Assembly (NCBI GenBank): GCA_965198115.1
Contig: OZ240241.1
Span: 3,552,001 to 3,616,000, forward strand
Origin: Candidatus Latescibacterota bacterium
GTDB lineage: Bacteria > Latescibacterota > UBA2968
Length of the DNA stretch: 64,000 bases
Direction of reading: 5' to 3'
The translations under genes were made by a program, and so were the position numbers. Under the pieces are notes generated by a model that ran no database searches, was not told where the DNA came from, and worked only from the letters and a program-made list of their open reading frames with translations. This document shows, in pieces, positions 1-64,000 of the stretch. The stretch's first letter is position 1. Every line of letters begins with the position of its first letter.

Positions 1-1
1 G

Positions 2-796
2 ACTACGCAACTCGTGTCGCATGAAGGAATCCCACTCGGTACGAAGGTCCTGCATGTGCTGTTCGAGCTGTTTGCGCGTCGTGATGTCGATCAGCGTTTC
101 GATGTAGAATTGGTCGTCATCCCGCGCGACGATGCCGATGTGCATTTCGACCGGCACGCGTGCATCGTCCTTCCCGATGAGATCGATCTCGACGCCGGCT
201 AGTAGGTGCTCATCTGCATAGGCAAGATCCGCCGACACGGTCTCCCACGAAATGGAATGCACTTTGTCGAAATCCTGACCGATCAGCTCGCCGAGTGAAA
301 AGCCCGTCAGCTCAGCCGCCCGGCTGTTGGCCTGCAAGATCTGTCCCGTTTCGGGGTCCCCGATGAAGACCGCGTCGGCAATGCTCTCGAAGAGGTTCCG
401 ATACTCCATCTCGAGCGCGCGTATTTCTCTCAGGTCACGCAGCCGGACCAAAAAGTCGTTGTCGGCACCCTCGATCGCGCGGACTTCGAGCATCATCGGA
501 ACCCGCCGGCCGTCCGCCGACAGGACCCCGACTTCGACTTCGGGCATGTCCGTTCCTTCACGGACCCCTCGCAGGACCACCTCGAAGTCAGAGTGGCTGG
601 CGCCATCGAGCAGCTCTGAAACGGCGCGCTCGCCATTCGCCTCGGGCGGGTAGCCCAGCAGGTCTTCCAACCGGGCGTTTGCGACCCCAACACGGCCGTC
701 CTTGTCGATCGTCAACAAAAGGTCGGGTGCCGCATCGAACAGGTGCCTGTAGGGCACGCGTGTCTGCTCGATCGAACCGGGTGTGGTCTTCCCCAA
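2..796 (-). CDS. PAS-PAS sensor histidine kinase, N-terminal part (runs off the window)
   Basis: Translated by hand from TTG 796: MGKTTPGSIEQTRVPYRHLFDAAPDLLLTIDKDG (PAS), EYRNLFESIADAVFIGD (PAS 2), and H-box FMRHELRS at the window edge. Not in the ORF track because it has no stop in the window. Confidence 0.85.
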   Translation of the reverse strand, partial: MGKTTPGSIEQTRVPYRHLFDAAPDLLLTIDKDGRVGVANARLEDLLGYPPEANGERAVSELLDGASHSDFEVVLRGVREGTDMPEVEVGVLSADGRRVPMMLEVRAIEGADNDFLVRLRDLREIRALEMEYRNLFESIADAVFIGDPETGQILQANSRAAELTGFSLGELIGQDFDKVHSISWETVSADLAYADEHLLAGVEIDLIGKDDARVPVEMHIGIVARDDDQFYIETLIDITTRKQLEQHMQDLRTEWDSFMRHELRS

Positions 797-797
797 A

Positions 798-1595
798 TCA
801 GAATCCGTAGTGTTGGCTAAGCTGAGACTTGAGCGTTTCGAACGCTTCGGTGGGTGTATCGGCAAAATGAAAGAGCGACAGGTCGTCCTTGCTGATCATC
901 CCCCAATCGACCAGCGCCTGGAAATCGATCACCTTATTCCAAAAGTCGGGTCCGTAGATTACGATAGGGAGGGGTCGATCGACCTTTCCGGTTTGCACGA
1001 GAGTCAGCACTTCCATCATCTCATCCAGAGTACCGAATCCCCCGGGGAAAACCACCAGGGCCTTTGCCATGTACACGAACCACAGTTTCCGCATGAAAAA
1101 GTAGTGAAACTCGAATCCGAGACCCTCAGAGATGTAGGCATTCGCGTATTGCTCGAACGGCAGACTGATGTTCAACCCCACCGAGGGGCCTCCTGCCTCG
1201 AACGCGCCCCGGTTCGCTGCTTCCATGATTCCAGGGGCCCCTCCCGAACAGACCGCAAAGCGGTGGGCGGGATCGAGCTCACGAGACCACTCCGTCAACA
1301 ACCCGGAAAGCTCAACAGCGTCTCCGTAATAGCGGGACATCTCCGCCGCCCGTCCCTGCTCTGAGACCAAAGCGGGGTCCCCACGCTGCGCATCCTCGAG
1401 AACCTGGCCTGTCGTTTCGTGGTCCCTGATTCGAGCGGAACCGAAAAAGACGACTGTGTTCTGAATCTTTTCCTCGCGGAAGCGTTGCAGTGGATGGGAA
1501 TACTCCGAAAGAATGCGAATCGTTCTCGCTTCTCTTCCGTTCAGGAAATCCAAATTCTTGTAGGCCTTGACGGGTGTTCCGGCGGCCTCTTGCAT
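798..1595 (-). CDS. LOG family (TIGR00730-type) nucleotide monophosphate nucleosidase
   Basis: Motifs VVFFGSAR, GGAPGIMEAANRGA, FHYFFMRK, PGGFGTLDE. Confidence 0.9.
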   Translation of the reverse strand: MQEAAGTPVKAYKNLDFLNGREARTIRILSEYSHPLQRFREEKIQNTVVFFGSARIRDHETTGQVLEDAQRGDPALVSEQGRAAEMSRYYGDAVELSGLLTEWSRELDPAHRFAVCSGGAPGIMEAANRGAFEAGGPSVGLNISLPFEQYANAYISEGLGFEFHYFFMRKLWFVYMAKALVVFPGGFGTLDEMMEVLTLVQTGKVDRPLPIVIYGPDFWNKVIDFQALVDWGMISKDDLSLFHFADTPTEAFETLKSQLSQHYGF

Positions 1596-1645
1596 AACGC
1601 TACCTAACCTTCAGAAATTGTTGATGTTTAGGACAAAATCTGGCG

Positions 1646-1674
1646 AGTATACCCGCTGACCGTCAGACTGTCAA
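1646..1674 (-). promoter_or_regulatory. sigma70-type promoter for LOG-kinase genes
   Basis: Minus strand TTGACA-N17-TATACT. Confidence 0.7.
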
Positions 1675-1695
1675 ACCAATTTCGCCCGACGAAGC

Positions 1696-1724
1696 TTGCA
1701 CCGGGTCTAAGGATACGCTAAAAT
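1696..1724 (+). promoter_or_regulatory. sigma70-type promoter for the GT2 cluster (divergent)
   Basis: TTGCAC-N17-TAAAAT. Confidence 0.6.
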
Positions 1725-1804
1725 GGCCCGCAATCGATGGACACCACGATTAAAATCTCCGCAACTCCCGTTCTTCGCTCCCCCCGTCGGATCGGAGTCG
1801 TCCC

Positions 1805-2884
1805 GTGCTGAGTCTGTTCGTCATCATCGGGGTTGCCTACGGTGTCGTCGCACTCGTGCTGGCGCTCGGCGTGGTCCGAAGCCGGGCCGAACAGGTGCTC
1901 CATTGCCCGACCGTCAGTGTCCTCGTCGCGGCCCGGAATGCTGAAGACAGCATCGACGCGTGCCTGGGTGCGCTCGCAGCACAGGCATACCCCGACGTGT
2001 TGTCTATCGTCATCGCCGACGATCGGTCCGAGGACCAAACTGGCCAGCGCGCTCGGAGCTGGTCCGACCGGATCGATCGGCTGACCGTCGTCGATGTGGA
2101 CCAGACCTACCATCGCTGTCCTAAGAAGAACGCCCTCGAACACGCGCTTCGCGCCTCGACAGGCGACATCATCCTGACGACGGACGCGGACTGCATCCCC
2201 CCGCCCGAATGGGTCGCGCGGACGGTATCACGGTTCGGCGAACACGTTGGAGCGGTCGTGGGCCCTGCGCCGCTCGAGGGTAAGGGGTGGCTCGAACGCG
2301 TTCTGGCTTTTCAATCGCTGGTCGTAGGAGCCATCGCCATCGGTAGTGCGGGACTCGGGCGACCGCTGACGTGCTCGGGCCGCAATTTCGCCTTCCGCCG
2401 CTCCGCTTACCACGCCGTCGGGGGCTACTCGCCCTGGGGCAGTCTGATCGGCGGCGACGACGTCTTTCTGATGCGTGCCATCGCCGGTCACCGGGATTGG
2501 AACGTCGTCTACAACAGCGACCCGGAGGCATCGGTAACCTCTCCCGTCCACTCCGACCGTCTCTGGCGAAGACACCTGCGCTACCAATCGAAGACCCTTC
2601 ATTGCGGCCCCGGAGCCTTGATGGCCGCTCTGCCGGTCTATATATTGCACGTGTTGCTGTTGGCCGTTCCCCTCATCGCGTGGTCGCGGCCCGATTTACT
2701 CCCCATTCTGTTGGGGCTGGCTGTCTTCAAGCTCCTCACAGATGGGGCTTTTCTTTATCCTGCAGCGCGTCGTCTCGGCCAGATGCATTTGATGCGCTGG
2801 TTCCCGGTCGTGGAACTGATCGCCGTTCCCTACGTGGCCATCGTGTCGGCTGTCGGTGCCCTCCGGCCGGCCTCGTGGGCTTAG
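1805..2884 (+). CDS. Membrane-bound glycosyltransferase family 2
   Basis: VSVLVAARN, DDRSED, TDADC, GRNFAFRR, GGDD; N- and C-terminal hydrophobic helices. Confidence 0.9.
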   Translation: MLSLFVIIGVAYGVVALVLALGVVRSRAEQVLHCPTVSVLVAARNAEDSIDACLGALAAQAYPDVLSIVIADDRSEDQTGQRARSWSDRIDRLTVVDVDQTYHRCPKKNALEHALRASTGDIILTTDADCIPPPEWVARTVSRFGEHVGAVVGPAPLEGKGWLERVLAFQSLVVGAIAIGSAGLGRPLTCSGRNFAFRRSAYHAVGGYSPWGSLIGGDDVFLMRAIAGHRDWNVVYNSDPEASVTSPVHSDRLWRRHLRYQSKTLHCGPGALMAALPVYILHVLLLAVPLIAWSRPDLLPILLGLAVFKLLTDGAFLYPAARRLGQMHLMRWFPVVELIAVPYVAIVSAVGALRPASWA

Positions 2885-2891
2885 GACACTC

Positions 2892-3950
2892 ATGCTCTCA
2901 CTCAAACTGCTACCCCGCACCATCTTGCGTTACCATCGCGTGGCCACCCCCCGCCGCCTGTGGAACGCCACCAAAGTAGTCGCCTCTTACGGTCTGTCGA
3001 ACCTCCTGCGCCGCGACATTCGTGCGGGCATGCCCCTCATGCTGATGGTGGAACCGACCAACCACTGCAACCTGGAATGCCCTCTCTGTCCGTCCGGCAA
3101 TGGCGAAATGACACGCCCGCGCGGAATCATGCCTTTCGACCATTTTCAGCGGGTCTTCGACCCTCTGGCAGACGACCTGCTTCTCCTGCTGCTGTGGAAT
3201 CAGGGTGAGCCTTTCATCAACAAGGACCTCACTCGCATGGTTCGACACGCGGCCTCACGGAACGTCTCCACGATCACGAGCACGAACGTCCACTACGTGC
3301 GGTCGGACGCCGAGGCCGAAGACATCGTCTCCAGCGGCCTGAGCGAACTGATCCTCTGCCTCGACGGTGTCGACCCGGAGACGTATGTCAAGTATCGCGT
3401 GGGGGGCAATTTCGAGCGCGTTCTGGATGGTATCGACCGAATCACCCGTGCCAAGCGACGACTCGGTCTGGAAGACCCCCTCATCCACCTGCAATTCATC
3501 ATCATGAAACACAACGAAGACCAGATCGAAGCTGCTCGCAACCTGGCGAAGAAATACGGCGTCGACCGTCTATCTCTCAAGACTGCCCAGGTCTACACGG
3601 ACGAGGATGTCGTAGAATTCCTCCCGACCGACGAATCACTCAGCCGTTATGACTACGACGCTGACCACCTGAAGACGAAAGCTCGTCTCAAGAATACGTG
3701 TCGCCACCTCTGGTATAGCACGGTCGTCAACTGGGACGGATCCGTCTCGCCCTGCTGTTTCGACAAGGACGTGCACTACGGGCTCGGGCAGGCTCTGAGC
3801 GGATCGTCGTTCGACGAGATCTGGGCAGGCGATCGCTACACCCGGTTCCGGAACGAAATCTTGGCTGACCGATCTTCCGTGCCCATTTGTAACAATTGTT
3901 CCGAAGGCATCAAGGGACTCTTTTACGACATCGAGGAGGTCACCCCGTGA
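2892..3950 (+). CDS. Radical SAM protein with SPASM/twitch domain
   Basis: CNLECPLC (CxxxCxxC), GEP motif, C-terminal CRHLW...DGSVSPCCFD...ICNNC; ATG 2892 follows AGGA. Confidence 0.92.
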   Translation: MLSLKLLPRTILRYHRVATPRRLWNATKVVASYGLSNLLRRDIRAGMPLMLMVEPTNHCNLECPLCPSGNGEMTRPRGIMPFDHFQRVFDPLADDLLLLLLWNQGEPFINKDLTRMVRHAASRNVSTITSTNVHYVRSDAEAEDIVSSGLSELILCLDGVDPETYVKYRVGGNFERVLDGIDRITRAKRRLGLEDPLIHLQFIIMKHNEDQIEAARNLAKKYGVDRLSLKTAQVYTDEDVVEFLPTDESLSRYDYDADHLKTKARLKNTCRHLWYSTVVNWDGSVSPCCFDKDVHYGLGQALSGSSFDEIWAGDRYTRFRNEILADRSSVPICNNCSEGIKGLFYDIEEVTP

Positions 3951-5116
3951 CGCTCTTCGACCAGAGCGTTCTCCTCGTGCTCCTCCCCGCCACACTCGTC
4001 TACACCGGCGTGGCCCTATGGTTCTTGCGCGGACTTCACCGCCGGCAGCCAACGGATCGGCTATGTGAGTCCAACCCGTTCGTCAGCGTCGTGATCGCCG
4101 CCCGTAACGAAGAGAGCTACATCGGTCCCTGTCTGGATGCTTTGTCGAACCAGACCTATCCGCAGGATAGATTCGAGGTCCTCGTCATCGACGATGACTC
4201 CACCGACGCAACTTTTCGTGAAGCGTCCGAACGTCCATTCGCGACCGTGTTGCATCCCGACCCACGTTTCAACGACCACGCTGCCAAAAAGAGACCTATG
4301 GCCACGGGCGTCGACCAGGCGAAGGGCTCCATCATTCTGACCACCGACGCAGACTGCACCGTCCCTCCAGGATGGGTGGAGGCCATGACCCGCTCGTTCT
4401 TACCCGACGTCGATGTCGTCATCGGGTTTTCTCAGATTAACGACCGTTCCCGTCCCGGCTCCGTGTGGGAGCAACTCCAGGCGCTGGATTTCCTCGCCCT
4501 GATGGCTGCGGCGGCAGGAGCCGCCGACAACGGAATCCCGCTCGCCGCGACGGGTCAAAACTTGGCCTTCAGGAAGAGCGCCTACGACCGGGTCGGAGGG
4601 TATCACGACATTCGACACCGTCCTTCGGGCGACGATGTGCTTCTTCTCCAATTGCTCACCAGGCGTGGAGGGACACGTGCCGCCTTTTGCTCTGCTTCTG
4701 AGAGCTTTGTATCAACGTGGCGCACAGAGTCACCGCGCGGCTATCTCCGTCAGCGCAGACGCTGGGCCTCCAACGCCTCGATGCAGGTCTTGAACCCGCC
4801 CTTCTTCGCTTACATCGCCTCCGTGTTCGCTGCCAACCTTGCGATCCTTCTGGCCATCCTCACGGGAGGCATCGTAGCGCTCGCCGGTTTAGCCGCCGGC
4901 CTGCTCAAGCTCCTCGGAGACCTGCTCGTCATACGCAAGGGAGCCACAAGGTTCGGTCGCCGTGACCTGCTACGGGTCTTTCCGCTGTGGGCGTTGCTTC
5001 AGCCTCCCTACATCGTCCTCGCCGGCGTCCTTGGCACGACGCTCGGATTCACGTGGAAGAACCGCCAACACACTCATCGATCACCCACTACGGACCTCAA
5101 CCATGCCACAGTGTGA
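3947..5116 (+). CDS. Membrane-bound glycosyltransferase family 2 (paralog of 1805..2884)
   Basis: VSVVIAARNEE, DDDSTD, TDADC, SGDD, QRRRW; GTGA overlap with the radical SAM stop and GGAGG RBS. Confidence 0.9.
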   Translation: MTLFDQSVLLVLLPATLVYTGVALWFLRGLHRRQPTDRLCESNPFVSVVIAARNEESYIGPCLDALSNQTYPQDRFEVLVIDDDSTDATFREASERPFATVLHPDPRFNDHAAKKRPMATGVDQAKGSIILTTDADCTVPPGWVEAMTRSFLPDVDVVIGFSQINDRSRPGSVWEQLQALDFLALMAAAAGAADNGIPLAATGQNLAFRKSAYDRVGGYHDIRHRPSGDDVLLLQLLTRRGGTRAAFCSASESFVSTWRTESPRGYLRQRRRWASNASMQVLNPPFFAYIASVFAANLAILLAILTGGIVALAGLAAGLLKLLGDLLVIRKGATRFGRRDLLRVFPLWALLQPPYIVLAGVLGTTLGFTWKNRQHTHRSPTTDLNHATV

Positions 5117-6064
5117 GTATGTCGGGCCGAGCGGAAACGCGTGCGACAACGACGCCCCGAATGGGAAAGACCGTTGTATCTGGCACGATCACGAGGCATC
5201 GAAACGTGATGTCGACGTGAAGGCACACCTCGAGGAACGCGCCCGCAACTTTCAAAGCTGCGAAGGCTACGAGCTCAACGGGGCGAACCTCGAAGACGCC
5301 TACATCATGGAACTGAACCTGTCTCACGCGAACCTCGAGCGCGCCAACATGAGAAACGGGCACGCCTACAGCATCAACCTGTCGAACGCACGACTGCAAA
5401 AGGCGGATCTACAGGATGCCACGCTCCGGGAAGCGACGCTCACTGATGCCGAGTTGCTCGGCGCCAATCTGGACGGCGCAAGCCTCGACCGAGTCGACTT
5501 CGGGCCTCGCAGCGTGCTGCGCAATCACAAGCTGGCCGACGCGCTGAATCGCGACGGGGACGCGATCGGAACCAAAGCCAAGTTCCAGGAGTCGGAAGAG
5601 ATCTATCGCAGCATTCGCCAGCGATACGGGGCGCGGGGAAAACCGACGTAGCCGGGCAGTTTTTCTACCTCGAAATGGTGAGCAAACGCCGTCAGATGCC
5701 CTATTGGTCGGTCGGTCGATTCTGGTCGAAACTCGTCGACCTCATCTGCGGATACGGCGAAGAGCCCGCACGAGTCATCGGAGTCTCTATCATGGTCGTC
5801 CTCGCGTGTGCCCTCCTGTTCTGCATTTCGGGCATCGGACACGGCGACAACTTCTATGCTTTCTACCTGACGAACGGCTTTGCCGATGTGGCACAGACCT
5901 TTGCCATCTCGGTCTATTACAGCATCGTCACGTTCACCACCCTCGGCTACGGTGACATGGTCGCCAATGGTTGGGGCAAGGGCCTCGCCGCCATGGAAGC
6001 CTTCGTAGGCGTCTTCCTCAACTCCATGTTCCTCCTCACGTTCGCCAAGAAGATGGTGCGTTGA
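5103..6064 (+). CDS. Pentapeptide-repeat protein fused to a 2-TM potassium-channel domain; split by a 1-nt frameshift near 5639
   Basis: Pentapeptide repeats (ANLED, ANLER, ADLQD) in 5103..5651; pore motif TFTTLGYGD in 5675..6064. Adding one A to GGAAAA gives continuous ..ARGKTDVAGQFFYLEMVSKRRQM. Confidence 0.8.
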
Positions 6065-7194
6065 TTCGCGCTCTTTTTGCGGCCCTCACCCTTCTCGTCG
6101 CTTCGTCGGCGGAGGAAGGACGCCCGCGCGCCCGCGACGTAGGCGTTGTGATTGGCCTGCACCCCACGGGCCCGCTCAACGCCATCACCGATGTGGAAGG
6201 CGTTGCCGTAGGCCACGTGACGCTCATCCGCGGTTCGGGCAAGCTGGTCGTCGGTGAAGGTCCTGTCCGAACTGGCGTCACCGCCATCTTGCCACATCCT
6301 GGTGACATCTACGCACAGCCCGTCTACGCAGCGGCCGAGGTCATCAACGGCTACGGTGACATGACCGGCCTATCCTGGATCCACGAAAGCGGCCGGTTGG
6401 AATCGCCGATCATGCTCACCAATTCGGTCAGCATCGGCGCCGTCTACGAGGGCGTCCTGGACTACGGTCTGGAGCACGGTCACGATCCGATGCCCGTCGT
6501 CGCGGAATGCTCTGACGGCGGTCTCAACGACATCAAAGGTCGTCACGTCAAACGCGAACACGCCGTCCAGGCCATTCGTGAGGCTACAATCGGGCCGGTC
6601 GCAGAGGGCTCGGTCGGGGCGGGGACGGGCATGCGATCCTATGGTTACAAGGCCGGAATCGGTACCTCCTCCCGACGAGTGCGGCTCCACCCCGATGAGG
6701 CTCCCCACACAGTCGGAGTTCTGGTCAACGCCAACTTCGGCAGATCGACCAACCTGATCATCGCCGGGATTCCGATGGGTCAGGAACTGCAGGACGCCGC
6801 ACCACCTTCCAGACGCGACGGATCAATCGTCGTCGTGATTGCCACGGACGCCCCGCTAATCCCGATCCAACTCAGGAACTTGTGTCGTCGAGCCACGTTC
6901 GGCATCAGCCGGACTGGGACCTCGTCACGGACGTCCAGTGGAGACTTTGCCATCGCCTTCTCAACAGCGAAAAGGTTCCGATGGGGAGATTCTGGAATCG
7001 ATCGATCAGGGCACGTTCGTCACAGCTACCTCACACCGCTTTACGAAGCCGTGACCGAAGCCACGGAAGAGGCAATTCTGAACGCGATGTTCAAAGCCGA
7101 CACGATGGTGGGACGTGACGGTAATGTCATGCCCGGCCTGCCGATCGAAAAGGTTTCCGAGATTCTGAGACGCCACGGAAGGTTGGCGGAGTGA
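6061..7194 (+). CDS. DmpA-like P1 (S58) aminopeptidase with signal peptide
   Basis: NAITDVEGVAVGH, VRTGVTAILPH, EGSVGAGTGM, GSIVVVIATDAPL, SGDFAIAFST. Confidence 0.9.
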   Translation: MIRALFAALTLLVASSAEEGRPRARDVGVVIGLHPTGPLNAITDVEGVAVGHVTLIRGSGKLVVGEGPVRTGVTAILPHPGDIYAQPVYAAAEVINGYGDMTGLSWIHESGRLESPIMLTNSVSIGAVYEGVLDYGLEHGHDPMPVVAECSDGGLNDIKGRHVKREHAVQAIREATIGPVAEGSVGAGTGMRSYGYKAGIGTSSRRVRLHPDEAPHTVGVLVNANFGRSTNLIIAGIPMGQELQDAAPPSRRDGSIVVVIATDAPLIPIQLRNLCRRATFGISRTGTSSRTSSGDFAIAFSTAKRFRWGDSGIDRSGHVRHSYLTPLYEAVTEATEEAILNAMFKADTMVGRDGNVMPGLPIEKVSEILRRHGRLAE

Positions 7195-8639
7195 GCACCT
7201 CTGTCCTGGTCGGACTCGTCGCCTACGTCGGGGTGACGCTCGGCATCGGAGTCTATGCGGGTCGCCGAATCAAAGGCGCTTCCGATTTCCTCGTCGCGGG
7301 TCGTCGACTCGGGACGGTCCTGGCAACCGGAACGCTCGCTGCGACGTGGTTTGGCGGCGGCATTGTCATCGGTGCGTCGAGCGAGGCCTACAAGCACGGG
7401 TTTCCGGGTGTCATCGCCGACCCCTTTGGAGCCGCGCTCTGTCTCGTCCTCGCAGGCCTCTTCTACGTCCGCACGATGCGACGTATGGGTCTCACGACGA
7501 TCGCCTCGTTCTTCAAGGTTCGATTCGGTCAGACGGCGAGTGTCATCGCCGCCCTCTGTACGATCCCCGCCTATGTGGGGTGGGTCGCCTCGCTGATGGT
7601 GGCGTTCGGCCGCGTCATCCAGACGGTCGCCGACATCGACCCGGAACTCGGTATCTGGATCGGCGCCATCATCGTTCTGATCTACACCACGGTCGGGGGC
7701 ATGTGGGCGGTCACCCTTACAGATTTCGTACAGGTCACCGTGCTCGTTCTGGGTCTCGTCTGGATCACGCCAACCCTCTTGGCCGAAATGGGTGGATGGT
7801 CGGTCTTACGGCCCCAGATGCCGGACGAAATGTTCCATCTCTACCCTCACGCTGGCGACACGATGGCGTGGTTCAACTACGCGCGCGACTGGCTCGTCAT
7901 CGGTCTCGGAAATTTGGCAGGCCAGGACCTCATCCAACGAACGCTCTCCAGTCGGAACGAAACCGTCGCACAGAACAGCGCCTATCTTTCCGCCGTGCTT
8001 TACCTGACCGTCGGTCTACTGCCGGTGTTCTTGGGCATTGCGGCTACGGTCGTCCTTCCGGACTTGGCGAATCCCGATTTCGTGATGATGGAACTGGGAC
8101 GACGCTATCTCCACCCGCTCGCTCTTGCCGTGTTCATGGGAGCGCTCGTCTCCGCCCTGCTCAGCAGCGCCGACAGCGCCCTTCTCGCGCCTGCCAGCGT
8201 CATCAGCTGGGACATTCTCAAGGCCCTGCGTCCCGATGTCGACGAATTGACGGTGCTTCGCGTGTCAAGAATGTGTATTCCCGTGCTGGGCGCGGTGTCG
8301 ATCTACCTCGCCTTCGCACACAACACCGTCTACTCGCTGATGGTCAATTCGTGGTCCATCCTCCTCGCGACGCTCTTCGTCCCGCTGACCGCGGGCATAT
8401 GGTGGCCTCGCGCGAACGATTCTGCGTGCGTGGCATCGATGGTTGCCGGGTTCGTTGCCTATCTAATCTTCACCGAAATCCTGCCCGGGTTACCCGCTGA
8501 CTTGCTTGCCGTACCCGTCGCCGCCCTGGCCCTCGTCGTAGGCAGTCACACGAGCCAAAGTCAACCCCGCCCGCTGCGGACGGAGAGCGGTCAGGAACTC
8601 GTCATGCACGATCGAATGGGTCTTCGCATCCTGTCATAG
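7191..8639 (+). CDS. Sodium:solute symporter (SSS) family transporter
   Basis: DFLVAGRRL, YTTVGGMWAVTLTDFVQ, ALLSSADS; about 13 hydrophobic segments. Confidence 0.9.
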   Translation: MSTSVLVGLVAYVGVTLGIGVYAGRRIKGASDFLVAGRRLGTVLATGTLAATWFGGGIVIGASSEAYKHGFPGVIADPFGAALCLVLAGLFYVRTMRRMGLTTIASFFKVRFGQTASVIAALCTIPAYVGWVASLMVAFGRVIQTVADIDPELGIWIGAIIVLIYTTVGGMWAVTLTDFVQVTVLVLGLVWITPTLLAEMGGWSVLRPQMPDEMFHLYPHAGDTMAWFNYARDWLVIGLGNLAGQDLIQRTLSSRNETVAQNSAYLSAVLYLTVGLLPVFLGIAATVVLPDLANPDFVMMELGRRYLHPLALAVFMGALVSALLSSADSALLAPASVISWDILKALRPDVDELTVLRVSRMCIPVLGAVSIYLAFAHNTVYSLMVNSWSILLATLFVPLTAGIWWPRANDSACVASMVAGFVAYLIFTEILPGLPADLLAVPVAALALVVGSHTSQSQPRPLRTESGQELVMHDRMGLRILS

Positions 8640-8868
8640 TCTGTCCTACAAAATTCGCTTTGTCTCGTCATTCCAACTCCTTATATTATTGACCTGTGGC
8701 ACTTTAGGATGGAAATTCGCCTGCACGTAGTCGGAATTCAGCACACAGTGACCGATTCTGCACTTGGCTCGGGATTCGTTATAACTGTTTGTTTTCCTGG
8801 GTCTTATAAGTAGTCTCTCCACGCTCTCGCTGCTTAGCCCGCGCGTGCAGAAGCCGGGAAGAAACCTT

Positions 8869-10862
8869 ATGTCGGACGCACGAGACAAGCTGAGCGCGGC
8901 AATCGCGGCAAAAAAAACTGGACCCGCGACCAAGCCGTCTGCCCCGAAAGCCAAAAAGGCTGCGCCCGCAGCCGCTGCGCCGGCACCCCCCGCCCGCACC
9001 GCCAAACCCAAGGCCAAAAAAGCCAAGGCAAAGAAGAAGAAAGCCAAAAAGAAGAAGGCGAAGAAGAAGGGTTCGGGTGGCGGCCTTGGGAACGTTTTTG
9101 GGAAGATGGCCAAGACCTTCGTCGAGAAGCTGAAGGAAGCCACTGCCGAGATCAGTCCGCAGACGCTCATCGAATCAGCGAAGGACGGTATCCAGAATCT
9201 GAAGCCATCCCAGGACGGCAAAGGCATATCGGACGCCCCTGAACCGGCAACGGAGGCCCCCGAGACACCGGCATCACCTGCCACAGTGAGTGCGGATGCG
9301 CCTGCCAGCGACGCACAAATGGCGGACACACCTGCGGCGGACGCCCCAGAGCAGCCAGTGGATTTCTCGCCCGCAAAAGTTCAGCGGGCACCCAAAAAGC
9401 GGGCGAAAAAGGCAAAGACGACCCAGGCGGAGTCAGCCGAACCAACTGAAGAGGCTGCCGCTACTGCCACGCCCGAAGGGGCCGATGACGAGGTTCAAGC
9501 GGTGGCCGCAGCACCGGAAGGCACGGCCGAATCGGCCCCCGAAGTCGCGGAGGAAGAGCCCACTCAGGCTGAAGAAACCCCGGTCGACGAAGGCCAGCCC
9601 GCCGCACCCGTGGATGACCTCGAAGCCGCCGAGGCCGTTTCTCCAGCGAAGGTCAAACGGACAGCCAAAAAGAGGACGAACCGTCGGAGGAGCCCGAGTC
9701 GTCACCGGTTGAGGTTGATGGAACCGAACCAGACCCGAGTGAACCCGAAGCCGATTTCCTACCTGAAGAGGAAGCCGAACCCGTGGAGGCCGCAACGGCC
9801 GAGGAGGAGGTCGCCTCCGACGATGATCCGGCTGCCAAAGTGGAAGAACCCCAGGAGGCGACCGAGGTCGTCGCCGAAGCAGAGGAGGCGGCTCCCGAGG
9901 CTAAAGAGGAAGCCTCTTCAAACGGCAAACAGGCAGCCAAGAAACGTCCCAAACGAACCCAGCAACAGGCCAATGTTTCGCGTGAAGAAGAACTGATTCG
10001 CGGATTCCACGCGCTCCACACTTTGCTGAACAATCAGATCTGGTGCCCGATCACCATCGACACCGACGCGAAGCCGAGTTCGATTTTTGCGCCTCGTCAG
10101 CACTTCGACAAACAATGGGCGGATCAGACTTTCAAAGATGGTTTGAAGGCAGCGAGCAAGCTGGCCAACAGCTACACCTTCAACCCGGACAACATCGATT
10201 TCGACCAACGTGTGATCGATGCCATCAGTGGATTCAAGTTCGACCCGAATAACTCGATCAAACCCCATACCGAGTTGATCGGGAAGGCGATCGGTTCAAA
10301 GACCGCTGAGACCGTGCTCAAGATGATGAAACGCGGGGATGTGAGTAAGCTGCTTCATTCCGCCGGAACTCGCCTGGCCACATTCGTGCCGACGATCGAG
10401 ATACTTGCCCGAATCTATCTCGGCCTTCGAAAGAAGGACGACATCATCCCAGGCGAACGGCTGAGGATTCAGGAAGAAGTCCTGATGAAGTATTCTAACG
10501 GGCCCTACACGGAAGACATGGGTAAGAAAGCCCGAAATCTGTCTCTGAACTACTTCACGGACTACCTCTCCGAATATGGCATCAGGCTTTACAACGAGCG
10601 GGTAGCCCGGGCACCCGAGGGACAGAATAACCTGGCCGGACAGAAGCGGCGTCACGAGACGATCAAAGACAACTGCGTCAATCTCATGAGGGATTGGGGA
10701 ACGAAGACGGGAATGTCGACACCGGCTATGTGGAACCTGGAGGCGCGTTTTAGCGAGATGGCCGACAAACAACTCGCAGAACTCGTCGGAGAGGTAGATC
10801 GGAAAATTGTAGGAAAATCGGCCCGGGCCCCCGATTGGTCCGGGCTTTCTTTTTGGCCCTGA
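8869..10862 (+). CDS. Hypothetical protein: Lys/Ala-rich N-terminus, acidic low-complexity linker, helical C-terminal domain; split by a frameshift near 9667
   Basis: ORFs 8869..9996 and 9783..10862 join if one A is added to the A5 run at 9667-9671 (TAKKEDEPSEEPES...). Confidence 0.7.
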
Positions 10863-10923
10863 CCTTCGCACGGGTTACCTTTCGGTCGTAGACGCTGCAC
10901 ATCGCAACGGAATCCTGCTCCTT

Positions 10924-12318
10924 ATGGCGAATATTCTGATCATCGACGACGAAGGCAACATCAGACAGCTGGTCAGAAACGCCCTCACGAAAGCGGGCCA
11001 CGAACCCGTGCTCGCAGAAAACGGGGTCGAAGGCCTCGAATGCGTGAGGCAGAACCGCCCAGATCTGATCCTGCTCGACCTGATGATGCCGGTCATGGAT
11101 GGATATGCGTTCCTCGACCACCTCAACAGCCTCAACTTCATCCCATCTATCCCGGTCATCATCCTGACCGCGCTCAACCAGGGCTCGCAGGTGGCCGACG
11201 GTCTAAAGCAGGGAGCCAGCGACTACATCACCAAACCGTTCAACTTCGATGAGCTGATCGCCCGGGTCGAAGTCCAGCTGCGAATCAAGGAAGAAGAGCG
11301 GGAAATCCGTCAGTCCGAGACGTATTATCGGGCCATCTTCGAGACCACGTCCGACCCCGACATTCTCCTGGACGAGAGTGGCACCGTCGTCCAGGCCAAC
11401 AACGCCGCCAACGATCTGTTCGGGAACGGGAAGGCGCTCGCGGAGATTCCGTTCCAGGAGCTCGTGGCCAACGACGAGCGACCCAAGTTCGCTGTCGCCT
11501 ATCGTGGTGCCATCGAAGGTAGCGAGATTCCGATCTTCGAATCGCACTTGCAGACACCCGACGGCCTGGTGCATCCCTTCGACGTCGACATCGGTCCCGT
11601 CGACATCAATGGCGTTCGACACCTGATGGTTCGCCTTCGCGACATCCGGCGTCGCATGGCAGCAGAAGCTCGGTCGACCATGATATTCCAGCACATCGGT
11701 GACAGCATCTTCATCACCGATAGCAAGGGCATCATCATGCTCGCCAGCCACAGTGCCGCCGAACTCCTGAACGTCCCCGACGAAATGATTGTCGGCCAGG
11801 ATCTGGCGACCTACCTGGATGCCGAGAACTACAGGAACTGGGAGGCGATCACCTCGGAACAGGGAAGACAGGACGCGCCACCCGCCGTGTTCGAATCCAC
11901 ACTGACGCGAGAAGACGACAACGAGGTTCCTCTCGAATGGACGTTGGCTAGGTTCCGAGTCGGGAGCGAGTCTTTCTTCATCGGTGTTGCGCGCGACCTG
12001 TCCGATCGTCTTGCAGCCGAGCAACAGCGTTACGAAGCTGAACAGATGCAGACCCTCCTCGAGATCGCAGGGGGCGCAGCTCACGAGATCAACCAGCCTC
12101 TCACCGCCATCCTCGGCTACGCCGAGATGTCTTTGGCCCAGCTCAACGAGAACGAGCCTCTGCACACGCACCAGAAGCACATCGCCGAAGCCGCATTGCG
12201 CATCACCGAAATCGTCAAGCGGATGCAGGGCTTGCGCGAGTACCGCACGCGGCCGTACGCGAATGGTCAACGAATCGTCGACTTTCGCCCTGAAGAAGAA
12301 CGAAGACGGGAGGAGTGA
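10924..12318 (+). CDS. Receiver-PAS-PAS-HisKA signalling protein with no HATPase domain
   Basis: ILIIDDE, LLDLMMP, DYITKPF; two PAS domains; H-box AHEINQPLTAILGY; ends about 75 aa after the H-box His. Confidence 0.88.
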   Translation: MANILIIDDEGNIRQLVRNALTKAGHEPVLAENGVEGLECVRQNRPDLILLDLMMPVMDGYAFLDHLNSLNFIPSIPVIILTALNQGSQVADGLKQGASDYITKPFNFDELIARVEVQLRIKEEEREIRQSETYYRAIFETTSDPDILLDESGTVVQANNAANDLFGNGKALAEIPFQELVANDERPKFAVAYRGAIEGSEIPIFESHLQTPDGLVHPFDVDIGPVDINGVRHLMVRLRDIRRRMAAEARSTMIFQHIGDSIFITDSKGIIMLASHSAAELLNVPDEMIVGQDLATYLDAENYRNWEAITSEQGRQDAPPAVFESTLTREDDNEVPLEWTLARFRVGSESFFIGVARDLSDRLAAEQQRYEAEQMQTLLEIAGGAAHEINQPLTAILGYAEMSLAQLNENEPLHTHQKHIAEAALRITEIVKRMQGLREYRTRPYANGQRIVDFRPEEERRREE

Positions 12319-12336
12319 GGCTCCTCCTACGACGAA

Positions 12337-13089
12337 TTATCGTTTGCGATTGATCAGACTGGCCGCGTACCCGGCGCCAAACCCGTTGTCGATGTTCACG
12401 ACCGTCACTCCCGAACTGCAGCTGTTCAGCATGCCCAGCAGGGCGGCCAACCCGCCAAAACTGGCCCCATAGCCCACGCTCGTCGGTACTGCCACCACCG
12501 GCACGTCGACGATGCCTCCGACGACGCTCGGAAGAGCTCCCTCCATACCTGCAACCACGACAACGACGGCAGCCTCGGCGAGCCGCTCGCGGTAGGCCAG
12601 CAGACGATGGATGCCGGCGACTCCGACGTCGAAGATCCGCTCGACCTCGTTCCCCATCACCGTAGCGGTTACCGCAGCCTCCTCGGCCACGGGCAAATCG
12701 GACGTACCTGCGGATACGACGGCAAGCCGCCCGATCGTATTCGGACGATCGGCTTCGGGATGAATCAGATGGGCGGTCCTGGCGAGTGGATTGTGCTCCA
12801 CGCCCGGTAGCGCCTCGACCAGAGCACGCTGAGTCGATTCATCGACGCGCGTGGCCAAGAGCGTACTCGATCGGGCGATGCGCTTCGCGATTTCTACGAC
12901 GTGATCGCTCCGCTTACCCTCGCAGAAAATGACCTCCGGGAAGCCCTTTCGAATCTCCCGGTGATGATCAACGTGGGCGAAGCCGAGATCCTCGAAAGGG
13001 AGATTGGCCAACTCGGCGACCGCCGCCTCGATGTCGAGCGATCCATCCCGAACCCGTTCCAGCAGCCGGGCGATCTGACCCGCGTTCAC
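12337..13089 (-). CDS. larB: Nickel-pincer cofactor biosynthesis protein LarB (PurE-like)
   Basis: DHHREIRKGFPEVIF, SAGTSDLPVAEEA, DVGVAGIHRL, AGMEGALPSV, PTSVGYGA, VNIDNGFGA. Confidence 0.93.
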   Translation of the reverse strand: MNAGQIARLLERVRDGSLDIEAAVAELANLPFEDLGFAHVDHHREIRKGFPEVIFCEGKRSDHVVEIAKRIARSSTLLATRVDESTQRALVEALPGVEHNPLARTAHLIHPEADRPNTIGRLAVVSAGTSDLPVAEEAAVTATVMGNEVERIFDVGVAGIHRLLAYRERLAEAAVVVVVAGMEGALPSVVGGIVDVPVVAVPTSVGYGASFGGLAALLGMLNSCSSGVTVVNIDNGFGAGYAASLINRKR

Positions 13090-14066
13090 CTCTCCCCCCG
13101 TTCGGACCGATCGGCCACGTCCCTCAAAATGTGCTCGACCTTCTCGGGCTCATCCGCCGTAACCAGTCTACGCCGCACGTCGCCCAGGCCATCGATGCCC
13201 CGTACGTAGGCGGCCAGGTGATTCCGAAGCTCATAAACACCCTTTTGACGACCCTTCGCTTCGACCGATCGCCAGAGATGGTCGATGGCTACCGTTATCC
13301 GTTCGCGTGCGGAGGGCAGATCGGGCGTGTGCCGTCCCGCCAGACGTTGCTCGATCCGGCCGAACAACCACGGGTTTCCGATCGCCCAGCGGCCGACCAT
13401 CACCAGGTCACACCCTGTCTCTTCGACCATTCTCTCCGCATCCTCGGGGCTTTTGACATCTCCGTTTCCCGCGACAGGAATCTTCACGGCCTCCTTCACA
13501 CGCCGAATCACGTCCCAGTCCGCCTGACCCTTGAACTTTGCCTTTCTGGATCGCCCGTGGACGGCGATCGCCGCAGCCCCCGCCTGCTCGACGATCTTTG
13601 CCACCAGGGGAGCATCGTCGTCTCGATCCCATCCGCTTCGAATCTTGACCGTGATCGGGATCGGAACGGCCTTTTTCATGGCAGCAACGATCTGTCCCAA
13701 CCTCTCGGGTTCGCGCATCAACGCGGCACCCGCGTTCCGGTTGACGATCTTCTTGACGGGGCATCCGCAGTTGATGTCGATCAGGTCGGGGTTGCGTTCG
13801 GCAGCCACTTCGGCCCCCGCGGCCATCACACCCGGCTCCGACCCGAAGATCTGCACCGAAATAGGCGTTTCGTCGGGCTCGAAATCGAGATGCGCGCTCG
13901 ACCTGTCGCTTCCGTCGACCAGACCCTGGGCGCTCACCATCTCCGTGACCGCGAGGCTCGCGCCCTGCTCCCGGCACAGACGACGAAACGACCGGTCCGT
14001 GACACCGGCCAGGGGCGCCAGAACCGTCCTTCCCGTCAGTTCGACGTGATCGATCCGAACCTTCAC
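13086..14066 (-). CDS. dusB: tRNA-dihydrouridine synthase B
   Basis: LAPLAGVTD, TEMVS, DINCGCP, VKIRSG, VHGR, NGDV; GTG start after GGAG. Confidence 0.9.
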   Translation of the reverse strand: MKVRIDHVELTGRTVLAPLAGVTDRSFRRLCREQGASLAVTEMVSAQGLVDGSDRSSAHLDFEPDETPISVQIFGSEPGVMAAGAEVAAERNPDLIDINCGCPVKKIVNRNAGAALMREPERLGQIVAAMKKAVPIPITVKIRSGWDRDDDAPLVAKIVEQAGAAAIAVHGRSRKAKFKGQADWDVIRRVKEAVKIPVAGNGDVKSPEDAERMVEETGCDLVMVGRWAIGNPWLFGRIEQRLAGRHTPDLPSARERITVAIDHLWRSVEAKGRQKGVYELRNHLAAYVRGIDGLGDVRRRLVTADEPEKVEHILRDVADRSERGER

Positions 14067-14095
14067 GGCGTGATCTCCACGGGCCTCGGGCACAG

Positions 14096-14125
14096 AAAAG
14101 GCGCGCGACAGGTGCCGCGCGCCTT
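14096..14125 (-). terminator. Intrinsic terminator after the sORF and just upstream of dusB
   Basis: 10-bp stem AAGGCGCGCG/CGCGCGCCTT with 8-nt loop, running into TTTTCTG on the minus strand. Confidence 0.7.
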
Positions 14126-14148
14126 CGTCGACCCTGCGAATGCGGAAC

Positions 14149-14277
14149 TCAGTTTGGAGTGATCAACCACCGTTTCCACTGTGCCATGACGTGAAACTGT
14201 TGTTGGATTCTCTGGTATCGCGACAACATCTCGATGATCTTGAGTCGAAGGGCCATTTTTCGCAGATCTTCGGACAT
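14149..14277 (-). CDS. Small protein, 42 aa (MSEDLRKMALRLKIIEMLSRYQRIQQQFHVMAQWKRWLITPN)
   Basis: RBS GAGGAGGT just upstream, promoter at 14308-14336 and terminator downstream. Confidence 0.65.
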   Translation of the reverse strand: MSEDLRKMALRLKIIEMLSRYQRIQQQFHVMAQWKRWLITPN

Positions 14278-14307
14278 CACACCTCCTCGATTGACGGCGA
14301 CGCACTA

Positions 14308-14336
14308 ATTTTAGCCATCCCACTCGCGTAAGTCAA
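14308..14336 (-). promoter_or_regulatory. Near-consensus sigma70 promoter of the sORF
   Basis: TTGACT-N17-TAAAAT. Confidence 0.7.
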
Positions 14337-14408
14337 TCCGGCCTTTACGGCCCAATAGCCCACATCTATATTGGCTGCCCTCAGTCCAGAACCCGAACAG
14401 GAGGCCGC

Positions 14409-15173
14409 ATGTCCGACAACCCACTCAAGGCTGCGTTCGCCGACGGCAAAGTCGCGCTCGGGCCCTTCGTGAACCTCGCATCCGGGGCACTGATCGAAAT
14501 CGCCGCCTTCGCGGGCTTCGACTTCGCGATCATCGACACCGAACACGGCCCCCTCGACATCCCCGTCGCTGAAGATCTCTGCCGGGTTGCCCGGAGCGTC
14601 GGCATCACACCGATCGTACGCGTACGTGAAAACGACCCTCCCCAAATCCTCCGGGCCCTCGACATTGGAGCAGATGGGGTGCAAGTCCCCCAGATCTGTA
14701 CACGCGAAGATGCGGAAGCCGTCGTCCATGCCGCCAAATATGCGCCCCAGGGGATGCGTGGCGTATCGCCCTACACGCGGGCAGCCCGTTACTTCGCAGA
14801 TGGGGCCGCCATTTTCGACCGGCTCAACCGCGACCAGATGATCATCGTGCACATCGAGGGGGTCGAAGGTCTCGAAAACCTGAGTGAGATTGTTCAGGTT
14901 CAAGGCCTCGACGTCATCTTCCTCGGGCCCTACGACCTCTCCCAGTCTCTGGGTATACCGGGACAGGTCGACGACCCTCGCGTCGTCGACCGAATGCGAG
15001 AGGCATCGGCAGAAATCAACGCGGCCGGATTGACCGTCGGCACCTTCGCGGGGACACCGGAAGCGGCTCGACGGTGGATCGATGCCGGGGTGCGCTACGT
15101 CTCCCTCTCCGTCGACACGGGAATCTACCTCGAAGGGTGTCGTCGAATGGTGGCCGAGACCCGCGGTACATAG
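14409..15173 (+). CDS. HpcH/HpaI class II aldolase
   Basis: IIDTEHG, RALDIGADG, YAPQGMRG, HIE, FLGPYDLS. Confidence 0.9.
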   Translation: MSDNPLKAAFADGKVALGPFVNLASGALIEIAAFAGFDFAIIDTEHGPLDIPVAEDLCRVARSVGITPIVRVRENDPPQILRALDIGADGVQVPQICTREDAEAVVHAAKYAPQGMRGVSPYTRAARYFADGAAIFDRLNRDQMIIVHIEGVEGLENLSEIVQVQGLDVIFLGPYDLSQSLGIPGQVDDPRVVDRMREASAEINAAGLTVGTFAGTPEAARRWIDAGVRYVSLSVDTGIYLEGCRRMVAETRGT

Positions 15174-15226
15174 AAAAAGCGAAGCACAGCCACGCTTCGC
15201 TCTACGTGAACACCGGTTCTTTCGTG

Positions 15227-15670
15227 CTACCCGTTGTCCTCGTCCATGGCGGGTAGATCGTCACTCAGGATCGTACGCCGACGCGGTCGTTCCTGTGGCT
15301 GCCCGGACGTCTTTTCGCGCTCTTCCTGAACGGCGATCGTGTAGCGCGCGGTTGGAATCACCTTCAACCGCCCCTCGGGAATCAGCTCCCCGGAGACCTC
15401 ACAGACGCCGTAATTCCCAGCCTCGATCTTTTCCAGCGCGTGATCGATTTCGTCCAACTCCGCCCGTTCGTGGTTGCCCAGAGTCGTCAACAGCTCGAGC
15501 GTGGACGTGTTTCCGGCCAGATCGAGAGGGTCGGCCGGCTGGTCGTCCCTCAGTTCACCGATGTCGTCGTCCTGATCGATCACCTGCTTCAACAGCTCCG
15601 TTTTACGTGCCACAAGGAGCTTCTGAAACGTGGACAGCTTTTTCTTTGTGTATTTCTTGGCCTTTGCCAC
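15227..15670 (-). CDS. dksA: DksA/TraR family regulator with a degenerate (one-Cys) zinc finger
   Basis: DPLDLA coiled-coil tip, ALEKIEAGNYGVCEVSGELIPEGRLKVIPTARYT; GTG start after GAGG. Confidence 0.8.
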   Translation of the reverse strand: MAKAKKYTKKKLSTFQKLLVARKTELLKQVIDQDDDIGELRDDQPADPLDLAGNTSTLELLTTLGNHERAELDEIDHALEKIEAGNYGVCEVSGELIPEGRLKVIPTARYTIAVQEEREKTSGQPQERPRRRTILSDDLPAMDEDNG

Positions 15671-15819
15671 CGTGAACGTCCTCACTTCGGAGCAGCCGCC
15701 GGGGCCCGCTTCACTTTAATCAACTGCCGTACAGTCATGACCTCCGGCAAAGCCGGAGGCTTGAAAACTTGTGAACCGCTCAAAGCGGTTGGAAACCAAG
15801 CGCCACCTAAAGGTGGCGA

Positions 15820-16251
15820 TTACCTGAAAATGTTGAGCTGGTCGAGACGCCGGTCCTCCCGCTCCTGGTTCTGGATATACTCCCGAACCGTCTGTTCATC
15901 CTTGCCAACGGTGGAGACCCAGTAGCCTCTTGCCCAGAAATGCTGCCCGGTGAAGTTCGACCTGCGTCCCAGATAGTTCCGAGCAATGTGAATCGCACTC
16001 TTTCCTTTGATGAACCCTACCGTCTGAGCTACTGAGTGCTTCGGCGGGATCGAAATCAGTATGTGCACATGGTCGGATCGCAGGTGACCCTCTTCCACAC
16101 GGCATTCCTTCTGTGCGGCCAGATCCCGAATCACTCGCCCAGATAGCGACGAAATTTCACCATACAACACTTTTCTACGATACTTCCGAACCCAAACAAC
16201 GTGATACTTGCACTCCCATACCGTGTGACGTAGACTCCTTACGTTGTTCAT
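15820..16251 (-). CDS. tnpA: IS200/IS605 Y1 HUH transposase
   Basis: CKYHVVW.KYRRK, DHVHILISIPPK (HUH), FIKGKS, FWARGYWVST, YIQNQ. Confidence 0.93.
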   Translation of the reverse strand: MNNVRSLRHTVWECKYHVVWVRKYRRKVLYGEISSLSGRVIRDLAAQKECRVEEGHLRSDHVHILISIPPKHSVAQTVGFIKGKSAIHIARNYLGRRSNFTGQHFWARGYWVSTVGKDEQTVREYIQNQEREDRRLDQLNIFR

Positions 16252-16323
16252 TAGAGAGCCTTCCTTCCGTGTGCTTTGAGCGGTCCACGGCAAGGGAGGC
16301 TCTTACATATTTCTGGAACTGTC

Positions 16324-17711
16324 GGTCAAGTCCCATAGTCAGTTGAAACTCATCGGGCTCCGTGGTATTCATGCTCTCTGCCGAGCATCTTGATTGTCGC
16401 CGAGATTCAGGTTGTTTTTCAGTGCTTGCCTGAGCAGCGGGAGGTGTTTGTATCCGCTCACGCGTCGCAGGCGTGGTTCGATGTCGAGGAGTGCGGCCGC
16501 GACCCATCTGTGTCGCTGAGGAGAGTTGTTCCAGCGGTTGACCTTCCGTATCAGGTTGCCGGTCATGCTGTTGAGCGCCTCGATGCAATTGGTGGTTCGG
16601 AAGCTTCGCTTCAAGAACGGGAGCATCCCCAGCCGGTGGAGGGTCAGGGTTTCCTCCAGTCCTTCCTCGAGGCTTGCCACGGCAGACTGATTCATCAGCT
16701 TGAGTTCGGGTTTGAGTGATTCGAGTGCGGCCTTTGCCTCCTCGTAGGTGTCGCAGTCATAGGCTTTCTGAAGTTTCCGTCGAACTCTTGGACGTTCTGC
16801 CTCCGGGAGGTAGCTGACGACGTTCTCGCGCTTGTGCCACTGACAGCGATGCACGCACACATCCCCTTTGAGGGCTTTGGTGACGGCACTGCGGAGTCCC
16901 TTTGAGCCGTCCAGCACAACGAGAAGGCCCTGGTCGTAGCACAGGCCTCTCCGGATGAGATCCTGGATCAGCTGACGGCAGATCCGTTCGTTCTCCGTCG
17001 CCGATTCGACGAAGCCCAGGGGGATCTTCTGGCCGTCCGTCGTGACGCCCGGAGCGATCACGATCTCTTCGTCGGCAAAGCTCTTTCCGTCGATGAACAG
17101 GGCGACCAAGTCGTAGTCGTCGAGCGGTCGTTCCTGGAACTGCTTCAGCTTCTTTGCGGTGGCTTTGATGAACCGTCGCGAGACGGAGGATGCCGAGATT
17201 CCGAACGCTTCGGGTACCGACTCTGCACAGGCTCTGTAGTTGCGACAGGAGATTCCCTTGAGCACACGAAGCAGCAGCTTCTCATCCATCGCTCTGGGCC
17301 TCTGCATCCCCCGGTATGCGGCCAGAGAAACCTCCGTATCGGACTCGACGTCGCGCACACGGGGAACGGCCACCGGCAGCTTCTGGTCCATCAGATACAC
17401 GGACCCTTTCTGGCTTCCCCATCGACGATGCGACTGCTCTGAACCCTTACGCGCATACCGAACGCCTGCGAGCTGCTCCACCTCCTGCTGGAGCACGTCG
17501 GCAACGGCCTCCAGACCCAGCGGAATCAGCGCCCGGATCACCGATAAACGCGTCTCCAAATCCATAACGTCTGACCCAACCTTGACTTCGCCATCCCCTG
17601 CAAATAGCTTCTCCATCGTGGGCTCCTTTCTTACGGGTACACGCTCTCACACGTCTACCCACAACGTAAGTTTGGAGCCCTTTAAGTTTCAACTAGGATA
17701 GGGACCTCACC
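16324..17711 (-). mobile_element. IS256-family element, 1388 bp
   Basis: Imperfect 27-bp IRs (GGTCAAGTCCCATAGTCAGTTGAAACT vs GGTGAGGTCCCTATCCTAGTTGAAACT); 8-bp target duplication GAACTGTC at 16316-16323 and 17712-17719. Confidence 0.92.
16369..17616 (-). CDS. IS256 (mutator) DDE transposase
   Basis: LFIDGK, VLDGSKGL, HRCQWHK, RTTNCIE. Confidence 0.92.
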   Translation of the reverse strand: MEKLFAGDGEVKVGSDVMDLETRLSVIRALIPLGLEAVADVLQQEVEQLAGVRYARKGSEQSHRRWGSQKGSVYLMDQKLPVAVPRVRDVESDTEVSLAAYRGMQRPRAMDEKLLLRVLKGISCRNYRACAESVPEAFGISASSVSRRFIKATAKKLKQFQERPLDDYDLVALFIDGKSFADEEIVIAPGVTTDGQKIPLGFVESATENERICRQLIQDLIRRGLCYDQGLLVVLDGSKGLRSAVTKALKGDVCVHRCQWHKRENVVSYLPEAERPRVRRKLQKAYDCDTYEEAKAALESLKPELKLMNQSAVASLEEGLEETLTLHRLGMLPFLKRSFRTTNCIEALNSMTGNLIRKVNRWNNSPQRHRWVAAALLDIEPRLRRVSGYKHLPLLRQALKNNLNLGDNQDARQRA

Positions 17712-17861
17712 GAACTGTCAAACTCTGGGAGTCTCCCCGGCAGAGCCGGGGGCTTACCAAGGTTTAGTTAGTTACAACTAAAAACGAAGAAAAGTGAGAG
17801 GGTTTGGCCCCGCCTCACTCCGTAAATGTCACGCTGTACCAGAACACCCTTGAGCAGCCAG

Positions 17862-17890
17862 AATTTAGGGAAGCCGACCAGCGGAGTCAA
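17862..17890 (-). promoter_or_regulatory. sigma70-type promoter pointing into the IS and towards dksA
   Basis: TTGACT-N17-TAAATT. Confidence 0.55.
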
Positions 17891-17991
17891 GACCCCGTCT
17901 GCCGATCCGGCGAAACGAGCCAAAAACCAGCACGCAGGCCGAAGAATTTCCTAAAATCTCTTCGCCAGACCCACCGCCGAAGGAGTCACCC

Positions 17992-18390
17992 GTGAACACA
18001 TCACACACCGCCCAGTGGATCGTCGCCACCCTAGCTATCGTCATCGTCGGTGCCGGCCTTTACACGTTCGAAGCCCCGAGCCAGCAGCCGACAAAGAAGG
18101 TCGGTGAAGGCCAGATCGAAATCGCCGGCTGGAACTGGAAAAAGGACCGTTCTGGGAAGATCCTGGCCGTTTACGGATCCGTCCGCAACCTGACGGACCA
18201 GGACATACCGTCCGTCGTGCTCGAGCTGCGAACCGAAGCCGCGGGCAAGCCCATCAGCCACCACGCTATCCGGATCAGGAACATCCCTGCCGGTGGGGAG
18301 AAAGCGTTCCGCGAGGACGTCATCCGGACGGGCAAGGAGGAAATGGGATTTCTGACGATCAAATCCGTCGAGAAAACGGCCGACGAATAG
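17992..18390 (+). CDS. Membrane-anchored FxLYD-like (Ig-fold) protein
   Basis: N-terminal TM helix; VYGSVRNLT...V.L...NIPAGGEKAF pattern. Confidence 0.6.
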   Translation: MNTSHTAQWIVATLAIVIVGAGLYTFEAPSQQPTKKVGEGQIEIAGWNWKKDRSGKILAVYGSVRNLTDQDIPSVVLELRTEAAGKPISHHAIRIRNIPAGGEKAFREDVIRTGKEEMGFLTIKSVEKTADE

Positions 18391-18393
18391 AGA

Positions 18394-19041
18394 TCAGGCC
18401 GCCGATGGACAATCGTCGCTGATCGGACACTCGGCACAGTTGGGGCGCCGCGCCTTGCACGTCTTGCGACCGTGCCTGATCAGCAAATGCGAAAACAGCG
18501 TCCACTCTTCCCGCGGCACCACTTTCATCAGGTCGCGCTCCACCTTCACCGGGTCCTTTTGCCGGGTCAACCGCAGGTGGTTCGAGATCCGCCCGACGTG
18601 CGTGTCGACCACAACCCCCTCCTCCTTCCCAAACGCGTTGCCCAGCACGACATTCGCTGTCTTGCGTCCGACCCCGGCCAGGGCCGTGAGCGTATCCATC
18701 GCGTCGGGAACATCGCCGCCGTGTTCCTCCACGAGCGCTCGACAGCACCCCTTGATCGATTTCGCCTTGTTCCGGAAGAATCCGGTCGAGCGAATGTGGT
18801 CTTCGATCTCCGGAAGCGGCGCCTTCGCAAAATCCTCGGCTGACCTGTAGATCTGGAACAGATCCGCCGTCACGGCGTTCACCCGTTCGTCCGTACATTG
18901 GGCGGACAGAATCGTCGCGATGAGGAGCTGAAGCGGCGTCTCATACGTCAGCGAACAACGCGCGTCGGGGAAGGCGTCCTTGAGCACTGCGATGATACGC
19001 TCGGTGCGAGCCGTCTTGTTCTTGAGCGACTCAGGTGGCAT
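18394..19041 (-). CDS. nth: Endonuclease III
   Basis: LLIATILSAQCTD, HhH motif GVGRKTANVV, VDTHV, FCL motif CKARRPNCAECPISDDC. Confidence 0.95.
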   Translation of the reverse strand: MPPESLKNKTARTERIIAVLKDAFPDARCSLTYETPLQLLIATILSAQCTDERVNAVTADLFQIYRSAEDFAKAPLPEIEDHIRSTGFFRNKAKSIKGCCRALVEEHGGDVPDAMDTLTALAGVGRKTANVVLGNAFGKEEGVVVDTHVGRISNHLRLTRQKDPVKVERDLMKVVPREEWTLFSHLLIRHGRKTCKARRPNCAECPISDDCPSAA

Positions 19042-20752
19042 CGACATCCTCGCCCGAACACCAGCGCAGGAATGGCTCGACCTCCAGGGCATTCAGCACG
19101 TCCTCGCGTCGAAGACCGCCCTTTCTCGCCACACCCACGCCATACACCATATCCGCCAATCCCTCGACGCCGTGCGCGTCCGTATCGATCGCGATCTTGA
19201 CCCCTTTTTCACGCGCCAGGGCGAGGAACCGCCAGTCGAGTTCGAGCCTGTTGGGATGGGCGTTGATCTCGACGGCCGTGTGAGACGCCGCTGCGGCGTC
19301 GAGAACGGCGGGGATGTCGAGCGGATAGCCATCGCGAGAAAGGAGCAGGCGCCCTGTCGGATGTCCGAGGATGTCGACGTGCGGGCTCTCGACCGCCCGG
19401 ATGACGCGCCCGGTTGCCGTCGCCACGTCCATTCCGAACACCGAATGCACGGATGCCACGACAAGATCGAATTCGCACAGGAAATCGTCCTCGAAATCCA
19501 GCCCCCCGTCGACCATGATGTCGACCTCGATGCCCCTCAGAATCCGAATGCCGTGGAGCCGTCCCTGGACCTCCTCGATCTCCCCCCACTGCTCTCGCAC
19601 ACGTTCCACGCTCAGGCCGCCCGCGTAGCCCGCTGCGTGGGAATGATCGCAGATGCCGATGTAGCGATGCCCCAGCTCTCGAGCCGCCGATGCCATCGCC
19701 TCGACGGTTGCCCGCCCGTCGCTGTACTGCGTGTGCACGGTGCCGACCAGATCCTCGATTCCGATCAGGGATGGCAAGGGGCCCTGCTCCGCCCTTTCGA
19801 TCTCCCCCACACCTTCTCGCATCTCCGGCGGAACGTAGGCTAGATCCAGAGCAGCGAAAATATCCTCCTCCGACGAACACACCGTGACTTCATCTTCGCT
19901 AAACAGTCCATATTCGTTCAGTTTGAGGCCCCGCCCCTTCGCGCGGCTTCGCATCTGCGTGTTGTGTTCCTTGCTGCCTGTAAAGTGGTGCAGCGCACAC
20001 GCAAACACGCTATCCTCAACGATCCGCAAGTCTGCGTTCATGCCCGATCGCAGTCGTACGGCGACCTTCGTGTCCCCACGGGCGAGCACCTCCGACACCC
20101 GAGGCGACTCGACGAAGGCCGACGCCACAACGGCCGGTTCGCTCGTACTCGCCACGAGGTCCACGTCCTTCGTCGTTTCCGTCCACCGACGGAGGCTGCC
20201 AGCCACCTCGACCCGAACGACCGCCGGATGGGATCGCAACAGGTCGACCAAACCCTCTGCTTCCGCGCGTGCGGTACTCAACAGGAAACGGCCACGGTGA
20301 GTCTGTAAATACTCGATCCCCTGGACGATGCTCTCCGCAGATTTCTTTCCAAACCCTTTGAGCCCCTCGACCGCCCCGGACGCGCACGCCTTGGCGAGAG
20401 CGTCGACATCGGAGACACCCAGCGTCTCGTAGATCGTCCGCAAACGTTTTCCTCCGAGACCGGGGATTTCGCGCATCTCCACGAGCCCTTCGGGAACGGT
20501 GGACAGCAGCTCCTCGTGCCGCTTCATTCGGCCCGTCTCCACGAGTTCCGTCAGCTCCCGGGCCAGGGTCTTGCCAATCCCCTTGATTCCTGCGAGTTCG
20601 TCCCGACCGACCAGATCGGCCACCGGTTCTTCCAGAATTTCGATCGCCCGAGCGGCGCCCGAGTAAGCCCGTGCCCGAAACGGATTCTCGCCGTTCAGCT
20701 CCATCAGGTTCGCCACGTCCTCCAGCACGACAGAGATCGATCCGTTATCCAT
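19031..20752 (-). CDS. polX: DNA polymerase X with PHP domain
   Basis: ENPFRARAY, AGSLRR, KDVDL, HFTGSKEHN, PPEMRE, CDHS, GHPTGRL, DTDAH. Confidence 0.93.
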   Translation of the reverse strand: MDNGSISVVLEDVANLMELNGENPFRARAYSGAARAIEILEEPVADLVGRDELAGIKGIGKTLARELTELVETGRMKRHEELLSTVPEGLVEMREIPGLGGKRLRTIYETLGVSDVDALAKACASGAVEGLKGFGKKSAESIVQGIEYLQTHRGRFLLSTARAEAEGLVDLLRSHPAVVRVEVAGSLRRWTETTKDVDLVASTSEPAVVASAFVESPRVSEVLARGDTKVAVRLRSGMNADLRIVEDSVFACALHHFTGSKEHNTQMRSRAKGRGLKLNEYGLFSEDEVTVCSSEEDIFAALDLAYVPPEMREGVGEIERAEQGPLPSLIGIEDLVGTVHTQYSDGRATVEAMASAARELGHRYIGICDHSHAAGYAGGLSVERVREQWGEIEEVQGRLHGIRILRGIEVDIMVDGGLDFEDDFLCEFDLVVASVHSVFGMDVATATGRVIRAVESPHVDILGHPTGRLLLSRDGYPLDIPAVLDAAAASHTAVEINAHPNRLELDWRFLALAREKGVKIAIDTDAHGVEGLADMVYGVGVARKGGLRREDVLNALEVEPFLRWCSGEDVDAT

Positions 20753-21341
20753 CGGATCCCCCTGACGTCGGTGCCTTCGCCGCATCGTCTCGCGAAAGGG
20801 GAGCCTCGCCTTCGGCTCCCACCGTTGCCCGAAGCGCATCGTCGGACATGACGTCGTCGAGCAGCACGTTGTTTCTGGCGATGTAGATCGGCGTCTGAAT
20901 CAGTGCGATCAGGTTGACGACCAGACTCAGCACGGCCAGCAGTTCGTGGATGCGCGACAACATCGACTGGCCTGCCGGCTGGACGGGTCTCAACAGATCC
21001 GAATGTGCTCCGCCTCCCAGCATCGCTACCGCCATGATCAGCAGCATTCCGAAGAAGAGGGCGTAGAAGAACGACCCCTTGAAAGCGCGAGCGCGAGCGA
21101 GATAGACCGCATCGAGGTTCCGTTCGCGCACTTCTGCTTTGATCGACGACCCGGTACCCAGGAAGTAGAACATCGTCGTCGTGTGAGTCAGCATAGTCAG
21201 GATGGTCGTAACCAAACCCACCTTCAGATGCGTGCCGATCCCAACACCCCACCACCCGTAGTGGACAGCGTAACCCATCACGAACGTGACCAGAAGCAAC
21301 GGGAGGGAGACGACGCCGAATGCCAGAATCGCAGCTTGCAT
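20745..21341 (-). CDS. Hypothetical 4-TM membrane protein with His residues in or beside the helices
   Basis: Four hydrophobic segments; overlaps the polX start; start codon uncertain. Confidence 0.65.
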   Translation of the reverse strand: MQAAILAFGVVSLPLLLVTFVMGYAVHYGWWGVGIGTHLKVGLVTTILTMLTHTTTMFYFLGTGSSIKAEVRERNLDAVYLARARAFKGSFFYALFFGMLLIMAVAMLGGGAHSDLLRPVQPAGQSMLSRIHELLAVLSLVVNLIALIQTPIYIARNNVLLDDVMSDDALRATVGAEGEAPLSRDDAAKAPTSGGSDG

Positions 21342-21560
21342 GCTACCTGCCTTTACACCTTCGGATGCGTCCATAGTACGGGACCGTGGCGTGATCGGTG
21401 GGCGACCTCGCCGTTCGGCATTTGTGTGGACATTCACGAGCGACACGCTATTTTAGCGCCGACGAGCGTGTCGAGACGCACAATCGGGCGTGAATATAGA
21501 CGAGCCCCCGACAGTCGTCAACCGACCCCCCATTTTAACGATCGAACGGAGCCCCGCACC

Positions 21561-22427
21561 GTGAAACTGTCGGTCACTTCCGTCATGCTTCCACGCTGGG
21601 ACATCGACCAGACCTTCGACAAACTGGCCGACTACGGCTATGAGGGAATAGAGCTCCGCGTCAGGGACAGTCCCGAAGATCCGACCGAAGAGCCCTCCTT
21701 CTGGGGGAGGCACCTCGCCGACGTCAGCCCGTCCAACCTTCTCGACAAGGTCGACGTCCTCCGTTCGGCGTCGGACCGCACGGGGGTCAAAGTCATCGCC
21801 TTCGCACCCAGGGCCCTCATCGGCGACGACGATCTGATCGACCGGTTATTCGAAGGCGCACGTGCCATCGACCCCGATCATCCACCCATGATCCGAATCG
21901 GCGCCCCGCGCCACGACCGCGCCCTCCCCTACCATCCACAGTTTGCCGACGCGCGGGAAGGATTCGCTCCTCTCGTCGACCGGGCGCGCGAGGGAGGTGT
22001 CAAAGTCCTCTATGAAATCCACACAGGAACGGTCGCCGTCTCGTGCTCTCGTACGATCGAGCTCCTCCGCGACCTCGACCCCGCACACATCGGCGCCATC
22101 TACGACGTCCCGAACATGATCCGTGTCGGTATCGAGGACACGCGCATGGGAATAGAAATACTCGGTCCCTACCTTGCCCATTGCCACATCGGAAACGGCA
22201 TCCCCGTCCCCGACAAACCCGAGACGTCGGGACCTGACGATCGGATGGATTTCACCTGGACATTCGCCGACCTCCGAAGAGGAGTCGCCAACATTCCGCA
22301 GATCATACAGGACCTCAAGGACGTGAATTACAGCGGTTACCTCTCACTCGAGGAGTTCGGCCCCGGTGACGACGACGTGAAGGTCCGCGAGCAGGGAGCG
22401 TACGTCCAGCGACTCATCGCCGCGTAG
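21561..22427 (+). CDS. Sugar phosphate isomerase/epimerase (AP endonuclease 2 TIM barrel)
   Basis: GYEGIELR, YEIH, YDVPN, HCHI, YSGYLSLE. Confidence 0.85.
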   Translation: MKLSVTSVMLPRWDIDQTFDKLADYGYEGIELRVRDSPEDPTEEPSFWGRHLADVSPSNLLDKVDVLRSASDRTGVKVIAFAPRALIGDDDLIDRLFEGARAIDPDHPPMIRIGAPRHDRALPYHPQFADAREGFAPLVDRAREGGVKVLYEIHTGTVAVSCSRTIELLRDLDPAHIGAIYDVPNMIRVGIEDTRMGIEILGPYLAHCHIGNGIPVPDKPETSGPDDRMDFTWTFADLRRGVANIPQIIQDLKDVNYSGYLSLEEFGPGDDDVKVREQGAYVQRLIAA

Positions 22428-22474
22428 CGTCACCACGCACCACCGCAGTCTCCACTCCTTCAGGAGATCCATCC

Positions 22475-23380
22475 ATGATTCCACTGATCAGCAGTCTGTG
22501 CTACGGCCCCCTCGACGTCTGTCACCTGCCCCGCTTTTGGTGGAAAGTCTTGCTTCGAGCCAAAGGCCTTCTGGATGAGGAATACCCCGACCTGAGCGGG
22601 GGTCTCGACACGAACGTGCTCAAGGCGCTCGAGTTGGATATCGACACGACCCTCGGATATCTGCGATCGGAAACACCCTCCTATCTGACCTTCGAATCGT
22701 GGGTGCTCGAGCAAAAAGGGGGATCGATCGACCGTGTGGCTGCCGACGCCTGGAACGACTCGGTACGCAATCGCGTCCATACACGCCCCGAGAAAATCGA
22801 GGAAACCTACAACGACATCGGCTGGACCAAGGACGAAGTTTCGGTCGATTCTGCCGTCATCCTGAACAGCGTGCAGGACTGGCAGCTCTTCCACAAACGT
22901 GACCTCGACGCCGACTATGGCGCGTTGGGCAACCAGGTCATTCCCCTGATCGCTACGATCGACTATGGCCCGCTCGAAGTCTGCCAGCTCCCTCGAACGT
23001 GGTACAAGATCACGATGCGGACCAAGGGCCTGCTCCACGACGACTATCCGGACATGCTGCCCAACGGTGGGCTCGACAGGTGGGCACTCGACGCCCTCGG
23101 GATCGACCAGGACCGAGTGGTCGCCCACGTTCGCGAGCATCTTCCCGACTACGTTCAGTTCGAGCGGTTCATCCTGGCCGAGAGCGGAGGTCAGATCGAC
23201 CGTGCCGCCGCCGACGCCTGGAACAAGAGAGTGCGGGAACGGATTCACAACGACGCGAAGCAGACCGACATCAAAGGCACGCTAGAGGACTACGATGTCG
23301 GCCACGTGACATCCGCCGTCGTCCTCAACCATATCGAGGACTGGCACTTTGCGCACCAGAGTCTGACCGCCAACACCTGA
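22475..23380 (+). CDS. Internally duplicated DUF5069-like protein
   Basis: Two approx. 150-aa repeats IPLI...GPL.VC.LPR.W.K...GLL...YPD...GGLD...LN...DW..H. Confidence 0.7.
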   Translation: MIPLISSLCYGPLDVCHLPRFWWKVLLRAKGLLDEEYPDLSGGLDTNVLKALELDIDTTLGYLRSETPSYLTFESWVLEQKGGSIDRVAADAWNDSVRNRVHTRPEKIEETYNDIGWTKDEVSVDSAVILNSVQDWQLFHKRDLDADYGALGNQVIPLIATIDYGPLEVCQLPRTWYKITMRTKGLLHDDYPDMLPNGGLDRWALDALGIDQDRVVAHVREHLPDYVQFERFILAESGGQIDRAAADAWNKRVRERIHNDAKQTDIKGTLEDYDVGHVTSAVVLNHIEDWHFAHQSLTANT

Positions 23381-23399
23381 CACACACCATCGGCAAGCA

Positions 23400-23436
23400 A
23401 AACGGGGGTGTCGCCAGCGTCGCTTCACCCCCGTTT
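23400..23436. terminator. Hairpin between convergent genes
   Basis: Stem AAACGGGGGTG/CACCCCCGTTT. Confidence 0.6.
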
Positions 23437-23455
23437 CCCATTTCCTACGGGAAGC

Positions 23456-24613
23456 CTACAGATCCGTGAAGACCGCCAGTCCCCCCGTGTAGCTGTGTAC
23501 GTAGTTCTTTCCTCCGACGGGTGCGAGTTCGGCGTTCCCGAAAAAACCCACGAGGGGGAAGTCACCCAGTTCGGCGGCGATCAGTCCCACGTCGTGATCG
23601 GGTTGTCCGAACAAACCGTATCCCCTTCCCAAACAGTTGAAATAGAGACCAAACCGAACCGGGTCTTCTCCGAGCTCGCGTGCCACCGCCTGAACGGTTT
23701 GAACGAGATCGTCGTGTGCGGCAGCCGACGTCCTGCGGTTGAATTGAACGGTCTGGCCCGTCACCACGTGCTCGCCGACCGCGATCGATCCGTCCTCGGG
23801 GTTCAAGCCGATCAGGTTTCGTATCAGAAAGTCACCGCGCCCCCGGGCCGTCGCCAGTTCGTCCATCGCCAGGCCTACGAAGATGGATGGGCCGACGTTC
23901 TCCTTTTCCTCGGGCGTCAGTGTGTCGAGGGCTTCCTTCAGCGCATCGATCGCGGGCGAGAAGGCGATTTCGTGAATCACGTTGCCCTCCCCCTTCGTGA
24001 TCGTGTAGGCCTGGCCGAATGGCTGGCAGCCCTGCGCGACGCCCGTCAGGATCTTGACCTCCCCTCGCAGCAGGACGCCCGCCACGCCTTCTTGAACAAC
24101 CTCTCGACCGCACCACTGATACGATCGTGGATCCATAGGAGACCCGGACGCCGCCGCCCCGACGATCGGAAACGGTAGAGACCGTCCGAGTGCCTCGATC
24201 AGCGGTCCCGGATTGTGAGCGGATACGTCCGGAAACAGACAAAGCAGTCCGGACTCCGGCGCGTAGGGCAGCAACGCCTCGGCGATCTCCGCTGAGGCCC
24301 CCGCTCCCGTCGCCAGAAAGGGCACCGGCTGGATGACGTCACCCGAAACAGCAAGGACGGCGACCGCATCCCGTTGCTCGACCTCGCTCTTCTCGTTGAG
24401 CACGCCCATTCCACTGCAGCCCACGACCGCATCCGTCGACCCGAGGGCCGTCGCTTCCTCCACCAGGGTCTGGCCGTGCGAGGCGTGCGCACCCGACGCG
24501 AACAGTAGAACCAGGGACACATCCCCGAGCCCTTCCATGGCAGAGGTCAGGGCCTCCCGAACCGCCGCCCCGGCATCGTTCTCCTGACTCAACCCGGAAC
24601 CGACCTGGATCAT
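23456..24613 (-). CDS. FIST signal-transduction domain protein
   Basis: VVGCSGMG, VAQGCQPFG, FLIRNLIG, YFNCLGRG, GFFGNAEL, HSYT. Confidence 0.9.
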   Translation of the reverse strand: MIQVGSGLSQENDAGAAVREALTSAMEGLGDVSLVLLFASGAHASHGQTLVEEATALGSTDAVVGCSGMGVLNEKSEVEQRDAVAVLAVSGDVIQPVPFLATGAGASAEIAEALLPYAPESGLLCLFPDVSAHNPGPLIEALGRSLPFPIVGAAASGSPMDPRSYQWCGREVVQEGVAGVLLRGEVKILTGVAQGCQPFGQAYTITKGEGNVIHEIAFSPAIDALKEALDTLTPEEKENVGPSIFVGLAMDELATARGRGDFLIRNLIGLNPEDGSIAVGEHVVTGQTVQFNRRTSAAAHDDLVQTVQAVARELGEDPVRFGLYFNCLGRGYGLFGQPDHDVGLIAAELGDFPLVGFFGNAELAPVGGKNYVHSYTGGLAVFTDL

Positions 24614-25602
24614 CTCTTCTCCTTCTCCGCGTCCCCCGACAACCAGCGAAGTGCCGCGTCGACCGCTGCCACCTGGAGCCGCACCTGCGTGCGAACCGGT
24701 GTCCTCGTGTTGTTGTTCTGCACTTCGGTCACCAGATGATACAGCGTCCTTTCGATCTCGTCCCAGGCCTTGTTCAGATACGCCGCCTGCCCCGATCGTC
24801 TCGGATAGCCCGACCCCGGATGGTCTCTCGGGTGGGCGCCCTCTTCGCGCCATCGTTCGTGAATCGACTCAGCCATCGCGACGTAGCGCTCCTGCAAGTC
24901 CGGGGCGAAGGACGAAAGACCCGTTGGAACGTTGATGTGACAGTTGTTCTTGGAGCCGACGTATTCGGTCTGATGCAGGTCGAGCCACGACTCGTAGGCG
25001 CGCTGTTCCTGCATCTCGAAAAACGATCGAAAGAAAGTCGACCGATGATCGCGATTCGGCTCGACGTAGGTGCGGTCGTCGATCTGTTCGTAGGCGATTC
25101 CGAGCAACCGGGGCGGCACCGTCTCCCGGTCGTCCCACGACGGCACGCGAGGAAACCGCTCACCCGGAGCATCCCCCCGCTCGCCGAACATCCACAGAAA
25201 AAACGTCTCGTTCGGAATGCGCGTGCCATCCCAGAACCGAACGGGCGCCCGTTCACTGCCTCCGGGATTGGCATCAGGCACGAAAGTCAGCGTAAAGCGG
25301 CTCCACACATCCTGCCGCCACGTTGCCATCGCGGTGTCCGAGCCGGAGAGCCACTTCAACATCAGCCAGCTTGCAGCCGTGCCCGCGGGCTCGTGTGCGT
25401 GCGGCCGCGACACGAACACGCCGATCGGCCCATCGCCCACGGTCAGGGCGTAGACCGTACGCCCGCCGTACTGGGTGAATCGATCGAGGCGCACGTTTTC
25501 GGCAGTCTCGTATCGTTCAACGTGACGATCTGCTTCGTCGGGCGTCGCGATCAGATCGTCTTCATCAGGAATGATTCGATCGAGATCGGTAAGAGGCTGC
25601 AT
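24610..25602 (-). CDS. M14 family zinc carboxypeptidase-like protein
   Basis: PHAHEPAG (HxxE), ANPGG, EPNRD, LDLHQ; ATGA overlap with the FIST gene. Confidence 0.8.
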   Translation of the reverse strand: MQPLTDLDRIIPDEDDLIATPDEADRHVERYETAENVRLDRFTQYGGRTVYALTVGDGPIGVFVSRPHAHEPAGTAASWLMLKWLSGSDTAMATWRQDVWSRFTLTFVPDANPGGSERAPVRFWDGTRIPNETFFLWMFGERGDAPGERFPRVPSWDDRETVPPRLLGIAYEQIDDRTYVEPNRDHRSTFFRSFFEMQEQRAYESWLDLHQTEYVGSKNNCHINVPTGLSSFAPDLQERYVAMAESIHERWREEGAHPRDHPGSGYPRRSGQAAYLNKAWDEIERTLYHLVTEVQNNNTRTPVRTQVRLQVAAVDAALRWLSGDAEKEKR

Positions 25603-25759
25603 CTTCAGAGAATATAAGCTGCGATCACACCCCGTCTCATCTGAATCGCCGGATCCCGCAAAATTTGTCCTTTTCTTGTCAGCCCAATCCAATTCGTTTA
25701 TATTAGTCTTCCTGCCGTGAACACAGGGTGTAGCATTAGGTCCCTTAAGGCTCAGGTTT

Positions 25760-26224
25760 ATGGATTTCAAAGAAACCCTGCGTGACGAGCTCGTCCGCCG
25801 TGTCGACCTCTCCTTCTACGTGGAAGTGCAGAACGGCACCAGTGTGGCCGACCTCGTCGAGAAGATGCAGGCGAGCCATCGCAAGTGCGCGCTCGTCCTG
25901 GAAGGTGACCGGCTGAAGGGCATCTTCACCGCCCACGACATCCGCGATCTCGCCCCCAAATCCGATTCCCTCTGGCAACCCATCGGCACCGTGATGACGC
26001 ACAACCCGGAAACGATCAGTGGGGACGCGTCGCTCCTCGAAGCCATTCAAATCCTCAACAACAAGCCCTATCGGTATCTTCCCGTCCTGAACAAGGACGG
26101 TCACGTCATCGGCACGCTGACGCACTATGCGGTCCTGAAGTATATCTCCGACCACTTCCCGGAGGAAATCTACAATCTTCCGCCGGAACCCGATCGCATC
26201 GCCCAGTCGCGCGATGGCGCCTGA
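25760..26224 (+). CDS. Stand-alone CBS-pair protein
   Basis: LKGIFTAHDI, VMTHNPETI, YRYLPVLNKDGHVIG. Confidence 0.9.
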   Translation: MDFKETLRDELVRRVDLSFYVEVQNGTSVADLVEKMQASHRKCALVLEGDRLKGIFTAHDIRDLAPKSDSLWQPIGTVMTHNPETISGDASLLEAIQILNNKPYRYLPVLNKDGHVIGTLTHYAVLKYISDHFPEEIYNLPPEPDRIAQSRDGA

Positions 26225-26262
26225 CCGCAACCCACTTCCCCGGTAGCAGGAGGTCTTGAGCA

Positions 26263-28125
26263 ATGGCCGATACTCCGGCTGAATCACCTGCCGACGAAGG
26301 TGTCGAAATCGTAGAATCCATCGCTGTTCGTTTTGCCGGCGATTCGGGTGACGGTAGTCAGCTGATTGGCAACGAGTTCGCCAACACCTCGGCCATCCTC
26401 GGGAACGACATCTCCACGCTGCCTGACTATCCGGCGGAGATCCGAGCCCCTGCCGGCACCTTGCCCGGCGTGAGCGCCTACCAGGTCCATCTGTCCAGCG
26501 AAGAAATCTACACGCCCGGGGACGAGCCTCAGGTGCTCGTCGCAATGAACCCGGCCGCACTCAAAGCGAACATCGAGGACCTGCCACACGGCGGCGTGGT
26601 CATCGCCAACACCGACAACTTCTCGCGCAACAACCTTCGCAAAGCCGGCTACGAGCAGGACCCGTTGGAGGATGGTTCCCTCTCCGCCTATCGTGTGGCG
26701 AAAGTGCCCCTCACGACGTTGCACAAGGAAGCCGTGAAAGATGTAGAAGGCCTGTCGAACCGCCAGATCGACATGATGAAGAACATGTTCGGCCTGGGTC
26801 TGGCCTACTGGATCTTCGATCGCCCGCTCGAGCCGACAATTCGCATGCTCGAGAAGAAATTCGCGAACCTGCCCAACGTCGTCGAAGGCAACGTCAAAAC
26901 GATGAAGGCGGGCTATAATTTCGGCGAAACGACCGAGCAGTTCCAGTATCGGTATCGCGTCTCGAAAGCACCGGTCGAGCCCGGCACCTACCGGGCGGTC
27001 AACGGTGCCCAGGCTACCGCACTCGGACTCGTCACGGCCGCCCGCAAAGCAGGGCTGACGCTCTTCTACGGGAGCTACCCAATTACTCCCGCAAGCTCCC
27101 TCCTGGAAGAGTTGGCTTCTCTCAAAAACTTCGACGTTCGGACCTTCCAGGCCGAAGACGAAATTGCGGCGATGGGATCGACCATCGGAGCCGCCTTTGG
27201 CGGGGCGCTCTCCGCGACCGGCACGAGCGGGCCCGGTATCGCCCTCAAGAGCGAGGCCATCAACCTCGCCCTCGTCCTCGAACTCCCCATGATCATCTGC
27301 AACTTCCAGCGCGGCGGGCCGAGCACGGGTCTTCCAACCAAAGCGGAACAGAGCGATCTGCTTCAGTGCATGTTCGGGAGAAACGGCGAGAGTCCCGTCA
27401 TTGTGGTCGCAGCCAAAACACCGGCCGACTGTTTCGAAACGGCCATCGAAGCGGCTCGTCTCGCGCTCGAAACGATGTCACCGGTCTTCTTCATGTCCGA
27501 CGGTTACCTCGTCTTCAGCTCCGAACCCTGGAGAATTCCCGATCCGGACTCGATACCCGAGATCCCGGTCGAGCCCTGGACGGACGCTGAGAACTTCCAG
27601 CCCTACAGCCGTGACCCCGAAACCCTCGCACGACCCTGGGCGCTGCCAGGCACCACCGGCCTCGAGCACCGCGTCGGCGGCCTTGCAAAGCAGGACGTGA
27701 CGGGCAACGTCTCCTACGACCCCGACGATCATCAGCATATGGTCGACACGCTCGCGGCCAAGGTCGCGCGCGTGGCCGAGCGCATCCCCGAACAAGAGGT
27801 GGACGGTCCTGAATGGGGTGACCTGCTGGTCCTCGGATGGGGAAGCACCTACGGCGCGATTCGATCGGCCGTCCGGCGGGCTCAACAGAAGGGACAAAAG
27901 GTCGCCTTCGCCCACCTGCGGTATCTCAACCCTTTCCCGCGGAATCTGGGCGACATCCTGCTGAAATACGATCGAGTGCTCGTACCCGAGCTGAACGGGG
28001 GGCAGTTGTCCTTCCTCCTCAACGCAAAGTATCCATTGAAGGTGGAGTCCTATCCGAAGGTGCAGGGACAGCCTTTCAGGATTTCCGAAATCACCGAAAA
28101 GATCGACGAGCTGTTGGGCACGTAG
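26263..28125 (+). CDS. korA: 2-oxoacid:ferredoxin oxidoreductase alpha(gamma) subunit
   Basis: RFAGDSGDG, YPAEIRAPAGT, GSYPITPAS, QAEDEIAA, QRGGPSTGLPTK. Confidence 0.93.
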   Translation: MADTPAESPADEGVEIVESIAVRFAGDSGDGSQLIGNEFANTSAILGNDISTLPDYPAEIRAPAGTLPGVSAYQVHLSSEEIYTPGDEPQVLVAMNPAALKANIEDLPHGGVVIANTDNFSRNNLRKAGYEQDPLEDGSLSAYRVAKVPLTTLHKEAVKDVEGLSNRQIDMMKNMFGLGLAYWIFDRPLEPTIRMLEKKFANLPNVVEGNVKTMKAGYNFGETTEQFQYRYRVSKAPVEPGTYRAVNGAQATALGLVTAARKAGLTLFYGSYPITPASSLLEELASLKNFDVRTFQAEDEIAAMGSTIGAAFGGALSATGTSGPGIALKSEAINLALVLELPMIICNFQRGGPSTGLPTKAEQSDLLQCMFGRNGESPVIVVAAKTPADCFETAIEAARLALETMSPVFFMSDGYLVFSSEPWRIPDPDSIPEIPVEPWTDAENFQPYSRDPETLARPWALPGTTGLEHRVGGLAKQDVTGNVSYDPDDHQHMVDTLAAKVARVAERIPEQEVDGPEWGDLLVLGWGSTYGAIRSAVRRAQQKGQKVAFAHLRYLNPFPRNLGDILLKYDRVLVPELNGGQLSFLLNAKYPLKVESYPKVQGQPFRISEITEKIDELLGT

Positions 28126-28151
28126 ACATCAGCGTTCTGGAGAAATCCAAC

Positions 28152-29690
28152 ATGGCGGAAGCAACAGCAACACCTCAGCTCACCCGCAAGGACTTCGTCT
28201 CCGACCAGGAAGTTCGCTGGTGCCCGGGATGCGGCGACTATGCCATACTCGCCCAGATGCAGCGCATCATGCCCGATCTGGGAATCCCCAAAGAGAAGAT
28301 CGTGTTCGTATCCGGTATCGGCTGCTCCAGTCGTTTTCCTTACTACATGGACACCTACGGGATCCACTCGATTCACGGGCGGGCACCGACTCTCGCGACC
28401 GGTCTCAAGGTGGCCAATCCCGACCTCCACGTTTGGGTGATCACGGGCGACGGTGACGGGCTGTCGATCGGCGGGAATCACATGCTTCACGTTCTGCGCC
28501 GTAACGTGGACGTCAACATCATCCTGTTCAACAACCGGATCTACGGACTCACGAAAGGTCAGTACTCTCCCACGTCATTGCCCGGTCACAAGACGAAGTC
28601 CTCACCCATGGGATCTATCGAACAGTCGTTCAACCCCATTTCCGTGGCCATCGGGGCAGAGGCCACGTTCGTCGCGCGCACGGCCGACCGAAATACCAAA
28701 CATCTGGCAGAAATTTTGGCGAAGGCCGCCGCCCACAAAGGAACGTCGTTCGTCGAGGTTTACCAGAACTGCAACATCTTCAACGACGGCGCGTGGCTCC
28801 ACATCACCGAGTCCGAGGTAAGAGACGACAACACCCTGATCCTCGAAGATGGGGAGCCCATGATCTTCGGAAAGGACCAGGATCGTGGGATCCGTCTCAA
28901 CGGTCTCTATCCCGAAGTCGTCGAGCTGGGCAACGGCGTGAGCGAAAACGAACTCCTCGTTCACGACGACAAGGCAGAAGGCCCCGAGCTCGCTTACCTG
29001 CTGAGCCGGCTCGGACCGCCGGATTTCCCGGTTCCTCTCGGGGTCTACCGATCGATCGAACGCCCGACCTACGAGGGCCAATTGGTCGAGCAGGGCGCTC
29101 AAGCCGTGGAAGAGAAGGGCGCCGGTGACCTGGCCAAGCTCTACCACGCGAGCGATACCTGGATCGTTCCTGAGGATTCCGGCTGGGTCCCTCCGGAGCA
29201 GCGCCGGGCGCTATCCACAGAGGTTTCCCCATCGACACCCGACTACACGCCCGACATCGATCACGAGGAAGAACCAAAAAGCGAGCTTCAAGACCTGATG
29301 GAGAACCGCATCGCCACGCTCGATCTGCCAGAGCCAGCCTGCGTCAAAGCCGAGACGACGCTCGCCGAAGGCGTTCAGCTGATGAAGGACCAGAACTTGG
29401 GGTGCCTGCTAGTCACCGACGATGATGGTAAGATCGAGGGGATTTTCGCGCAGGGTGACATCTTCTCCCAGGTTGCCCGCCGCGATATGGACATGAACAC
29501 CACTACGGTGGGATCCCTGATGACCCCGGATCCGACCACCCTCAGCCGATCGGCCCCGATCGGACACGTCTTGCACCTGATGGCGCTTCACGGATTCCGT
29601 CACATCCCGATCGTCAACCGCGAGGGCAAACCCGTCGCCCTGGCGTCGTTCAAATCCGTACTCCAGTTCCTGGGCGGCATCCTGCAGTAG
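28152..29690 (+). CDS. korB: 2-oxoacid:ferredoxin oxidoreductase beta subunit fused to a C-terminal CBS pair
   Basis: WCPGCGD, SGIGCSSR, HGRA, GDGD..NN.IYGLTKGQ; after an acidic linker, CBS motifs GCLLVTDDDGKIEGIF, LMTPDP, GFRHIPIV. Confidence 0.92.
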   Translation: MAEATATPQLTRKDFVSDQEVRWCPGCGDYAILAQMQRIMPDLGIPKEKIVFVSGIGCSSRFPYYMDTYGIHSIHGRAPTLATGLKVANPDLHVWVITGDGDGLSIGGNHMLHVLRRNVDVNIILFNNRIYGLTKGQYSPTSLPGHKTKSSPMGSIEQSFNPISVAIGAEATFVARTADRNTKHLAEILAKAAAHKGTSFVEVYQNCNIFNDGAWLHITESEVRDDNTLILEDGEPMIFGKDQDRGIRLNGLYPEVVELGNGVSENELLVHDDKAEGPELAYLLSRLGPPDFPVPLGVYRSIERPTYEGQLVEQGAQAVEEKGAGDLAKLYHASDTWIVPEDSGWVPPEQRRALSTEVSPSTPDYTPDIDHEEEPKSELQDLMENRIATLDLPEPACVKAETTLAEGVQLMKDQNLGCLLVTDDDGKIEGIFAQGDIFSQVARRDMDMNTTTVGSLMTPDPTTLSRSAPIGHVLHLMALHGFRHIPIVNREGKPVALASFKSVLQFLGGILQ

Positions 29691-29765
29691 CCCAGCACAG
29701 AGATCGACTGAAACGCCCTCCGTCTTCACGCGGTGGGCGTTTCTCGTTCCACCAGGAGAGCCAGA

Positions 29766-30764
29766 ATGGAAACGCTCAGAATCGGGATCGTCGGATCGGG
29801 TGGGATGGCAACCCGGCGCGCGCAGAACCTCTCGAACCTCGACCGCTGCCACATCGCCGCCATCGCGGCCCGCAACCCGGAAACCGGGTCCCGATTGGCG
29901 AAACAGACCGGAGCGGACCTCACGACGGATTGGCACGACCTGATCGCCAGGGACGACATCCACGCGATCGTCGTGGCCACCCACAACGCCCTGCATGGAT
30001 CCATCATCATCGCCGCGCTCGAAGCTGGCCACCACGTCTTCTCTGAATACCCAGCCTCTCGCACGACGACCGAATGCGCAGCTATCGACGAACTCATCGA
30101 CGGTCAGGCCGTTCTTCGTCTCGCCCACAATGCCCACATCTCCTCCGAGCATCGGGCCCTGCGCACGAGCATCGATCAGTCGGGCGCACCCGTACTCTCG
30201 CACTTCCTCCGGCTCACGCCCGGTCGTGGCCGACGCCCCGAGGTGTTGTTCAACCTGGACCTGTCGGGCCCGCCCGCCCTTTTCTTCGTCTACCAGGTCC
30301 AACCCTACGTCAAATTCTTCGGCCCTGCCTCATCGGTCCACTGCGAAGCAACCTATGAAGGCTTGCGTGACGACACCTCATACGACCGCTTCGTGAACGC
30401 CCTGACCGTGCGGTTCGAGAAGGGAGTCTGCGGCCAGTGGACCTGGGCGGGTGGAATCACCATCGACCGTGCCATCCAGGAAGCTCGCATCGTCACAACC
30501 GATGCCACATTCATCGAGACCGACGATGGCTGGGACATCTCCACGCAAGACACCGTATCGCCGCTCGAATTCGGCGAAAACGAGCATACGCTGGAATCCC
30601 AGTTCCTCGTCGACATCGCGGGTGATTCCGACTGGCGAGCCGACGCCCGAATCGATCTCGAGGCCGATCGGATCGGTCTTGCGGCTGAACGATCCGCCTC
30701 CGAGGGCCGTGTAGTCGACCTGAGCGAGACTCGTGAAGCATCCTTCCGCGTCCCAACCGGCTGA
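29766..30764 (+). CDS. Gfo/Idh/MocA family oxidoreductase
   Basis: RIGIVGSGGMA, VVATHNALH, ALEAGHHVFSEYP. Confidence 0.85.
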   Translation: METLRIGIVGSGGMATRRAQNLSNLDRCHIAAIAARNPETGSRLAKQTGADLTTDWHDLIARDDIHAIVVATHNALHGSIIIAALEAGHHVFSEYPASRTTTECAAIDELIDGQAVLRLAHNAHISSEHRALRTSIDQSGAPVLSHFLRLTPGRGRRPEVLFNLDLSGPPALFFVYQVQPYVKFFGPASSVHCEATYEGLRDDTSYDRFVNALTVRFEKGVCGQWTWAGGITIDRAIQEARIVTTDATFIETDDGWDISTQDTVSPLEFGENEHTLESQFLVDIAGDSDWRADARIDLEADRIGLAAERSASEGRVVDLSETREASFRVPTG

Positions 30765-30786
30765 TTCGACTCATCGCCAAATGAAA

Positions 30787-30811
30787 TGGCCCTTCCAGAT
30801 CGGAAGGGCCA
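30787..30811. terminator. Hairpin between convergent genes
   Basis: TGGCCCTTCC-AGATC-GGAAGGGCCA. Confidence 0.6.
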
Positions 30812-31264
30812 CTATTTGTTCTTGAAGGTAATGTGCGGAATCAGAGTGGGCTCGAAGCGGTCCAGACCATCCAGACCAAGCCGCTTGGCGTGCGCCCATC
30901 CCTCGTCGATACATCGACAAACATCCTTCACGCCGAGTCCCAGGAACGGGTCCGGAAACTGATGGAGTTTGGCACGTGCGTTGTCGAAGTGTTTGATGAC
31001 GCCGTGGTAGACGCCTCGCTGAAGCTGATGGTAGGCGGCCGCCAGCTGAATCAGCGCCTGGAAAAAAATCCGGTTCGGGGTCTCACATCGTCGCCAGACC
31101 TGTTCCCACGCCTCGTGGCTCTCCCAATACTCGCCCGCGTTGAAAAGCTCGGCCCCACGCCGAAGATCCTGCCAATCCTCGCGTGTCAGCTCCGGCTCGA
31201 CCGCGGCATCCGCCTCGATCGTGTACGCCGGGCGTTCCCGAGCACGTTCGAAATCCCTACGCAT
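30812..31264 (-). CDS. DUF309 domain protein
   Basis: LFNAGEYWESHEAWE..W, FQALIQLAAA.H. Confidence 0.88.
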   Translation of the reverse strand: MRRDFERARERPAYTIEADAAVEPELTREDWQDLRRGAELFNAGEYWESHEAWEQVWRRCETPNRIFFQALIQLAAAYHQLQRGVYHGVIKHFDNARAKLHQFPDPFLGLGVKDVCRCIDEGWAHAKRLGLDGLDRFEPTLIPHITFKNK

Positions 31265-32003
31265 CGACCTGATGCGCAGCGACGTGCTGCTCCAGGGCGG
31301 CTTCGATGGCCATCAGATGGGCACGCACACGGATGTCGAGCTCCAGACTGCTGGGGGACTCCGATGTGATCATGTTTTCGGTGTGTTCGTTCCTGAAGAG
31401 CGAGATCGGGATGCCGCTTCCATCGCGTCGCTTTGGAACGTCCATATTGGGATGAATCACACCCGCGACAGCGTCCTCTCCTTCGATGCGATTCCGGGAA
31501 TCGACGGGACAGACCCCACGAACACGATCGGTAATCGAACGACCGATCGACTTCAGCCTGTACTGTTCATAGAGGTAATAGCCCTGGCTTTCCCAATCCT
31601 CGTGAAGATCCAGGACGCATCGGAAACGCTGATTGGAAACCACCTTCTTGATACAGGCGATTTCTGGCACGTCGTCGCGCAGAAAGGCCCAGTTGATGTC
31701 CACATCCTAGGCGTTCAGACGCTGATCGGCGACCCAGGCGAAAGGACAGAGACACGGAACGACGGTCAAACGAAAGTGCCGACCCCATCGAACAGTCGCG
31801 TCTTCCAGAAACGTCAGCGCAGCCTCGACACCGGCCGGCTCATCACCGTGTGTGCCCCCGTTGATAAAAACGGCCGGCTGACCTTCATCTGACAGAGTCT
31901 CGACGGCGATGACCGGATACCCCGCCACTTCGTCCAGCACACGCGATTGAAGTCCATCCAGCGCCCGAATCCTATCCACGACCGACGAGAAGTCGCGAAT
32001 CAC
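31257..32003 (-). pseudogene. M14-family (succinylglutamate desuccinylase/MpaA-like) peptidase with an in-frame TAG at 31707-31709
   Basis: GGTHGDEPAG in the first part; RLNA*DVDINWAF; LDLHED in the second part; both parts share one frame. Confidence 0.75.
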
Positions 32004-32153
32004 GACCGCGGCCTCAAATCGCCGTTCCGGCCAGCTTCGCCAGGGCCCCGATCACCCGGTCGTGAATCTGCCCGTTGCTCACGACCACCCCCTGATTCTG
32101 CCGCATCCGTGAATCGGCTCGAAAATCGCAACATCCGTTTCACGCACGTACAT

Positions 32154-33047
32154 CTACTTCGTGTCCACCGAGCGGTCGAGCCATCCGTGAAGCCCGATGT
32201 CAGCCGACCGGCGCCACGCAGTCAAAAACAAGGATGCCGTAAATCGCACAGACTCCGTCGCACGCTCCTTCGCGAACTTGGAAACGGCTTCGTTCGGCTC
32301 CCAGCCCTTCTGGCTGTAGCGAGGGAGTAGCTCTCCGAGCACGTAGGTATCTTCGACGAGCCCAAACCCGGTCTTGAACTGAGCCAGGATCGACGGCATC
32401 AGCGAATCGGCAGCTGTGACCTCGATTCCCTTCGCCAGATCGGCCGGCGACATCTCGAAAAACTCCGGAAGGGCGTCCACTTTCTCGTGAATGCCTCGGT
32501 GCACCTTCTCGCCATCAGGTCCGATACGACCGTTGAAGTGAATCGTCAGATGCAGCGGCTGACAAAGATCCTGCGCATAGTGTGCGACGAAGCCCGCGTA
32601 GAGCAGGCACTTGCTCTGGATGTAGGGATTCTCCGGCCACTTCCGATGCTCGGCGAAGGCAACCGCAAGACGCTCGGTCCATTCGGCCAGGGCATAGGGT
32701 AGAAATCCTACCTCCTCAGGCTTCTGGCCCAACTCGTGGCAGAGCGCGATGAAAGTGAAGCGATCGGTGGGAAGTGCTCTTCCGTCCAGCAGTTCCAGAT
32801 CGAGGAAATGCTCACCGTGTTCGGCTGCCGATACGATCGGGGCGTCGCGGTTCTTCGAAATGTCCGGATCGTAGGACGCGTGGGCGACGCCCCTGGCGCC
32901 CGCCCGAAAGAAGGCGGGCATTTCGTCCGGTAGGGCTGTGACGGCCGCCTGCGATAGAATGTCGTGGCCGCCCCCCCACCAGGCCGATGCCGAGGATGCA
33001 GTCATCAAAACGAACAGTGCTACGGCCAGCCTACGCTCACGAGGCAT
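32154..33047 (-). CDS. Secreted S1/P1 nuclease / zinc phospholipase C-like protein
   Basis: Signal peptide followed by W(W)GGGH; HFLDLE, HYAQDLCQPLH, IHEKVD. Confidence 0.8.
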   Translation of the reverse strand: MPRERRLAVALFVLMTASSASAWWGGGHDILSQAAVTALPDEMPAFFRAGARGVAHASYDPDISKNRDAPIVSAAEHGEHFLDLELLDGRALPTDRFTFIALCHELGQKPEEVGFLPYALAEWTERLAVAFAEHRKWPENPYIQSKCLLYAGFVAHYAQDLCQPLHLTIHFNGRIGPDGEKVHRGIHEKVDALPEFFEMSPADLAKGIEVTAADSLMPSILAQFKTGFGLVEDTYVLGELLPRYSQKGWEPNEAVSKFAKERATESVRFTASLFLTAWRRSADIGLHGWLDRSVDTK

Positions 33048-33260
33048 CCTTTTCTCCTTGACCCAGAGTATGAATCCGATTAGACTCTCAATGTATTCAG
33101 CCCGCGATGCGACCGAGCTCTCTGGGGAGTGTAGCTCGAATTCGTCCGCTGGCCGATCTCTCTCTTGGGCACCCCAGGCGCGACCTGCGGGTGCTTTGTT
33201 TTTGGGGCTCGGCCAAGGTGGAACTGGCCGGCACAGCCACTGTCAAAAGCCGCCACACCA

Positions 33261-33297
33261 GAAGGGCCATCCGTCCTACCTGTTCGGATGGCCCTTC
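33261..33297 (-). terminator. Hairpin immediately after selC
   Basis: 13-bp perfect stem GAAGGGCCATCCG/CGGATGGCCCTTC. Confidence 0.6.
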
Positions 33298-33302
33298 GCA
33301 CT

Positions 33303-33400
33303 TGGCGGAAGCGCATCGGAATCGAACCGATCCTGTGTGGTTCTAGCACACAACAACGGGTTTGAAGCCCGCGGGGGACACCAGTTCCCCTCCCGCTTCC
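33303..33400 (-). tRNA. selC: tRNA-Sec (anticodon UCA)
   Basis: GGAAGCG...TGGT D-loop, GCGGG-CTTCAAA-CCCGT anticodon arm, long variable arm, ATCGG-TTCGATT-CCGAT T-arm, CGCTTCC-GCCA end; 98 nt. Confidence 0.93.
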
Positions 33401-33403
33401 GTG

Positions 33404-34427
33404 TCAGTCGGCTTCCATCAGTGCATCTTCGCGCGCCATCTGCTCCTTCTGCCAGCCATAGTCGACGTCGCCCTCGTAAAAGGCTTCGGGTGTTTCGATC
33501 GCCCAGAGCTGCTTTCTGATCAGCCAGTTCTTGGGATCGAGTCGAAACGCCTGCTTCAACTCGGCGATCGCTGCCTCCCGTTTCCCCTGGTCCAGGAGAA
33601 CGATCGCAAGCTGGAATCGCGCGTCAGCCTCCCGTTCTTCACCCGACAGAGGCTGGATCTTCGCGACCTCCCCTTCCTTCCAGGCGGCCGGCACCTCGCC
33701 CGTCTCCGCCCACGCCGTCAGCTCCGACCGGAACGTACCATCTTCGATGTTGACGGATCCGACGGAACGAACGAGTCGCCCGTCCTCGTCGACAATGATT
33801 GCGACGGGAACGAACTTCACGTTAAAGGCCTTTCCAATCTGATTCCGTTGATCCAACAGGGCACGATACGTTCCCCCCGCCTGTGTCACCCACGGGAGAG
33901 CAACGTCGGCGCCCTGCGCGTCCTGAGCGATGACCACGATCTCGACACGATCGCCATACGTTTGATAGAATCGCTGCCACCCGGGCAGCTGGCCACGACA
34001 TCCTCACCAGGACGCCCACATGAAGAAGACCGTTCGTTTGCCTTCGAAGTCGAACGACCGAACCGGCTCGCCCGTCGAGAGATCGGGCAACGTGAACTGA
34101 GGGGGACGGTCTCCTGCACCCAGCCCTGAGCTCGGCTTGTCCATTCCTACCGCATCCCCGTCTCCACGCCAGCTCACCTGGAGGGGCGGCCCCTACCTGA
34201 CCCAGGTCGACGTAGTCCACGCCATCCACTTCAATCAGATCTCCGTCAGCCAGTGGAATACACAAATCGCCCCGGCAGACCGAAAGCTGGTCCCCGCCTG
34301 GAAGGGGCTTCAGCTCCGAGCCCGTTGCCAAACAGAAGGCGTTCAGGTCAGCGTAGGTCTTTCCATCGCGCGTCGTTGCACGAATCGGTGTCTCAACACC
34401 GTCGATGGTTACAGCATCGTAGTCCAT
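33404..34427 (-). CDS. UGC-type peroxiredoxin/TlpA-like selenoprotein with C-terminal TPR; Sec at 34004-34006; +1 frameshift near 34182-34193
   Basis: GDRPPQFTLPD...FFMWASW-TGA-GCRGQLPGWQ is in frame with ORF 33404..33937; N-terminal CRGDLCIPL; GGAGG RBS before ATG 34427 (alternative start 34499 would add a signal-like peptide). Confidence 0.85.
33973..33989 (-). promoter_or_regulatory. Candidate bacterial SECIS element
   Basis: GCUGCC-CGGGU-GGCAGC; the loop starts 20 nt after the UGA and has G at loop position 2. Confidence 0.7.
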
Positions 34428-34479
34428 TGCGGACCCTCCTCCCGGCCACAGTAATAGAACGACCACGACAATCGCTCTG

Positions 34480-36375
34480 CTATAGTAGGACACGCACATC
34501 GCCCTTTCGTTCCGTCACGCCCTCCGAATCGAAGAAGTTCAGAAGGGGAACAGCGTATTTTCGCGAGGTTCCGACCAGGTCCCTGAAATCCGACACCCCA
34601 ATTTCGCCACGATCGGTCGCGAACTGAACAAGCTTCTTACGAATCTCGTCGATCGTCTCCGAAGCGAACCACATCGACTCTTCGAGCCTCACCAGATCGC
34701 CCAGCGAGGCCATCGCATCCAATATCTGGTCCAGGTCGCCGTCACCTGCCGCCGACGCCAGCTCTACGAGATCGGGCGGCGACGCACCGGCCGCTCTTAG
34801 CGTCGTCAAAACCGACAGCCGCGTCGACTCCTGTTCAGGGCCGAACGTGACCACGTGGCCTGCTGCTCGCAGAACGGGGCCGTCCTTGACCACGTGGCCC
34901 GACGAAACGACCGCGTCGACCGCCCGTTGAACGAACGTCGGATCCGCATCGCGTCCAACAGCGGATCTGAGCGCACCTTGCGGCATCCCGGACTGGAGCG
35001 GATGCGAAACGTGATGCGCCGTCACGAGACGCTCGATGTCGGCCACCAGCCCATTCCAGTGCTCGGCAGCGGCGTAGCCGTCGTCCAGGCCGGGCACCAG
35101 CGTCGCCTCTTCGGCCTGCACCAGGTCAGCCAGATGCTGCTTGACGCGGTCGACCGACGTGCCCAGCTCCATCGCCAGCCCCGATGGTGTCGAAACGCTC
35201 CGTCGCGCCCGATCGAGGTAATGGAGCACAACCCGCGTCGGGTCATCCGTTTCGAGCTCGTGGAGTGCCGCGGTGACCTCGGAGCGCAGCCGACGATGTT
35301 TGACAGGTCTGGCATCCAGAACCACGCCACCACCCAGCGTCACGACGGGACTGAAACGCCGGATCACGAATCGGTCTCCCCGGGCGACCACCCCGGGGGC
35401 TTCCAGACGGAGCTGAACGAGCCCCGATTGGCCGGGCGATATCTCGTCCGTTTCCAGAGTCACGACCCTGGCCAGGACGTCTCGCGGCCCCAGGTGCAGG
35501 TGGACGCGGGCCCTATTCTTCACCGGCGACGCCTCCTCGAGCACCTCGAGACGCGCATCGATCATGTAGGTCGTTTCGAAGTGGTCGGGCTGGACCAGCA
35601 GATCGCCACGCTCGACATCCGCGACCTCCACCCCCGCAAGGTTCACGGCGACCCGTGCCCCGGCCACGGCCAACTCGACATCCTGCCCGTGCGTCTGAAG
35701 CCCCCGCACGCGCACCTGCTGTCCACCCGGCAAAAGATCGACCGAATCTCCATCAGTAACCTTACCGGAAACGACCGTACCAGTCACAATGGTACCAAAA
35801 CCACGGACCGAAAAGGCGCGATCGACCGGCAATCGAAACACGCCGCTGTCCGGACGCTCTCCGACATTCGCGATCTCCCGTTCCACGAGGTCACGCAGCT
35901 CGTCGATCCCCTCTCCCGTCTCGCTCGAAACGGGCACGATCGGCGCGTCGGCCAGGAACGTGCCTTCCACGAGATCGGGTAGCTCCTCCGTCACGAGTTC
36001 CACCCACTCCTCTTCGACCAGATCCGTCTTGGTCAGGGCGATGATGCCGCGTTCTACGCCCAGCAGATTCAGAATCCCGAGGTGCTCGTGCGTTTGAGGC
36101 ATCGGACCGTCGTCGGCCGCCACGACGAAGAGTGCCAGGTCGACACTACAGACGCCGGTCACCATATTTTTCACGAAGCGTTCGTGTCCGGGAACGTCGA
36201 TAAAGGTGACGTTGTCCTTCCAGTAGGCGAACCCGATATCGATCGTTACGCCCCGCGCCTTCTCCTCGGGCAACGTATCCGTATCGATTCCGGTCAACGC
36301 ACGGACGAGCGCCGTCTTGCCGTGATCGATATGACCCGCCGTTCCGATGATCACGTGGCGCACGGGTCGCTCCAT
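34480..36375 (-). CDS. selB: Selenocysteine-specific elongation factor
   Basis: GTAGHIDHGKT, DVPGHERFVKNM, DRAFSVRGFGT, C-terminal winged helix TSRKYAVPLLNFFD. Confidence 0.97.
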   Translation of the reverse strand: MERPVRHVIIGTAGHIDHGKTALVRALTGIDTDTLPEEKARGVTIDIGFAYWKDNVTFIDVPGHERFVKNMVTGVCSVDLALFVVAADDGPMPQTHEHLGILNLLGVERGIIALTKTDLVEEEWVELVTEELPDLVEGTFLADAPIVPVSSETGEGIDELRDLVEREIANVGERPDSGVFRLPVDRAFSVRGFGTIVTGTVVSGKVTDGDSVDLLPGGQQVRVRGLQTHGQDVELAVAGARVAVNLAGVEVADVERGDLLVQPDHFETTYMIDARLEVLEEASPVKNRARVHLHLGPRDVLARVVTLETDEISPGQSGLVQLRLEAPGVVARGDRFVIRRFSPVVTLGGGVVLDARPVKHRRLRSEVTAALHELETDDPTRVVLHYLDRARRSVSTPSGLAMELGTSVDRVKQHLADLVQAEEATLVPGLDDGYAAAEHWNGLVADIERLVTAHHVSHPLQSGMPQGALRSAVGRDADPTFVQRAVDAVVSSGHVVKDGPVLRAAGHVVTFGPEQESTRLSVLTTLRAAGASPPDLVELASAAGDGDLDQILDAMASLGDLVRLEESMWFASETIDEIRKKLVQFATDRGEIGVSDFRDLVGTSRKYAVPLLNFFDSEGVTERKGDVRVLL

Positions 36376-37769
36376 TCGACATCGAGCACCCTCTGGATGG
36401 CGTCGGCGACTGCCTGCACATCGTCATCCGGCACGGTCCTCAGATCCAGATGAAGGGCATCGTCTCGAACATAGCCGACGACCGGTGGATTTCCCAGTCT
36501 CAGACGTCGCGCAAGCTCGCCCGCCGAGCAGCTCGACCGAACGATCACAGCCGCACTCGGGATCGTTTCGACAGGAAGCGCGCCGCTCCCTACCTGCGCG
36601 GCCGAATCCACGATGTCGACATCGCGGGTCCCGATCGCCGTCGCCAGACGTCCGGCCCGAGCCCGCACGGTCTCTACCGATTCGGTCAGCATACGCGTCA
36701 CCGGGTGACGTTCGGGCAGACGGCTCGCGTTCAGGAACAGCTTGAGGGTTTCCTCCAAAAGGAGATAGGTGATCTTGTCGCATCGGAGGGCTCGCATCAA
36801 AGGATTTCGTCGGATTCGCTCCAATGCGTCCCGCTTGCCGACCAGAATCCCGCATTGTGGGCCCCCAAGCATCTTGTCGCCACTGAACGTCACGACATCG
36901 GCTCCGGCTTCCACACTCTCGGAAGCGATCGGTTCGTAGGGCAACCCGAATGCTCGAACGTCGTGCAATACCCCGCCCCCGAGGTCGTGCAACACAGGGA
37001 CGTCGTGACGCGCACCGATCTCGACCAGATCGGACAGGGAAACCTCGGCCGTAAACCCTTCCACGCGAAAGTTGCTCGGGTGAACCGAAAGCAGGAGCGA
37101 TGTGGCGTCGGTGATCGCGGCCTCGTAGTCTCCGGCGTGCGTCCGGTTCGTCGTACCCACCTCGACCATTCTCGCGCCACTGCGTTCCATAATGGCAGGA
37201 ATGCGGAAAGACCCGCCGATCTCCACCAGCTGACCCCGCGACACGATCGCTTCGCCGCCCTCCGCCAGCGTGTTCAGCGCGATCAGGACGGCGGCCGCAT
37301 TGTTGTTCACGAGCGCGGCCGACTCGGCGTTCGTCAGCCGACACAGCAGCGACTCGACGTGGTCGATGCGGGACCCACGATCGCCCGATACCAGATCGTA
37401 CTCCAGATTGGAGTAACCCGAGGCGATCTCAGCAACTTTCCGCGCAACGTCTTCGGCAATCGGAGCACGGCCGAGATTGGTATGGAGAACCACCCCCGAT
37501 GCGTTGATGACACGTCGGAGACTCGGAGACATCAGTCGCTCGACACGTCGCTCGATGTCCTCGACGATCCGTGCTTCCAGGTTGCCCTCCGGGACGAACA
37601 CGCCTTCCCGAAGCCGATTGCGCAGGTCGGCTGCCGCATCGCGGGCCAGGTCGACCAAAATGGATCGGTCACAGTGAACGGATAGCGCGCGCACGGCCGG
37701 AAGATCGAGCAATCGATCTACACCGGGAATCTGCGAAAGAAGAGCCTGCTTGGGATTGGATGTGCTCAC
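36351..37769 (-). CDS. selA: L-seryl-tRNA(Sec) selenium transferase
   Basis: VINASGVVLHTNLGRAP, VNNNAAAV, EIGGSFRIP, EVGTTNRT, FSGDKMLGGPQ; start approximate. Confidence 0.96.
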   Translation of the reverse strand: MSTSNPKQALLSQIPGVDRLLDLPAVRALSVHCDRSILVDLARDAAADLRNRLREGVFVPEGNLEARIVEDIERRVERLMSPSLRRVINASGVVLHTNLGRAPIAEDVARKVAEIASGYSNLEYDLVSGDRGSRIDHVESLLCRLTNAESAALVNNNAAAVLIALNTLAEGGEAIVSRGQLVEIGGSFRIPAIMERSGARMVEVGTTNRTHAGDYEAAITDATSLLLSVHPSNFRVEGFTAEVSLSDLVEIGARHDVPVLHDLGGGVLHDVRAFGLPYEPIASESVEAGADVVTFSGDKMLGGPQCGILVGKRDALERIRRNPLMRALRCDKITYLLLEETLKLFLNASRLPERHPVTRMLTESVETVRARAGRLATAIGTRDVDIVDSAAQVGSGALPVETIPSAAVIVRSSCSAGELARRLRLGNPPVVGYVRDDALHLDLRTVPDDDVQAVADAIQRVLDVEWSDPCAT

Positions 37770-37998
37770 GTCGAAGACCGAATGAGGATGCGGTAACTTC
37801 GTTTCGATGCTTGTCGACAAGGTCCATTGAGGACCGCAACGCCGACAAGCCCGTAAGTTACTATAAATCAACCGGATTCGCGGGAATCGGACCATTCGTC
37901 TCCCCACCGGCATCCGGGTCGTCCAATATCCTAATTTATCCTTCGGCGCAAAAAGGCGCAATCGCCTTGTCTCCCGGCAAAGCTCGCAAGTGCTTTAT

Positions 37999-38027
37999 TT
38001 GACAAGAATTTGGGCAAGTCGTATCTT
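37999..38027 (+). promoter_or_regulatory. sigma70-type promoter
   Basis: TTGACA-N17-TATCTT. Confidence 0.65.
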
Positions 38028-38100
38028 CTGCCTTGCGTGCGATTTTCCTCCGCAGTTCCCCTTCTGCGCCATACAATCTGTGCCCCTTCACGAGGATTTT

Positions 38101-38979
38101 TTGGAAATCCACAAAGCCGTCGTCCCGGTTGCCGGGATGGGCACCCGTCTGCATCCAACCACGCGGGCACTGCCGAAGGAAATGCTGCCCGTCGGACGGC
38201 AGCCCACCATCCAGCACGTAGTGGACGAACTCGCGGCTGCCGATCTTACGAACCTGCTCTTCATCACCACCCCGGCCAAAGCGATCATACAGCAACAGTT
38301 CGACGACGCGTCCAAAACAGACGGAAACGGGAAAGCATCCGGGCTGACCTACGACTTCGCCGAACAGCAGACACCGCAGGGATGGTCGAAACCCGGTGGC
38401 ACGGGTGCTGCGATCGCGATGGCCGAAACTTTCGTAGGCGAACAACACTTCGTCGTCGCCTACGGTGACACCATCATCAAATCCTCCTCGTCTCCGGTCT
38501 TTCTCGAGCGGATGGTGGCCATCCATCAAAGGGTCTCCGCGGACGTGACCATCTGTGTCCGCCCCGTGCCCGAGGCGATGGTACCCAGTTACGGCATCGT
38601 CCGACCGGCGCACGGGCAGGATTCGACCGCCGAGTATTTCGTCATCTCCGACATTGTTGAAAAGCCCCCGCTCGATCGGGCACCTAGCAACCTCGCCGTA
38701 AGCGCCCGCTACATCTTCAGCCCCGACATCTTCCCTCACATCCATCGCCTGGGTCCCGCTGAGGACACCGAGGTCGACATCACAGACGCCATTCGAACCC
38801 TCGTCGAAGAAGGCGGCAAAGTCTGTTGCGTGCCCCTCGCCCGTGACGAGATCCGCTACGACATCGGGAGCCACGAGGGCTACTTCAAGGCCTTCATTGA
38901 TTTCGCGCTCGAAGACCCGGACTGCGGCGACGCCATCAGAAACTACCTCGATTCTGTTACAAGTGGGTCGTCCGAATGA
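38101..38979 (+). CDS. GalU-like sugar-1-phosphate nucleotidyltransferase
   Basis: KAVVPVAGMGTRLHPTTRALPKEMLP, YGIV, IVEKP, ITDAI, RYDIG. Confidence 0.88.
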   Translation: MEIHKAVVPVAGMGTRLHPTTRALPKEMLPVGRQPTIQHVVDELAAADLTNLLFITTPAKAIIQQQFDDASKTDGNGKASGLTYDFAEQQTPQGWSKPGGTGAAIAMAETFVGEQHFVVAYGDTIIKSSSSPVFLERMVAIHQRVSADVTICVRPVPEAMVPSYGIVRPAHGQDSTAEYFVISDIVEKPPLDRAPSNLAVSARYIFSPDIFPHIHRLGPAEDTEVDITDAIRTLVEEGGKVCCVPLARDEIRYDIGSHEGYFKAFIDFALEDPDCGDAIRNYLDSVTSGSSE

Positions 38980-40544
38980 CGTCGATTGGCCTCCTCGAGG
39001 CCTCCGAGTGGCAGAGTCGCCTCGAGCAGAACACACCCGATCTTAAAACCCGCCTCCAAACGATCTACGGTCCCGACAGTGCGATTCAGGATGGGCGCAG
39101 GCGTCTCTGCCTCCAGGCCGTCTCCACCTTCATCGATCACTATGGTTCGGAGCGTGGAATTCTGATCTCGCGCGCGCCCGGCAGAATCAATCTGCTGGGC
39201 AACCACATCGACCATCGGGGCGGCTACCTCAACTATATGGCCATCGACCAGGACACGCTTCTGGTCGCGTCCCCCAACGATGACGACACCGTTCGTGCAC
39301 GCAATGCCCTGGGCGATCGGTTCGAGCCCTTCGAATTTCGCATTGGCGAACTCTTACCGGCGAAGGCCAGGCGGCGATGGCAAGCCTTCATCGAAGAGGT
39401 CGACCTCACACCACGCGTCTGGCAAAACTACATCCAGGCCGCCGTACTGTATCTTCAGGACCAGAACCCCGACCGCGAACTCAAAGGGATGGACATTTCG
39501 GTTCACGGGGATGTGCCGATCGCCGCGGGGCTCGCTTCATCCTCGACCCTCGTCGTCTCCGCCTTCCAGGCGTGCACCGCCTTCAACGGAATCGACATAC
39601 CCCCCGACGAACAGGCAGAGTTCTGCGGCGCGGCCGAGTGGTACGCGGGCACGCGTGGCGGGTCGGGCGACCACGCCGCGATGCTCTATTCCAAGCGCCA
39701 GGCGATCCTCCACCTCCGATTTTTTCCGCTCGTCAACACGGAGGTACCGTTCCCCGCCGGGTATCGGATCCTCGCGTGCAATTCGTGCGTCGAGCACGCG
39801 CCACCCGGTATCTTCAACGAACGCGTCGCCACCTACGAAATAGGCCTGATGATGCTGCGGAAGGACTTTCCCGACCGTCTCGCATCGGTTCAACACCTGC
39901 GCGACCTCGTGCCCGACGAGCAAGCGCTTACCACTCCCGACTTTTACGGAATGTTGAAAACACTTCCCGAGCGCGCATCCCGAAAAGAGATTCGAACCGC
40001 CCTTTCCAAACAGGAGGACCGCCTCGCCAGCCTGTTCGCGCCCCACCCGGAGCCCGAGGACGGCTACCGAATCCGTCAGGTGATGCTCTACGGCGTGGCA
40101 GAGTGTGCCCGGAGCGCGAAATCCGCCGATCTCCTTTCCGCCGGCCAAGTCGGGGCGTTCGGCGACCTCAAATACCTGTCCCACGACGGAGACCGGCGCT
40201 TCCGTTTTGACTCGAACGGCACCGCGACACCCGTCGAAAACCGCGTCACCGAAGAAATGGTTGAAACGCTGATCGAAACGAACGGCCCCGTCCACGCTCA
40301 ATCTGGTGGATACGACTGCAGTTGCGAGGAACTGGATCACCTCGTCGACATCGCGCAAAGTGTCGACGGTGTCGCAGGAGCGGGGTTGACGGGCGGTGGC
40401 CTGGGTGGGTGTGTCCTCGTCGTCGTCGAAGAAACCGCCGTCGATCGACTGACCGAAACCCTCCAGACTCACTTCTACGATGCCCGAGGTCTCGAGAGCG
40501 ATATGCTCGTCTGTAGCAGCGTCGAAGGCGCCGGGGTCTTGTAA
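38976..40544 (+). CDS. Galactokinase-like GHMP sugar-1-kinase
   Basis: RAPGRINLLGNHIDH, PIAAGLASS, GAGLTGGGLGGC. Confidence 0.88.
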   Translation: MTSIGLLEASEWQSRLEQNTPDLKTRLQTIYGPDSAIQDGRRRLCLQAVSTFIDHYGSERGILISRAPGRINLLGNHIDHRGGYLNYMAIDQDTLLVASPNDDDTVRARNALGDRFEPFEFRIGELLPAKARRRWQAFIEEVDLTPRVWQNYIQAAVLYLQDQNPDRELKGMDISVHGDVPIAAGLASSSTLVVSAFQACTAFNGIDIPPDEQAEFCGAAEWYAGTRGGSGDHAAMLYSKRQAILHLRFFPLVNTEVPFPAGYRILACNSCVEHAPPGIFNERVATYEIGLMMLRKDFPDRLASVQHLRDLVPDEQALTTPDFYGMLKTLPERASRKEIRTALSKQEDRLASLFAPHPEPEDGYRIRQVMLYGVAECARSAKSADLLSAGQVGAFGDLKYLSHDGDRRFRFDSNGTATPVENRVTEEMVETLIETNGPVHAQSGGYDCSCEELDHLVDIAQSVDGVAGAGLTGGGLGGCVLVVVEETAVDRLTETLQTHFYDARGLESDMLVCSSVEGAGVL

Positions 40545-40546
40545 CA

Positions 40547-41914
40547 GTGAGGATAGCGATCGGCGGGCTCTATCAGGAATCGCACTCCTTCTCGCCCGCC
40601 CCGGCCGGTCACGACTGTGTTCCTCTGTCTTTTGCGGCCACGAACGCGTCCGGAATGCCCGTGCGCCGCGATTGCATCGAGACATTGAGCGCGGATCTTC
40701 TCGCGCGTCTGAAGGCTGCCCTCCCGGTTGACGGCGTCTTTCTCGCGATGCACGGCGCCACGGTTGCCGAGCATCGCGACGATCCGACCGGCCATCTGTT
40801 CTCAGAGATTCGGCAACTCGTCGGCCCCGGTGTCCCGATCGCCGCATCCGTCGACCTCCACGCCAACATCACGCGACAGATGGTCGCCGACGCCGTGGTG
40901 GGCTACCACACGGCCCCCCACATCGATCAGCGAGACACCGGTGCCCGGGCAATGCGCGCTCTTCTTCGCGCCCTCGACGGCACGCCGCTCACGGCTGCCC
41001 TGCGCCAAATCCCGATGATCGTACCCGGCGAGAACGCACGCACGACCGACGGACCCTATTCGGAGGTAATGGACGACGCCATCGCCCTGGAATCGCAGGA
41101 AGGCATCCTGTCCGCGTCGGTCTTTTGCGTTCAACCCTGGCTCGATCTTCCAGAAATGGGCTGCTGTAGCGTCGTCGTCACCGAGAACGATGAGGTCCGG
41201 GCGCAAGCCGAAGCCGACCGCCTGGCGCAGGATCTCTGGTCCCGGCGGCGCGCCTTCACGCCAGACCTTGTCCTCGTCGATGACGGCCTCACACGAGCCC
41301 TCGCTGACGATCGTCGACCTTATGTCTTTTCCGATTCTTCCGATGCGCCGAGCTCGGGTGCGCCCGGCGACAGCACGGTCCTGATCAAGGCGGTGCTCGA
41401 CCGGAAGATCGCTACCCCGGTCCTCCTGAACATCGTCGACGCAGCCGCGGTTGCTTTGGCCATTGACGTCGGGGTAGGAAATCAGTCACATTTCACCGTA
41501 GGTGCCGGGCTGTCCGATACCTTCTACGACCCCGTCTCCTTCGAAGCATCCGTTAAGACACTCTTCGACGGCAGCTTTCGATTCAAAGGAGCCGCCTCCC
41601 AGGGCGTTGAATTCCATATGGGGCGAACGGCCGTCCTCGTCTCCAACGGACTCCACCTCGTCGTGATGGAACGGCCCATCTTCCAGTGGGATCCCGAGCT
41701 TTACCGATGTGTGGGCCTCGAACCGACAGACGCGAAGATCGTCGTCGCCAAGTCCCCTGCTGCCTTTCGCGCGGCCTACAAGCCGTTCGCGGCGGAAATA
41801 TTGAACATCGACTGTCCGGGTGTGTGCAGCCCGAATCTCAAATCGTTTCCCTGGAAGCGGGTCACACGCCCGATCTATCCCCTCGATGACGACACCCCGT
41901 TCGACATCGACTGA
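40547..41914 (+). CDS. MlrC / M81 family metallopeptidase
   Basis: [32 protein letters not shown]. Confidence 0.85.
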
Positions 41915-41970
41915 CTTCGTCCCGACATCACGACTCAAGCACTCGAGCTGCGCTGAGAGAGGAGTCATCA

Positions 41971-43035
41971 ATGCCCGAAGCGAACATTGTATCCATCCGT
42001 GAGTACCTGGGTGGAGATGCGGATACCTTGCTCAATCACAAAGCCATCGTGACATCCGATGGCCTGGCTCTGCCCGGACCCGACTTCGTCGAGCGGGTCT
42101 TTCTGGATTCCGATCGACCCATCCCTGTTTTGAACAGCCTGCAGCGATTGTACAGCACGGGCCGCCTGTCTGGAACCGGCTACGTATCGATTCTGCCGAT
42201 CGATCAGGGCATCGAGCATTCGGGTGGTGCGTCTTTCGCGCCGAACCCGATCTATTTCGATCCTGAAAACATCGTCAACCTCGCCATCGAAGGCGGATGC
42301 AACGCCGTCGCGTCGACCCTCGGCGTTCTCGGAATCGTCGCACGCCGTCACGCCCACCGGATACCCTTCATCCTCAAATTCAACCACAACCAGCTTCTCA
42401 CGTATCCGAGCCAATACGATCAGATCTTCTTCGCCCAGATCGAACAGGCCTGGAACCTGGGCGCCGCTGGCGTCGGCGCGACGATCTACTTCGGCTCTCC
42501 CGAATCGAATCGCCAGATCACCGAAGTCAGCGAAGCCTTCGCACGCGCACACGAACTCGGAATGTTCACCGTCCTCTGGTGCTACCTGCGCAACAGCGCC
42601 TTCAAACCCGCCGACATCGACTACCACGAAGCCGCCGACCTCACCGGCCAGGCCAACCACCTGGGCGTGACGATCGGCGCAGACATCATCAAACAGAAGC
42701 TACCCACCAACAACGGCGGATTCACGGCGATCGACTTCGGACGCACGCACGACAAAGTCTACAGCGACCTCAGCAGCGACCACCCGATCGACCTGTGTCG
42801 TTACCAGGTCGTCAACTGCTATATGGGAAAGGCGGGTCTGATCAACTCGGGGGGCGCATCGTCCGGTGCGAGCGACTATGCGGAAGCCGTGATGACCGCC
42901 GTCGTCAACAAACGCGCAGGCGGCACGGGTCTCATCTCCGGGCGGAAAGCCTTCCAACGCCCGATGGCGGAGGGCATCGAACTCCTCAACGAAATCCAGA
43001 ACGTCTATCTCTGCGAGGACGTCACCATCGCTTAG
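41971..43035 (+). CDS. fbaB: Class I fructose-bisphosphate aldolase
   Basis: [49 protein letters not shown]. Confidence 0.95.
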
Positions 43036-43126
43036 GGCGACTTCGCCACCTTCGAGTTGCCAGTGTTCCTGGAAGCCCCTGTTCTCCAGGGGAACCAGTT
43101 GTCAGTCGTCAAGCAGAACGCACAAA

Positions 43127-43151
43127 GGGCTCCCGAACATCTCGGGAGCCC
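43127..43151. terminator. Hairpin between convergent genes
   Basis: GGGCTCCCGA-ACATC-TCGGGAGCCC. Confidence 0.55.
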
Positions 43152-43262
43152 GTGTTCTTACGCTACTTTCTTCAACCTATCCGCGGAATCGGATCAGTTT
43201 CTCCCCGAATAGGGCCTGGAACACGGGTTCGACCACTCTCCGTGTCCTCAGTGGTCGCCTTT

Positions 43263-44690
43263 TTACCCTTTCCGCCGCCGCCGCCGCTCCCGCTTCTTCG
43301 GTTTCGGCATAAACTTCTCTACCCGCTCGGTAATCGTGTCGGCTGTGTAGGGCTTGACGATGTAGTCGTTCGCCCCTTCCTGGACAGCCTCGATCACCGT
43401 TTCGTTGTCCGTCAGTGACGTGAGCATCACGACGGGTATGTTGGCCAGCACCGAGTTTTCGCGAATCTTCTTGAGGGCCTCGATCCCGTTCATGGCCGGC
43501 ATCATAATGTCGAGCATAATCATCCCGGGCGGTTCCTTGCGCGCGAGGTCGTAGGCCTCGTAGCCGTTCGTCGCTTCAACCGGAATGTAGCCGAGCTTTT
43601 TAATCACGAAACAGAGTGCTCGTCGACTCGCGATCGAGTCTTCAGCCACGAGGATCCTGTTCGACTCGATCGGAGCGGCAGGAGCCGCCTGCTCCTGTAA
43701 CGGGTTGCCGCAGTTGCTGCAGAACTTGCTATCGGGAGGGTTCTCCGTGTTACACTTCGGACACTCGACGGGCCCCTTTGGAACCTCCTCGACTTTTGCG
43801 GCCGGAGCTTCGGCACCCGGCGCAATGTCGATCGAGAAAGCCTCCTCCACGTGCCTTGCCGGTTCCACGATAGAACCGAGCAACTCGTCGACGGTCGCCT
43901 CATCGAACCCGAAGTATTCCTTTGCCCGGTTGTCGAGGTCTTCTCGTGACTCGCCCGCGCCGTCGTCCAGCAGAACCGAAACGAGCACACTCGACAGGTT
44001 AATGACCTGCAGGATCGTCTTGATCCCACCTGCCGGTGTCTTGTCGGATTCGTAAAAGTGATGGCTGAGGACGACGTCCCCCAGGAGCTTGGGGAGTTTC
44101 CACTTGCGACACAGGAGCGCACCGATCTTTGCGTGGTCGACACCGACCGACTCCTGCTCGGCCAGGACCATATGCATCTTCTGACCCTTGGAGACGCCCA
44201 GAGCCGATCCGTATTCGAGCGGTTTATACTGCACGAAGAACAGGATACCAATGTCCTGCAGGAGACCGACCGTGAACACGTCGGCAGGCAGGTCCGACGG
44301 CAGCTTGGACGTAATCGCGGCAGATGCGACGCCGTAACAGATGGACCGTTCCCAGAACCTGGCGTGATCGAACGGCCCCCCCGGTTCAGTCGGAAAGTGC
44401 GAAAGCAAGTCGAGACCGACGGCCAGGTTGCACATTTTCTTGTAGCCCAGAAGCTGGATGGCCTGCTCGATGCTACCGACCCTTTCCGCCAGTTTATAGA
44501 AGCCGGAGTTCACGACCTCGAGCATCTTGCCCTCGAGCGCCGAGTCCGACCCGACACGATCCGCGACCTCCTGGACCGGGGCGCTCAGATCGGACGTGAG
44601 CTGCGCGATCTCCGCTGCGGTAGAACTGAGTTTTGGAAAATCTTCCGCCTGATTGATCAGGTGGACGACTTCCTCGTCGGTCATCGCCAT
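43263..44690 (-). CDS. HDOD - zinc ribbon - receiver domain protein
   Basis: HDOD motifs VNSGFY, GLLQDIG, DHAKIGA..W.LP..HH; CPKC..CSNC; ILVAEDS, LDIMMP, DYIVKP. Confidence 0.9.
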   Translation of the reverse strand: MAMTDEEVVHLINQAEDFPKLSSTAAEIAQLTSDLSAPVQEVADRVGSDSALEGKMLEVVNSGFYKLAERVGSIEQAIQLLGYKKMCNLAVGLDLLSHFPTEPGGPFDHARFWERSICYGVASAAITSKLPSDLPADVFTVGLLQDIGILFFVQYKPLEYGSALGVSKGQKMHMVLAEQESVGVDHAKIGALLCRKWKLPKLLGDVVLSHHFYESDKTPAGGIKTILQVINLSSVLVSVLLDDGAGESREDLDNRAKEYFGFDEATVDELLGSIVEPARHVEEAFSIDIAPGAEAPAAKVEEVPKGPVECPKCNTENPPDSKFCSNCGNPLQEQAAPAAPIESNRILVAEDSIASRRALCFVIKKLGYIPVEATNGYEAYDLARKEPPGMIMLDIMMPAMNGIEALKKIRENSVLANIPVVMLTSLTDNETVIEAVQEGANDYIVKPYTADTITERVEKFMPKPKKRERRRRRKG

Positions 44691-44708
44691 TGAACCGTCC
44701 CGCTCCGA

Positions 44709-45149
44709 CTACGACTTGACGAGCTGCTGGCCATCGAAGATCAGCTTCTCGCCCTCGTAAATGCATCCCGTTTCTTCGTCCAGGTGATACTTCATCAACT
44801 GTCCGATCGACAGATGATTGAAGACCTCCTTGGGATCCTTATACTTCTCGATCAGCTTGTCGATCGGCCCTTCGAACTCGATCTTTCGCCGTTTGGGCCT
44901 GCCCTTCTGCTTCTGTTCGATTTCCTCAGCCGACATAATGGGAAGCCGCTCCGAGGTCGGGCCGAGCCGACTGGCAAACTCCTGCTTGCGACGGTACCGA
45001 TCGTGTCGCAATTCACTCGGCGTCAGATCCTCGTCTTCGTTCGCGAGGGAGTCCGCCTCGTCCATCTTTTTGTTCCAGCGGTCCCGCTCGCTCTCCTTGA
45101 GCTGATCGTCCCCCGCTTTTCGCAGAATGTCCTTCAACGGATCACTCAC
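44709..45149 (-). CDS. Hypothetical highly charged protein
   Basis: GGAGG RBS and protein-like composition; no recognised motif. Confidence 0.65.
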   Translation of the reverse strand: MSDPLKDILRKAGDDQLKESERDRWNKKMDEADSLANEDEDLTPSELRHDRYRRKQEFASRLGPTSERLPIMSAEEIEQKQKGRPKRRKIEFEGPIDKLIEKYKDPKEVFNHLSIGQLMKYHLDEETGCIYEGEKLIFDGQQLVKS

Positions 45150-45152
45150 GCC

Positions 45153-45545
45153 TCAATCCTCCACCGTGGCAAAAAAACCAAAAGCCCCGCACGAGATCCG
45201 GTAGGGTTGGACCGTGCAGGGCATAATCTCGATGCGATTCGTAGGACGGGTATTGTTAAGCATCGCTAATGGTTTGAGAATAAGGTGGGGAGGGCCTTTG
45301 TCAACGGGAATTTCCGCCGCAAGCCCGAAGATATCTAGGTACTTACGTACCCGTTCGTCCAGATTCGGGGCTTCGATCATCCTGCAGATCTCGTCCGCCT
45401 GATACTGACGGCAGACATCGGGCCGGTCTTCGTAAATCGCGCAAAGCAGGTCATCGGTTAAGTGGGGGCACCGTGCCCCCACGGGCTTACCCAGCCCGGC
45501 GATGTCGGGGGCCACACAGCAAGCCCCACACCGGGTGCATTCCAT
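45153..45545 (-). CDS. YkgJ family cysteine-cluster protein
   Basis: CTRCGACC...CPHL...CAIYEDRPDVC. Confidence 0.85.
   Translation of the reverse strand: MECTRCGACCVAPDIAGLGKPVGARCPHLTDDLLCAIYEDRPDVCRQYQADEICRMIEAPNLDERVRKYLDIFGLAAEIPVDKGPPHLILKPLAMLNNTRPTNRIEIMPCTVQPYRISCGAFGFFATVED
45277..45304 (-). promoter_or_regulatory. Internal sigma70-type promoter for 44709..45149 and the HDOD gene
   Basis: TTGACA-N16-TATTCT within the 3' tail of the YkgJ ORF. Confidence 0.45.
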
Positions 45546-45682
45546 CGAATTCTGACCGACCGGAGAGCCCATCCTGGCCCATTCATTGACGTCGTGGTCT
45601 GCGCCGCCTACATTGGCTGGCCGTTCAAAATATACGAAATTTTCCTCGTTTCCTTCTCAAATGACCCTCGACGGAGCGGAAA

Positions 45683-46459
45683 ATGTCCGAATTCGAACGT
45701 CTGGTCGACCTGATGGCCAGACTCAGAGCCCCTGACGGCTGTCCCTGGGACCGGGAGCAGACCCACGACACCCTCAAGCCCTACCTGATCGAAGAGGCTT
45801 ACGAGGTGCTCGATGCCATCGACTCAGGCGATCACACCCAGCTCGTCAACGAACTGGGCGACGTCCTACTCCAAGTCGTTTTTCACGCACAGGTCGCACA
45901 CGAGGGTGGTCGATTCGAGATCGAAGATGTCGCGAAGGCGATCTCCGACAAACTCGTGCGGCGCCACCCTCACGTCTTCGGCGACGTCGAAGCCAAGGAT
46001 GCGGATGAAGTCCTGAAGAACTGGGAACAGATCAAATCGGAAGAACGTCACGAAAAGGGTCAGGATAGCCCATCGATTCTGGAGGGGATTCCACGCCACT
46101 TGCCTGCGCTTCTCCGTGCCGAGCGCATTCAGAAAAAGGTAGCCCGCGTGGGGTTCGATTGGGACAACACCGAAGAAATCGCCGTAAAGGCACGGGAAGA
46201 GGTCGAGGAATTCATCGAAGCCCTATCTTCCGAAGATCAGGAGCGGATGATCGACGAACTGGGTGATATTCTGTTTTCGATCGTCAATCTCGCCCGCTTT
46301 GTTGGCCTCTCACCGGAAGAAGCCCTGACGCGAACGAACGCGAAGTTCATCGAACGCTTCCGCTACATCGAAAAAGAACTGCAAGAACGTGGAACGACGC
46401 CGGAGGCTTCAACGCTCGAAGAGATGGACAAGCTTTGGGAGCAGTCGAAATCGGCTTGA
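45683..46459 (+). CDS. mazG: Nucleoside triphosphate pyrophosphohydrolase
   Basis: GCPWDREQTH, EEAYEV, ELGDVLLQVVFH, RRHPHVF, second ELGD. Confidence 0.95.
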   Translation: MSEFERLVDLMARLRAPDGCPWDREQTHDTLKPYLIEEAYEVLDAIDSGDHTQLVNELGDVLLQVVFHAQVAHEGGRFEIEDVAKAISDKLVRRHPHVFGDVEAKDADEVLKNWEQIKSEERHEKGQDSPSILEGIPRHLPALLRAERIQKKVARVGFDWDNTEEIAVKAREEVEEFIEALSSEDQERMIDELGDILFSIVNLARFVGLSPEEALTRTNAKFIERFRYIEKELQERGTTPEASTLEEMDKLWEQSKSA

Positions 46460-46466
46460 AGAACCT

Positions 46467-47414
46467 TCAGTCGGACCAGACACTTCGCTCCAGCACCGTG
46501 ACGGCCGCCATCAGATCCTGGGCAGCTAAACCGGAGAGGTAACAGATAGTCCCGGTTCCCCTCCATTCAGCCAATCGGTCCAACGCGGCGTCCCCGACCG
46601 TCGGCGCATCATCCGGTAGCACCTCAGGCCTATCCGCGAAATCACCCGACACACGCGCCTGCGCGACGTGGTCGGGCACTATCCGGCGAGACTTCAATAC
46701 GTCAGGCGAGACCTGGACAGACCGGGGATCTCCCGCCACAACCGAGAGATGCGTCCGCACATTCAGATGTCGGTCCAAAATCACGGGAGTCGGCGTGGGC
46801 ATGGCCGTAAACACCGCATCGGCTCCCTCCGTCGCTTCGTCGATGGACAGCACTGCTTTTACCGGCGTCGACAGGCCGGAGAGTCGATCGACGAACGCCC
46901 GGCGACGATCCTCACTCCGACTCGTCACACGAACCTGCTCACAGCCGAGTTTCTCATCGATGCACCGAACGATCCATTCCGCAATCCTCCCCGTACCGAC
47001 GACCGCAGCCGTGTCGACCGAATCCGGTCCCAGATAGCACGCACCCAGCACCGCGGCGGCCCCGGTCCGACCATTCGTGATCGCCTCCGCCGCAACGGTC
47101 GCCCGCCGCCCCGTTTCGAGATCTTCCAGCTCGATGACCGCCGTTCGCCCACCCAGTCGTCCGCTCGTCTCGCTGGATCGCTCTTCGATGATCTTCCGCC
47201 CCCGATAACGTCCTGCCCATTCTGCGGGCATATCGAGACGGAAAACCTCGACGTCTCCGGATCTCTCCACAGATATTTCTCGCTCCGGGTTGATCAGATC
47301 GCCCTGACCGTAGAGACGGAATGCCCGGTCACACGCGTCCAGGTAGTCTGCCGTCGACAGGATCTCTTGAACGGACTCCTCTGTCACCGTCACGCCGTTG
47401 GACGAATCTATCAT
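46467..47414 (-). CDS. Ornithine cyclodeaminase / mu-crystallin family protein
   Basis: ITNGRTGAA, VVGTGRIA, SGLAAQDL. Confidence 0.8.
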   Translation of the reverse strand: MIDSSNGVTVTEESVQEILSTADYLDACDRAFRLYGQGDLINPEREISVERSGDVEVFRLDMPAEWAGRYRGRKIIEERSSETSGRLGGRTAVIELEDLETGRRATVAAEAITNGRTGAAAVLGACYLGPDSVDTAAVVGTGRIAEWIVRCIDEKLGCEQVRVTSRSEDRRRAFVDRLSGLSTPVKAVLSIDEATEGADAVFTAMPTPTPVILDRHLNVRTHLSVVAGDPRSVQVSPDVLKSRRIVPDHVAQARVSGDFADRPEVLPDDAPTVGDAALDRLAEWRGTGTICYLSGLAAQDLMAAVTVLERSVWSD

Positions 47415-48037
47415 CCGGCGTCCACCACCGGCATCAGAATACCGGTTTCATCCCCGAGCATCGTTCCCCGTCCTTCAAGGAACCATCGACCCGCAAGGGC
47501 GCCGCTCGCCGCGTCCAGTTCGTGGTCATTCGCCGTCTTCCTGAGCCCTCTCAACCCGAGTCGACGCAGTCCTTTGAGCAGCCCTTCCAGATCGTGCTGC
47601 TTTCTGGGAATACCCCACACATCCTGCGCACCCCCAGGATAACATTCCACCGCTCGAAACCCCATCTGATCCATCTGCTCTTTCAGCTGGATTCCTCGCT
47701 CGGTCAGCATCCGCATCGGCCCCAAGGTGATCGGAAAAAAACGAATCCCCATCTGCTGCAAAGCCCGATCGCACGGCCGCAGGTGTTCCCCATTCCGGTC
47801 ATCCAGCGTCTTTCGTCCTGGAGGCAAGGTAAGCGGTGCATCCATCGGCACCAGCACGGGCGCGTGCGACTCCACGAGCTCGAGCAACTCATCATCCTCG
47901 TAGACCGTCGACACGCACGCCTGATTCCCATCCAGCACGCAAACCCCCGTCGGCCGCTTCGGAGATCCAGCAAGATCAACTCCGAGAATGATGCTCTCTG
48001 ATTTCTTAGCTTCTTTCATATTGACCCATTGCGCCAC
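47411..48037 (-). CDS. DUF429 domain protein
   Basis: GVDLAG, MDAPL, R.CDRAL, ECYP, HELDA. Confidence 0.8.
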   Translation of the reverse strand: MAQWVNMKEAKKSESIILGVDLAGSPKRPTGVCVLDGNQACVSTVYEDDELLELVESHAPVLVPMDAPLTLPPGRKTLDDRNGEHLRPCDRALQQMGIRFFPITLGPMRMLTERGIQLKEQMDQMGFRAVECYPGGAQDVWGIPRKQHDLEGLLKGLRRLGLRGLRKTANDHELDAASGALAGRWFLEGRGTMLGDETGILMPVVDAG

Positions 48038-48403
48038 CGCTCACCCTGAGACATCACGGGACCGATGGCGCCACCATCATTGCTTCTCAGTGCAGGTTAT
48101 ATCGAAGGGCGAGCGGTGGCAAATTACCGATCGTCCTTCGATATGGCGATCGATCACTTCTGCTATGGGGCACCGCTCTGAGCGAGACGCCTACTCAGGA
48201 TGATCGGTCGGCACTACCAGCCCGGTTGGCAGTGGCCAACCTACCGCACCCCATCGAATTCAGCAAGCCACGTACGTTATCTCATCCGAATGTCTCCCAG
48301 CCTTGGTGGTGTTTCTTCGCGTCTTCGCGCCTTCGTGTTGCCTTGGTCTCTTAGTAGTCGTTACCTTACGGCTCGCTTCGCAGATCACGTCTTCGGAGGA
48401 CGT

Positions 48404-49558
48404 ATGAAGATCACGCACGCCGAGACATTCATCGCTGGAAACCCTTGGAAAAACTGGCTTTTCACGAAAGTTCATACCGACGAGGGCATCACGGGCGTCG
48501 GCGAAGGGACAATCAACGCCTTCGCCAAAACCGTCGAAGCGGCCGTCCACGAACTCGAATCGATGTATGTGGGAATGGACCCGTTCCAAGTCGAACGCAT
48601 CGTCCAAAGAATGTATCGTGACGTCTACAGTGACGGCGGCCAGGTTCACAAACACGCCGTCTCGGCCATCGAAGTCGCGTGTTGGGACATCATCGGAAAA
48701 AGCCTCGACGTCCCGTGCTGGAAGCTCCTGGGCGGTCAGGTACGACAGAGCGTCAAGGCCTACGCCAATGGCTGGTATCGCGGCGATCGCACACCCGAAA
48801 ACTTCCACTCGCTCGCAAAAGGCGTCGTCGGACGTGGCTACAAAGCCCTCAAGTTCGATCCCTTCGGCTCCGCCTACCAGATCACCGACAACGACGACGA
48901 GGCCCTTGTCATCGACATCATCGCCGCCGTGCGTGACGCCGTCGGTCCGAGCGTCGACATCCTGATCGAAGGCCACTGTCGCTTCAACACGTCGACCGCC
49001 CTCAAGTTCGCTCGCAAGATGGAGCCCTACAATCCGACCTGGTTCGAGGAACCAACACCCCATCACAAGATCGACGCGCTGATCGAAGTCGCGCGCGCTT
49101 CTCCTGTCCCGATCGCCACCGGCGAAAGCCTCCACACGAAGTACGAATTCGCCGAACTCCTCAAACACGACGTCGTGCACATCCTCCAACCCGAGCCTCT
49201 CGCGTGCGGCGGTCTCTGGTCGTGCCGAAACATCTGTGATATGGTTGACGCCCACTACGGCGTCGTCGCGCCCCATAATGCACAGGGTCCGGTCTGTACC
49301 GCGCTCTGTATGCAGCTCGCCGCGTGCACGCCTAACCATTTCATCCAGGAAATCTTCGACGAGTTCAACGTCGAATGGGAGAAGGAACTCCTGACAGGCC
49401 ACCACTACGAAGTCAAGGATGGTTATATCGACGTTGCTCACGCGCCCGGACTTGGAATCGACCTGAACATCGAAGAGATTCAGAAGCATCCCTACGCGGA
49501 AAGCAATTATCTACCTCTGTTCAAGGACGGGTGGGAACGACGTGAGGGAGAGGCATAG
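48404..49558 (+). CDS. Mandelate racemase/DgoD-like sugar-acid dehydratase
   Basis: TDEGITGVGE, WDIIGK, KFDPFG, WFEEP, ATGE, APHN. Confidence 0.9.
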   Translation: MKITHAETFIAGNPWKNWLFTKVHTDEGITGVGEGTINAFAKTVEAAVHELESMYVGMDPFQVERIVQRMYRDVYSDGGQVHKHAVSAIEVACWDIIGKSLDVPCWKLLGGQVRQSVKAYANGWYRGDRTPENFHSLAKGVVGRGYKALKFDPFGSAYQITDNDDEALVIDIIAAVRDAVGPSVDILIEGHCRFNTSTALKFARKMEPYNPTWFEEPTPHHKIDALIEVARASPVPIATGESLHTKYEFAELLKHDVVHILQPEPLACGGLWSCRNICDMVDAHYGVVAPHNAQGPVCTALCMQLAACTPNHFIQEIFDEFNVEWEKELLTGHHYEVKDGYIDVAHAPGLGIDLNIEEIQKHPYAESNYLPLFKDGWERREGEA

Positions 49559-49778
49559 CGGACGGTGGGCTGTCGGCGGTGGGCTGTGAGAGACGGCGAC
49601 GCCCTCTTTGCCGGTGGGAGCGGACTCTGTCCACGAACAGACAGGAATAGTGATCACGCAGCAAAACGGCCTGTCACCCCGGTGCCCTTCTTGGCGGGGG
49701 CCATTCTGATCTTCACCGGAGAGGCTACACGAGACAGAGGATCGTCCCGCCCTTAACACAGAATAGAAGGATGAGGAA

Positions 49779-50105
49779 ATGCTGCTCACAACACCAACCA
49801 TCCAGAACGCGACCATCACTACCTATCACGGTCTCGTCAGCGGTGAAGCCATCCTCGGAGCGAACGTCTTTCGAGACCTGTTTGCAGGCATCCGCGACAT
49901 TGTCGGTGGTCGATCGGGTGCCTATGAAGAAGAGCTTCGCCGCGCCAAAGACATCGCCGTCGAGGAAATGGTGCAACAGGCGCAGTCCCTCGGCGCCAAT
50001 GCCGTCATCGGCGTCGACCTGGACTACGAGACGATCGGAGGTGGCACGGGGAATATGCTGATGGTCAGCGCGAGTGGAACCGCGATAGTGTTCGAAGAAA
50101 ACTAA
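49779..50105 (+). CDS. YbjQ/UPF0145 family protein
   Basis: [12 protein letters not shown]...[22 protein letters not shown]. Confidence 0.93.
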
Positions 50106-50146
50106 CCACGGAGGACACGGAGTGGTGATGTCGCCGCTCTTGTCTT

Positions 50147-50956
50147 TTGCCTGAGCTTGAAACAGCCATCAGCGACGCGCGAGGCGTCGCACGTAGAGAC
50201 AACCACACCCTAAATGCTAAAACCGTTGAGGCTGTAGCAGCCGTACGCGAGGTGGCGAGTAACGACAAGGCCCGTCTCCAGACGCCGGAGTATGAACGAG
50301 ACGAGTATTTCGTGAACTGTGATGACGAGGGTCAGACGGTTCCGACACTCGAAGGCACCGAGGTCGAAACGCTATCCGCCGGCAAACATCCGTGGCTCAG
50401 GTCCGAAGGTGAGCATCTGCTCGTGAGTCGTTGGCTTGCGCACTTCATCGGCTTTCGCCATCGCGTGATCCATCTTTTCCTCGACCACCCCGATCATCCC
50501 GATTGCACGTTCGCGCAGATTCGCAGCCTGTTGAAGTACAATTCGCCGGGCAAGCTCGATATGCCGATCGGAGGTCACGTCACCGGCCTGGACGACTTTC
50601 GTTCATCCTTGTCTCGTGAGCTTCAGGAAGAGCTCGGTCTTGACATCGATCGCGATGTCGAGAGATTCCGCGAACTGGGCACGTTCAACATCGTTGAAGA
50701 CGACGATATGCCTGACCACATCGAAGTCGAACACGCCACGGTCTACCAGGGGACGATCACTGTAGACGCGATGCGCCGACTACAGTTTCAAAGCGATGAA
50801 GTCGGAGCATTGGCGCTGTTCAGAATCGATGAACTGGATCGATGGATCAGGGAACGACCGAAGGATGTGGGCGGAGGAATGCGGGAATCGTGGACGTACT
50901 ACGAAATGCGCCCCTTCGATACGGCTGCTTCGCAGCCTACTAAGGACAGTCACTGA
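50147..50956 (+). CDS. NUDIX hydrolase (IDI-like)
   Basis: HRVIHLFL, PGKLD...GGHV, Nudix box RELQEELGL; start uncertain. Confidence 0.8.
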   Translation: MPELETAISDARGVARRDNHTLNAKTVEAVAAVREVASNDKARLQTPEYERDEYFVNCDDEGQTVPTLEGTEVETLSAGKHPWLRSEGEHLLVSRWLAHFIGFRHRVIHLFLDHPDHPDCTFAQIRSLLKYNSPGKLDMPIGGHVTGLDDFRSSLSRELQEELGLDIDRDVERFRELGTFNIVEDDDMPDHIEVEHATVYQGTITVDAMRRLQFQSDEVGALALFRIDELDRWIRERPKDVGGGMRESWTYYEMRPFDTAASQPTKDSH

Positions 50957-51036
50957 GGACACGAGAAGGGCTGAGCCGCGGAGGACGCGGGTATGGCTGC
51001 CTCCACTATCATATGGACGCAGGCAAACTCGCAGGG

Positions 51037-51228
51037 TCACTTCGAGCGCGAGTCGAGAAGTCCCTCATTACCCGAATCACTTCGACGCGCACCCAGCCTT
51101 CGGAGAGTGACATTGGCGGCTTTACGATAATTCTCGAGGTCCACGCCCTTCACTGGCTGCCATTCCCCAGCCTCTATTGACCGCATCAAATCCGCTTCTT
51201 CGTTATCAAGAGGTTTAAAAGGCTCCAT
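51037..51228 (-). CDS. Short protein resembling the N-terminus of CopG/BrnA-like antitoxins
   Basis: LDNEEADLMRSIEAGEW pattern; GAGG RBS. Confidence 0.45.
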   Translation of the reverse strand: MEPFKPLDNEEADLMRSIEAGEWQPVKGVDLENYRKAANVTLRRLGARRSDSGNEGLLDSRSK

Positions 51229-51303
51229 CCACGCCTCTCTACTTTCTGTCTGTGGGTACAGAGTTCTGATACAAGTAGACGCATCTGACAAGGCTCTCGT
51301 GCC

Positions 51304-51327
51304 AAAAGTGGCCCCGGGGCCACTTTT
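51304..51327. repeat. Perfect 24-bp palindrome (terminator or operator)
   Basis: AAAAGTGGCCCCGGGGCCACTTTT. Confidence 0.8.
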
Positions 51328-51363
51328 TCAATAAAAAGACACAACTTATTGATAAATCTTCAC

Positions 51364-51849
51364 TTACTGATTCTTGATCAACTCGAGCAATAAATCAAGA
51401 GCGGCCTTCGTAAAGACCTCCATATTCGCCGCCCTATCCTCGCTCCTCGTCTCGATCGTAATCGCCTTGTCCGTCGCTCCCGATACACCAATACAACAGT
51501 GACCGGGCTCGTCGCCGTATCGATTCCCAGTCGGACCTGCAGCTCCCGTCTCCCCGATCCCCCAATCGGTCCCCAGCCGTTCGCGAGCGGCCGTGGCTAG
51601 AACGAGGGCGTGTGTCTCCGTCGACGCCCGCTCCTTCGCCATATCGTCATCCGAGATCCCCATCAGCGTCTGCTTTGAATCACCTGTGTAGCAAGTGCCT
51701 CCACCCTTAAAGTAGGCCGAGGCACCGGGCACTGCCAGTAACGCCGCAGAGATCAGGCCGCCGGACGATGATTCGGCGACCGCGACTGTCTGCTCTTTCT
51801 CTTTCAAGAGCGCGCCGACCTCGCTCCCCAACTGGTGCCAATCAGCCAT
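51364..51849 (-). CDS. CinA/PncC family (NMN deamidase-like) protein
   Basis: VAVAESSSGGL, PGASAYF, ETGAAGP. Confidence 0.88.
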   Translation of the reverse strand: MADWHQLGSEVGALLKEKEQTVAVAESSSGGLISAALLAVPGASAYFKGGGTCYTGDSKQTLMGISDDDMAKERASTETHALVLATAARERLGTDWGIGETGAAGPTGNRYGDEPGHCCIGVSGATDKAITIETRSEDRAANMEVFTKAALDLLLELIKNQ

Positions 51850-52096
51850 ATCTATCCTTTTGATTGGTTGTGACGACAGTCACCATCATCAGGTACTCAT
51901 CCCACTGCACCGCACGGTACCTGGAAACAAAGGACGGGTCTGCCACGGGGTGGCGTAAATCGTCCCGGTTGAGAACACTCGATGTGGGCACCCGAATCTG
52001 CCCTTTTCTTCTCCGGGACCGTCTTTCACAGCGTCCTGTTTCTAAGGCACTTACACGTGCAGAAACCGTGGACTTTCTGGCCCTTCCGTGCACGTG

Positions 52097-52112
52097 AGGT
52101 ACCTGAATTGCT
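52097..52112 (+). promoter_or_regulatory. Candidate sigma54 (-24/-12) promoter
   Basis: AGGTACCTGAATTGCT (GG-N10-GC, TTGC). Confidence 0.5.
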
Positions 52113-52172
52113 CAGATAGAGACCAACGTAAAGGCTGTTGACTCAATCGTCGTTTTCTGAAAGGAGGGTGAA

Positions 52173-52904
52173 ATGTCCAGTCACCCTTATCAGATCGTCG
52201 GAACGCGGAAAGCCGAAGACACAAACTTCTTTATGCTCAACTCGGTTCTGCAGGCCCGGATTGAAACGGGCAAGGAGACGACCGACGACGAAGACGTCAA
52301 CATTTATCTGGCCAATCTACTGCACGGGGTGATCAAGCCCGGCGGAATCGCCGATCGATCGATTGTCTCTGGCTACGATTCCGACGTCGCCCAGATGGTT
52401 GACGAAAACGACCTGCGACATCGCTATCGTGTTTACAAAGCGAACGGGGACTACGCCCTGATCTCGACATCGCTTTTCGAGGGACCGTTTCTAGAAAAAC
52501 GCGAAGGGCTGTCACGTCAGAGCGGGGCCCTTGCCAGCCGCGGAGGGACCTACTACGGGTTCGCGGCCAACCTGAGCGAGCGCATCAACAGGAGCCACCC
52601 GGGCATTACCCTCGTCCTCCGCAAACTGTCCGAGCGATTCGACCTCTACGCAACCATCCTCACACGAGTCCGCATCGGCCACCTCAATCTCACCGCAACC
52701 CTGTCGGACGCGGAGATGTATCACTTGGAGAAAGACGCTCACAACGGCGCCAAGCCGTATCTCGCCAGCTGTGGTCGCGATCAGTTCCTCGATGCGTACT
52801 CCAGTTGGATGAAAACGAAGTCTCCGCTGGCACGACAAAAGGTCAACGAATTGGGTCTATCTCTATCTAAGGTTGATCCCGACTTCGCGTTCCAACGGCT
52901 TTAG
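52173..52904 (+). CDS. Conserved hypothetical helical protein
   Basis: GGAGG RBS; YLANLL, GDYAL...LF, G.TYY, LSERF pattern. Confidence 0.7.
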   Translation: MSSHPYQIVGTRKAEDTNFFMLNSVLQARIETGKETTDDEDVNIYLANLLHGVIKPGGIADRSIVSGYDSDVAQMVDENDLRHRYRVYKANGDYALISTSLFEGPFLEKREGLSRQSGALASRGGTYYGFAANLSERINRSHPGITLVLRKLSERFDLYATILTRVRIGHLNLTATLSDAEMYHLEKDAHNGAKPYLASCGRDQFLDAYSSWMKTKSPLARQKVNELGLSLSKVDPDFAFQRL

Positions 52905-53121
52905 GTGCGCGCTACACCTCGCAAAGGCGTCACAACAGATTCATCACCTCGTCTTTTGGTTCGGCAATTCGCTGCCTAAACCGCATGGCAGCGTTATCAC
53001 CGTTTCGTGGCGCGAACACGGGCGTATCGCCATACGCCCCTACCGCCACCAACCAGGCGCCAGGTTTCCGTCTACCGTCCACTGTCCACCAATAGCTGGC
53101 CTTACTCCTCAGCTCCTCTGC

Positions 53122-54321
53122 TCAGACAAGGTTCCCCTCCGCCCGGCTACTTCTCCCCACCAACCTCACCGGCTCCTCCATCCCCACACAAAGATTCCCG
53201 TTGATCAGATTGTAATCGCTCTCACCGCTCTCGATGATACCCAGCGTTTGTGTCGGTCGCTTCTGATCGTCGGCCAGACGGTTGCTCGACACGATGTTGC
53301 GCACCATATCGTGTAAGCGAATGCCCGGATATCCATCGGCCTCCTCACGCGAATTGCTGAGGATCAGGTTTCCGGTAATGACCTGTTCGTCACCACGCGT
53401 CGCCTCGATGCCCCACTTCTTGTTATATGAGCAGACGTTGTCCGCGACGATGTTGTGATGGTCACCGCCTCGCGCCACCCCACCAATGCCTGACAGGCCG
53501 TTCTCCGAGAAGACGCTGTCGCTGCACGTCGAGTGGTGGACGCGCGCGCAGAAGAAGAAGCCGTCGCCGCCGTTCCCCTTGCCGATGTTGTGCGACCAGA
53601 CGCTTCACGCCAATCCTGTCCCCGGATGGAAGCCGTGACCTGCGCAATCGTGCGACTGGCATTGCGTCACCTGCACATCGGATCCGCGCTGGACACCGAC
53701 GCCGTCACTCGGCCATTCGAAGACGTTCACGTTCATCACGCGTGCCCGTTGACATAGGACCAGGTGAATCGCGCTATAGGTAAAGTCCCACCACTTGCCT
53801 TTGTAACCTCGGGGCCCGTGGATCGAGAAGTCGCGCAACTCCAGATCCTTCTTTCCCTCCGCCGTAATCGCTGGAAATAAGCTCTGTGCCGTCCCCCGGT
53901 CGGACGCATACAACGCCCGATTGAACGGCACGCTCAACAGCACGCGCTTTCCATCGGTCTTCTCGACGATCCCGTGCGTGCCCCACCATCCGCCACGCTG
54001 GTCGTCCCGTACCCCGATCTCCTGACCAACCCGAAACGGAACGCGCCCTCTGAACTCCAGGGTACGCCCACCCTTGCGAATGTTCCTCGCCAGCCGCGCC
54101 ACCTTGACCGCCGAAATGTAGAGCTCCGTCGACGGCCCATCCCCGATCAGACTCACGCCAGACGGCACCCAGATCGAGCGCGACAGATGCCATCGACCCG
54201 ATGGTATCCGCACACGTCCACCCCGACGCGGCAACGAATCAATCGCCTCCTGGATTCCAGACGTCGGCGATTGCTCGTCGTAGAATGTGCCAGCGTTTAC
54301 TTCATCAATTGGCTTCGCCAT
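53122..54321 (-). pseudogene. Right-handed beta-helix (pectin lyase-like) protein with an in-frame TGA at 53605-53607
   Basis: IQEAIDSL..GG.V.IP.G start; HPGTGLA*SVWSHNIGKGNGGDGFFFC continues in frame into ORF 53122..53478. Confidence 0.75.
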
Positions 54322-54485
54322 ATGAAAACCCTAGACCACGGAACACACGGACGGAAAAAGACCTGCAATGGTCATACAACCTATGATAGAGATATTACCC
54401 GCCCAATGAACGCAGCCTGAAGAGCTGCGACTACCCTATGCGGGCAAGTCACCGGCACCCGCTCTCTCCTCTCCCGTTCTCCCGC

Positions 54486-55214
54486 TTAGACCTTGGGTCT
54501 CTCCAACAGTACCTGCACTCCCATATCCCGATACTTGCTCCTCAGCTCCGGATCATAAGACCGATGCACGACCGCCTTCCCCGTCCCCTCGAGCGACTTG
54601 ACCGCGTAGCCAACGCAATCATCGACCGTTTTCAAGTCGTGGTTCGGGTGCGAGTCCAGGCTGAACCCGAGGTCTGTGGGCCCGAACGAGACGGCATCGA
54701 CGCCATCTTTGCACAGCTTGTGAGCGTTCTGTACCGCGTCGACCGATTCGATCTGCATCCAGAGGACGCCGAACGTGTTCCACCAACTGGCGTACTCCCG
54801 GAAGTCGGAGAAATCGCCGTTGCGACGTCGGTGACCGCCTCCGTTGCTTCGATACCCGTCTTGGGGGTAGTAGAAGTACTTCATAGCCTCATCCACCGTC
54901 GACTCGAGTTCCACTTGGGGTACCTCGATCCCGCACGGCCCCAGATCGAGAATGTTCCCAATCAGATAGGCGTGGAACGTATGCTTGATCCGAAATTGGA
55001 CGAATACATTCAGCTCGGCAGCAACATCACAGAACTCCGCCAACCTATCCTCGTTGAAGGGCGAATGCTGCGCATCTGCCGAGATGTAATCGTAATCATC
55101 CGCCTCCAGGATCCGTGATATCTGATCCTTGTCGGAGGTCACACCCGTCGAAACCCCAAGAATCGGCTCGCCATCGCGGTACTTCTTCTTCAAACCAACT
55201 GCGTTGTCAACCAT
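54486..55214 (-). CDS. HpcH/HpaI aldolase family protein (divergent)
   Basis: DAQHSP, LDLGP.GI.VP, YYPQDG.RS, QIES, FGPTDL. Confidence 0.8.
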   Translation of the reverse strand: MVDNAVGLKKKYRDGEPILGVSTGVTSDKDQISRILEADDYDYISADAQHSPFNEDRLAEFCDVAAELNVFVQFRIKHTFHAYLIGNILDLGPCGIEVPQVELESTVDEAMKYFYYPQDGYRSNGGGHRRRNGDFSDFREYASWWNTFGVLWMQIESVDAVQNAHKLCKDGVDAVSFGPTDLGFSLDSHPNHDLKTVDDCVGYAVKSLEGTGKAVVHRSYDPELRSKYRDMGVQVLLERPKV

Positions 55215-55392
55215 CGGTCCCTCCTCATTCAGGCAAACATCGTCGTCACCACGGCGTCAGTTCGAGCCCTTCATCAGGCTCAGGATAAACTCCGTCGAGA
55301 ACCGCCCATTGATTCGACACGTACCCCAATTGCGTAAATTCGATCCCCGATGGTAGACATAGAAAAAGCGCGGCTCAAGAACAACCACACCC

Positions 55393-55447
55393 CACAAATC
55401 TCTGGACACACCCGTGTCACCAGTTACACAAATCTCTGGACACACCC
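55393..55447 (+). repeat. 21-bp direct repeat, two copies
   Basis: CACAAATCTCTGGACACACCC at 55393-55413 and 55427-55447. Confidence 0.85.
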
Positions 55448-55570
55448 CACACACTCGACTTGACCGGAGCATTCCCGCGATAGCTATTGCCACCTGCTCC
55501 CCCCGTCTCTCCTCTCCCACTCCCCCGCTCAGTTTTTCTCTTCTCCCTGGCCCCTGCCCCCCGCTCGATT

Positions 55571-56902
55571 CTACCGTGTAATCGCCTCCCTACTTTTGCC
55601 TTTTTCCTTTTCCCTTTTAACTTTCTCTTCCTCCCAACCCTCGATCTTCCCCGCTTGCCACGCGTCAACAATGGCCCCACGGTTTTCCCATACGTTCTCA
55701 ATCGCGCCACAGACCTGAACCATCGTTTCCTCTGGAGCCAACAGCGCGGCCTGCCGAAGCCCCACACGTTCCTCACAATATTTCTCCACCTTCGGCAAGT
55801 TTAGTGATCGGTAATCCTGCACCCACTCCTCGCCCGCCCAGGCGAATGGACAAATGTCCTCACTATTCGCCCAATCTGGCTGGAACACATCGTGACGATA
55901 AACGGGCTCCGGATAACCCGTGCCCATCTGTAGGCCCTCGGCCTTCATCGCCTTCACGAACACGTCGCGAGGCAGCCCGTCCCACTCCTCTTCGTGATAG
56001 CGCGCTCCGTAGACGTGCCAGCTAACAACGGTTGCGTCCGGATGCCGCGTGCAAGGGGTAATCCCGGGAATCCGGTTCAGTGTGCGCGTCAGCATCGTCG
56101 CGTTCTGCTCGCGAATCTCGATGTGCTCCGGCAATCGACTCATCTGTACCAGAAGAATGGCCGCCGCGAATTCGGTCATCCGGTGATTGCCACCCCAGCG
56201 CAGTCGTGGATCCGCCTTGTCGTATCGCGAACGGCCCTGGTTGATCGCGCACCCGATCGCGTCTGCAATCGCCTCGTCATTCGTCAGCGCGATACCGCCG
56301 TCGCCGCACGTCATATTCTTGCTTTGCTGGAAGCTAAAACCGGACGCAAAGCCCCACGAACCCAGCCCACGATCTTTGTACTTCGCTCCCCAACTGTGAC
56401 AGGCGTCCTCGAGGATGACGAGGTTATGCTTGTCCGCGATCTGTTGCAGGCGATCCATATCGCAAGCGAGCCCGCCATAGTGGACCGGCATCATCGCCTT
56501 CGTGTGTGAGGTAATGGCCTCTTCGATTTGGGCGATGTCGAGATTATTCGTTTCCGGATCGATATCGACAAATCGGATGGCGGCGCCCGTTTTCAGGATT
56601 GCGGAGCAGGTTCCGATGAACGTATACGCGCTCGTAATGACCTCATCGCCAGGGCCGATGCCGGCGGCACGGCATATGGCTTCGAGTGCCACCGTGCCGC
56701 CTGTGCAGGCGATGCCGTATTGGGCGTCTTGCATCGCGGCGAAGGTGGATTCGAACTCACGGACGCGGTCGCCGTTATACCAAGAGGAGGATTCGAGGAC
56801 CTCTAGGAGGGCGTCTCGTTCGGATTGGTCGTGGTGGGGCCAGGGGTGGGTGGGGTTGGAGGTGAGAGTGGGCTGCCCATCGAACAGCCCTAAAATTGAC
56901 AT
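55571..56902 (-). CDS. DegT/DnrJ/EryC1/StrS PLP-dependent aminotransferase
   Basis: GPGDEVI, PVHYGG, EDACHSWG, FSFQQSKNMTCGDGG, N.RMTE. Confidence 0.92.
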   Translation of the reverse strand: MSILGLFDGQPTLTSNPTHPWPHHDQSERDALLEVLESSSWYNGDRVREFESTFAAMQDAQYGIACTGGTVALEAICRAAGIGPGDEVITSAYTFIGTCSAILKTGAAIRFVDIDPETNNLDIAQIEEAITSHTKAMMPVHYGGLACDMDRLQQIADKHNLVILEDACHSWGAKYKDRGLGSWGFASGFSFQQSKNMTCGDGGIALTNDEAIADAIGCAINQGRSRYDKADPRLRWGGNHRMTEFAAAILLVQMSRLPEHIEIREQNATMLTRTLNRIPGITPCTRHPDATVVSWHVYGARYHEEEWDGLPRDVFVKAMKAEGLQMGTGYPEPVYRHDVFQPDWANSEDICPFAWAGEEWVQDYRSLNLPKVEKYCEERVGLRQAALLAPEETMVQVCGAIENVWENRGAIVDAWQAGKIEGWEEEKVKREKEKGKSREAITR

Positions 56903-57714
56903 TACGTCCTCGCTGCAATGGAGTCTTAGAAAACCAAGCGCGGAATCCAATATAGTTCAAAGGATCCCATCCGGAAATCTCCAGTTCCGTGACCTAATTG
57001 GATCCAGCCCCGAAAAGACCCAATAGACCCTTTGCCAGGTCTTCGAACGCACGCTTGTTGATGCCAATGCTTGCGTATTTCCTGACCGCGTTCGAGTCTG
57101 CAAAGTTAAAACCGACACCAATGCTACCGTAGACGTTGAAGTCGTAAGTCAGTGCGATCGCGATTACATCCGCATCGTCGCTGAACAGATCTTGCGTGAT
57201 GGCAAACGCAATCCCGAACCGTCTGAGCGAGAAATCCGGGATGAAGAACCTGTCACCGGTCACAATGTCGTTTCCGAAGGACAGGCCAATCTCGAACACG
57301 GTCGGAGAGTCGTTTCTGAGAGGACGCATCAAATGCATCGCCGGCTTCTCAGCGGTGGCCGTGATAGGAAACGGGACGTATCTGACGCGAAAGACGCTCA
57401 TTCGTTCTGCAGGATCGAGCGCCTTCAGGTGCCTGAGACCTTCGTTATAGTTTCGATACAGAATCCGAGCGGTCTTGAAATCGCTCGCGTCCACAACAAG
57501 ATCGGATTTCCGAACACCCACACCCGCCAGCGTTGTGTCTGAAAGCGTGAAATTGATTTCGCGGGCCAGACGGCTTCTCAAGTTGAGTTCCGCCCGGTCA
57601 AGCTTGCGACCTGCTTGAGTGATCCCATCGACCCAGCCCTTGAGTGTAAATTGCTTCTCTACGGCCAGCGCCATGAGTTCTCTGATGGGCTTAGCGACAA
57701 AGACTCTAATTTCC

Positions 57715-59134
57715 GGCTATATCCGGATCTCTCAACGAGATGAAGTGGGTGAAGGTGCCGTGGTTCCTGGCATGGGGGCGCGGTTAGAGTGTGCGGAACC
57801 TCTTCGGAATCTGCTCAGGGATGTTTATGTCTCCGACGGTAAGGAAGATCATATCGTTGAATGCGTCGAGTGTGCGGAATCCGCTGGCTCGGTTCTTGAC
57901 GATCTGGACGATTCGGTTGAGGCCTTCGGCGATGGCGTTGGTAAGACGCGTGTTCACGAATGCGAGGACGCCGAAGAAGTGCTGTCGCAGGGTCCTGACG
58001 AACTTTCGCAGGGGTTCAAGTCGACTTCTGAGTGCGGACGTCGTCCAGCATTTCAGGAAGCGTTCGGCAGCCCAGGGCGCTTTGTATTCCCAGAACTGCT
58101 CGAACTCGTCCTTGAGTCTCCAGGCTCTATAGATTCGGTAGTTCGCCTTCTCCAGTGCTTTGAGTGTCCGAGTATCCCCTCTGGAGCGTGTCGCTGAGTG
58201 CCGGTAGAGGAGCCATCGGAGGCCCTTCATGGCTTTGCGCTCATCCGGGGCAGCTTCACGCCACTGGTCCTTACGGACCTCGTCAACGGCGGCATTGAGA
58301 GCCTTGACGATGTGAAAGCGATCGAGGACCAGCTTGGCATTCGGACAGTGTTCCTGGATGGCTCCGATGTAAGCTTCGCTCATGTCGCAGCAGGCCCACT
58401 CGATCTTGGATCTCCGGTAGGGACTGAGAGCCTCTGTGAAGAACCGATCGATCGTTTTACGCGCCCTGCCGCGGCCAACCCACACCACGCAGGAGCGGTC
58501 CAGATCGTAAACGAGCGTGGCGTACCTGTGACGCTTGGCGTAGGAGATCTCGTCGATCCCGATGGTTTTGAGCCCTCGGATACGATGACCTTCACGAAGC
58601 CGCGTGATGGATCGGTGAAGGAGATCCGACAGCGTCGAGGCAGAGATGCGCAGTAACTCGGACGCCGCCTTCTGCGTCATGGTCTGGCAGTAGCGCAGCA
58701 TGGCATACTCGAAGCGATACGTCACCCGAGAGAACCGCTCCGCCCACGGAATCTCCTCGACCACACGACCGTGGGTAGGACACCGAATCTCCCGAGGATG
58801 GTAGAGAAGCCAGACCCTCCACCCGCACACCGGAATGTCACGCCACCGACGCGGATGGGGCATTGTGCGGACGATTTTACCTCGACGGCCGCACTCCGGA
58901 CAACAACAACCATTCTTATGTGGCTTTACGGCGATGACGAAACAGCTTCTCCCCTCAAACCACCAGCTGACAACACGGAACCCCTTGAATCTCAGCAGTT
59001 TCGATAGTAATCTGCTCCCGGTCATAGGTCGCACCCCCTTCGCTTTGATTGTCCTACACACACAACCAAGCGTAGGGAACGATCTATGACCTTGTCATTC
59101 TATAGTTTCACCGTTGAGAAACCCGGATAGAGCC
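57715..59134 (-). mobile_element. ISL3-family element, 1420 bp
   Basis: IRs GGCTATATCCGGATCTCTCAACG / GGCTCTATCCGGGTTTCTCAACG; 8-bp TSD TAATTTCC at 57707-57714 and 59135-59142. Confidence 0.93.
57784..59025 (-). CDS. ISL3 transposase
   Basis: Zinc finger CPECG, IGIDEIS, CDMS, DRFHIV, TNAIAEGLN. Confidence 0.93.
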   Translation of the reverse strand: MTGSRLLSKLLRFKGFRVVSWWFEGRSCFVIAVKPHKNGCCCPECGRRGKIVRTMPHPRRWRDIPVCGWRVWLLYHPREIRCPTHGRVVEEIPWAERFSRVTYRFEYAMLRYCQTMTQKAASELLRISASTLSDLLHRSITRLREGHRIRGLKTIGIDEISYAKRHRYATLVYDLDRSCVVWVGRGRARKTIDRFFTEALSPYRRSKIEWACCDMSEAYIGAIQEHCPNAKLVLDRFHIVKALNAAVDEVRKDQWREAAPDERKAMKGLRWLLYRHSATRSRGDTRTLKALEKANYRIYRAWRLKDEFEQFWEYKAPWAAERFLKCWTTSALRSRLEPLRKFVRTLRQHFFGVLAFVNTRLTNAIAEGLNRIVQIVKNRASGFRTLDAFNDMIFLTVGDINIPEQIPKRFRTL

Positions 59135-61174
59135 TAATTTCCTCGCCTATCTCAACTAGTGTAGAGTCGAGGTCGTGGAGCTTCTCGAGGCTTCTCTGGC
59201 GAAGCGCATCTGCCCACATTGTGTTCCAATCGTCCCCTCGCGCCTTGATGTTCACAAGGAAATCTTCGACGATACTTCGAAGCGAATCTTCTTCTGTGAA
59301 AAGAGTCGTATCTGGATCCTGGAAAGACTCGAGAATCGCTCTAGGCAATGGATAAGCAGAACTCCTTACCTTGAGATAGACCTCTTTCAAGCCCGATGAA
59401 AAAGTTTCCTCTCCAATCAAATGCAAAGCGGAGTCAAGATCAGCCGCTTGGAATTTTACTTTCATGATACCATCTTGCCTCGCCGCAGAATCCTGAAGTT
59501 GCATTAGGAAACTCTCAAGGCTGGCTCGGTTTTCATCGGAAACGTCTGCGAGCACTCTCTTTATCGTACCTCTCCGCTTGGCTATAGTTGTCTTAAGTGA
59601 TTCCAATCGCTCGATCTCGAACTCGTGCTCTTGAAGCACCTTCTCAGTCCTCTGCAGGTCTGCTGCATAAGTACCCAATGTGGGAGCCTTCTCAGATGCT
59701 TCGTAATCCCAATGTTCGAGAAGCTTATCTATAGCCTTCTTCGCTGAGTCGACGCTGGTTTTGCGTAGCGCCAGGACTCGATCTACATCGTGGGCCAGCT
59801 GCCCGGCTTCGGTTTCTTCGTCCTTCCACAGCAACGTGTCTATCTCCCCAACCTTCCACAAGTCCAACCTGGAACCGATACTCTCCAAGGGGCTTCTCGT
59901 CCTCAGACCCTTCAGAATCTCTTCTCCAAAGCCTGATTTCGATAGGTCATCAAGATACAGTTCGTTGCAGTATCTGAAGATGTTCTGTCCGGACACTATC
60001 TCGAAATCGCGCCATAAAGGCCGTGGCAGTGTCAATTCTTGCTATCAATGAATCCTCAACGAAATCCGATGCTGCCACCAAGTAATCTTGGCTGGCTTCG
60101 ATACGATTCCCAACCTGCTTCGCGAATTCAAGACTTTCCTCTCGCGCTTGCCGCCTAAGCTTCAGTCTCTCGAACTCCTCCGCATAGTCTCCTGGCAGGT
60201 TCAGTAGTACTTCTACATCAATCCTTTGAATCGCGTCGCCCAGGTGAAACTTCGGCATGAGCGCCGTCCAATACCGTCCGTGCTCTTCCTTGTCGGCAGT
60301 GCGTGTCTTCGAAGACCTGTTCTGGCCATAGTCCAGCGACACCTTTACGGACTGGATATTGTCACGCATTGCAAAAACAGGGAAGAATTTCAGAACATTC
60401 TGCCGATCGACAATCGGCTGCCCATCGAGCGAGTTGTCGACGGCATAGTAGTTCATGACATTTTCGTCCTGCCCTAGGGTCGGGACCGGCAGGAGGAGGC
60501 ATGCAAGGACCGTAAGCAGCTTCCATAGTCTGATCATCTGGTCGCCCTCAGTTCAAATCCAGGCCAATGGGGTAGCTAACTTGGAAAACCAGACGATTGT
60601 CATTCCGTCGACCGAGTGTCCCAAGATAGAGTGTTGGGGACCCAGGCGAGTTGTACTTTATCGTTCCCCCGAAGGTGTGGACATTGGGTACGTCGTTGCC
60701 CCGATCGAAGAATTGTATATAGATGGCCCCGACGGTCACGTGTCTGAATCTCACGCTGGTGGCGCCACCGATCTCCCAGGCATCCCCAAAGCCGAAGTTC
60801 CCTTCGTCGCCGGTCAGAACAGAAATGAGACCGTCGATCTGCCAGTTTGGAGCGGGAAATACTCGAAACTGGGCCCCAATCAGAGACTCTGAGAGGTTCT
60901 TTTCAGTGACCATCGAGTCTGGACTCACGGCCTGTCGGAGCACGGAAACACCCGACATCCGGCTAGGAGAATCCGCTTCTGTTCCCTCATCTATGTCACC
61001 CATTCAGACTTGAAACGAATCGGGCATATCGAGTTGGAAGTTGGTGTAAACGCCTATCTGGAACCGTTCGTCTACGACGAACGACACGTGAACACCTCCG
61101 GACAGCTCTTTCGGCCCCTTTGCGACAGATAGCCCTGAGTTCAGGGAAACCAGAAGCTTCGAGAAATCCTCTAA

Positions 61175-62468
61175 GGGTTCGCGAATAAATAAACGGTCGA
61201 TCTCAATGTTGAGCCATTGGCCGGATCGTGTAGTTCCAGTCGCCGTGGAAATCGTGCGGAGTGAGATCGATTTGGGTCATCTGTTCATCGGTCACCTTGA
61301 CCCCGTTAGGGTAGGGTCGCTTGTCGATCTCGGAGCGTACTCGGAGACCGGCTTGAGTGGTTGTTCCGGCAATGAGATTCACGGTTGCAGCCAGGCTGAC
61401 CAGGGGCTTGCCTCGCCAGTTCATAGCGATGAAGGAGAACAGGCGATGTTCGATCTTGTTCCACTTACTAGTGCCAGGAGGGTAGTGGCATACGGTGATC
61501 GTCAGGCCAGTGCGATTCGCAAAGCGCTGCAGCTCCCACTTCCACAGCCGCGTCTTGGCGCCGTTGCTGCCGCCTGCGTCCGCCGTGATTAGCAGATGCG
61601 TCGAAGTGCCGTAGGCGGGCCGTCCCATGTTCTTCCACCAACTTCGGATCGCATTCACGGCGAAGCTGGCCGTGTCGTGATCGATACCGACACTTACCCA
61701 GCCTTCATCACGGCTCAGATCATACACTCCATAAGGGATCGCCTTGCCCTGAGCAGGCACTATGAAATCGTGTACCTTCACACGCTCCGGGTCTCCCTTG
61801 GGTCGCCATTCTCGGCCAGGATTCTTGAAGTCGCCGATCAACTCTTTCTTCTTGGTGTCCACCGAGATAACGGGAAGGCCCTGCTGCTGCTGCTGGCTAA
61901 TCCGATCATCGAGGTAAACGAACTGAGCGTCCCGATCCGGGTGTGCAGATCCCTCCCTTGTCTTCCGATTCGCCTGCAGCGTGTAATCGTGTTCGTGCAG
62001 GAGATTGGCAACGATCCTGGGGCTCACCGAATGCCCCATCGCTTGCAACTCGGCGGCCAGTTTGCGAGTGCTCTTCGATGTCCATCTCAGAGGATTGTCG
62101 TCAGGCGACCCCGCAGTCGTTGGCTCGACCAGATCATTCAGGTCCTGCCACAGCGTCGGGTCCGTGTCGGCCTTCCGCTTACGACCGCCGCCTGGACGCC
62201 GGATGCGAGCCGGGTCCAAAGGTTCGTCCGACCTCAACTCCTGAATGCCACGAAAGATCCGCTCTCTGGACATTCCTGTCGCCAGAGCCACAATCGCGAT
62301 CCCACCGTGACCCAACGCTTCGGCTTCCGTGGCGGCCCACAGACGACGCGTGCGTTCCGTCAGCACCGGAGCCAAGGCTTCATACTTCGTTCGGAGAGTT
62401 TCGACGTCCACACTCCGAGCGTAAGATCATTACCTTGAAAAGTGCAGCACTTATTTCGTGGCAAACCC
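61175..62468 (-). mobile_element. ISAzo13-family element
   Basis: Ends GGGTTCGCGAATAAATAA / GGGTTTGCCACGAAATAA; 3-bp TSD TAA on both sides. Confidence 0.88.
61203..62411 (-). CDS. ISAzo13 DDE transposase
   Basis: RRPGGGRK, ISVDTKKKE, ADAGGSNG, HYPPGTSKWNKIEHRLF, FHGDWNY. Confidence 0.95.
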   Translation of the reverse strand: MDVETLRTKYEALAPVLTERTRRLWAATEAEALGHGGIAIVALATGMSRERIFRGIQELRSDEPLDPARIRRPGGGRKRKADTDPTLWQDLNDLVEPTTAGSPDDNPLRWTSKSTRKLAAELQAMGHSVSPRIVANLLHEHDYTLQANRKTREGSAHPDRDAQFVYLDDRISQQQQQGLPVISVDTKKKELIGDFKNPGREWRPKGDPERVKVHDFIVPAQGKAIPYGVYDLSRDEGWVSVGIDHDTASFAVNAIRSWWKNMGRPAYGTSTHLLITADAGGSNGAKTRLWKWELQRFANRTGLTITVCHYPPGTSKWNKIEHRLFSFIAMNWRGKPLVSLAATVNLIAGTTTQAGLRVRSEIDKRPYPNGVKVTDEQMTQIDLTPHDFHGDWNYTIRPMAQH

Positions 62469-63556
62469 TAAGGTCGAAGTGACCTTGTGTTCCGCCCGAT
62501 CCACGATGGTGACAAGCTTCTCCTTGGTCTTCGTCTTAAATGAGGAAATCCGCCGGGTGATCAGGGCATTGATCTGTTCCACAGCTTTGGTCCTGCTGCC
62601 AGAGTCGGACAAAAGCGACTGCAGACTGTAGAACGGCTGTCCAGACCCATCGAAATCCTCCAAGATTGCTTCACGGGCAAGCGCCGCGACGGATCCAGCC
62701 AGAATTTCAGCGAGTCCATCGATCCCTGCCCTCACAGAAGTCGTCTCCAAGCCTGTGACGAATTTTTTCTCGACCAGCACCGCGACCAACCCCGATGCCA
62801 CTGCGGTCTGAAGCTCATTGTTATCAATAATGCTCGAAAACACTTTGTTCAGCCTGGAAGCAAGGGCTTTGGCAAGCTCCTGTTCGAATGCGTCGAGTAG
62901 GGCCTTCGGATTCTCGAGGCTCCGTTTCTTGAGAATGTGAATCGGAATGCGTCTGGATCCCGGGAGTAAAACCAGACCACGCTTTTCTTTGTTCTTCACG
63001 CTCACCCAGAACCACACGGCATACTCTTCCCCATTGACAACCGGGCTTTCCGTTCCCCCCACCGCCTTATTCACCGTCACCAGGTCCTGCTTCAGTAAAT
63101 CTCTTGTGGATTGAAGTTTACTAAGGGTTTCCTCCAGCTCATCCTGCCGGCCCTCGTCTGCAAGTCTAGTAGTGTCCGCTTGTAGTACACGCAGCTCGTT
63201 CTGAAGGCTGTTTCGAGAAACGATCTCAATGTCCAGTTCCAGACTGTCATACGTATTGAGGAGGAGATCCCTGACGTCTTGCATCTTGTCGTAGATCAGA
63301 TCTGCCTGGAGACCTGGCTCCAAACCCTCGATCTCAGTCCCGATCTGGCGTTGCATCTCTCGAAAAATGGGCGGCCTATCGAGCGGTGAATTTGATGCGA
63401 GGACCTGAAGTAAAGGCGTGGTTGTTTGGGCGAAAACGAAACCCGGGAGCGCTCCCGATACGATCAATGCTCTGAAGAAACGTCGAAAACTCATGCGTTT
63501 ACCCCCAGTAAACTCCATTAAGACGCAGCATTGTAGGAGCCACGCTGCCGATTGAG

Positions 63557-63661
63557 TCACTTATTGATGGCAGGATCGATGTCGTCGTCGTCGTACCACT
63601 CGAGGTATTTTGTGATTCCCTTCCTACCTTCCTCGACGAGCCTCTCCTTCATAGCATCTCC
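63557..63661 (-). pseudogene. C-terminal remnant of a gene cut by IS21
   Basis: ..GDAMKERLVEEGRKGITKYLEWYDDDDIDPAINK* begins at the IS21 end. Confidence 0.5.
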
Positions 63662-64000
63662 TACGTATTTCGTAGGAAAGTTGCCACTCAGTTCGGTCCA
63701 AAGTTGCCAGTGACTTCGGAGTAAAGTTGCCACCGATTTCGGTCTGAAAGTTTCCATTTTTCGGCTGATTCCGAAACAGGTGGCAACAATGTGCCGGAAT
63801 GGCACGCGGCGCTGGATAATCGGTGCACGGTACCTTCGCAGAAAAGGAGGTGCCGATGGCGCGGCCATAGGCCGTAGGAGGTTATCCATGCGCAGGACAT
63901 CAGAGATTCTGCGCCTCAAGTACGAGGTTGGACTGAGCAACCGGCAGATCGCCCGCAGTTGTGGTCTGACGCACACGACGGTGTCGAACTACCTGTCGCG
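63662..64000 (+). mobile_element. IS21-family element, left end (partial)
   Basis: AAAGTTGCCA repeats at 63677, 63700, 63723 and a variant at 63747 (23-24 bp period), followed by istA. Confidence 0.8.
63888..64000 (+). CDS. istA: IS21 transposase N-terminus (partial)
   Basis: MRRTSEILRLKYEVGLSNRQIARSCGLTHTTVSNYLS (HTH). Confidence 0.85.
   Translation, partial: MRRTSEILRLKYEVGLSNRQIARSCGLTHTTVSNYLS

Follow-up and report, generated by a model that had tools for sequence, protein, structure and literature searches.

The locus examined here raises the question of why a 2-oxoacid:ferredoxin oxidoreductase should be accompanied by two CBS-pair (Bateman) modules, one free and one fused to its beta subunit. 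In the window (the whole 64,000-nt stretch of Candidatus Latescibacterota DNA analysed), three genes lie on the forward strand: cbsA (25760..26224), which codes for a free CBS-pair protein of 154 aa with two PF00571 domains and a CBS-pair fold; korA (26263..28125), which codes for a 620-aa alpha subunit of the fused gamma-alpha type; and korB-CBS, whose 512-aa product starts at the ATG at 28152. The latter comprises a catalytic core of the long-beta type (residues ~1-339, 28152..29168), an acidic Pro-rich linker (residues ~340-379, 29169..29288) and a CbsB-type CBS pair (residues ~380-512, 29289..29690). Pfam placed TPP_enzyme_C at residues 56-203 of KorB-CBS, followed by two CBS domains. Domains and coordinates thus agree with the original prediction, which described a CBS-pair gene, korA and korB in this order, with KorB extended by such a linker and a second CBS pair. 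An in-frame korB start at 27837, which overlaps korA, was discarded. A candidate sigma-70-like promoter (TTGTCA-17-TATATT, 25676..25704, + strand, 10/12 match) lies 55 nt 5′ of cbsA, between this gene and a divergent one; by consensus match alone, two promoter-like sites were found for 0.7 expected by chance. A terminator-like hairpin at 29719-29737 was at chance level, and neither cbsA nor korA was found to have a second close copy in the window's genome.

Judged by its conserved motifs, the operon encodes an intact two-subunit 2-oxoacid:ferredoxin oxidoreductase. KorA, which has POR and POR_N domains, scored 637 bits against TIGR03710 (cut-off 483), and its YPITP motif (Y272-P276) is invariant in 75 sequences. 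KorB (258 against TIGR02177, cut-off 262) contains the stretches WCPGCG, SGIGCSSR and GDGD, so that the CxGCG sequence, TPP motif and [4Fe-4S] cysteines of a beta subunit are all present; C24, C27, C58, C207 and G99-D102 (GDGD) are likewise invariant in 75 sequences. The predicted substrate is likelier 2-oxoglutarate than pyruvate. KorB R61 lines up with R63 of the 2-oxoglutarate enzyme from Magnetococcus (6N2N); a Sulfolobus K49R mutant, altered at the position equivalent to R61, preferred pyruvate (PMC5020499). The best NCBIfam matches fall below their equivalog cut-offs.

A lost stop codon or an assembly error, feared in the original prediction, would trivially explain the KorB-CBS fusion. 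A sequencing or assembly artefact has next to no probability and we count it as refuted, because 45 of the 53 genomes of the same order (the window's own genome included) carry the fused frame without a break, because the domain search that had been proposed recovered the TPP_enzyme_C plus CBS architecture in 28 other protein clusters among 32 hits, and because a separately assembled contig, possibly from the same sample as the window, covers 28765-29750 with zero differences. The remaining eight genomes of the order include four split forms, two cut by contig ends, one weak partial match and one without a match. Stop-codon readthrough in the split forms was also rejected: TAA, TAG and TGA are used without distinction, and in a set of 26 split loci, the first 12 of which had been chosen for being in frame, 11 are out of frame.

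Comparison with relatives indicates that the fused form derives from a four-gene operon, cbsA-korA-korB-cbsB, which is present in Latescibacterota, Planctomycetota, Acidobacteriota, Chloroflexota and others, including the named and described strain Botrimarina hoheduenensis Pla111. Free CbsB bears a four-Cys zinc ribbon that is conserved across phyla (26/26 in one set) and missing from all fused forms, which retain CbsA and its C-terminal tail. In the window, the 40-residue linker contains 11 Asp/Glu and 7 Pro, is free of Cys, and occupies the place of the stop codon, intergenic gap and zinc ribbon of the relatives' free cbsB. The four-gene ancestry, the ribbon and the tail had all been missed in the original prediction. 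A single origin of all CbsB-KorB fusions was rejected (0/200 bootstrap trees, AU p = 8e-74); a quick tree of KorB only is compatible with one fusion origin.

The two CBS modules travel together and mostly with korAB. The gene korA adjoins 61 of the 67 loci coding for a tailed CBS protein, and three more stop at a contig edge. Among 40 loci selected through KorB, 33 contain both modules, six contain neither and one is cut by a contig end. In one locus (L253) the gene order has changed and the two CBS genes are still neighbours. Within the window's own phylum, a hand tally found cbsA in 115 of 128 genomes with the same KorB type. Among genomes lacking this type the figure was 2 of 40, and in each of the two korA adjoins cbsA. 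KorAB of the same type stands without CBS genes in 22 of 31 informative metagenome loci, and the modules are therefore accessory. Distance correlations among CbsA, CbsB and KorA, all 0.91-0.93, are explained by shared descent. Ten natural tandem proteins are single four-CBS chains, each joining a clearly A-type half to a B-type half.

CbsA and the CbsB-type module differ from each other (26% identical). The CbsA model (pLDDT 88) has CBS pairs as fold neighbours; the nearest ESM Atlas clusters are generic, automatically named CBS families, mostly from Planctomycetota. CbsA ends in a conserved tail of fixed length, FPEEIYNLPP-x10-GA-stop (26156..26224), of which residues 141-154 have low confidence and are predicted to be unstructured in CbsA alone. 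The GA terminus occurs in 31/31 KorB-selected CbsA sequences and GA or GG in 45/47 profile-selected ones, with a spacing of 12 residues in 39 of the 42 scored. An AlphaFold2 model of KorB-CBS, for which 28 close sequences were aligned, had a mean pLDDT of 51 and fell below 50 in the linker; only its CBS part was used. A complex prediction for KorA 15-620, KorB 8-340 and CbsA 104-154 scored 0.00, a value that, in a run without control complexes, speaks neither for nor against association.

Adenosyl sites of CBS domains are described in the accessible text of two sources as G-h-h-S/T-x-x-D/N combined with h-y-y-h-P (PMC6429129, PMC11172384). Each module retains one G-h-h-x-x-x-D ribose site plus a partner R-x-x-P stretch, and in both modules conservation is highest at these nucleotide-site residues (G54, T57 and R105 invariant in 75 CbsA; D101, R148 and H149 invariant in a 60-row CbsB alignment). 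In the window's genome, the ribose Asp is present at two of four sites, the first of each module. The first site of CbsA, GIFTAHD (G54-D60, 25919..25939; family consensus GIFTERD), is complete. That of the fused CbsB, GIFAQGD (residues 430-436, with GFRHIP at 481-486), keeps its Asp and has Ala for Thr, where free CbsB reads GIF[TS]ERD; among fused modules Thr is replaced by A in 25/28 and Arg by G in 27/28. The second-site Asp is kept in 2/28 fused modules versus 38/60 rows of the CbsB alignment, and close relatives of CbsA have His for Arg in 50/63. Since the Thr and Arg of the fused site are lost, the site Arg of close CbsA relatives is mostly His and the second-site Asp is rare in fused modules, phosphate sensing may be weakened or altered in the window's order.

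A regulatory four-CBS pair is the best reading of the locus because of the co-inheritance of the modules, their single-chain A/B fusions and the one ribose site per module. We see about an even chance that an intact KorAB is switched through the CbsA tail by two CBS modules which likely form a four-CBS disc and likely bind adenosine nucleotides. The original prediction had joined the free and fused modules into a four-CBS sensor of adenylate level; co-inheritance and the tandem chains favour the four-CBS unit, but the restriction of Asp to one site per module and the GIFAQGD sequence speak against a plain four-site adenylate sensor. CbsB would act as the anchor, which the linker holds in place in this genome and the zinc ribbon may hold in free forms, and CbsA as the effector brought in through disc formation. 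Nucleotide at the single intact site of each module would alter the disc and thereby shift the CbsA tail into or out of a KorAB pocket. Our guess at the direction is that an ATP-loaded disc would close the ferredoxin route and AMP or ADP would open it, such that 2-oxoglutarate flux would be shared between KorAB and the genome's NAD-linked dehydrogenase, of which a gene for the OGDH E1 was found. There is a precedent in the deacetylase AcuC, whose active site is blocked by AMP-bound AcuB (PMC13121692). More tentatively, and with less confidence than in the switch itself, CbsA-CbsB could be a dedicated heterodimeric nucleotide sensor of several phyla, a two-chain counterpart of the AMPK-gamma disc that was fused to its enzyme at least twice, with the Gly-Ala-ended tail as a switchable plug.

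The signal could differ from energy charge. That the pair regulates KorAB in response to a signalling nucleotide or to an adenosyl ligand poor in phosphate (c-di-AMP, Ap4A, SAM or MTA), or that the fused module is a scaffold and CbsA alone senses, seems unlikely, though it is the strongest of the rivals. The fused site lacks Thr and Arg, and the accessible text of PMC11172384 states that the site motif determines which ribose O5′ substituent is permitted; the genome also has a gene with a diadenylate-cyclase domain, and CBS pairs bound to c-di-AMP and Ap4A are among the fold neighbours. Against this, models of the c-di-AMP receptors CbpA and CbpB gave 18.9 and 20.2 bits for cut-offs of 150 and 125, and GIF[TS]ERD is kept in most phyla, the Arg-containing type binding ATP phosphates in MgtE according to the part of PMC6429129 available. 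An improbable alternative is a role in oxygen or redox stress, in which the pair would protect the enzyme or park it instead of tuning flux, the tail plugging the active site or shielding the Fe-S cluster and the zinc ribbon of free CbsB sensing redox state. Desulfovibrio PFOR, with its protective extension at the C-terminus, would be a parallel. The cross-phylum ribbon and the fixed tail length would suit such a role, as would hosts that include planctomycetes and acidobacteria, many of which are aerobes. However, all fused forms dropped the ribbon while CbsA and its tail persist, the tail has no Cys, conservation peaks at the nucleotide sites, and two-subunit enzymes of similar size are oxygen-tolerant in the accessible text of PMC9855186 and PMC2773412.

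Slightly less probable still is that the CBS genes are co-transcribed with korAB and serve another target or assembly, the fusion being a tolerated stop loss. The CBS pair lies apart from korAB in 3/67 loci (L112, L136 and L153), with both CBS genes still adjacent, and no KorA or KorB residue tracks CBS presence: a column screen of 92 CBS-positive and 34 CBS-negative loci gave seven weak candidates, all of which fell short of significance in independent pairs, at the weak power of 10 such pairs. Yet the three genomes encode KorAB of the same type, and the neighbours of their CBS pairs include no shared metabolic enzyme or alternative target among the 19 of 69 listed ORFs scanned. Two phyla have moreover fixed the fusion, with linkers that differ between them, and the ribbon is gone in each. 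In one genome, 98% complete, korB and cbsA are both absent, whereas 20 congeners carry the two genes.

No description of a nucleotide-sensing regulatory subunit for 2-oxoacid:ferredoxin oxidoreductases was found in the literature searched. These enzymes govern carbon and low-potential electron flow and are applied in engineered CO2 fixation. If the regulatory four-CBS reading is correct, it would add a control point of the TCA cycle in the abundant, little-studied Planctomycetota, Latescibacterota, Acidobacteriota and Chloroflexota, help to explain why the enzyme is retained alongside the NAD-linked dehydrogenase, and possibly provide a portable switch for carboxylating enzymes; with a heterodimeric sensor, a ferredoxin-linked step of the TCA cycle would be under direct allosteric control.

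The closest two-subunit enzymes are Magnetococcus marinus OGOR (6N2N), Sulfolobus tokodaii OFOR (5B46/5B48), Chlorobaculum tepidum OGOR and Mycobacterium tuberculosis KorAB, which share the fused gamma-alpha subunit with YPITP and a beta subunit with TPP and [4Fe-4S] motifs. Beta-chain matches from the PDB (273-305 aa) align solely to KorB residues 10-214. The sources consulted in part mention no CBS partner for these enzymes, whereas here two CBS modules stand in the operon, one of them fused. AMPK-gamma forms a four-CBS disc in which some sites lack Asp. CbpA/CbpB (DarB), likewise small free-standing CBS-pair proteins, exert their control on enzymes in trans; by the scores given above, the present modules do not belong to these families. 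The disc of CBS-pyrophosphatase is made of identical subunits, unlike the hetero-disc of fused and free modules proposed here, and scores against CBS-fused enzyme families were far under the family cut-offs. The C. tepidum OGOR subunits of 68 and 38 kDa fit in size alone, unaligned, as given in the part of PMC9855186 available. In CBS-pyrophosphatase, IMPDH, KdsD/GutQ and AMPK-gamma, CBS pairs are similarly add-on regulatory blocks that vary between species, according to the accessible text of PMC11172384. AcuB of Bacillus and Geobacillus, a CBS-ACT energy-charge sensor that inhibits AcuC, is also an operon-encoded stand-alone Bateman protein that regulates an enzyme by binding (PMC13121692), and CbsA has it as a fold neighbour (9S52 etc.). 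AcuB forms homodimers that carry an ACT domain and have four sites occupied; Pfam gives CBS only and no ACT here, and the neighbours are korAB and not the acu operon. Unlike AcuB, the present system would combine two different modules, a short conserved tail and, in free CbsB, a zinc ribbon, with an oxidoreductase as its proposed target.

Gene calls and Pfam bear out the predicted layout of a CBS-pair gene, korA and a korB carrying a fused CBS pair. The three genes are co-oriented on the plus strand with gaps of 38 nt and then 26 nt: cbsA (25760-26224, 154 aa) codes for two CBS domains; korA (26263-28125, 620 aa) codes for a protein with POR, POR_N and PFOR_II domains that scores above the TIGR03710 cut-off; and korB-CBS (from an ATG at 28152 to 29690, 512 aa) codes for TPP_enzyme_C plus two CBS domains. 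A sigma-70-like site precedes cbsA at a distance of 55 nt, and the GC content of the operon is close to that of the remainder of the window. Homologues that carry names, and the genomes nearest to this one, indicate Latescibacterota. Across 75-row alignments, the YPITP motif of KorA and Cys24, Cys27, Cys58, Cys207 and GDGD of KorB are invariant. The divergent gene upstream of cbsA (24610-25770, minus strand), which probably starts near 25602, has no Pfam or NCBIfam match; its product contains HxxE and DLH words that, we presume, recall zinc carboxypeptidases. The gene at 22475-23380 (plus strand) codes for a 301-aa protein with two similar halves and no Pfam match.

The KorB-CBS fusion is real and conserved. 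TPP_enzyme_C occurs together with CBS in 29 of 32 matches to KorB residues 300-512, the query counted among the 29. The fused frame is unbroken in 45 of the 168 genomes of the phylum, and all 45 belong to the window's order, which counts 53 genomes; a separately assembled contig, possibly from the same sample, spans the korB-CBS junction with zero differences. A lost-stop or assembly artefact absent in relatives, which the original prediction had named among its possible undoings, is therefore extremely improbable.

The free protein CbsA ends in a tail of the form [FY]P-x-x-[VI]YNLPP-x10-GA, complete in 28 of the 31 CbsA of KorB-picked loci, all of which terminate in GA. In the profile-picked alignment the terminus is GA in 39/47 and GG in 6/47, and the tail spacing is identical in 39 of 42 scored proteins. 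AlphaFold2 modelled the CBS core confidently (mean pLDDT 88) and the last two blocks at about 50 and 38. Since this C-terminus is conserved, of fixed length and free, we suggest that it inserts into a pocket of some partner.

A motif search of species genomes returned at least 120 matching stretches, 80 of which had flanks for inspection. Among these listed matches, a tailed CBS pair is encoded at 67, and the other 13 match by chance; of the 67, 61 lie beside korA, three end at a contig edge, and at three cbsA neighbours another CBS gene while kor genes are missing from the locus. Their record titles name Planctomycetota, Latescibacterota, Acidobacteriota, Omnitrophota, Armatimonadota, Krumholzibacteriota and Chloroflexota. 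In the window's phylum, some of whose 168 genomes recur among these loci, cbsA occurs in 115 of the 128 genomes that have a KorB of this type and in 2 of the 40 that lack one, by a hand tally over related rather than independent genomes; both exceptions are incomplete assemblies in which korA adjoins cbsA. Nine of 251 genomes of Chloroflexota, the phylum of the Anaerolineaceae record, have this KorB type (two fused, four split with both CBS genes, three with none). As a control, 80 metagenome loci were picked on KorB alone; among the 31 with sufficient flank on both sides, CBS genes occur at nine (both at seven, cbsA or cbsB alone at one each) and are absent at 22. As judged from this distribution, the CBS pair is accessory to KorAB, which matches the expectation for a regulator. 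At one Chloroflexota locus (L220:7018-9169), a second, distant korA/korB-like pair directly follows the fused operon.

Forty loci picked by KorB comprise eight fused operons, 25 with the order cbsA-korA-korB-stop-cbsB, six without either CBS gene and one cut upstream. Free CbsB starts with a four-Cys zinc ribbon in 26/26 cases (the Pfam DZR model hits 38 of the 60 CbsB alignment rows). In fused proteins an acidic, Pro-rich linker occupies this stretch; it contains a single Cys in one of the 28 proteins and none in the other 27. By eye, IIPGI and QEDP words in some linkers look like the NIPG and QEDLP found around the ribbon. Because fission must rebuild four cysteines and a start, we infer that the split form with the ribbon is ancestral and that the window's fusion derives from a four-gene operon, cbsA-korA-korB-cbsB. 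In a KorA+KorB tree (28 hand-picked rows, 958 columns, LG+G4), split lineages separate the two Chloroflexota fusions from those of Latescibacterota. A single origin appears in 0/200 bootstrap trees, and the AU test rejects one fusion clade (p = 8e-74), under a simpler model that can over-reject. The Chloroflexota fusions have different linkers and keep the site motif GIFTEGD or GILTERD. One origin is compatible with a quick KorB-only tree of 90 rows; the best reading is that CbsB and KorB fused at least twice, with one or two fusions within the window's order.

CbsA and the fused CbsB module of the window share 26% identity, and the two families are homologous. Their genes remain adjacent where korAB sits elsewhere in the genome, and at one locus (L253) where the order is altered to korA-korB-cbsB-cbsA. 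Among 34 tandem four-CBS proteins from a profile search, nine are clearly A-type in the first half and B-type in the second, most of the remainder being ambiguous; one (P0153) joins zinc ribbon-CbsB to a tailed CbsA in a single chain. By these sequence comparisons CbsA and CbsB look like differing partners. A four-CBS family of 273-286 aa (P0142, P0145, P0146, P0159, P0160, P0175, P0181, P0207, P0213) has a CbsA-like then a CbsB-like half and no tail.

Adenosyl sites are defined by a ribose-phosphate motif, G-h-h-S/T-x-x-D/N, and an h-y-y-h-P motif, according to PMC6429129 and PMC11172384. Across phyla, the first site reads GI[FL][TS]ERD in both families, with an invariant partner-strand Arg. 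Both first sites have drifted in the window's lineage (GIFTAHD in CbsA, GIFAQGD in fused CbsB), and Asp is missing from the second site of each; these changes tell most strongly against the four-site adenylate sensor first proposed. CbsA probably retains a nucleotide site, and fused CbsB may bind weakly, bind another ligand or act as a dock.

We propose as most likely, at about an even chance, that CbsB would serve as an anchor, that CbsA would join it in a four-CBS disc whose state an adenosine nucleotide would determine, and that the CbsA tail would switch KorAB. The drifted sites leave an appreciable, smaller probability that another ligand is bound or that the fused module is a scaffold only, set beside the first-site motif shared across phyla. 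An oxygen- or redox-protective CBS pair, to be read beside the ribbon cysteines of free CbsB and the nearly cysteine-free linkers, is improbable. Slightly less probable again is that the CBS genes serve another target or that the fusion is tolerated. No KorA or KorB residue checked was found to track CBS presence, so the docking site was not located.

The substrate had been predicted as pyruvate or 2-oxoglutarate. We favour 2-oxoglutarate with moderate confidence. KorB R61 aligns with R63 of Magnetococcus 6N2N and with K49 of the Sulfolobus enzyme, a position tied to substrate specificity in PMC5020499, which nevertheless reports a preference of the K49R mutant for pyruvate. The subunit sizes of C. 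tepidum OGOR, a comparison of size alone from PMC9855186, agree with KorA and KorB, and M. tuberculosis KorAB is described as 2-oxoglutarate-specific and aerotolerant (PMC2773412). The window's genome also encodes OGDH E1, three PDH-E1-alpha-like genes, a diadenylate-cyclase domain and a PFOR-like gene (L077, G000:C1:5059876-5063529) of 682 aa whose match to the pyruvate:ferredoxin oxidoreductase model is confined to the first half; a beta-like match follows shortly downstream of it. Elsewhere, 20 tRNA genes are tightly packed on one strand (G000:C1:2870558-2872531, outside the window). Within the window, the frame at 33401-34144 (minus strand) reads through one TGA at WASW-U-GC and adjoins tRNA-Sec (33303-33400), with selB-like (34480-36375) and selA-like (36351-37961) genes as neighbours; it is a probable selenoprotein gene, whose product we take to be thioredoxin/peroxiredoxin-like, running into a TPR-like end.

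Like the original prediction, which knew of no characterised example, our literature searches, with subscription papers and supplements outside their scope, found no description of CBS modules with 2-oxoacid:ferredoxin oxidoreductases or korAB; among the matches listed on allosteric control of these enzymes, no title named a regulatory subunit. PDB sequence and fold searches returned generic CBS pairs alone. The enzyme and the CBS modules each belong to a known kind; what appears to be undescribed is the way they are combined, along with the hetero-pair, the tail and the replacement of the ribbon by a linker. The proposed mode of action resembles that of AcuB, the Bacillus/Geobacillus CBS-ACT protein that in its AMP-bound form blocks the active site of the deacetylase AcuC (PMC13121692), although the CbsA/CbsB system is itself no AcuB.
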